Assembly: GCA_033442325.1 (NCBI GenBank) | Contig: JAWQFM010000033.1 | Coordinates: 238,973 to 302,972, forward strand | Length of the DNA: 64,000 bases | Reading direction: 5' to 3' | Origin: Salpingoeca rosetta | Lineage: Eukaryota; Protista; Choanoflagellata | Shown here: piece after piece, positions 1 through 64,000 of the stretch | Numbering within the stretch: position 1 is the first letter of the stretch | Layout: every line of letters begins with the position of its first letter | Translations under genes and position numbers: made by a program | The notes under the pieces: model-generated | Databases searched by the model: none | Seen by the model: only the letters and a program-made list of their open reading frames with translations | What the model was told of the DNA's origin: nothing

Positions 1-65
<65 letters not shown>
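1..65. repeat. (CA)n microsatellite
   Basis: Perfect AC dinucleotide run at the window start, just 3' of the gene 1 stop. It is representative of dozens of CA/GT tracts in introns and UTRs throughout the window. Confidence 0.95.
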
Positions 66-68
<3 letters not shown>

Positions 69-71
69 CAC

Positions 72-3000
72 TCACGTGCGGGTGAGCGGGTGGAGCTGGA
101 GCCAGTCGTCAGCGCTCGTCTTGACGTAGACCTCCAAGGCATTCGGGTCCGGCCAGCTCAGCGTCAGGTGTTGCTCAACAACACTCGTGTCACCACCACC
201 ACCACCACCACCTTCACGGGCTGCAGAGTCTTCACCAACCGCCGCCCCTGTCCGCTCGTCACCCTGCACAGTCCCCAAGACGGACGCACCAACACCAACA
301 CCAACATCACCATTGCCATAATCATCGCCGAACCCATCACCACCAGTGCCATCATCGCTCGACTGTTTCCTCCGGCGCTCTTGCATGGCACGGTCAACGT
401 CTGTCACCCTGCGCCGCGGGTTGTCCTTGCGCCGCGGCGTGTAGCGGTGGTGGCCATACTCATCCTCGCCACCGCTGCTGGCGCTGCCGCCTTGTTGCTG
501 CTGCTGTTGCTGCTGCTGCTGTTGCTGTTGCTGTTCTGGCCAGATGATGTTGTCAACAAGTTGACTCATCACACTCATGTCCTCATCGACCGTCGTCACC
601 GCCGTCGTTGCGCTCTCACCACCATCACCATCGGGTGGTGGCCGGTGCTGGCTGGTGCGTGTGCTCGACCCGGTTGAGGTTTCATCACTGGCAGCGTCCA
701 CCCGCCAGTCGCCAGGCATGTCGCGCAGTGGCGCAAACCGATCATCACAATCACCATCACCATCACCGCGACCACTCACGTCAACATCCACGTGCACGTG
801 CGACGTGTACCCGCCCATCGGCTGCTGCTGCTGCTGCTGTTGTTGTTGTGCGCGTGTGCGATCACCAATTGGAATGCGAACCCAGCCGTCGTCTGCCTCC
901 AAGAGCTGAAGGTCGTCATCCAAGGGGTGCACCTCCTCCACGCCATCACCAGCGCTCACAGCCGTGGTGACGGTGGCTGCGCTGTGCGCTGTGTCGACAG
1001 TTGGCGTGGCAGACTGGGACCGCTCCACCACCTCGTCCACGTCAATCCGGTACGACTGCTCGCTCACCTGTCGCCGCTGCAGCGCGTGCGGATGCACACC
1101 GAGACCACCATGGCCACCACCACCACCATCACCGCCACCGCTGCCAGTGACGACGTCAGCAAAGAGGAGGTCAGCAGGCGCATCTGCGCGCTCCACGCAG
1201 TCGACAGGAACATCGCCCACCTCCCCCACGGCATTGCACGCCTTGATGTACCCCTGGGCAGCGCCGGGCCCAATGTACACGAGCGTGTCGCCGGGCGAGA
1301 ACTGGAGGCTGTAATATGCCGGAGCAGCAGGCACGCGCACGGCAACGAGGACCGTGCGAGGTGGAAAAGCGGCAGCGGCGAGCGGCAGCTGATGGTAGGG
1401 CGTGACGGGCACGCTGAACCCATTGTCAAAGCCGTTGTCAAAGCCGTTGCCTGCGCCGCCACCGTTGAAGGGGAAGTTGGCGTGTGGGCCGGTGCCAAAG
1501 CCGTTGTCGCCCTCCAGGCGGTACACGCGGTAGTCCTCGTGGTAGTTGTCAAACGTGACAATGCCGTCAGCGTCTGCCTCGGCAAGCTGCTGCCCAGAGC
1601 TGCGCTTGCCACCACGCCGCTTCTTGCCCTTTGCAGACGAGGACGGCGGTGAGGATGGCGATGATGATGATGATGATTTTGTTGCTGGGAGCGTCGATGC
1701 CTGCACACCCATGGGCAGGTAGTGGCCGGCGTGGCGGCGGCGGTGGTGGACGAACACGGCAGCCGTGATGGCAATGACAGCCACGCAGCCAATGACAATG
1801 CCTGCAATGGCGCCACCGGTGATGTTGTCGTCGTCACCATCGTTGTCTGCCTGCAGCGAGTTGGTGAGGACGGTACCAAGGTCGGTGGATGGTGCTGGGG
1901 ATTCATCTGCCGTCTGTGGCTGCACACTCGCGCCGCCAACAGCAGTCGCAAACCCGCTCTCAAGCGCAACCCGGTACCTGTGGTGTACAGTGAATTGGAG
2001 AGTTGGTTGGGGGGGGGGGTCAAGGATGATGACATTGATTGGGGAGGGAAAGACAAAGATAGATAGTGTGTGTGTGGGTGTGTGTGTGTATGGGTGTGTG
2101 TATGGGTGTGTGTGTGTGTATGTGTGCGAGTCCTTGATGAGAGTTTAAGATAGAATAAAGGCGCACAGACAATTGCACGCTGAGGCAAGAATGATGACAA
2201 CAAAGCACACGAATGTGTTTCTCTCTCTCTCTCTCTCTCTGTGACGCACGTGGTTGGGTCAGCAAAGGCGACGTTGCGCTTGAGTGCTGTTTTGTCCTGA
2301 CTGTTCATGTCAATCGCAAACACCGTTGCTGGTTGTGGCCATGATGTTGGCAATGGTGGTCGGTGATTTGGGGGAGGGGGGTTCGGAGGTGAGCGTGCGG
2401 GTAATGCTGTGATGTCCTGCATTATATGTGCTTGTGTGTGTTTGTGTATGCACACTTGTGTATGTGTGTGTGCGTGCGTGCGTGCGTGTGTGTGCGTGCG
2501 TGCGTGTGTGTGTGTTTGTGTGTCTGCACACTTGTGCGTGCGCGCGCGTGTGATTGTGTGTATGCACACTTGTGTGAGTATGTGCGTGTGTGTACGCGGG
2601 CGCGCATGTACACTTGTGTGTGTCACCTTCTTCGCGGCGGCGAGTGAGGGAACGGGCGATTCCTCCGGTCAAACGAATGAACGACGCAGCAGGTGGGATG
2701 CCCTGGCATACACGATGGCGGAGCGATGGTCAGGAAGTGGGCCGGATATTTTTTTTTTTGAGAGGGGGGGGGAGGGGAAGAGGGTGATGTGGTTGTGGTG
2801 TGTTGTGTTGTTGCGCACACACAAGTGGACGCCACAAGAACAAGCACAAGCCGTCTCACACTTGTGTACGAATCCAATTCTTTCACACACACACACACAT
2901 GCAGAGTAAAGACGTACAGCGTGGAGGATGCACTTGGTTGGATCGACTGTATCCAAGATGGCGGGTCGGCTCATGTTGAAGGCGATGACGCCCCTCTGGC

Positions 3001-3143
3001 GGTCAATCGCAAACGCCACGAGCCTCAACGGCGCCTCAGTGGCCGTGGTGGTTGTTGTCGTTGTTGTCGTTGTTGTTGTCGTCGTCACTGTTGTTGCTGT
3101 TGTTGCTGTTGTTGTGGTTGTTGTTGTCGTTGATGTCGTCACT

Positions 3144-3175
<32 letters not shown>

Positions 3176-3672
3176 GGTTGTTGTTGTTGTTGTTGATGAC
3201 GTGCTTGAAGTGGAGGTTGATGTGGAAGGGAAGCCATCATCTCCAGAGCCGCTACCGCTTCCGCTGCCACTGCCATCCATGTCATCCCCACTCCCGCTGC
3301 CGTCCATGCCTCCCATATCATCCCCACTACCACCGCCACTGCCGTCCATGTCATCTCCACTCCCGCTGCCACTCATATCGTCAACGCCGCTGCCGCTGCC
3401 GCTGTCATCTGTCGAGCTGAACGACGTGACGGTGAACGGCCATGCCGGTACCGTCGTCGACACGGCCGCCGCCCGCACCTGCTGTTGCTGCAGGTATTGC
3501 GCGTGTATGTATGTGCGTGAGTGTGTGTGTGTGTGCATGTGTGTGTGTGTGAGTGAGTGAGTGAGTGAGTGAGTATGTGTGTGTCATGGCGATGGTGTGC
3601 GGCTGACGGTGAGCAAAGTAAGTGCGATGGCAGTACAGAACCACCCACAAAAACAAGAACGCACACAGGCAG

Positions 3673-3744
<72 letters not shown>

Positions 3745-3806
3745 GCACGCACCTGAGCCGCAGCAAGGGCGAGGACGAGCACGCATGCCCAGAGCACAGC
3801 CCTCAT
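72..3806 (-). CDS. Type I transmembrane glycoprotein/proteoglycan-like protein: signal peptide, acidic Ser-Gly cluster, poly-Thr stalk, about 115-aa folded extracellular module, TM helix, cytoplasmic SH3-like domain, disordered tail (5 exons)
   Basis: Exon 3806-3753 gives MRAVLWACVLVLALAAAQ|gt (signal peptide). Exon about 3480-2918 gives DDSGSGSG..., poly-T and LRLVAFAIDRQRGVIAF...ILHA|gt. Exons at about 2703-2627 and 2329-2250 have compatible phases. The last exon (about 1977-72) contains TM GGAIAGIVIGCVAVIAITAAVFV followed by HHRRRH, then SH3-like LQFSPGDTLVYIGPGAAQGYIKACNAVGEVGDVPVDCVE, and the stop at 72. Confidence 0.8.
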
Positions 3807-5958
3807 GATCGTCTGTGCTGTGACTCGAAAAACAGCCCTTTGCCGTCTCAACTTCGTTGTCTGTGATGCGTGACACAGCACACAGTCACAAAGCGAACAA
3901 GAAAGCGAGATGGAAATGAGAGGATGGGCAACTGCCTGCCTTGCCTTGCTTGCTAGCCGCATGAATTTGGCGCTCGCATGCACTTGCTTGAAGAGAAGCA
4001 ACACACAAGTCCCACCGCAGACACACAGAGACACACAGACATCACAAGAACCAGAGCAACAGCCAAGGCGCACACCCACACGGGTGGTTGCCGGTGCACT
4101 GCCACGCAAGATATGCAGTGACTGGCTGCGTTGACGGGCAAACACACCTGTTGCTTGGTGTCCGCCCTGGCAGTGCACTGCTGGCAACAGGATCAACCAA
4201 CCAACCAACTCAAGGGAAGGGAAACTCGAGTTGGTGATGGCTTTAAGGGCGAAGGATGTGGTTGGTGGATGTGGTTGGTGGATGTGGTTGTTGGTTGGGG
4301 CGACACAAAGGTGGTGGTGGGTGTACGTGTGAACGTGTGGTGCGTGGGTGAATATGGGTGAGTCCATGCACTCATGTGAATGAAAAGGACACACAGCAAA
4401 AGCAAAGACAGCAGCGCATGCGCAGTGTGTGGTGTGTTGTGTGTGGAGCAAGAGCAATCTGAAAATACGCAATCGTGCAACGTGTGACTTCGCCACCAAT
4501 ATACGCCACCACAATCATCAAGGACAGGATGTTGACGTGAAGTGCTGCAAGCAACCCACAACCCAAGTGCTCAAGTGATCGAGTGCGGTGGACGAGTGCA
4601 GGCTGTGGAGCCCTGCAATCACACACGCACACATGCACACACACATACCTACACACACACGCACATGCACACACACACACACCTCTTTGCTGAGGTAGTG
4701 CTGCGCACTGTTCGCTGTGCTGCACAAGGAGTGTGATGTCTTGATGTGCGGCCCGTTGGCTTTCTGCGAGCTGCTGCACTGGCTGGCAATGCAAAGATGG
4801 AAAGATGGAAATGAAGAGAGAGAAAGACGAAGTAAGACCGACACAACTGCAACATACGCCACACCACAGCAATTGAAAAGCCATGCTGCACATGCAGTGC
4901 ACTCCTTCGATGCACTCGTATGTATCAGCGTGTTGCACCTTTCTCACCGCTTTCTGGAAAGTCCAATCACAATCTAACTACGCCTGGTCCTACTGAATGA
5001 AGCGCAACCTGCAGTCAAGATCCATGTGAGCACGCGCAAGCGCGCGCGTGCGTGCTGGTGAACACGTGGATATGCGAATACACCTTGTGCGTGTGTGAGG
5101 TGGTTGTCAGATACAGCAGCGTCTCTCCACCACGATCTTCTCTCCTCCGACCTTGCCTGTTTTCGATTTTGATGTGAGCCACGCTCATATAACCAAGCAC
5201 CCTTTCCCACCCCTCTCTTGCTTTCACGACCTCACGTCACACACAGGTGGTGCTCACCAATCTATCATCATGTCACTGCCACCCGCACGCCGTGCACGCC
5301 GAACCCACAGCAAGCAAGACGCACCCTCGATCGTGGCACGCCTTTCGCGAATGACACCGCCAATCGTAAAAATTCGTGCGGCTGACACCACTTAGGAGAC
5401 GTGCAACCTCCCCTCCAAACCCGGACATGATGACATCTCTCCTCTCTCTTCTCTGCCTTGCGTTCGTGTCAAATGAGCACCAAGAGCAAACCCAAGCAAG
5501 AGATGCTGAACAAAGAAGGTGGCGGGAGGAAATGATTCTATGATTGTGGCACAAAGAGACTAAGAGGGGGGGGGGAAGACGTGTGATGAGACATGCAGAC
5601 GGTAGGGAAGGTCATCCCTTGCTTGAACACTTTGGGATTTGTCTCTCTTCGAGTGGTCTCCTAGTCTTCTCTTCTCGTTTCGATTCGGAATCCAGCGCCC
5701 TGACCCTGAGAACAAACATTGGGCGAGCACACTGCATGCCTGCATGCTGTGCATGGTGCCTCTTGCCTCTGTGTGATATGAGACACCTTGTGAGCTCTGC
5801 ATGGGTGACAGTGGGCACACGGGCAGGTGGGGTAGGGGGGAGGGTGGGCGACTGGGCGAGCTTCACTCCTCCACAGTACAACATAGCTGTCACGTTCCCT
5901 TCTGGCCTTCTGTCGTGTCCGAGTTTGCCTTTGCCCGATAAAGGCAAGTTTGACTTTG

Positions 5959-15459
<9,501 letters not shown>

Positions 15460-15808
15460 TGGTGATTGTGATGTGCTGACGACAATGTTGTCGATATTGC
15501 CATCTTGGTGGTTGGTGGCAGCCACAAGTTTGCAGAGAATTTGGTCTCGTGTTGTGTGACGGTGGTTACAGGCAGTGTGTTTGACGGGTTAAGAATTTCA
15601 TTGCTCCGAGAACACGCACACGTGTGTTTGTGTGTGTTTGTGTGTTTCTGTGTTTTGGAAGTTTGATGTTAACCCAGCTTGAATAGTTGTTGCTTGTCCA
15701 CGAGTTGTACGCGTTGTTGTGCTTTTTCCTCCCATTGCTTTGGTTACGTGGTGGCAGTTCTTGTTGATGCCAATGCATTTGGCTGCTTGGTTTGGTTAAT
15801 CACCCCTC

Positions 15809-15840
<32 letters not shown>

Positions 15841-16694
15841 TGTGTGCGCGTGTGTGTGCGTGTGTGTGCGTGTGTGTGTGTGATTCATCGCAAGTATGCA
15901 TGTGGCTAGTTAAACGACATCGAACCACGATCAAGCACAGGTTGATACAGATGATGGGTTGTGAGTGAGCGAGAGAGTGTGTGTATCCACACATGTTTGT
16001 TCAACTGTGTCCAACACCTAATCCAACACTTCTGCTTGCCGAGTGTGTGAAGCTGTGTTTGTTTATTGCCATCAAAGACACTAACATACGGCAAGTGCAC
16101 ATGCGCGCACACGGAAATAGAAAGACAGAGACAAGAGACACCAACGAGGGTCATGGTAGTGTGCCTGACTAATCGCAAGAGGAAGCGCAAAGTGTCGTGA
16201 GTGTGTGAACGCGTGTGTGAACGAACGCACGTGTAACCATTCGTCTCACAGCCGTTCACATGCGAGTAGCGATCTTGCACAATGTCATGAGCACAACACC
16301 GACATCAGGTAAGAAGAAAAGAAGAAGAACGAACAAAGTCTTTGGCAGCATAAACAAAGAGCCAAAACGATGCGGGTGAAGGACAAAACAGAACCATGCA
16401 TGAACGAAACACACGCTGTCAGGGTATCGCCATCATCATCAGCGCACACATGCACACGCGGTCAACACGCAGAGGCAAGTCCTACGCAATCGCCACAAAC
16501 AGTCAAGCAAGGGAGGCGCATCATCATCATCATCCATCATCATCACCTCATCAAAGCGTCACAACAAGCAAGATAGGGAACGAGTAATGCCAATCGAGCC
16601 GTGCTTGTCATCATCTCCACTACTGCTGTTTGTACAAAGGGAAGCTGCTGTCGCGCATTTGCAATCGTGTGCGTGCGTATTGCGGGCGTGGCGG

Positions 16695-16809
<115 letters not shown>

Positions 16810-16855
16810 CGTATCGGTGGTATTTGGGTGGTGCATATGTCTGTCGTGGCGGTGT

Positions 16856-17131
16856 TCAGGCAAACTGAAAGTTCTTGATGCGACGCTTGATCTCGTTCGA
16901 AATCATCGTCAGCTCGTGCGACGCACCGCCAAGCATGCCGCTGTCAAGGGTGCAAGGGGGTGAGGGGAGGTTGAGTGAGGGTTGAGGGAAGAGGAGAAAG
17001 TACATTGGGGAGGGAGATAGTAGTAGGACGAGCGTCTTCAACTTAAGATCACGACACGACACGACACGACACGACACACACGCACACTCTCTCACCACAC
17101 ACACACACGACACGACACGACACGCACACAC

Positions 17132-17169
<38 letters not shown>

Positions 17170-18341
17170 CACAACAACCAAAACAACACACCTGTTCTCG
17201 TGTGCGCGGCGGATGAGGTATGGCATGACCTCGTTGACGGGGCCATAGGGGACGTACTTGTACGCCTTGTACCCGTTGAGGCCGAGCGTGTACGTGAGGT
17301 GGTCGCTCATGCCACGCAGCTGTGCAAAGCACACCCCTCCGGTCTGCGGGTCGATGCCACGCCGCTTCATCTCCTCAACTGGTGGTGGTAATGTGTGAAG
17401 GGGAGAGGGGTGTAAGATAGTAGAGGTGAGGGCATGTTGTAGGCCATGAATCGGGACAAATACGACGAGAAGAGGCGCCAGCAAGTAATCAACAGCACAT
17501 TCCAAGCAAAAAATAAACATGAGCAGCAAACACAAGCGAACACACATTCATACACACAAGTGCATGAACACACACGCACACGCACACACACACATTCCAT
17601 ACATACATGCATACACAAACACAGGGCACGCGACACACATCAACAACACGAGCAACGACGCACCTGCAAACTCGACCGAGTCCTGGTTGTGCGATGCGAT
17701 GAGGACGTTGCAGCGGGGGAAGTCCATGAGCAGCTGGATGGCGCGGTTGTATGCCGCGTGCGTGTCTTCGATTGTGTCGTGGATAGGATCAGGGTACCCG
17801 CGCTGGGTTTTGAGAGGATGAGCAGCAGGAGTAGGGAGGAGCAGGAGGAGTGGGAAGTTGGGGGGGGGGAGAGAGAGAGGTAGGGTGTGAGTTGCTCGAA
17901 TGTCGTAGGCGTTATGGTCGCCTTGTGTCTGGAGCCGACAAGAACGAACACACAGAAACGCTCACAACCGTTCTCAACAATGCATACACAACACAACACA
18001 ACACAACACACGCACATGCACAATCACTGCTGCCTCACCTGCTCAGCCAGCTTGCGCTCTGCCTCCATGTAGGCGCCACGCACGAGCTTTGCAGCAAACC
18101 ACCATCCCTCGCGCTGGGCACGCTCAAGGTCATGGGTGATGCGCAGGACAGCGTCCTTCAAATAGCATTGGTACGTCTGATAGATGAGGCCATAGCTCTG
18201 TTTGAAACAGGAAGAAGGGAGGGGGTGTGGAGGTGTGTTAAGGGAGAGGAGAAAGCGTGAGGTTGAGGGCGGCCGCAGTTGTGGTATTGAAAAGCAGAAC
18301 ACAATTGGACAAACACCAAACGAACTGCAGAGATGCCTGCA

Positions 18342-18382
<41 letters not shown>

Positions 18383-20172
18383 TGTTGTACTTGCGCTGGA
18401 GACCGAGGACGAGGTTGTCGATGATGGGCTGGAAGTACGTCTGCTCGGCGTCAATCATCAGCCGCACGCGATGCTTCTCCGCATACTCAACAACCTCCGT
18501 CAGGCGACTGCCGTGGCGAAGACGTGGGGTGTCAAGAGCGGTAGTGGTGGTGGTGGTGGAGAAGAAGAGGGAGGTGAGGATGTGGTGACAATGTACACAC
18601 ATAGCAACAAGAACAAGAACAAGAACAACAACAACAACAACAGCAACAGCCCACCAAAACGTTCTCATCGTTGTCATCACCACCACCGCGACGCACCGCT
18701 GCAGGTTCCTGAGGAGCTCCAGTTCGCGTTCCGTGGGCATCTCGTGGGTGATGTGGGCGAGCGGCGTGTGCGGGCCCGCACGGCGCATCAGCTCCCAGAT
18801 GTCCTCAATGTGCAGGTTGTGCGTCCATTCCACAAAGTCCACGCGCCCGTTGCGGTCAGAGTCAACCAGGTTGTAAAAGTCGTGGATCTCTTGGTCTAAC
18901 GGTGTTGAAATGCAAGTGGCAGAGGGGGAAGATGGGAGGGTGTGTGTGTGTGTGGGGGGGGTGTGAACGCACATGTTTTGTGTCTGTGCGTGTGAGTTTG
19001 TGTCTTTGTTTCTGTGTAACGCCACGCACAAGCAGAGCACACACACACGCGCGCGCGCACGCACACGCACACGCACGCACAAACCACAGCGCACAGCACA
19101 GCGCGCGCGTGTGCATTGCTGACCTGAGATGTCAGGGAAGTACTGGTGGAAGAAGCGCTGGAAGTCTTCCTCGGTGAGGCCGTCGGCGTGGTGGTGCTCA
19201 ACACCTTCCTCCCGCTTCGCAAACAGATCAAACAGCCTGGCCATGGACAGAAGAGGCGGGGGGGGGGAAACAGTCGATTCATTTGTTTCATGGGAATGTG
19301 GATATGTGGAGTGAGTTTGGCGTGTAGTGTGGAGTGACTGAGATCGAGAGGGGTATGAGGGAAGGTGATCAGCCATGTCTGCGCATTTTCAAACACGAAC
19401 GCAATACACGTGTGGCACAGCGTCCTCACCATTGTGTCTGGATGATGGCTGTGGAGAGTTGCTTCAGGAGGTCGGGGTGGCCCAGAGCAGTCACCTTGAT
19501 GGCTGCCGTGGTGAAGTAATACAAGGGGAGTGAGGTGAGGTGAAGGAAAGGCAATCGAGCAGCTAGCATCGCCGTGGGTGTTTGCAAAACAAGCACACAC
19601 ACAGACACAGACACACACACGTGCACACACACACACACCTGCAATGCCAGCTGGAGTGACGTTGTGGACGTTTTCGATGCACGTCTTAAAGTTCTCGACG
19701 TTTGCATCACAGTGGGACTCGTCAATGTAATCGTATGTGCGCGCAGACAACCGTTGCTCCTCCTCCAGCACATCCTCCTATTGATTGTGGTGATGATACC
19801 AGGGAGATGGACAGGAACAAGGTGGGTGAGGGAGGACGTGAGAGGAACAAGGTACACCAACACATGCGTGCGAGTGTCTAAGGGCGCACACTCCATCACA
19901 CAACACAATCACACAAGACGGCCACCATGACAAACATTTACACCACCGCCATGATCATCAGCGGTGGGCGTCAGCGTACCGGCTTGTCTTCGAGGTCTGC
20001 CTCGGCGGCGTAGTCCATGATAGAGCCGATGCCGCTCGCACGCAGCTCAGCAACCTGCCGCCACAGTGCACACCAACACCAGTGTGGAACGATGGAAGTG
20101 TGTGTGTGTGCATGGGGATGGGTGAGGACTAGGCAAATGTGATGTTGAGGTCACCACGCGACCAGCAGTAGT

Positions 20173-20257
<85 letters not shown>

Positions 20258-20441
20258 TTGTCATTGACGCACGATTGGCCGGAGCTCGTCCTCATTCTCG
20301 CCAGCGCAGAAGTGGCGGAAGAAGGTTCCCTTCACAATCCCGTCAACAAGCCGAGCACCAAACACGGCCCTTCACAGGCACACGCACACGCACACACAAA
20401 AAAATGTGAGCGGGTGGTCAAGGTGCCAAACTGCAATGCAA

Positions 20442-20533
<92 letters not shown>

Positions 20534-21068
20534 CTCACCTTGTCTTCTTGTAGAGGGGTCCTGCATTCTCCACAATCTGGCGAACGGTGCACAGCTTGAG
20601 CACCCCATATGCGAGCACGAGGTCGTACAGCGACTTGGTCTGGAACGCCTGGCTCGGGTCGCTGAAGTCAAGCTTGTCTGCCGACATGGTGGCGTGTGCG
20701 GGCGCCCCCGTGTCGTGTGGCGGGGCGGAGGTCGGGTCTACAGCAGGTGTTGGTGCCTGCCCTGCGGCTGGTGCGGTGGCCGTGGACATGTGCGCCTCCT
20801 TGGTGGCGGTGACTGCTGGCTCGCTGTCGGTTGGCGTGGTCTTGTGGAAGCCGGTGGTGGTGGTGGTGGTGGTGGTGGTGGCAGTGGCTGGTGGTGCCGC
20901 GTTGGCGTGTGGGTGCGACGAGCGCATGTACATGGCAGCGGACGACAGCGCGGCGCGGTGCTGGTGTTGCGCGAGCAAGGTGGTCATGGATGTGCCGTGG
21001 CATCGTGCAGCCGACAGCAGCGCGGGTCCGCGGGCAGCGGCCCACGCACGCAGAGGTGCCGTGGCCAT
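16856..21068 (-). CDS. PRODH: Proline dehydrogenase (proline oxidase), mitochondrial, with EF-hand insertion; 12 exons
   Basis: Arg/Ala-rich targeting-like N-terminus MATAPLRAWAAARG. Family motifs in phase-compatible exons: [117 protein letters not shown]. Stop at 16856. Confidence 0.96.
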
Positions 21069-22520
21069 TTGAGGCGACAGGAAGAGAGAATGGGGGAGGG
21101 GAGGGGAGATGAAGGGAGATGAAGGGAGATGAAGAGAGATGGAGCTGGTCGAATAGGTTCCCTTGGCTGCTGGTTGGTTGGTTGATTGGTCGTGGGAGTG
21201 AAGACGACGCGTCAAGCACAGAGGAGAAGCTGTTTTGAAGGACGTCAGACGAATGGATGAATGTGGAGAAGGTTCTGGACGGTGGGGAGGTTGCGATATG
21301 GGGGTGTGCTTGATGGGGAATGCAATCAGTCAGACGGTTGATGATGGCTGAAGCGACGAAAACGCGCAGGTGGTGGTCGCGCGTGCTGCTGTGATGTGAT
21401 GTGATTGAACGATTGATCGGGCGACGACGGCGGTTATCGCAAACGCGCGCTGATTGCAAGTGTTTCGCGCTGCCGGCGTCGTGATGGAGACGGATGGATA
21501 GATAAGCAAGGGGGTCGTGGGGATGGAATGGGTTCGTGTATGCGATGGTGATGTGGACGTTCGTGCGTGTGTGCGTGTGTGTGTGTTTGTGAGGTGGGGT
21601 TGACTACAATCAATCAATCAATCAGAGACGTGCGCCCAGTGCACGGGGAAAAATGATAATGATCGGCGAGGAGGACACGACACAACAGGCAACAGCAGGG
21701 AGGCAGGGGAACGAAGCAACAGCAGAGGAGTGTGATGCAATAGGGCTGTAAACACAGAAACAGAGCAAGATGAAGCACCCCCCGATCACTTGCCAACTGA
21801 CGAAAACCAGGCCTCACCTTGCTTGCTTTTGCTTGCTGGGGGGAAGATGGGTGGGTTGGTTGCTGCAAAAGCAACAAGCGCGTGAAAAAAAGTCAGCAAA
21901 GCCAAAGTGGCGAATGCAGAACACAAACCTAACAACAAATTTGCATGTGCAAGACCATGTGCGTTGCGTTTGGGGTTGTGTGGTGGAGTGTGGGAAGGGG
22001 TGAGTTTGGCATGGTGGGAGGAGAGGCGCGATCACCATTCCCGCTCCGCTCTCTCATGAGGCTCACACGCGGTCGACTCATGGCTCACCTCAAAACCTCT
22101 TGGCTGGCTGGTTGCATGGCTCGCAGACATGCAGGCACAGCAGGCACAACCAACAGGCACAGCCTTCAAGAGCGATGGAAGGGTTTGTTTGGATTTTTCA
22201 TGTGATTGCGGATTTCTTGTGGAAATTTTGGTAGAGTTTTCGTGCATATTCGCAACACCGATTGCGCAACGGGTGATTCGGTTGCACCAATCCCATGCTT
22301 TGCAGCAACCACGCCAAATCGAAGCGAAAGACGACACACGACATACAGTCATGTGCAAGCATGACAAAAGGGTGACACGACACACAGAAATAGAGTCGCC
22401 GCCGGCGGATACAGCAGCAAGCAACAAGTAAAGCAAGTCAAGGCAGCAGCACAAGCACAAACACAACACAAGCACAAGCACAACACAACACACACAACCA
22501 CACAAACAACCACACCAACG

Positions 22521-28958
<6,438 letters not shown>

Positions 28959-29716
28959 TGTAACATCCTCACATGGTGTGCTGCGTCTTTGCAGGGTTCG
29001 CTCGTTGGGGTGGGTGCTTCCTTCTTGGGTCTCTGTGTCCCAGTGTTATCCTTTGTTGTGTTGGTATTTCATCAACACACGGCACGTTGCATCCCCCCCC
29101 CTCTCCACCTCCTCTGTCTTCCCAGCGTCAGTAAAATACCCTTCGAGAACAATCTCGTGGCGTTGACCGCAAGAGCAGAACATGAACGAAACGCCCGATA
29201 ATGTCATCTTCGACCATCTTCGCTTCTTCAAAGGGGGAGATGGATTGCAAGCAACTTGCAATCAACGTGCGGCTTGCTTCTCGTCGCCTTGGTTTGCGTA
29301 ATTGCGAAGCACTCACTCCTTTGTGCTGGACACAAATGACGTCACACCCTTGCAAGGATTCTCACCGCTTGCACAAACGCAAACCAGAAACGAAGAAAGT
29401 GGTTCACCCACGAGGAGACACGCACACTGTGTATGGCACACACCCTACTCCTACTGCTCATCAGTATGTCACCGCTCACGACAATCGAAGATGGTGGTGG
29501 GAGTGCAGCTGTGCAAACACGGCACATGGTTGCGTGGTGCACGAAGATGTGTGACGTGACCAGCTCCGCCCTCCCCCACTCCAACACTAGCCACCTGCTT
29601 ACCTTGATTCATTTTTCTCAAGTGAGTAAGCAACCCACGTGCCTTCCTTCCCTGCAACGCCACTGGCGAGCACACGTTGACGACAAGGCAAGACAGACCA
29701 TCGCACCACACCCAGC

Positions 29717-32044
29717 ATGAGCATGGCCGAACCTCCGCTGGTGTATGTGTCGTTCAAGGACGACGAGGGCGGGGAAGCCGCATACGCGCTGCAGCAACGT
29801 CTGTTGCAAGACATTGCGACGCACCACCAACAGCACCAAGACCCGCGATGCCGACGTAGACCCAGCAGTGACTTCTGCGTCTCCCTCAGTCCATCCAACC
29901 GCAACCATGAGCTTCTCGCAGACGCTGCCAAGCTGTCCATCTCGCGTGCCGACCTCGTCGTTATCCTCACAACACCCACCTATGGTGCAGCAGACAGCGG
30001 AGCCCGCTTCAGCAGCCTGGATGAGCTCAGGTTCATCTACGGCACGAAGAAGACGTCCATCGTGCTTGTGCACATGTGCTCTGAGTTGCGTCACCCGTAC
30101 GCCCGCTGCCTGTTCCGTCTCATGGCACCCGCAGCCTCTGCGCTGATGTGGGTGCCAACAGCAGACCGCGGTGTGCACACACCGCCCGAGCAACTCGTGC
30201 ACACCATCCGCGGGCTCGCCCAACTCCACGCTAATATGGACCGCCAGCCCAACAGCAACACAGGCGCCATGGATGACCACTACGAGGAACGCGCGGGGAA
30301 CGTGGACCACGCGCTTGTGTCCGTTGAGGCCAGTGAGGATGACTGTAAAAGTGCTGATTCCCCTGATGATCCCGATGCAGACGTCGATGATGATGACGCC
30401 TTTGACAGCGACGACGTGTGTCATCCGACATTTCTCAACCGCTACACGTTGCGAGGGGTGCAGCCAGCTGCGCATCACCGCCGCAGCAGCGGGTACATCT
30501 CGGGTGGCCTGGTGGGCCACCAGGACAGCCACCCATTGCCCAGAATCACGTCCAGTGCGAGCGACACCCGAATCAACGAGGTCGTTGCACACGCAGAGCC
30601 CACAGCGCAGCTGATCGACACGTTGGAGGCGCTGAGGAAGAGCGTGGCCAACATCAACGACGTCATGAGCGAGTTGCATGAGCTCAACAACTGCATCCGC
30701 CGCCACGGCGCTGCGGTGCTGCCGCATCTCGTCGTGGACTACCCTTCCATTGACACCGTCACAGCCCTGATGCTGGTGCACCCGGGCCACCACGACCTGC
30801 AGCGTGTGTGCTGCTCCATTCTGCGTCACGTGGCTGCCTACCACCACCGCGCTGCCATCTACAGCAACGTCCCTCCACCGGCCCCCAACGACGCTGTGCA
30901 GCGTGTCCGCGGCATTCTGCATCGCGTGTTGCTTGAGTTCCCCGAGGTGTGCCTCACCGCCATGTGGACCTTTCAGGGCGACGCAAAGCTGCAGAAGCAC
31001 GCCTGCCAGACACTGGATGTTCTCGTGCACGCGCACGCCGACCACTGCAAGCGCGTGTTGCGTCACGGCGGTGTCTCTGCAGTTATCAGCGCTATGCAGA
31101 TGCACCCGCGCCAGCGTGGCATCCAGCGTGCATGCTGCCGGATCCTCACGCGACTGCTCCAGGGTGGTCACCTGACCGCATATGATGCGGTGGAAGACGG
31201 TGTGCTGGAAGTACTGCAGGAGACACTGCTGGCTTGCATCAGCAGCAGCAGCAGCAACAACAACAACAACAAAGGCCACGATGGCCATAGTCGTGGTGGA
31301 GAGGTAACTGTGCTCAGCGCTGTGTGCAGGTGCGTCGACGCATTGCTGCAAAGCGCGCATGCCAACGACGACGACAACAACAACAACAACAACAACGACG
31401 ACGACGACGACGACGGCAGTGACTGTGCCAGAGGTGGCGAATATGACAGTGACTTTGATGAGGACGGTAGTAGTGTTGGACGTGGTGTTGGACATGGTGA
31501 ACGTCACCAGAAGGGAACAGCTCACCCTCGGCATCGTCAACGTGGCGGACACCGGCAACTGATTGGCGGCGACTGGGCACGCGACACGGCCCTGGCGATG
31601 ATGAAGGCTGTGATGGCCATTGGTGATCCAAGCCGTCCTGACCACAACTACAGTGCAGGCGCTTGCGAGCGGCTGTGGCTCAACGCACTCTCCGCTGTCA
31701 CACGACTGCTGCCCCTTGCCCGACACCCCGCTGACAAGCACAACGACCGCGAAGGCGACGCTGGCCATCAAGGCGTTCGGCACCAGCAACAACAGCAAAA
31801 AGCACTAACAACGGAACACCAAGAGGGTCCGCAGCCAAACCAACAACAGCAACAACAACAACAAGATCACCACCTGCAGCGGCGCCAGCACCGCAGTCGC
31901 TCGGAGATCCATGGCGTTGTGCTCCACGATGACGTTGGTGCCGCTGCTCGACACATGGCGGCAATGGCGGTGCGGCACTTTGCCGACAGCATCAACACGG
32001 GCGTTCGGGACCGCGCATACGACGTGCTCAGGCGCCTGCATTAA
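29717..32044 (+). CDS. Intronless N-terminal TIR (TIR_2-like) domain + armadillo-repeat protein
   Basis: Single 775-aa ORF. The N-terminal LVYVSF...LVVILTTPTYG...FSSLDELRFI...IVLVHMC...W has a TIR beta-alpha pattern with a Glu (E103, 30023-30025) at the usual catalytic position. The C-terminal half has ARM-like repeats (ALMLVHPGHHDLQRVCCSIL; AMWTFQGDAKLQKHACQTLDVL; GGVSAVISAMQMHPRQRGIQRACCRIL). Confidence 0.8.
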   Translation: MSMAEPPLVYVSFKDDEGGEAAYALQQRLLQDIATHHQQHQDPRCRRRPSSDFCVSLSPSNRNHELLADAAKLSISRADLVVILTTPTYGAADSGARFSSLDELRFIYGTKKTSIVLVHMCSELRHPYARCLFRLMAPAASALMWVPTADRGVHTPPEQLVHTIRGLAQLHANMDRQPNSNTGAMDDHYEERAGNVDHALVSVEASEDDCKSADSPDDPDADVDDDDAFDSDDVCHPTFLNRYTLRGVQPAAHHRRSSGYISGGLVGHQDSHPLPRITSSASDTRINEVVAHAEPTAQLIDTLEALRKSVANINDVMSELHELNNCIRRHGAAVLPHLVVDYPSIDTVTALMLVHPGHHDLQRVCCSILRHVAAYHHRAAIYSNVPPPAPNDAVQRVRGILHRVLLEFPEVCLTAMWTFQGDAKLQKHACQTLDVLVHAHADHCKRVLRHGGVSAVISAMQMHPRQRGIQRACCRILTRLLQGGHLTAYDAVEDGVLEVLQETLLACISSSSSNNNNNKGHDGHSRGGEVTVLSAVCRCVDALLQSAHANDDDNNNNNNNDDDDDDGSDCARGGEYDSDFDEDGSSVGRGVGHGERHQKGTAHPRHRQRGGHRQLIGGDWARDTALAMMKAVMAIGDPSRPDHNYSAGACERLWLNALSAVTRLLPLARHPADKHNDREGDAGHQGVRHQQQQQKALTTEHQEGPQPNQQQQQQQQDHHLQRRQHRSRSEIHGVVLHDDVGAAARHMAAMAVRHFADSINTGVRDRAYDVLRRLH

Positions 32045-32460
32045 TCTTGGCAGAGTGGGACAAGTCGGGATAGGGGGGTATGGGGGGGTTGAGGGTTGCT
32101 TCAGTAGTTGATGTTGTTGGTGTTGTTGATGTTGCATCTTTGTCCTTATTACAAGTACACATGTGTAGCTGATTCGATGTTGTGTTCCAGCATAAATGAA
32201 CGAATGAATGGCACCTTGCCATACACACACAGATGTCATAGCGTGGCGAAAGAGGGAAAGGTGCTCCGCTTCTTGCAACTACTACAACTGCGCTGTGAGT
32301 GCTTGGCTGTTTGGAGACAAGAAAACAAGTACACGTTCGGTTCGAGCCCTTTGCCTGCTGACTGGGGAAGTCACGCCACTATTGTACTGCAGTTAAGACT
32401 TTCAAGCGCATGTCAGCAATGGAACGAAACGAATGTGCAAACGCCAACCAACAAACGTGT

Positions 32461-32710
32461 TCACTTCTGCCGAAGAATCACAGACATCAACCTGTCCACA
32501 GCGCTCTGGTGCTGCTGCTGCGGCTGTCGGTGTTGGTGGTGTGGGGGTGACGGGTATGGCGGGTGCGGTGCAATGCTGTTTGACTCAACGATGGCAGCAT
32601 CAGGTGCGGGTCGAGAAGCAACATTTTGCAGCAGCTGCTGTTGCTGCCGCTGCCACGCTTGTGCTGGCGGTGTGGCATTAATGGAGCCAGCAAGGAAACG
32701 TTGTTGCTGT

Positions 32711-32791
<81 letters not shown>

Positions 32792-34305
32792 ATGGTTGAA
32801 TGCGGTGCACCAGACAAGGAGTAGAGCAGCGATGATGACGATGAGGGTGCTGTGTATGACGGCTGCGGTGGCGGTGGCATTGGCATTGATGGTGGTGGTG
32901 GTGGTGGTGGTGGTGACTGCATCACAACATGTGATGATGGCTGTGTCGAGGAATAACCAGCAACGTTGGTAGTACCAACAGCATCGCTCGCTGGTGCAGG
33001 ATTCGCGTTTGGGGTGGATGCAATGACTGCAGCTCGTGTCCCACTCATTGGGACCGACATCGTGACTGCTGTTGCTGCTGTTGCTGCTGTCGTTGCTGTG
33101 GCCGGCTGAGTGGTAGCTGGTTGCGGTGTGAGTGCAGGAGGTGGCGGCGGCAGTGCAGAAGAAGAAGAACATGATGACGATGATGACGATGTTGGGGAGA
33201 AGGCCTTCCCCGCTGCTGACGACAATGGTGCTGGACCTGTGATTGTTGTGGGTGCCGGCAACGACTTCGATAGCGATGCTGCTGCAACTGCTGATGGCGG
33301 TGGCGGCGGTGCCTTGTTGGAGCCCATGGCTGCACTTGCTGCACTCACTGCGTTTGATGACGATGAAGATGATGACGCCGCTGCTGTCGATGGTGCTGAT
33401 GGTGGCGGCGGTGGTCGTGGCTTTGGTGGTCCAAACTTCACCTTCAGCACGTATCGCATCTTAATGCGCGAGCGATCGTACACCTGACGTGAAACAGAAG
33501 GGAGACAGAGGCGAGGGGGGCGTCAGCGGTGATGTGATGTGAGGTGATGAGTGTGATGTGACATTGCACAAACAGCACTACCGCTGATTGACAGACAGAC
33601 AGGCAAGGGTGCAAGCAAGCACTCAACAGTAACATCAGCAAGCAATCCAGCGTACCAACACACATCATCATCACAGCCACAGCAAACCACCACCACCACC
33701 ACAATCATCATCACTACCACCACCACTATCAGCACCAATTGTCATGAATTGTCACCGCACCACAAACTCGTCGTAGAGCAGCGCGCCGCCATCTGCCGCG
33801 GGATTTGAAATCGGTTTTCCCAGCGGCACTTGCACTCCGTCATCCAGCACCACTGCACAAGCGTTGTGTTTTGTGTATTTGTGCATGTGTTTTGTGTATT
33901 TGTGCATGTGTGTGTGTGTGTGTATGTGTGTGTGTGTGAGTTTGGTTGACAATGGATGCAAAATGGAGAAACAGTACAATCACGCGCGCCTCATGTGCAC
34001 ACTACCGCTGCCACTGCTGTTGTTGTACCTGTTTCATTGGGATTTGGTGTTGTTCTGCCAATTCCCCATGTGCTGTCCTTCTCCGCTTTCTTGCACTCCC
34101 GCATTGCATGGTAGTCAGCATGCAAGCTGTCATGGTGTGTGTGTGTGTGTGCATGTGTTTGAGCGAGAGAGAGAGAGAGAGTGTGTGTGTGTGTGTGTGT
34201 GTGCGTGCGCGTGTGTGAGTGGATGTTGGTTCATGGACACATGTGAATGTGGCATTGGATGCACAGGCGGAAGATAGAGCGGTTGTGTAAACTACACGAT
34301 AACAT

Positions 34306-34366
<61 letters not shown>

Positions 34367-34976
34367 ATCACACCTCTTCACACCCCTACCCCACCTCTCG
34401 TGCATATCGCCGAGAGCGACTTCGCAGAGGACGAGGATGCCGTGTTTCCCGTTTGCCGCCATGCAGTAGTTGGCACTCTTCGACACCATCGACGCAAAGT
34501 ACACGCCTGAGGATTGTTGTGTGTGTGTGTGTGTGTTTGTGTGTGTGTTTGCACGTGTGTTTGTGTGTGTGTGTGTGTTTGCACGTGTGTGTGTGTGTGT
34601 GTTTACACGTGTGTGTGTGTGTGTGTCGTGTGTTGTTAGTGTGTTGTAGTTGTTGAAGGGGTATGAGGAGGCATGTGTAATGCGATGAGTACAGTGGGTA
34701 ATTGAGCACGTATAGTTGTGTGCAGGTTGAGAGAAGCGCCACAGCAAGGTTGAGATAAAACCATTCCAAGGAAGGGCATTTGCACCTCACCTTTTCCAAA
34801 CACTGACGAAATGGGCGGTGATTGAAGATCAAGCGTTGAAAAATATTGGTTGTGGTGATTGTATGATTGTGGTGAGGTACAGGGAATGCGGGCAAAGCGG
34901 GTAAAGAAGCAAGCAACACACGCGCACCACGCAATGAAACAGCACGTGGCGTGGACTTGAGCGCGTGTGCGCGTTG

Positions 34977-35040
<64 letters not shown>

Positions 35041-35177
35041 CTTACTCTGGGGGGGATGACAAGCGGAGTGGAGTAAAGGATTGGAACAACAGGAGAGCGC
35101 AGTGCGAGCTCATTGTGAGCACATTGTGAGCAGACAGGGCGCTGTCACAGATACGCACACACACACACACACAAGCA

Positions 35178-35233
<56 letters not shown>

Positions 35234-35323
35234 CGCATATGCACAGCTGCCACATGTCAAACATGACCAGCGTACATATCCCGTCGCGGGCGCCTCTGGC
35301 GGTGCGATGCGAAGACCTAATTG

Positions 35324-35400
<77 letters not shown>

Positions 35401-36537
35401 CAGGTGTGTGAGTGCTCACGTTCATCACGAACAAGACCATCACACGCACGTACACATACACCTACGTGCACACTCGTACACGCACTCATTCACACGCACA
35501 CAACCCTCCACTCCCCCGTTCTTGAGCGTTGCCTGACCTTGGGAGAGGATGCTGACCCAGTTGGTGAGCGGAGATCCGTGCCACAGCAGTCGCCTGTTTG
35601 TACACGTTTTAAAACGCTCAAATGCCTCTTCTTCACTCTGACGCGACACGCGGAATGCGCTTGCAATCTCGAGGCTGTAGCAGCTGTGCGTCGCCGCGTG
35701 CGTGTTCTGCACGTACTTGCGCAACATTGCCATCTCGTCCGACGCGTTGGGCACAGTCTCCAATGAGCACTGGAGTGTTGCGTAATTGGCGTCAACGGGG
35801 TGCACGCTGTGGTCCTCATCGCCTTCTTGCATCAGTTTGTTTGCGTGCTCAATCTCCAACAGCTGCTCCAGCACATCCAACTTGCCCTTCAGCCGCGAGC
35901 GCGAGCTATCAGTGGCGGTGTGGTGGTGACGTGGGGAATGTGGGGCGGCAGGTGGTGGTTTGAGTGGTGGTGTGATGATGAATGAGCCGGTGTAGTTGAA
36001 AGAGTACGGACAGTTGCACACACGCACCAGAAAATATACGAACACACACATTCACACACACACACATTCACACACACACACACACACATTCACACACACA
36101 CATTCACACACACACATTCACACACACACATTCACACACACATACACACACATATATACACATACACACACACGTGCATAGACGAACTTGATGACGGGCG
36201 GGGCCTCCCATCCCTTGAAATCGTGCGGGATTGCGGTGTAGAAGCGGGATGTTGCATCAGTCAACAGCACATACTCGTGCTGTGAATTCAGCACCGGCCG
36301 CTTCCCACTGATGATGTCGTGAATTTCCTTCAGAATGGCGTAACCCTGCACGGAGATGCGATGATGACGATTGGGATGGGCGGCGACAGTGGCGGATTGA
36401 TGGTGAGCTTGGCAACAGTACCAGCGGTGGTACGACAACAGCGCGTGTCAACGGCACACGCAAACACGCACGCATGTATGCAGACACATGTGTACAACGC
36501 GCACGCACATTTGCACACACGCGCGCGCGCACGCACG

Positions 36538-36568
<31 letters not shown>

Positions 36569-37125
36569 GGACGCACGCACACACATACACACGCACACAC
36601 ACATGCACACACACACACGCACACACACACACGCACGCACACACACGCACGCACACGCACACACACACACACACGCACACACGCACACACGCACGCACAC
36701 ACGCACACACGCACACACGCACACACGCACACACGCACACACACACACGCACACACACACACACACCTGCTTGATCTGGCGATCTGAAATGGAACCGAGC
36801 GGCATTTTCTTGATGTCGATGTTTGCGTCCTCCATCGATTTCCGAAACATTTTCTTGTTGAAGATGAGTTTCACAAAGGATCGCAGCTCGGGCGCCAGCT
36901 GGCAAAGCCACGGAAACGGAGAAACAACACACGATGATAGCATAGCATAGCGGTGCGCATGGTGGGTGGGGTGTCATGGTGAGCAACGTGCAACATTGTG
37001 AATGTGATCACCATCCACACAAGATGCTCTTGCATTGCAACACGAACATGGCACAGCGAGAACCAGAGTCACACAGGGCACAACGCACACCGAGGTAGCA
37101 CAAATGAACAAACGTCCACCTCCCA

Positions 37126-37157
<32 letters not shown>

Positions 37158-37820
37158 ACATACACAACACAACACAACACACACACACCACATACACACA
37201 CCACATACACAACACAACACAACACACACACACCACATACACAACGCAACACCTTTGAAGGGATAGTGGCTGCGCGTTTGTCCGCGTGAATGCGCTTCTT
37301 GTTCGCTGCATCCAAATCAACACCACGCGACTGCCCTTCCAGCTCAACCATGTTGTAGTGCCCGGGCTGCTGCTCAAACGAATCCACTTTCGCCCACGAC
37401 CACCCCGTCTGCTTTTTGAATTTCGCGGCAAAGGCCTTTGAAACAGGGTGGCGAGTGGTGTGGTGAGTGGTCGTGTTGGTCGTGGTGGTGGTGGTGGTGG
37501 TTGTGGTGGTTGTGGTGGCGTGGTTGTTGATGAATGAGTCGCGAAATGGTATGCCAAAGGATATTCACATTATGCGCACACGCTTGCACGTCCACACCCA
37601 TAGCATGCAAGCACCACCAGTCACACAGATTCAACTCACTGTAATGGCAGCGTCGATGCTTGCGTAGCACTGGTGAGAGTACGACAGGAAATCTATAACA
37701 CACATGCACGCATCCACAGGAAAATGGAGGTGTGATGTGTGGTGGTTTGACGTGATGTGAGATTGCGTGCAAACGGTGCAATGCAAATCATATGCAAAGT
37801 CGCAATTTCACAGCGCAACG

Positions 37821-37889
<69 letters not shown>

Positions 37890-40654
37890 CACACACACAG
37901 AGCATGACACCACAACTGACGCCAACACGGCCCATTGCAACCTCAACGATAACTCACACCTCACCAACTGGCACACCAAGTCATACAATACAGCATCACC
38001 ACACAGCACCTCACCTCACCAACAACCACAACACTCCATGACTGCGATCGAACGCACCGTATCGCTTGCTGTGGTACATGCTGCTCTTTCGAATTCGCAT
38101 CACGCCAGAATCGTCGCCAACGCGGCCCCAGCGGCAGAACACAAAGTAGTTCATGCCGTCTGACGTCAGCTGTAGAACTGCGCACACATACATACATACA
38201 TACATACATACATACATACATACATACATACATACATACATACATACATACATACATACATACATACATACATACATACATACATACATACACACAGCGT
38301 TCAGCACACACAACATGCACACACGCATACAACGTGTAGTGCGCGCACACACGCACAGCACAGAAGCGAAGGTTGTGAAATAATACAGTGAGTGGTGGAA
38401 GGACAAGGCACTGGGTGTGTCATGCGTATGCAGTGTGGTTGTGATCCACACAGCGAAACAAGAAGCGACAACAGGCACGCTCACAACAACAACGAACGAA
38501 TACAAACACGCCACAATATAAGCACCACCACCACCACCACCACCACCACCACCACCAGCAGCAGCAGCAGCACCATGAGCAGCAACAGTTAACGCACTGT
38601 AGAAGACGTTGAGCCCCGTTGACACGTCTGACTTGTTTAGCATGACGTTGTATGCGAGGTTTCTGTCGTCAACATACACGACTCTGCCCGGTGCAAACTT
38701 GTCCACACGCAGCAGCTGCGAACCAGCAGCGATGGGCGGCTGTTGCAGAGTGTCATCGTGAACAAAGACACGATTGTGTGTGCATGTGTGTGTGCATGCG
38801 TGTGTGTGCGTGCATGCGTGTGTGCATGCATGTGTGCATGCGTGTGTGCATGTGTGCATGCGTGTGTGCATGCGTGCGTGTGTGCGGCATGTTGTGGGGT
38901 GGGTTGGCAGGGTGACCGGAAGAAGAAGCAGCAAGAGAGAGCAGGCAATCGGTGACATGGATAATTGGGCGTGCTTGTGCTGTGTTGTGACACAAAACAC
39001 AGATGGGAGTCATGTAACCATAATACCATGGACAGGTTGAGGCTTGGGCAAAAGCGATGACATGTGTCGAGCATGCACCCTTGTTCTGTTCGTTCGTACC
39101 CGCTTTGCACGCTTTGCTTGCCTGTCATCACTCTCTTCCTCCGCCTTTCGCTTCGCGCGTGCCTCACGCTCAAGCAGCGCCTGGAAACACGCGTATGCAT
39201 CAATGCGGGTGTGTTCGTGTGAATGAGGGTGTGTTTACGAGTGTGTGTGTGTGCGCGTGTGTGTGCGCGTGTGTGACGCACCACGCGGGTTTGTTGTTGT
39301 TGAGAGTAGACGTAAATGCGTTCACATTCTCACACACACGCGCCCTTGTTGCCTTCATTCTTGCAAGCACATATCAATGTTACACACACTCACACATACA
39401 CACACCTTGATTGGTGGCAGCTTGCTTCCCGGCTTGCCAGCAATTCTGTAGCGCTGCTGATATTTCCGCTGCCGAAGCAACAGTCCACAGACTGCACTTT
39501 CATCGCAACCACCGTCACCGACACCATCTGAGGGCTTGTCGCCTTGCTCTTGTCCATCTTGCTGTTGATGTGTGCTGCGTTGTGGCTGAACGGCTGCCTT
39601 CTCCTCCTCCTCCTTTGCCTGCTCCCCATTCTCGTCTTGTTCCTTGCCTTCTTTCTCTTCCTCTTCCTGTTCCTTGTCCTTCCCCTCTTGTTCCTTCTTG
39701 TCCTTTTCCGCCTTCTTCCTCTTCTTCTGTTCTCGCTCTCGCTGCTTCTGCTGCTGTTGCCGCAGTTTCTCCAGTGCAGCAGCAGCCGTTTTACGTGCTG
39801 ACGCATCAACTTTCACAGCACGTTTCCCTTTCACGCCTTTCTCCTTCTTGACATGCGACCTGCCACCACTGCCAACACCTGCTGCTGTTGCTGCTGCCGC
39901 TGTTGTTGTTGGTGTTGCTGCTGCGGTTGCTGCTGGCTCCTGCTTGACGACAGGTTTCACGCCCCCGTTTGCCAATGCGTCATTGACCCCCTTCTCGCCT
40001 TGTTCTTCCCCTTCTTGCTTCTTCTTGTTCCGTGCTCTCTTCCTCCTCCTCCTCCTCCTCCTCCTCTTCCTTTTCTTCTTCTTCTTCATTGTGTCCTTTC
40101 TCACATCTGCTGTGTCCACTTGCGGCTGCTTTTCTGCGTCTCCGTCCATCCCACTCCCCATTTCCTCTGCCTTCCCATCATCACCCATCATCGTGCCGGT
40201 CTCCCCTTCCTTCCCTTGCTGCGCTTGTCCCCGTTCTGTCTTGTCCTCTTCTTGCTTTTGGTTTTGCTGTTGCTGCTGCTGCCTTTGGAGCTGCGCCGCC
40301 TTGCTCCTTGTCATCCTCGCCCCCGTCAACACTACGACTGCGGCATCACCATCATCGTCATTGTCATCACCACCATCACCGCTCGTTGTTGCTGCAGTGA
40401 TGGTGGCAGCGGTGCTGTGCTGGGCCGTGCTGTGAGTGGACACCACCTTCTTTGTCTTTTTCTTCGCATGGTCTTGCTCGTCATCTTGGTGGTCGTGATG
40501 CTGTTGTTGTTGCTGTTGGTGCGGGTCGTTTGCAGCTGCGGCTGCTGCTTCTGTGTCATGTTGGTGATGCTGCTGCATGTGTTGCTGGTAGCGTTGCTGC
40601 TGCTGCTGCTGTTCTTCCCCCGCTGCACCATCATCGTCATCATGATAATCATCA

Positions 40655-40688
<34 letters not shown>

Positions 40689-41180
40689 TGCTATGATCTT
40701 CGTTCTTTGCTCCGTGTGTGCGTGTGCACAGCTGCGTGATGAATTCCTCTCGCATAACCGCCACACCAGAGGAAAGCGCCTGCAAGGGGATGCATGTGTG
40801 TGTTTGTGTGAGTGTGTGCAAATTGTGATGCACTTGTGATGCGAGAATGCAAGTGTGATCTTACACTCACACACACACTCACACACCGAAACACACGCAC
40901 ACGCACACATACACACACACACAGTACACACCTCCTTCAGTGCTTGGGGGTGCTTGTCCTGTGGTTTGTTCAGCTCGCGCTGGCCAACGATGACGTGTGT
41001 GCACTTTCGCAGCGAAGACACAACAGCACCGCCGTGAGCTGTGATCACACCCTCAAACTCCTGATGATGAGAGATGGTGGTGGATGAAAGCGTTGCGTGA
41101 GAGTTGAAGGCTTGCGTGAGAGTTGAAGGGTTGTGCGTTGAAAGGAAAAGAGGTGGACACACGAGCACGTGAAGCTGTTA

Positions 41181-41246
<66 letters not shown>

Positions 41247-42540
41247 ATCACACACACACACCACAGCAACAAAGTGTAGCAAAACAAACGAGTGAATACA
41301 ATCACAGCGTGCTCATCTCCCCCCCCCCCCGCATCCTCAACCCTTCCATCCTTCCACCACCACAGTCACCATCGCACCTTGCGCGGGATAGCAAGGGCAC
41401 CAATGAGTTTGAAGGTCATCCCCATCAGCTCCATATTGGGTGGTACATCGTCTTCGTCCTCGTCCTCGCTCGGCACGCGGTGATCAAAGGCCGGGCCCTC
41501 AGGATGGCACTGGCGTGTTGGTGGTGGTGGTGGTGGTGGTGGTGGTGGTGGTGGTGGTGTGATAGCGTGTTGTGATGTGATTGGAGCGATGAGAGAGCTA
41601 CTGTTTACGCATGTGCATACAAGCAGGCACACACATGCACACGCACATATGCACGCACGTGCACACCTTACCTCGACGCGAACGAGAGATGACTTGTCTA
41701 TGGCGACGATGGCGGGAACCTGAACAGCACGTGCACGCAACGCAGGCATCAGAAAGGGGAGAGGGAATGGCAAATGCGGTCGTGTGTATGAAGAGGTAAT
41801 GAGAGATCCACGTTGCCAATGTGGAGCAGACAGAGTGAGGGCCTGACGGAAGAAGATCATACACACACGCACACACACACACAAACACACACACACACAC
41901 TCACACACTCACGCACACACACACGCACACACACACACGANNNNNNNNNNNNNNNNNNNNNNNNNNNNNNNNNNNNNNNNNNNNNNNNNNNNNNNNNNNN
42001 NNNNNNNNNNNNNNNNNNNNNNNNNNNNNNNNNNNNNNNNNNNNNNNNNNNNNNNNNNNNNNNNNNNNNNNNNNNNNNNNNNNNNNNNNNNNNNNNNNNN
42101 NNNNNNNNNNNNNNNNNNNNNNNNNNNNNNNNNNNNNNNNNNNNNNNNNNNNNNNNNNNNNNNNNNNNNNNNNNNNNNNNNNNNNNNNNNNNNNNNNNNN
42201 NNNNNNNNNNNNNNNNNNNNNNNNNNNNNNNNNNNNNNNNNNNNNNNNNNNNNNNNNNNNNNNNNNNNNNNNNNNNNNNNNNNNNNNNNNNNNNNNNNNN
42301 NNNNNNNNNNNNNNNNNNNNNNNNNNNNNNNNNNNNNNNNNNNNNNNNNNNNNNNNNNNNNNNNNNNNNNNNNNNNNNNNNNNNNNNNNNNNNNNNNNNN
42401 NNNNNNNNNNNNNNNNNNNNNNNNNNNNNNNNNNNNNNNNNNNNNNNNNNNNNNNNNNNNNNNNNNNNNNNNNNNNNNNNNNNNNNNNNNNNNNNNNNNN
42501 NNNNNNNNNNNNNNNNNACACACACACAAACACACACACA

Positions 42541-42623
<83 letters not shown>

Positions 42624-42783
42624 CACACAAGCAAGCCAACCAACACACACACACACACGCGCGCGCGCGCTCTCTCTCTCTCTCTCTCCGTCTCTCACCT
42701 GCTTCGATTTTCGTGCTGCACCACAGACAAATACTGCGGCTGTCTGGCGCAATGGACGCCTCGCTGTCCGGGCAAAACGCCAT
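32461..42783 (-). CDS. PARP: PARP1-like poly(ADP-ribose) polymerase: zf-PARP (partial, gap), BRCT, charged linker, WGR, regulatory and catalytic domains, low-complexity tail
   Basis: Exon 42783-42699 gives [12 protein letters not shown] (zf-PARP start). BRCT-like [16 protein letters not shown]...[35 protein letters not shown]...FCRWGRVG...KFKKQTG. Regulatory [19 protein letters not shown]...[10 protein letters not shown]. Catalytic [55 protein letters not shown] (H-Y-E triad intact). Stop at 32461. Confidence 0.95.
34791..34802 (-). other. 12-nt microexon of the PARP gene (TG TTT GGA AAA G)
   Basis: Context ttcgtcag|TGTTTGGAAAAG|gtgagg encodes (M)FGK(G). It joins in phase to exon 34506-34395 (GC GTG TAC TTT GCG = GVYFA). 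Confidence 0.9.
35046..35046 (-). other. Predicted single-nucleotide exon (A) of the PARP gene
   Basis: The minus strand reads a pyrimidine-rich tract, then cccccag|A|gtaagt. It supplies the A of the ATG in TGY-M-FGKG. Flanking introns are 35047-35275 and 34803-35045, both GT-AG and of typical size. Confidence 0.8.
41941..42517. other. Assembly gap probably hiding PARP zinc-finger exon(s)
   Basis: 577 Ns. Exon 1 ends in phase 1, the next clear exon (41719) starts in phase 0, and the HxxC half of the finger is not clearly assignable. Confidence 0.95.
42543..42620. repeat. (CT)n microsatellite in PARP intron 1
   Basis: Directly visible next to the assembly gap. Confidence 0.9.
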
Positions 42784-43203
42784 CGTGCCCGTGGTGGGTG
42801 TGTGGGTGTGCTCGTAGCTTGCTTGGCTTTGGTGGTGGGTTGGTTGGTTGGTTGGTTGGTTGGTTGGTTGGTTGGTTGGTTGGTTGGTTGGTTGGTTGGT
42901 TGGTTGGTTGGTTGGTTTGTGGGTTCGTCGACCTTTGCTTGTATCTTTGTTGTTGGTTTGAATGTTGCTGCTGCTCTTCATTTCACCAACACAAACAAGT
43001 GCCTTCCTCTTCCTCTTCCTCTTCCACACGAACATGAACAAGCAACACACCACCATCACCACCATCGCTCCCCAACGCCACCGCTCCTTCCGTTTCGAAT
43101 TTCCCGCCGTCTCAAGCCCTTTTTGTGGTGTCGTCTACTGACATTGATGACTCATCGTCGCCATTTTTTTTGCTTCTCTTGGCAAGCAAGCACAACAACG
43201 ACG
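42784..43203. promoter_or_regulatory. Probable bidirectional promoter/5'UTR region between the PARP and MAPK genes
   Basis: The divergent ATGs at 42783 (-) and 43204 (+) are only 420 nt apart. The region contains a (GGTT)n tract. No TSS is visible from sequence alone. Confidence 0.55.
42836..42916. repeat. (GGTT)n tetranucleotide microsatellite
   Basis: About 20 tandem TTGG units between the divergent PARP and MAPK starts. Confidence 0.95.
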
Positions 43204-43355
43204 ATGGGAGACAGCAGAGGGACTGAGGATGAGTTCGATGTGCCTTCGTGCTACACAGACTTGCATGTCATCGGCTACGGCACCTACGGGTATGAAACCA
43301 CCAACCCCCAACCCGCGCCCGCATAAAGAACTGCCACGTTGGCATGTGATTGTGT

Positions 43356-43419
<64 letters not shown>

Positions 43420-44538
43420 TGTGAGTTTGCTTTGGTTGGTGTTTGTGTGTGGTCGCCAGGGGGTCGTAACTGTGCCTCCTGTTCTTTTCCTGGTGTCACA
43501 ACAGCGTACACACACACACACACACACACGTAAACACACACACATACACACACAAACGCGCGCACACACACAAACCTAAACCCAGTGAGGTGAGGGAAGC
43601 CAAGGTCGTGGAGGGAGCAACGCGGCCCGACAATGCCTACTTTCTACGCCTGGAGCCCGGAAAGGTGTGATGTGACCACCAGTGATGCTTGCATTGACTC
43701 AAACTGTGCTGCTGTTGATGTTGCCACGCCGTGTCTTGTTGATGTAACTCACACAGAATTGTCTGCCTTCCGCCGTTTTGTCACAGATGGTGGCCATCAA
43801 GCGGCTGAAGCGCGACCTCGTGTACCGCGACAGCTATCACGCCAAGAAGGTGTTCAGAGAGATCACCCTCCTCAAGCAGGTGCGTGTGCTGATGTTTTGT
43901 TGCGATTGTTGTCTTTGTCTCTCTCTGTCTGTGTGCGCCTGTCCATGTGTGTCTGTTTGCTTGCCTGCGTGTCTGTGGATTTATATCTCTGTCTGTCTGT
44001 GTGTATCTGCGTTCGGTTGTTTGTCTGTTGCGTGTGTGTGAGATTCGTTCCAGCGGAATACACCGATGCTCATCAGCCACCATCCTCCATGTGGTCTTTT
44101 CGTACCCAATACGTCCTTCACGGCCACCTTTCACAGCTGATACACGAGAACGTGGTGAAGCTGGTTGACCTGTACATCTCCGACGCGCGTGACATCTACA
44201 TCATCACAGAGAAGATGGTGTGTATCTTTGACGCGGGTTGACTGGCCGTGATGGCGCGTGTTTGAGTTGGTCACTGCCTCACACCTCACAACACGCACAC
44301 GCACACGCACACGCACACACACACGCACACGCACGCGCGCACGCACACCCCTCACCGTCTTCAAACGTCCTTCACTCCGCACTTCTTCCCCTCTTCAGGA
44401 CTGCGATCTGTCGAATATTCTGATTCCCTCGTTTGAGATGAACGACGCGATGGTGCAGTACATCCTGTATGGCATCATGCGCGGCCTCAAATACATCCAC
44501 TCCGCAGGTGCCCATTGGTGGTGGTCGATGTTGGAGTT

Positions 44539-44584
<46 letters not shown>

Positions 44585-45195
44585 TTATGTGTGTGTGTGT
44601 TTGTGTGTACTTGTTTGCTCATGCACATCCAAGCAAGATACCATCGTCAAGTACTGACAACCGCCCACGCTGACTCGCGCTGATGCCGCTGCCTTTGTGC
44701 ACGTGTGAACTGCAGGTGTGATCCACCGCGATTTGAAACCAAGCAATATCCTCCTCAACTCCTCCCTCGACGTGAGCAGTGTGGTGCTTCGTGGGCGGTG
44801 GCAGTGATGGTGCACGGTGCATAGTGCACTGCAAATGCACACACACACACACACACACATTCACTGTCACTCATTGACTTGCTCACTCACACACTCCCAT
44901 TCACGCAACAACAACAACCCCCCTCTACCATCCGCTTCCCTTCCATCTCCACATCTCCCCCCCCCCCCGTCATCGCCCCGGTGCACCAGGCGCGCATCTG
45001 CGACTTTGGGCTGGCGCGCAGCTCGAGCCAGACGACGCTGGCAACGGGGTATGTCACCACCCGCTGGTACCGGGCACCCGAGGTCATGCTCACGTGGCGG
45101 CACTACACGGAGGCGCTTGACATGTGGTCAGGTGCGTGCTCCCGGCATGGTGGTGGTGGTGGTGGTGGTGTGTCTGTGTCTGTGTGCGTGCGTGC

Positions 45196-45281
<86 letters not shown>

Positions 45282-45454
45282 GCGCCCCAGAGCCCGAGAG
45301 ACAGAGTTTGCCTCTATCTTTTCGGNNNNNNNNNNNNNNNNNNNNNNNNNNNNNNNNNNNNNNNNNNNNNNNNNNNNNNNNNNNNNNNNNNNNNNNNNNN
45401 NNNNNNNNNNNNNNNNNNNNNNNNNTGTGTGTGTGTGTGTGTGTGTAGTGTGTG

Positions 45455-45507
<53 letters not shown>

Positions 45508-45510
45508 TCG

Positions 45511-45543
<33 letters not shown>

Positions 45544-46679
45544 GCTGTGTGTGTCTGTGAATGGGGAGTCCTGGCTTGCAATTTCTCAAATCATCGTCAA
45601 CAAACAAACACCACCACCACCACCACCACCACCAGTGGGCTGCATCTTTGGCGAGATGCTGAACAAGGTACGCAACTACATCACTGCCACGTCGCGCGAC
45701 CCCAACACGGGCGAGGTCACGCCGCTGTACGCGCTCTTCCCGGCAGAGTCGCACGTGGACCACCTGGAGAAGATTATGATGATTGTTGGCCCGCCCCCAC
45801 CCGAAGTTGTCGAAGCGACAACAGACTCCCATATCGCCGTGTTTCTCCGAGACAAGGTGCGCGCTCCCTGTCTTGCTTGGCTGATGAACACACGTGCCGC
45901 TGCTACTGCTGGTGGTGGTGGTTGCGGTGGTAATGGTGTTAGTGGCGCTCGTGGAAGCGGTGGTGTTGTCGCTGTCTGGTTTGAATGTGCTCGATGGAGC
46001 CGCTGACTCGCCTTTCCATTCGTGCACCATCTCCCACCACGACTTCATTTACCACCACCACCACCAACAACACCACCACCCCCCGCCCATGACCAGGTGG
46101 AGCAGCTGCGGGAGAGCGCGTCGAGCATCGAGCAGTACTTCAGCAACGTCGACAGCACCGCCACCTCCATGATTGTCGGTCTTCTCAACTTCAACCCGGC
46201 ACACCGCTTCCACGCCGCACACGCCCTCGTCAGTCCCCTCCCCGTCGTGTGTGTGTGTGTCTGTCTGTCTGTGTCTGTGTGTCTGTGTATCTGTATCTTG
46301 GTGTGTGTGTGTGTCTGTGTGTGTCTGTATCTCAGTGTGCGTGTGTGTCTGTGCGTTGTTGTTGGCGTCGGCGTCTTTGTCGTCTTTTCTACAGTTTAGC
46401 TTTGCTAATAATCACGGTGCTCATTCGTATCGACACACACACACGCACAACTCGACACACACACACATACCCTCTTCTCACTTCCCTTCCCCCCCCGCCT
46501 CTTGTCGACCAACGCGCATGGCAGGAGCACCCGTACCTGAGCAAATACCACGAGCCATCGGAGGAACACGTGCGCACAGAGATCAACCGCGACTTTGAGC
46601 TGATTGAGCTCTCCCTGGACAACTGGGGCCGATACATCGCACGCGTACGCACAGCACATTGCGAAAAGCGGGGTGGTGG

Positions 46680-46763
<84 letters not shown>

Positions 46764-47750
46764 GGGTCTAGTGGTGGTCGTGGCCGTGAACATCGTGGTG
46801 TCTTGCATCTGAGCCCTTACGTGCATCTATCTGTGTCCTAGTGCAACGTCGCTGCTTGGTGCAATGGCAGATGAACAGCCTGCCCCACCAAATCACCAAC
46901 ACTTTGCCGCCGTTGTTGCTGCTGCTGCTGCTGCTGCTGTTGTTGTTGTTGCTGTTGTTACGAATGCTCAGGAGGAGGTGAACATGCACCAGGTGGACTC
47001 GGGCGAATTTGTGCCGGACCCCAACACACACGTCCACGCCGCCGTGCACAACCCTTTGCAACAGCCACGTACAAATGCGCGTAAGTGCACGTGAATCGTA
47101 CGTGATTGCATCCCGGTATCATTCTGTGTGCATGAAACCCTTTGTACAAACACTCACACATACACACAGCAAACAACCTCGTAAATACTTACGCACAAAT
47201 ACACACATCTTCCACATACTCACACGCATGCATTCATACACACATCAACGTCCTCATACACGTGCACACATGCCCACACTCACCACATACACATACACAC
47301 ACACATGCACGCATCCACGTACACACCGACACTCACTCACTCACTCACTCACCTCCCACCCTCCTCCGCACCTCCTGTGGGGAAGCAGTGCCCATGCCGG
47401 ACTTTGGCCCGTCTGTGCCTTCAGACTATTCGCTTGACGAGGCCCTGCGCGATTTCGAGGCAATGACGGCGCAGATGCAGCTGGAGGACCCGGGCAGTAC
47501 CAACCTCCTCGACCTCCCAGATGTCGGAGGTGAATGATCATGGCGGTGGTGACCTTGCTGGTGGTTGTGACCTTGCTGGTGGTGGTGACATTGGTGGTAG
47601 TGGTAGTGGTGGTGGTGTTTGTACTACGACAGCGTATACATACAACACACGCCCGTGCACTCGCACACGCACATGGTCTTTGCGGTTGCTCTGCGCGCGT
47701 GTTTGTTCTCACGCTTCTGTTTGAATCGCACTTGCGCTACACACGCCGGC

Positions 47751-47828
<78 letters not shown>

Positions 47829-47991
47829 TATCAGAGGCGCCACAGGGCCCGAGCGAACAGTTTGCCCTCGACCTTCCGGATCGCATGCCATCACTGTAAG
47901 GCCACGTCAGCCCGTCACCTCCTGCTCGATCACATGCATGCCTGGGTGGGCCGCCCCTTTTCAACGAGAGCACGCACCCAACACGCGCGCA

Positions 47992-48029
<38 letters not shown>

Positions 48030-48510
48030 GCTCTTGACGGTGACCGCCTGAACCGATATCTTACCCTCCCCTCCCTCCCCCCCCCCCTCCTTTTCTTCGT
48101 GCATCCAGGGCGCTGGAGAACGAACTGATGAGCCTTGAGGACGATCGACGCTACCTCCAGGACCAGCTCACAGATGACGCTGTCGCAGACCCGTCCCGCG
48201 TACGTGACACGCGCACTTACACACGTGTTTGTTGTGATGTGCGTGTGTGGTGTGCATTCAGAGTCACACACAGCGCACTCACTCACTCACTCACTCACTC
48301 ACTCACTCACTCACTCACTCATTCACTCACTCACACACACACACTCACACACACACACACTCACTCACTCACTCACTCGCTCTCCAACACCCCCTGCCCC
48401 CCCCCTCCTCCGCTCACACACGATTCACTCTGCAGCTCTTGGTCGGGCTCTCGGAAGTTGATGCAGAACTGGAGCTTGCTCAACAACGCACACACCATGA
48501 CACCACATGA
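43204..48510 (+). CDS. p38/Hog1-type stress-activated MAP kinase (TGY activation loop) with C-terminal extension; 15 exons
   Basis: Exons give [79 protein letters not shown]...[36 protein letters not shown] and the CD-like [13 protein letters not shown]. All phases are consistent to the stop at 48510. Confidence 0.93.
45326..45425. other. Assembly gap in a MAPK intron
   Basis: 100 Ns. The flanking exons join as DMWS-VGCIF, so nothing coding is missing. Confidence 0.99.
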
Positions 48511-48864
48511 CAGCGCGCATTACAACGCACGCTCTCGCAACTGATGCCGTTTCCTTCTTTCCTTGCATTGCAACCCCCCCCCCAAACACACACACACACA
48601 CACACAGACACACACGCTGCCACCACCAGCTACCCCTGCCACAAACAATTCCCTGGGTTATATCGTGTCTTTGACTGGTGCACCAAATTCGTATCTTGTT
48701 CACCACATGCATATGTGCACCCTCCGTCTCCCCACCTTTGCTTGCGCTCTTGTGTACAACAACTAAATGCCCCCTAGTTTCGTGATGAGATATCTCAGTC
48801 TCACCATACACAGTCACACACACACACACACTCTCTCTCTCACACACATTCACACACTCACTCA

Positions 48865-48958
<94 letters not shown>

Positions 48959-49396
48959 CGCATACACACACACACACTCTCTCTCTCTCTCTGTCTCTCT
49001 CTCCCTCCCTCTCTTTCTATCTGTCTCCGTCTGGCCGGGTTGTTGGTTTAGAGGTGCTTTGGGCTGTGGTTGTTTTGCGGTGTGGCCGACCGGGAACGGC
49101 GCTGATTTGCCAATTGTACTTCCAGCAAAGTTGTTGTGTCGATTGACGCCCCTCATTGCCCTCCCTGCACACGTGTACCCCAGATCAGACATCACAGAGA
49201 GACCATCGCTCCCTCATAGCATTGCCCGAGTCCCTGGCTCAGCTTTTGCCCGTCAAAGCAGACACAACAAAAATGGTGTCCCCACTACACATAATTTGCA
49301 CAGAACCCGTCGCAGCGAATTTTCTTTCGGTCCCTCATAGTTGCTTCTCCCCATTACCTCCCCTCCCGAGATCTCGTGCAAGCGTGCAGCGCCGCT

Positions 49397-52300
49397 ATGG
49401 AGACCCCATTCCCTAACCCCTCTGCGTCTGGCTCGACCCGAAGCGTGGTACGTGTTGATGTGGTTATTAAGGTGCACAGCACACAGTACCGAGCGCGCAC
49501 GAACGCACACATTGATCGACTCTCATCGTGCGTGTTCCGCGCTGCTCGCCTGATCTGGTACACTGTGTCTACAGCAAGCTCCTTGCTCAAACAAACACAC
49601 ACCCATACCCACACCCATTCCCTCATAACACCCGCGATCACGCACAAGCACACGCCATATCACACACATACACGCACACACATACACACATACAATCACA
49701 TCACCCACCTCCGCACACATATACACACATTCGTGTGCACACACACACACACACGCTGCAAACGCACGCATTTGACAACATCACACGCACGCGCATACAC
49801 ACGCACGCACATATTCGTTCACACGCGGCGTAAGTTTGTCTACACATCACACACCGCACACGCCGACAGCATACGTGCGCCTGCAGATCGCACCGCACCC
49901 ACACACACGCACATTCATACATACACGCACACATGCACACACACACACACACATGTACGTGAGCTCACCCTTCTTCCAATTGCCATCGGTGTGTTGCTTA
50001 TTTACTCGTCTGCAGGCGACCTCAGAAGACACGCCGAGCGCACATAGCGAACCGCCAAGCCTTACCCCCTCCGACAGCAACCCGCCCACAACCGCCAACA
50101 CAGCAACAAAAGCAGACACAGCAACAACCGCCGACACAGCAACAACAGCAGACGCAGCAACAACACAGAGTGGTAGCACAACACACTCTCCTCAACCCAC
50201 CTCCGCATCGGCACCTTCAAGCACCGCCATGTCGTCGTCCTCGGCGGCGACGCGGACCACCAAGCACCGCAATCGATGCAGCTTCTTCGGGTGCTGGCGC
50301 AAGGACCGAGACATGACCGACGGCGCCGTGCACATTGGCAAGATGCGACGAGAAGAAATCCTCCTGGGCCCAGGTGGATGGCCCGCCCCGCAGTCGTTTG
50401 AAGCCAAGTGCCGCTTCGACCGGGAGCTCTCCAAGGCTCGTGCCGTCGTCTGCGCATCCCATTTGAACGCAAAGGGCAGAGATAAGCGCACGCGTCGCAG
50501 CCGCAAGCCATTTTCGCCAACCGACTTTGTTCCAATGCATCGTTCCGTTGACCACGACCAAGACGAGCAGCAGCAGCAGCAACAACAATCGCACGCACAG
50601 CAGCAGCAGCAGCAGCAGCATCTGCCGCCGCAAGCATCGCAAGCCACATCGGCTTTCCTCCCCGCCGGTGCACAACATGGGGGCATGCAAAACGCGAGCG
50701 AATATGGCCACCCTTTCACCGCACAGCCCAGTGTCTTTCGGCATCCTCAACCACATGTATCTTCGATGATGCAGGATGCCACACTCTCCCGACCGCTTGC
50801 GCAACAGCCATCGTTGAGTCAGAACGTGCTGAGCTCGTTGTTATCGGCCATGTACCAGCCATCCCAACAGCAGCAACAACAACAACAGCCACAACAACAA
50901 CAGCAACAACAACAGCAGCAGCAGCAGCTTCAGCAGCAACAACAACGGTACCAACAACACATGCAGCTGTCGCAGATGCAGATAGGGGGCCAACAGCAAA
51001 CCGGCTTCGGCCATTCCCAACAGCACTATGCACAACCGCACCGGCAGCAGCAGCAGTATAGCAGCCAGCACTACGCGCATCAGCAGCAGCTGCAAGGCAT
51101 GCTGCAACAACAAATCGAACAACTCCAACAGCAGCAGCAGCAGCAGCAGCAGCGAGCCCAACAACAGCAGCAACAAGCCCAACAACAGCAGGTGCAGCAG
51201 GCACACGGACTGACATTGGATTATGCAGCGCGGTTCTCATCGGCACTGCGCACGTCCATGACATCACAGCAGCAGCAGCAACAGCAGCAGCAGTGGCAGC
51301 AGCGTGCTAGCAACACCGTATCCTCATCGTCTCAACGAAACCCACTCAACCAGCACGGCTCGCGGCAGCTACAGCTGGCGCCAGCTCAAGCGCGAGCACG
51401 CAAGGATGAACGCACGAGCCAGCATCCCCTGCAGAGAGAACGGCAACGAGAACAGCAGCAGCAAGAGCAGCAAGAACAACAGCAGCAAGAGCAACAAGAA
51501 CAACAGCAGCAAGAGCAGCAAGAACAACAGCAGCAAGAGCAACAAGCGCAGGAACAATCGTCCACCCTTGACTCTGCCTCTCCCGTGGACGAACAAGACA
51601 GCAACGCGAGCGACGACCGCAATCGCAACGACGTTGATGACGATGGTGGTAGTGGTGCCGATGGCCCTGATGGGCAGCGAGAGGGGGAGGACGGCAGTAG
51701 CTCCCAGCAGGTGAGCGTGAACAGTGACAGTCCCTCCAGCAGTGACAGCGGCGGCAACGGCAAGCGGGGCTCAACAAAGACATACAAGAAGGCTGCCTGC
51801 AGCACAAGCAGTATCAACAGCACAAGCAGCAGCGGCAGCAGCAACAGCAACAGCGGGTCCGGCAGTAGCACAACCCGCCTTGCCCGTGTCTTGCACACCC
51901 TGCGCGACAAAGCAGATGACCCAGATGCAACCGCCACCCCAACGGCCACTCACGCTCCGACATCAGGAAGAGGGGCCAACACATCAGCCGCAACCCAAGA
52001 CAACGCCAAGCAGGATGCAACAGCTTCTGCACCAACGAAACCCACGGCGGCAACAGCAACGCTGCAACCACCACCACTGCAGCCGACGGGTTCAGCAGTG
52101 AAGCGCGATGGCATCCGAGGCGGGGCAGGTGTTGATTACCACACACAGGTGGTTGAGGAGACGCTTGAAGCACTTGCAAAGAGCAAACGGCCCCAGGACA
52201 CTGTGGCCGTGACGCTGGTCGCCAATGTGCAGCGCACTGGCGGTCAGCAGACAGTGGCTGTTGCGCAGCAGAAGAAGGTGCGTGGCGGCGTGGGTGGTGA

Positions 52301-53964
52301 CTTGGATGCTGGGTTGGAGTTGGCAGGCGCGTTTCGAAAGCGCGACGGAGACTTGGGCGGTGGCCAGGATGATGACGACGACGATGATGGCGTGGCTAGC
52401 AGCAGCAGTAACGGCAACAGCAATAGCAACAGCAACACCAACGGCAGCAGTGGAAGCGGCAGCAGCAGCAACAACAATGCCATGCATGTGCATTCCTCAT
52501 CGTCTTCAAGCACGACCAACTCCAACGGTCACAACCAGCGGCTTGCTTCCGGTACATCTGGCATTTCCTCTGGCACGGGCGCGTCCCACCCAGACTCTGC
52601 GTCGTCATCGTCCCTCGCCACCAACACCCCCTCCAACGCAGCACCGCCCACAGCCACATGCACGGGCGAAGGCAGTGGCAGCACAAGCAGCCGCCCTCAC
52701 AGTGCAAACAGCAGCAACAGCGGCGGCCGTGACGGTGCTGATGGTGCTGACGGTGCTGGTGGACATGGTGATCGTCACGAGCGAAGTGGCAGGAAAGGAA
52801 GCAGCAGTAGCAATAGCAGTAGTAGCAGCAGCAGCATCAATAACAACGCTGCCACCACCAACAATGCTGGAGCGCGGCTCGCACCGCGCGGGCACCAGCG
52901 CATGCAGCCGCATGACCACCTGAGGCGAAAAGTGTTTCGCCACCACAAGCATGATGCTCCTTCAAAGCAAGAGGCGGCGTCGTCGTCGTCATCATCGTCG
53001 TCATCACTCAACGTGCCGCCTTCTCAAGAGGCTGGGGAGGCCCTGCTCAGTCAACACATTCGACACAGGCGGCATCACGCCGAACAAGCACATCGAACAG
53101 GAGCCGTACACCATCACCACCAGAAGAGCCAGCAACGGCAGCACCACTACCACCAACAGCAGCTGCAGCATCACCGCACGCACCATCACCAGCATCACCG
53201 CGGCGGTGCTCGTGGGGACGGGCAGGACCAGGCGGCCATGGGCAGTCACGCGGGTCGTTGGCGCGAACAGGACAGGCAGTGCCACATTGACGGCAAGCAC
53301 AAAGGCAGCAGCACCAGCACCAGCAGCAACACGTCGACCAACAGCAGCAGCGACGATGTGCGGCGCGTTGGCGGCAGTGGCAGGGGCACGCTAGCAGCGG
53401 CATCAGCAGCAACTACACCTGCGGCGGGCAGCAGCCAGGCCAATCCATCTCGGACAGCTGCGTCTGACAATGCTGCGTCCTCCACAGCGCCACCAGCAGT
53501 CGGCACGCGAAACCGCAACTCAGGAGGTGCACGATCAATCCCAACCCAACAGCAACAGCAACATGAGCAGGAAGACGAGCAAGAGGAGGGACGGCAGCAG
53601 CAAGTGCGGCAGCGGGTGGTGCAAGGTTTTGAAGATGACTCTGCTGAGCATGAAGCGACGTCACCTGCATCGGGCTTACTCGCCCCGTCATCGTCCCAGG
53701 AGCCACTGGCCAGCATGATGTCTTCGTCATCCTCGTCGTCGGTGCAGCCAGCATCGTCGCCCACCTCTGGCTCAGCATCATCGGTAACAAAGACATCAAC
53801 AGACGACAAGCTGACAACTGCGGTTGCTTCATCGTCATCGCCATCATCGGCCACGCCGCCGACAGCAAAGGGAAACCAGGCAGAAGAAAACAACGAACCA
53901 GGTGAGCAACACCAGCTACCACAGCAGCAAGACGAGCAGCAGCAAGAACAACAACAGCAGCAGC

Positions 53965-54062
<98 letters not shown>

Positions 54063-54786
54063 GAACAACAACAGCAATCACAGCAGCAACAGGAAGAAGA
54101 TGATGAACAGCAAGAGGAGAAAGGGCAAGATGAGGCAGCAGGCGATGATCATGATGATGGGGAAGATAGGGACTCGGGGCAGGACGAAGACCAAGCCCGT
54201 GTGTCGCCGTCATCCTCAACAACATCCTCGTCATCGGTGTCGTCCTCAAGCTCGGGCCGCGCGCCCGTAGCAAAGAAGGCAAGAACTGGGGTGTCTCCAC
54301 CAGATGTGGGCGACGCAGCAGCGACAGCAGCAGCAGCAGCAGCAGCAGCACGTACAGGAGGTGCGGCAGCACCAACAGCACATGCGGCGGCGGCGACAAC
54401 GCGACAGCGTGACAACGCAACTGACACCATCAGCAACATCGACGACGGCAACAGCAACAACGATGAGGACGATGGCATCCCCGCCACGAACAGCAACAAC
54501 AGTGGTGGTGGCACCTCAGATGTGGCCGATGCCATGCACGCAAGCCAACAGCAACACATTCAGCAGCAGCAGCAACGAACAGCAGAGGACACAACAGCGC
54601 AGGCAAGCACACACGCGCACAACATCAACAACAAGGAGCAAGGCGTGCGTCACATGGCAACAACACATGGTCGTGGCCCTCATGTTGGAAAGCCCCTTGC
54701 TGCGAATACATCGGGCGATGGTGGTAGGAATGACGCCAGTGCTGGCCGCCAGCAGGCTGCGCGCGCTGGCATGCAAGAACAACAGC

Positions 54787-54823
<37 letters not shown>

Positions 54824-55658
54824 CGTGGGTAACAGGCGTACCGGCAACAAGCCCCAGGGTGACGCAAGTCACAGCCAGGGAAAGAAGAGGGGTTCGCGTA
54901 GCCGGCGCCGGCAGTCTCGCCGCGAATCCAAAGCCAGCGGCCAATCGACCAACACTGGTGACCAAGCTGACACCGACGCGCGCAACTCGCGCCGACGCCG
55001 GCGTAGTCGTCGCAATCAGAGAAGAAAGCAAGGTCGCAACAACTACAGCAGGCATCACGATAACAGTGGGAACGTGACTGTCAACGATGGCAAGGATAGC
55101 AACAGCGCCGGTGGGCGACCTGTGCGGGGACGAGGCAACAGATCAAGCCGCTACCGCCGCCGTCGCCGCGAGCACGTGCGCTCGCCATCCCTCCTGCGGT
55201 TTCGGCGTCAGTACTTTAACCACCGCCACCACCACGACCCAGCTGTCATCCCACACCACCAGCTGCACCAGGGGCGGCGTGGCCGCAGCATGTCAACAAC
55301 GTCCTCGTCACCGCGGTCGCACTCGTACACGTGCACAAGCTCGACATCCAGCTCACAGCGACACTCTGGCGAGGGCAACGGCGGTGGCGGTGACGGTGGG
55401 ACTGCAGGCACGCACACCCGCCGTGACCGCTCTGGATATGCTGAACTGCCCCCGCGCCGGCGGCGACGCTGGTCGTACAGTGGTAGCTCGCCAAGCACAT
55501 CGCACGACAGCGGACTGCGGGTACTCCAGACAGGGGCGCGTTCGGAGTCACCGCCACAACATGGGGAGCGCAGGCGAACGACAGAGGCAACCGGCACCCG
55601 CAACGCCCGCACCACCAACAACAAAAGCAGCAGCAACAATACCAGCAACAATACCAGC

Positions 55659-55717
<59 letters not shown>

Positions 55718-56988
55718 CGGGAGCAACAGTGGCAACAACCACAAGGGGAGCAGCAGTGGCAACAACAATGGTAGTAGCAACGCTGCTGCTGCTGCCGGTA
55801 ACAAGGCTGTCAACGATCCCACCAACAAGCGCGACCGGAACAACCAGGGTGCCGGCGGTGACAGGGATGGAGCACACGTGCGAGTGGATAGCTCGTCGCC
55901 TGGTAGCAATGGCAGCCGTGGCAGTGGCAACAGCAACAACATGAGTACAAGCAGCGATGGCCGTGTGGGCGCGAGCATGGGTGTGCGTGGCATGGATGTG
56001 GCAGACTGGCGACAGCGTGGGGGGAACGATGGTGATGGCGGGAAACAAGCGGGTGGGGATCGAGGACACCACCAGCAAGATCGCCGCCGCCACCGCCGTC
56101 ATCGCAGCGGTGGTGGTGGTGGTGGTGGTGGTGGCGACCGTGGGAGGACAGAGAGGACACGCAGAAGCCATGCCCTGAGCAGGGCCGGAGACGACATGGC
56201 GCAAGCACAGCAGCGACGCGGTTACGACAACAGCACCGCCAGCAGCAGCAGCAAGAACGCTGCGCGTCGGCGGGGGAAGCGGCGGGACACGAGTGGGCGG
56301 AGGAGCCGAAGCAACACCACAGGCAGCACCAGGCATCGCAACAGGATGGAACAGAACAGGGCAGCAGCGGCGGCGGCGGCGATGCGTGGGGAAGGCGCTC
56401 CACCAAGACACCAGCGAGAGCGAAGCCGCAAGCAGCGTGATGGTGGTGGTTGTGGCGATGTTGGTCATGATGGTGAGGGTGGGGTCGCAGTTGTCACAAG
56501 GCGTGATGTTGCTGGTGGTGGTGGTGGTGGTGGTGGTGGATGTGTTGACCTGTCTGGGGTGTACGCGGACACGGCGCCCCTCGGTGTGCACATGCAGGCG
56601 ATTGGTGTTGTGCCGATGGGTGGCGTGATGGGCAGCAACGCGTTTACGCTGATGCAACCACAGCAGCAGCTGCAACAGCTGAGGGAGCAGCAAAACCAGC
56701 AAGGACAGCAGCAGCAAGCACGCGCACAGCAAGTGCCGACCGAACAAGTGGCATCACAGCCTCTTCAGCCGTCGCCGGAGATGGTTTTGGCGGATCCCAG
56801 GCATCAAATGGAGATGTTGGAACGACTGAATGCCATTTTGGCATATCGCAACTGGCAGCAAACCATGTACATCCAACAACTCGAGGTCGCGCTGCAGGCC
56901 CAACAGCAGCAACTACAAGGGATGCAAGGGATGCAACAACAGTCGCAGCAGCTCCACCAGCCGCAACAAGCACCGCAACAAGCACCGC

Positions 56989-57034
<46 letters not shown>

Positions 57035-57041
57035 GCCATAA
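49397..57041 (+). CDS. Very large (about 2350 aa) low-complexity Q/S/N-rich protein with an N-terminal THAP-like C2CH zinc finger and C-terminal coiled coil; candidate transcription factor
   Basis: A probable short exon 49397-49447 (METPFPNPSASGSTRSV|gtacgt) splices in phase 0 to cag|GCG at 50016, followed by an open frame to TAA at 57041. CSFFGC-x52-CASH lies at 50277-50462. Poly-Q tracts and basic NLS-like clusters are present. Confidence 0.75.
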
Positions 57042-58019
57042 CAGCAGGAGGAGTGGAATCCCAAGTGAGCAGACGGCTGTGACAGTTATCAGCGCTGCAA
57101 CTCTACTGTTTTGTTATGAATATGGTTTGTTTGGCATTCACCCTTCAAGCCTTCAACTTCATCGCCTTCCAGCTTCATCGATTTTTTCACACCCACCCAC
57201 CACCCTTTGTGCTGGAGGCGGCAGGAGAGGAGGAGAGGGGTGTTCCTTCATGGCTTCTTGTAAACGGGTAAGTGTGTTCATAGTTTGTTTCTTTCTGTCA
57301 TGTACAATCAGACATTCTGCGTGCTCTCAGCGTCTCGTGGTCTTGTCCTTGCGAATAAAGCTGGCCATGACTCTGAAACACGCGTGATTCCATGAGCGCC
57401 CTCCCTCAGCACACACACAGAGAAGGGGAGAGGGTGTGGAGGGAAAGATGCAGCGAAAGAGTGTATGTGAGTGAGAAACACAGAAACACAGACAGAGCGT
57501 GTGCTTGTGCATGGGAACGAACACAAAAAGGAAGGCTCTCATATCCGACTACATTTTGTGGTGTGGAGAATTGACTGCACTGCGGCCTCGTTGTTTGTTG
57601 TCCGCCAACCCACAGGCACTCGTCGACACAAAGGGACAAGGTCTGCCAGACGCACGTGTGCGACGACAGCACCGACAAGGTGTGCCATCGACGGCCTCGT
57701 GCACTGCCTGGTGTTCATTGTGTTTGTGAAGCCCAGTGCGCCCTCGACACTCTTGAGCACCGCACCGCACGCACCCGTTTGTTTGTTTGTTAGTTTGTTT
57801 AGGTTTGGTTTGCTGACAGAGCCTGTCTTTGCTGTGTTTCCTCGTATCGACAGGGATTGGTGTTCCTCATGGCACAGAGAGCCCGCAAGCAACAGCCGCT
57901 GCCCACCAGTTCGTTCACGTCTTCTTGCGTTCATGCGTTTGGGAGAGACGGCTGCTTGAAGGCTGCACTGTCCCTTCCAAGGCCGCCTACTTTCCCCGGG
58001 CTCGTTGGCGGACGCGTGA

Positions 58020-62901
<4,882 letters not shown>

Positions 62902-64000
62902 AAGTTTGGCAAGCGAGCGTGTGCTGTGTGCATGCGTGTGCGTGGCATATGTATATGATGTGCACTGTGTGCGTGTGATCGAACCTAAGGGAATGTGAAG
63001 CATGTGCGAGCATGTGTGTATGTGTGTATGTGTGTGTGTGTGTGTGTGCGTGCGTGCGCGTATGTATTTGTGGCGAGACACGCTTCATTTGTATTTGTGG
63101 AGAGGCCTGCCTCGTTTGTACTACTACTGGCAAGCAAAGCATGGCTCATATGTATTTGTGCATTGTCTCGCGTTGTTCACATTCGTGTATGTTGTGTGTT
63201 TCATGTGTATTCATTGGTTGTTGTTGCGGCTGCGCCATCATGTAAACAGACTTGAGGATTGGCAGATGAGCGTGACCATCAGCGAGATGAGTTGTGACAT
63301 GCGCTTCATTGTGTCTCGTTTCGTTGACTCGGTGTTCATGTGACCGAAAGGTTGTGGTTGGTTGGACATGGAAGGCGCCAGCACATTCGCTCATCCCATC
63401 GGTCACCACACAATGCGAGAAACGACAACAAATGTGAAATGAACAACGTCACCCCATCTGTTGACTTGCACCGCACAAGCACTCACGCACGCAAGCTACC
63501 ACTGTGCAGTGCACATACCACCAACGGCACGCACACAAGCACACACAAGCACACACACACACGGGGATGCAGGGTGTAGGATGGGAAGAAACGAAAGAAC
63601 AGAAAAAAATGAAAAGAAAAAAGCCTCGACACACGAGGGCGGAAAAACAGGACAGTGAATGACATGCAACGATGGAAGACATAACACGAGCACGCTCAAC
63701 ACCACATGGAGGATCTATCACACAAGGTGGTCAAGGGGAATGAACAACGACGGTGGATGGAGGGGTCCAACAACACGTCGATCAATGTGGTGATGGTGAG
63801 GATGATAATGAACTTTGGTGTTTGGGCGGGGGAGGCGGGTGCGGAGATGAATGGAAGTGATGGATTAGTTGATTGGTTGTTTGGTTGGTTGGTTGGTTGG
63901 GCGACTAGGCGGTTGTTTGGTTTTGCAGCTCAATGTCCTTGACGCGGCGCTGCACAGAACCGCTCTTTGGTCGCCCGCTGCTGCTGCTTCCGCTGCCAGA

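What the first reader, a model, noticed from the sequence alone, without database searches (positions are those of the whole stretch)
34791..35317. A one-nucleotide exon (plus a 12-nt microexon) builds the PARP active-site loop
Seen: the upstream exon ends ...ACG GGA TAT|gtacg (phase 0), but the FGK microexon begins cag|TG TTT GGA AAA G (phase 1), so direct joining frameshifts just before the catalytic Tyr and Glu. Midway, at 35046, the minus strand reads a pyrimidine tract then ccag|A|gtaagt: an acceptor and a consensus donor separated by one base. Including that A gives TAT-ATG-TTT-GGA-AAA-GGC-GTG-TAC = Y M F G K G V Y, which matches the conserved PARP1 TGYMFGKGIYFA motif, Met included. It splits the region into normal-sized introns of 229 and 243 nt. 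I saw no alternative nearby GT/AG pair that restores the frame. Established: 1-nt exons are very rare (one is reported in plant APC11) and are missed by gene finders. Inference: splicing is probably ordered or recursive-like, and skipping would be an on/off switch for PARP activity. The (CA)n tract starting right after the donor could be an hnRNP L-type enhancer.
Basis: partly seen in the sequence, partly recalled or inferred. Interest (0 to 1): 0.88.

Follow-up and report, generated by a model that had tools for sequence, protein, structure and literature searches.

The report
One-base exon in a choanoflagellate PARP gene
A PARP (DNA-damage enzyme) gene of the choanoflagellate Salpingoeca rosetta keeps its reading frame only if a single A in the middle of an apparent intron is spliced in as an exon; the same one-base exon is conserved in a second gene copy and in a related species, but I could not read RNA to prove it.

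Summary
On the minus strand, exon B ends ...GGA TAT|gtacgc at 35276. The 12-nt exon TGTTTGGAAAAG lies at 34802-34791. Joining them directly shifts the frame. The only AG-N-GT between them is cccccccag|A|gtaagt at 35046. Including that A gives TGYMFGKGVYFA.

Independent support comes from comparison:
- A paralog in the same genome (contig C18) and a marine-metagenome relative have the same layout: Y|...cag|A|gtacgt...|TGTTTGGCAAAG.
- A 17-nt block centred on the A is the longest conserved stretch in their otherwise diverged introns.
- Codons downstream evolve under purifying selection (dN/dS about 0.1) in the frame that needs the extra base.
- Of about 220 PARP homologues, 192 read GYMFGKG[VIL]Y and none has a longer Tyr-Phe spacer.

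The genome is Salpingoeca rosetta. Its public model of the paralog reads GYVRVYFA, so it misses both small exons.

At sequence level I also confirmed two earlier scan notes from this genome. One is a one-base exon in a GH38 mannosidase. The other is two consecutive one-base exons in four dynein heavy-chain paralogs.

The (CA)n enhancer idea is not supported.

The parts
35538..35905 (-). Exon A of the PARP gene: end of the regulatory domain and start of the catalytic domain (...[17 protein letters not shown] + G). It ends in phase 1 at caa g|gtcagg.
   Evidence: Pfam PF00644 match at E = 5e-19.
35317..35537 (-). Intron between exons A and B. It is GT-rich at the 5' end and carries a (CAT)n tract before the acceptor ttag|.
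35276..35316 (-). Exon B, 41 nt: (G)GT CTT CGC ATC GCA CCG CCA GAG GCG CCC GCG ACG GGA TAT = [14 protein letters not shown]. It ends in phase 0, donor gtacgc.
35047..35275 (-). Intron 1, 229 nt. It has (GT)n near the 5' end. A C/T-rich tract precedes the acceptor, and no other AG occurs in the 62 nt before the acceptor cccccccag.
35046..35046 (-). Proposed one-nucleotide exon, A: the first base of the Met codon of GYMFGKG.
   Evidence: It is the only AG-N-GT in the interval. It restores the frame and the conserved motif. The same site is present in the paralog (L001:2197) and in the relative (L013:1187). It sits in a conserved 17-mer.
34803..35045 (-). Intron 2, 243 nt. The donor gtaagt matches the universal consensus perfectly. 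It is followed by (CA)n, and the 153 nt before the acceptor gtcag contain no AG.
34791..34802 (-). Exon C, a 12-nt microexon TG TTT GGA AAA G (xMet-Phe-Gly-Lys-Gx), donor gtgagg.
   Evidence: The same 12 nt, differing at one synonymous base, is flanked by cag| and |gt in the paralog and in the relative.
34507..34790 (-). Intron 3, 284 nt, CA-rich at the 3' end. 
34395..34506 (-). Exon D, 112 nt: (G)GC GTG TAC TTT GCG ... = [37 protein letters not shown]. It contains the second active-site Tyr.
34029..34126 (-). Exon E, 98 nt ([33 protein letters not shown]).
33761..33852 (-). Exon F ([31 protein letters not shown]). It contains the catalytic Glu of the H-Y-E triad.
32461..33483 (-). Last exon: [17 protein letters not shown], then a low-complexity tail of about 320 aa (Ser/Pro/Ala runs, poly-Gln) up to the stop.
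36767..36898 (-). PARP regulatory-domain exon ([44 protein letters not shown]).
37253..37435 (-). WGR-domain exon ([34 protein letters not shown]...).

Best explanation
The A at window 35046 (minus strand) is a genuine spliceosomal exon one nucleotide long in a PARP1/2-like gene of Salpingoeca rosetta. Three ordinary GT-AG introns of 229, 243 and 284 nt are removed. The mRNA then reads ...GGA TAT + A + TG TTT GGA AAA G + GC GTG TAC..., which encodes the invariant nicotinamide-pocket loop GYMFGKGVY. The acceptor signal (pyrimidine tract plus AG) and the donor signal (A|GTAAGT) overlap on the same few bases. The two flanking introns therefore cannot be recognised at the same time and must be removed one after the other by intron definition. 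This resembles a recursive splice site that leaves one base behind. The order of removal is inferred and not known. The strong donor, with A at +3, G at +5 and T at +6, probably compensates for the missing exonic part of the U1 pairing. The arrangement is old, because it predates the duplication that gave the two S. rosetta paralogs. It is also one of several one-base exons in this genome.
For: The evidence, shown or inferred step by step:
(1) Shown: exons B and C are out of phase by exactly one base. The only AG-N-GT between them carries the base that makes Met.
(2) Shown: the paralog on G000:C18 has ...GGT TAC|gtgcgt ... cacaacag|A|gtacgt ... ctgcag|TGTTTGGCAAAG|gtgagc ... gatcag|GCGTGTAC.
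(3) Shown: five marine metagenome contigs from five ENA assemblies (two carry TARA record names; L013-L017) carry the same layout, with caacacag|A|gtacgt. They come from a relative that is 62-63% identical in exon A.
(4) Shown: between the paralog and the relative, the longest identical block in the 428/305-nt intronic intervals is the 17-mer ACAGAGTACGTTTTGCA, centred on the A. Shuffles give a mean of 8.5 and a maximum of 13. Synonymous sites differ at 44%.
(5) Shown: dN/dS downstream of the junction, in the frame that needs the extra base, is 0.066/0.664 for C18 versus the relative. It is 0.187/0.543 for C33 versus C18.
(6) Shown: other paralogs of the same genome encode TGYMFGKGVYF in one exon. 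Of about 220 homologues fetched, 192 read GYMFGKG[VIL]Y. None has more than one residue between Tyr and Phe.
(7) Shown: the same signature (YAG|N|GTA.G.) supplies a missing base at conserved motifs in a GH38 gene. It does so twice in a row in four dynein heavy-chain paralogs of this genome.
(8) Shown: 12 of the 13 one-base-exon donors have A at +3. Only 5 of 20 ordinary donors in the two PARP genes do. The 13 are not independent, because many are paralogs.
(9) Indirect: eight runs from two studies hold 0.30-0.36 of the sampled words of the 4.2-kb stretch. That is close to the exon-only share of about 0.27 that I calculated. DNA-like runs hold 0.66-0.80.
(10) Precedent: one-base exons have been proven in Arabidopsis APC11 (PMC4674806) and Fusarium CYP621A (PMC12940212).
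Against: No cDNA or RNA read spanning the junction was seen. In each locus some other GT lies at an in-frame offset just downstream of exon B (+13 in C33, +4 in C18, +10 in the relative), so a canonical alternative exists formally. The B-C interval as a whole also looks like one typical S. rosetta intron, with (GT)n in the first half and (CA)n in the second. The public S. rosetta model of the paralog (P0182) does not contain the exon. It also lacks the conserved FGKG, so it is best read as a gene-prediction artefact.
Confidence: 0.88

Rival explanations
1. An alternative canonical donor is used. Exon B extends 13 nt to TCA T|gtttga and joins exon C, giving ...TGYVRWSLFGKGVY. That is a four-residue insertion with Met changed to Leu, and there is no one-base exon.
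For: The GT at +13 is in the right phase and the extension contains no stop codon. GT-rich intron starts offer such sites in every locus.
Against: The in-frame alternative sits at a different offset in each locus (+13, +4, +10). It would encode unrelated insertions (VRWSL, VL, VSTL). No homologue among about 220 has an insertion there. This reading leaves the conserved internal AG|A|GTA.GT site unexplained. The donors involved are weak (gtttga, gtacat, gtgact).
Confidence: 0.04
2. A single 474-nt intron has one non-canonical boundary (GT...CA, keeping the G of the acceptor, or TA...AG). This gives TAT GTG TTT = YVFGK.
For: It restores the frame in all three loci, because each acceptor is cag|TG. 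The interval also has the polarised (GT)n...(CA)n look of a single intron.
Against: All other introns reconstructed in the two S. rosetta genes are GT-AG; the only GC donor seen is after exon D in the relative. No known intron class has a CA acceptor. Val at this position is absent from about 220 homologues. This reading also leaves the conserved internal splice-site pair unexplained.
Confidence: 0.03
3. The locus is a pseudogene or contains an assembly indel, with one base missing next to exon B or exon C.
For: A one-base frame problem is what an indel error or a decaying gene produces. I could not lay DNA reads on the locus.
Against: The same 'missing' base recurs in the paralog and in five independently assembled metagenome contigs. 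The public model P0182, annotated on a public S. rosetta record, reproduces the C18 exon sequence. There is no homopolymer at either junction. dN/dS is well below 1 on both sides. The H-Y-E residues are all intact in the restored frame.
Confidence: 0.02
4. The one-base exon is real but regulated. Skipping it gives a frameshifted, inactive product and serves as an on/off switch for PARP activity.
For: In an engineered potato invertase gene, an exon cut down to one nucleotide was skipped in 33% of transcripts (cited in PMC4674806). Skipping here would abolish the catalytic Tyr and Glu.
Against: There are no data on isoforms. The Arabidopsis and Fusarium one-base exons are reported as constitutive. 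The same device occurs in housekeeping dynein motors, where regulated destruction seems unlikely. The proposed (CA)n enhancer is not conserved.
Confidence: 0.1

Closest known systems
Arabidopsis thaliana APC11 single-nucleotide exon (A333; Guo & Liu 2015, PMC4674806)
   Same: A single A lies inside an apparent intron, flanked by AG and GT. It is required for the frame and was missed by annotation. It is constitutive, and splicing is proposed to be sequential (intron definition plus a recursive-like step).
   Different: The plant case was proven by cDNA sequencing and mutagenesis. The case here is inferred from comparison only. The rice APC11 genes used for comparison in that paper lack introns. 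Here the exon is conserved in two paralogs and in another species, sits next to a 12-nt microexon in an enzyme active-site loop, and is one of several in the genome.
Fusarium CYP621A one-nucleotide exon (Nelson & Syed 2026, PMC12940212)
   Same: The exon was found by the same logic: phase incompatibility at a conserved motif, an AG|N|GT site aligned across orthologues, and an intronless relative used as a length marker. The authors call it the second example known.
   Different: It is a fungal gene with very short introns, the base is the middle base of a Gly codon, and it is confirmed by SRA reads. Here the organism is a choanoflagellate, the introns are about 230-250 nt, and no reads were examined.
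Recursive splice sites (ratchet points) of long Drosophila and vertebrate introns
   Same: An acceptor (pyrimidine tract plus AG) directly abuts a consensus donor (GTAAGT). Use must be stepwise, because the two signals overlap.
   Different: A recursive site leaves no base in the mRNA (AG|GT) and serves to remove very long introns. Here one base is kept and the flanking introns are of ordinary size.
Constitutive microexons such as the 9-nt exon of potato invertase and the 6-nt exon of chicken cTNT (as discussed in PMC4674806)
   Same: These exons are too short for exon definition. They depend on strong flanking intron signals and are spliced in two ordered steps.
   Different: They are still several nucleotides long. 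In an engineered potato invertase gene, an exon cut down to one nucleotide was skipped in a third of transcripts.
Placozoan mitochondrial cox1 single-base exon (PMC5436844)
   Same: It is a one-base exon needed to complete a conserved codon.
   Different: It is an organellar micro exon in a mitochondrial gene, not a nuclear spliceosomal GT-AG one, so the resemblance is in outcome only.

Membership tests
Spliceosomal single-nucleotide exon (APC11 / CYP621A type) | The flanking exons are out of phase by exactly one base when joined directly. | tested here: met
   Exon B ends in phase 0 and exon C starts in phase 1. Direct joining frameshifts in C33, in C18 and in the relative.
Spliceosomal single-nucleotide exon (APC11 / CYP621A type) | One base in the intervening sequence is flanked by an AG acceptor and a GT donor. 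It supplies the residue expected from homologues. | tested here: met
   ccag|A|gtaagt at 35046 is the only AG-N-GT in the interval. It yields Met, as in 192 of about 220 homologues.
Spliceosomal single-nucleotide exon (APC11 / CYP621A type) | The AG|N|GT site is conserved in orthologues or paralogs whose introns have otherwise diverged. | tested here: met
   The site is present at L001:2197 and L013:1187. The 17-mer around it is the longest shared intronic block.
Spliceosomal single-nucleotide exon (APC11 / CYP621A type) | cDNA or RNA reads contain the extra base between the flanking exons. | not testable with these tools
No transcript-derived protein or contig of this organism was retrievable.
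Spliceosomal single-nucleotide exon (APC11 / CYP621A type) | The genomic sequence at the junctions is correct and there is no assembly indel. | tested here: inconclusive
   No reads were laid on C33. The same layout is seen in the paralog, in five independent metagenome contigs, and in the public P0182 model of the paralog, annotated on a public S. rosetta record. An error is therefore very unlikely.
PARP catalytic domain (Pfam PF00644), PARP1/2-like with an H-Y-E triad | The Pfam PF00644 match exceeds the curated cut-off. | tested here: met
   G000:C33:274481-274714 scores 73.5 bits and C33:273369-273527 scores 44.7 bits, against a cut-off of 26.7.
PARP catalytic domain (Pfam PF00644), PARP1/2-like with an H-Y-E triad | His (HGS), Tyr (GKGxY) and Glu (YxEY/F) are all present. 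| tested here: met
   LLWHGS is in exon A, GKGVYFA in exons C/D and LLYDEFVVY in exons F/last. The frame holds only if the A is included.
PARP catalytic domain (Pfam PF00644), PARP1/2-like with an H-Y-E triad | WGR and PARP regulatory domains lie upstream of the catalytic domain. | tested here: met
   The WGR-like exon 37253-37435 and the regulatory exons 36767-36898 and 36187-36345 align to plant PARP2 P0014. The paralog P0182 carries PF05406, PF02877, PF00533 and PF08063.
Recursive splice site (zero-nucleotide exon) | The acceptor AG is directly followed by the donor GT and no base is retained. | tested here: not met
   One base separates AG from GT in all three PARP loci, and the frame requires that it be kept.

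The most novel reading that the evidence does not exclude
Salpingoeca rosetta, and probably its marine relatives, carries a whole class of conserved one-nucleotide exons. These include tandem pairs (C then T in the dynein AAA1 'FNC' motif). Among paralogs there are graded series of directly adjacent intron positions: none, one or two one-base exons at the same codon. If so, its spliceosome routinely handles exons with no exonic information. It would also mean that introns in this lineage have been gained or shifted repeatedly within one base of an existing splice site. That pattern of intron birth or sliding has not been described. It could be studied in a genetically tractable relative of animals.
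Probability: 0.4. Interest if true: 0.88.

Novelty: new member of a known kind. Interest (0 to 1): 0.75.

Why it matters
Only two nuclear one-base exons have been published: Arabidopsis APC11 in 2015 and Fusarium CYP621A in 2026. This would be the first in the lineage closest to animals. It lies in the catalytic loop of a DNA-damage enzyme and is old enough to be shared by two paralogs and another species.

It also appears not to be alone. A mannosidase gene and several dynein genes of the same genome show the same device, twice in a row in the dyneins.

In practice, the public S. rosetta gene model for the paralog lacks the conserved MFGKG residues. PARP, dynein and GH38 models of this reference organism therefore need manual correction, and gene finders need a one-base-exon state.

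For mechanism, S. rosetta can be transfected and edited. It is therefore a good system to ask how a spliceosome defines an exon that carries no exonic signal, and in what order the flanking introns are removed.

Tried and rejected

**Transcript-derived proteins.** All three homologous-protein searches failed to return any S. rosetta or relative protein that spans the junction correctly:
- exon A as query
- the relative's exon A as query
- a profile with a 628-aa first row plus the gene's own exons, used to widen the length window

The third search returned only the public model P0182, which mis-splices the region.

**Spliced sequence in public contigs.** A degenerate cDNA pattern across the junction found nothing in JGI metagenome contigs. 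A protein-guided scan of the same collection found nothing either. These are blanks and not evidence.

**More relatives.** The representative-library search gave one close relative, P0005. Looking up the names of ten further hits found insects, a tardigrade, an anemone, a chytrid and protists, but no other choanoflagellate genome.

**Intronless copy in the genome.** The spliced 30-mer does not occur in G000 with up to two mismatches.

**Readings considered and rejected.**
- U12/AT-AC intron: the boundaries do not fit.
- GC donor 4 nt downstream: weak, and not conserved.
- (CA)n as a dedicated enhancer: not conserved, and generic in this genome.
- The two other motif hits in the window (23651 and 61821, minus strand) as further one-base exons: the gene at 23.4-23.6 kb is on the plus strand.

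Full report
**1. What is in the sequence.** The region lies in a minus-strand gene with many short exons and microsatellite-rich introns.
- Exon A (35905..35538) ends ...[17 protein letters not shown] plus one G, with donor gtcagg.
- Exon B (35316..35276, 41 nt) reads GT CTT ... ACG GGA TAT|gtacgc and ends on a complete Tyr codon.
- The 12-nt exon C (34802..34791) reads gtcag|TG TTT GGA AAA G|gtgagg.
- Exon D begins at 34506 with GC GTG TAC TTT.

Exon C needs one base before it, and exon B offers none. At 35046, after a C/T-rich tract, the strand reads cccccccag|A|gtaagt. This splits the interval into introns of 229 and 243 nt. With the A the product is ...[33 protein letters not shown]...[11 protein letters not shown]. 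Without it the frame is lost after Tyr.

**2. Is it more than chance?** The A at 35046 is the only AG-N-GT of any kind in the 474-nt interval.
- The stricter motif YAG-N-GTA[AC]G[CT] occurs three times on both strands of the 64-kb window. I expect about 3.9 from uniform base frequencies (my arithmetic), so it is not a frequent motif here.
- One copy with the right base, on the right strand and inside this interval has a probability of about 0.004 (my arithmetic).
- The two other window hits are unrelated.

**3. Independent loci.** A Pfam PF00644 scan of the window's own genome found the paralogs (G000 is 55.4 Mb in 68 contigs).
- The paralog on contig C18 has exactly the same layout...ACG GGT TAC|gtgcgt, then cacaacag|A|gtacgt (A at L001:2197), then ctgcag|TGTTTGGCAAAG|gtgagc, then gatcag|GCGTGTAC.
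- A search of 1.84 billion representative proteins with exon A gave one close relative, P0005, at 63% identity. It is a read-through ORF from marine metagenome contigs in five ENA assemblies (two carry TARA record names).
- The longest of those contigs, L013, again shows GGC TAC|gtgagc ... caacacag|A|gtacgt ... ctccag|TGTTTGGCAAAG|gtttgt ... atcag|GTGTTTAC. The other four contigs carry the same site.
- All three loci translate to [21 protein letters not shown] only if the A is included.

**4. Constraint.** I compared the C18 paralog with the relative.
- Synonymous sites differ at 44% (dS 0.66), and the introns are largely unalignable.
- The longest identical block in the intronic intervals is nevertheless the 17-mer ACAGAGTACGTTTTGCA, centred on the A. 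In 300 shuffles the mean was 8.5 and the maximum 13.
- Downstream of the junction, in the frame that needs the extra base, dN/dS is 0.066/0.664. For C33 versus C18 it is 0.187/0.543. Both genes are therefore maintained as coding sequence in the restored frame.
- Other PARP paralogs of the same genome encode TGYMFGKGVYF in a single exon.

**5. Rivals.**
- In each locus a GT lies at an in-frame offset just downstream of exon B: +13 in C33, +4 in C18 and +10 in the relative. These sites differ in position, are weak donors, and would insert unrelated residues into an invariant loop.
- A non-canonical GT...CA or TA...AG intron would give YVFGK. All other introns reconstructed in the two S. rosetta genes are GT-AG; the only GC donor seen is in the relative, and Val is not seen at that position.
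- An assembly indel or a pseudogene is very unlikely. The same arrangement recurs in independent assemblies, and selection is purifying.
- None of the rivals explains the conserved internal acceptor-base-donor site.

**6. Organism and annotation.** A profile search returned P0182, "poly polymerase [Salpingoeca rosetta]", 899 aa.
- Its sequence is that of the C18 paralog's exons.
The window therefore comes from S. rosetta or a near-identical strain.
- The public model reads ...PEAPVTGYVRVYFASMV.... It uses the GT 4 nt after exon B and jumps straight to exon D. In doing so it drops the one-base exon, the 12-nt exon and the conserved MFGKG. This is what a gene finder does when it cannot see microexons.

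**7. Not an isolated case.** Two earlier first-reader notes on this genome pointed to a GH38 gene and a dynein gene. I checked both at sequence level.
- GH38 on contig C16 reads ...CAC GAT GAC ACC|gtacgt ... ttgcag|G|gtacgt ... ccaaag|GC TGG CTC..., which gives HTHDDTGW.
- Two GH38 paralogs have a single phase-1 intron at the position of the downstream intron.
- Four dynein heavy-chain paralogs (contigs C21, C20, C23, C7) read TTC AA|gt... cag|C|gtaag. ... ag|T|gtaagt ... ag|GC TC. GAT. That is two consecutive one-base exons completing Phe-Asn-Cys-Ser. In one of these paralogs they sit beside an 18-nt exon.
- The C3 paralog has only the T exon. The C27 paralog has a single intron after AAC T. 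Another paralog has none of these.
- All four bases occur as one-base exons.
- Their donors have A at +3 in 12 of 13 cases (GTAAGT, GTACGT or GTAAGC). Ordinary donors of the two PARP genes are mostly GTGCG. preceded by G, and only 5 of 20 have A at +3. The 13 are not independent, because many are paralogs.

This recurrence raises my confidence that the PARP exon is real. It also suggests a lineage-wide tolerance for such exons.

**8. How it most likely works.**
- Shown: the signals are an ordinary acceptor and a strong donor separated by one base, and the flanking introns are of normal size for this gene.
- Inferred: the U2AF/acceptor footprint and the U1/donor footprint overlap, so the two introns must be removed sequentially by intron definition. 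This is the proposal made for Arabidopsis APC11 (PMC4674806). Which intron goes first is unknown.
- Inferred: the strong intronic part of the donor compensates for the missing exonic -1 G.
- Not supported: a special role for the (CA)n tract after the donor. It is absent in the paralog and the relative. In this gene's other introns GT-rich 5' halves and CA-rich 3' halves are common, and other windows of the genome carry the same first-reader note.
- Untested: regulated skipping as a switch.

**9. What is missing.** There is no RNA evidence.
- Indirectly, eight runs from two studies hold 0.30-0.36 of the sampled words of the 4.2-kb stretch. That is near the exon-only share of about 0.27 that I calculated. 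Five DNA-like runs hold 0.66-0.80. This fits an expressed, spliced gene but says nothing about the junction itself.

**10. Comparison with what is known, and verdict.** One-base spliceosomal exons are established in Arabidopsis APC11 (PMC4674806) and Fusarium CYP621A (PMC12940212). The latter paper calls itself the second example.
- This locus meets every sequence-level criterion used in those papers. It lacks the read or cDNA proof.
- I rate it a new member of a known but extremely rare kind, at 0.88 confidence.
- If confirmed by reads, it would be the first in Holozoa, and probably part of a larger set in this genome.

Noticed in passing
G000:C18:691677-692472 (L001:1905-2700); protein P0182: The public S. 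rosetta protein 'poly polymerase' (899 aa) reads ...TGYVRVYFASMV.... The model uses a GT 4 nt after exon B and skips both the one-base exon and the 12-nt FGK exon. The reference annotation therefore lacks the conserved MFGKG of the active site.
   Followed up: yes
G000:C16:141751 (L023:732), with flanking exons L023:..470 and L023:910-931: A GH38 alpha-mannosidase gene needs a one-base exon G (ttgcag|G|gtacgt) to build HTHDDTGW. Paralogs on C12 (L018) and C8 (L020) have a single phase-1 intron at the position of its downstream intron.
   Followed up: partly
L024 (C21: C at 586, T at 377, minus strand); L025 (C20: 815, 576, minus strand); L026 (C23: 769, 1017, plus an 18-nt exon at 521-538); L027 (C7: 523, 734); also L028 (C3), L030 (C27), L029 (C23): Four dynein heavy-chain paralogs have two consecutive one-base exons (C, then T) completing Phe-Asn-Cys-Ser of AAA1. 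The C3 paralog has only the T exon, the C27 paralog has one plain intron after AAC T, and another paralog has none. This is a graded series of directly adjacent intron positions.
   Followed up: partly
G000:C9, L007 minus strand, nt about 1306-1506: A further PARP paralog splits the same Met codon differently, with one intron and no one-base exon (TAC AT|gtgagc ... tgtag|G TTT GGC). Other eukaryote fragments have the intron after GYM (P0003, P0156, P0157, P0134) or between Y and M (P0072). Intron positions cluster within three bases of each other at this motif.
   Followed up: partly
L013:1591-1593: In the marine relative, the donor after exon D appears to be GC (GAA AG|gcacgt). It is the only non-GT donor seen in these genes.
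   Followed up: no
window 32461-33483 (minus strand): The last PARP exon continues for about 320 residues past the catalytic domain as a low-complexity tail (Ser, Pro and Ala runs, and a poly-Gln of about 35). The C18 paralog lacks this tail.
   Followed up: no
window about 41950-42640: A run of N (a masked or unresolved stretch) is flanked by (GA)n/(CT)n and (CA)n repeats.
   Followed up: no
window 33500-37300, all introns of the PARP gene: Most introns start GT-rich, often with (GT)n, and end CA-rich, often with (CA)n. This matches notes made on other windows of this genome. The acceptor before the one-base exon is unusual in having a true C/T tract instead.
   Followed up: partly
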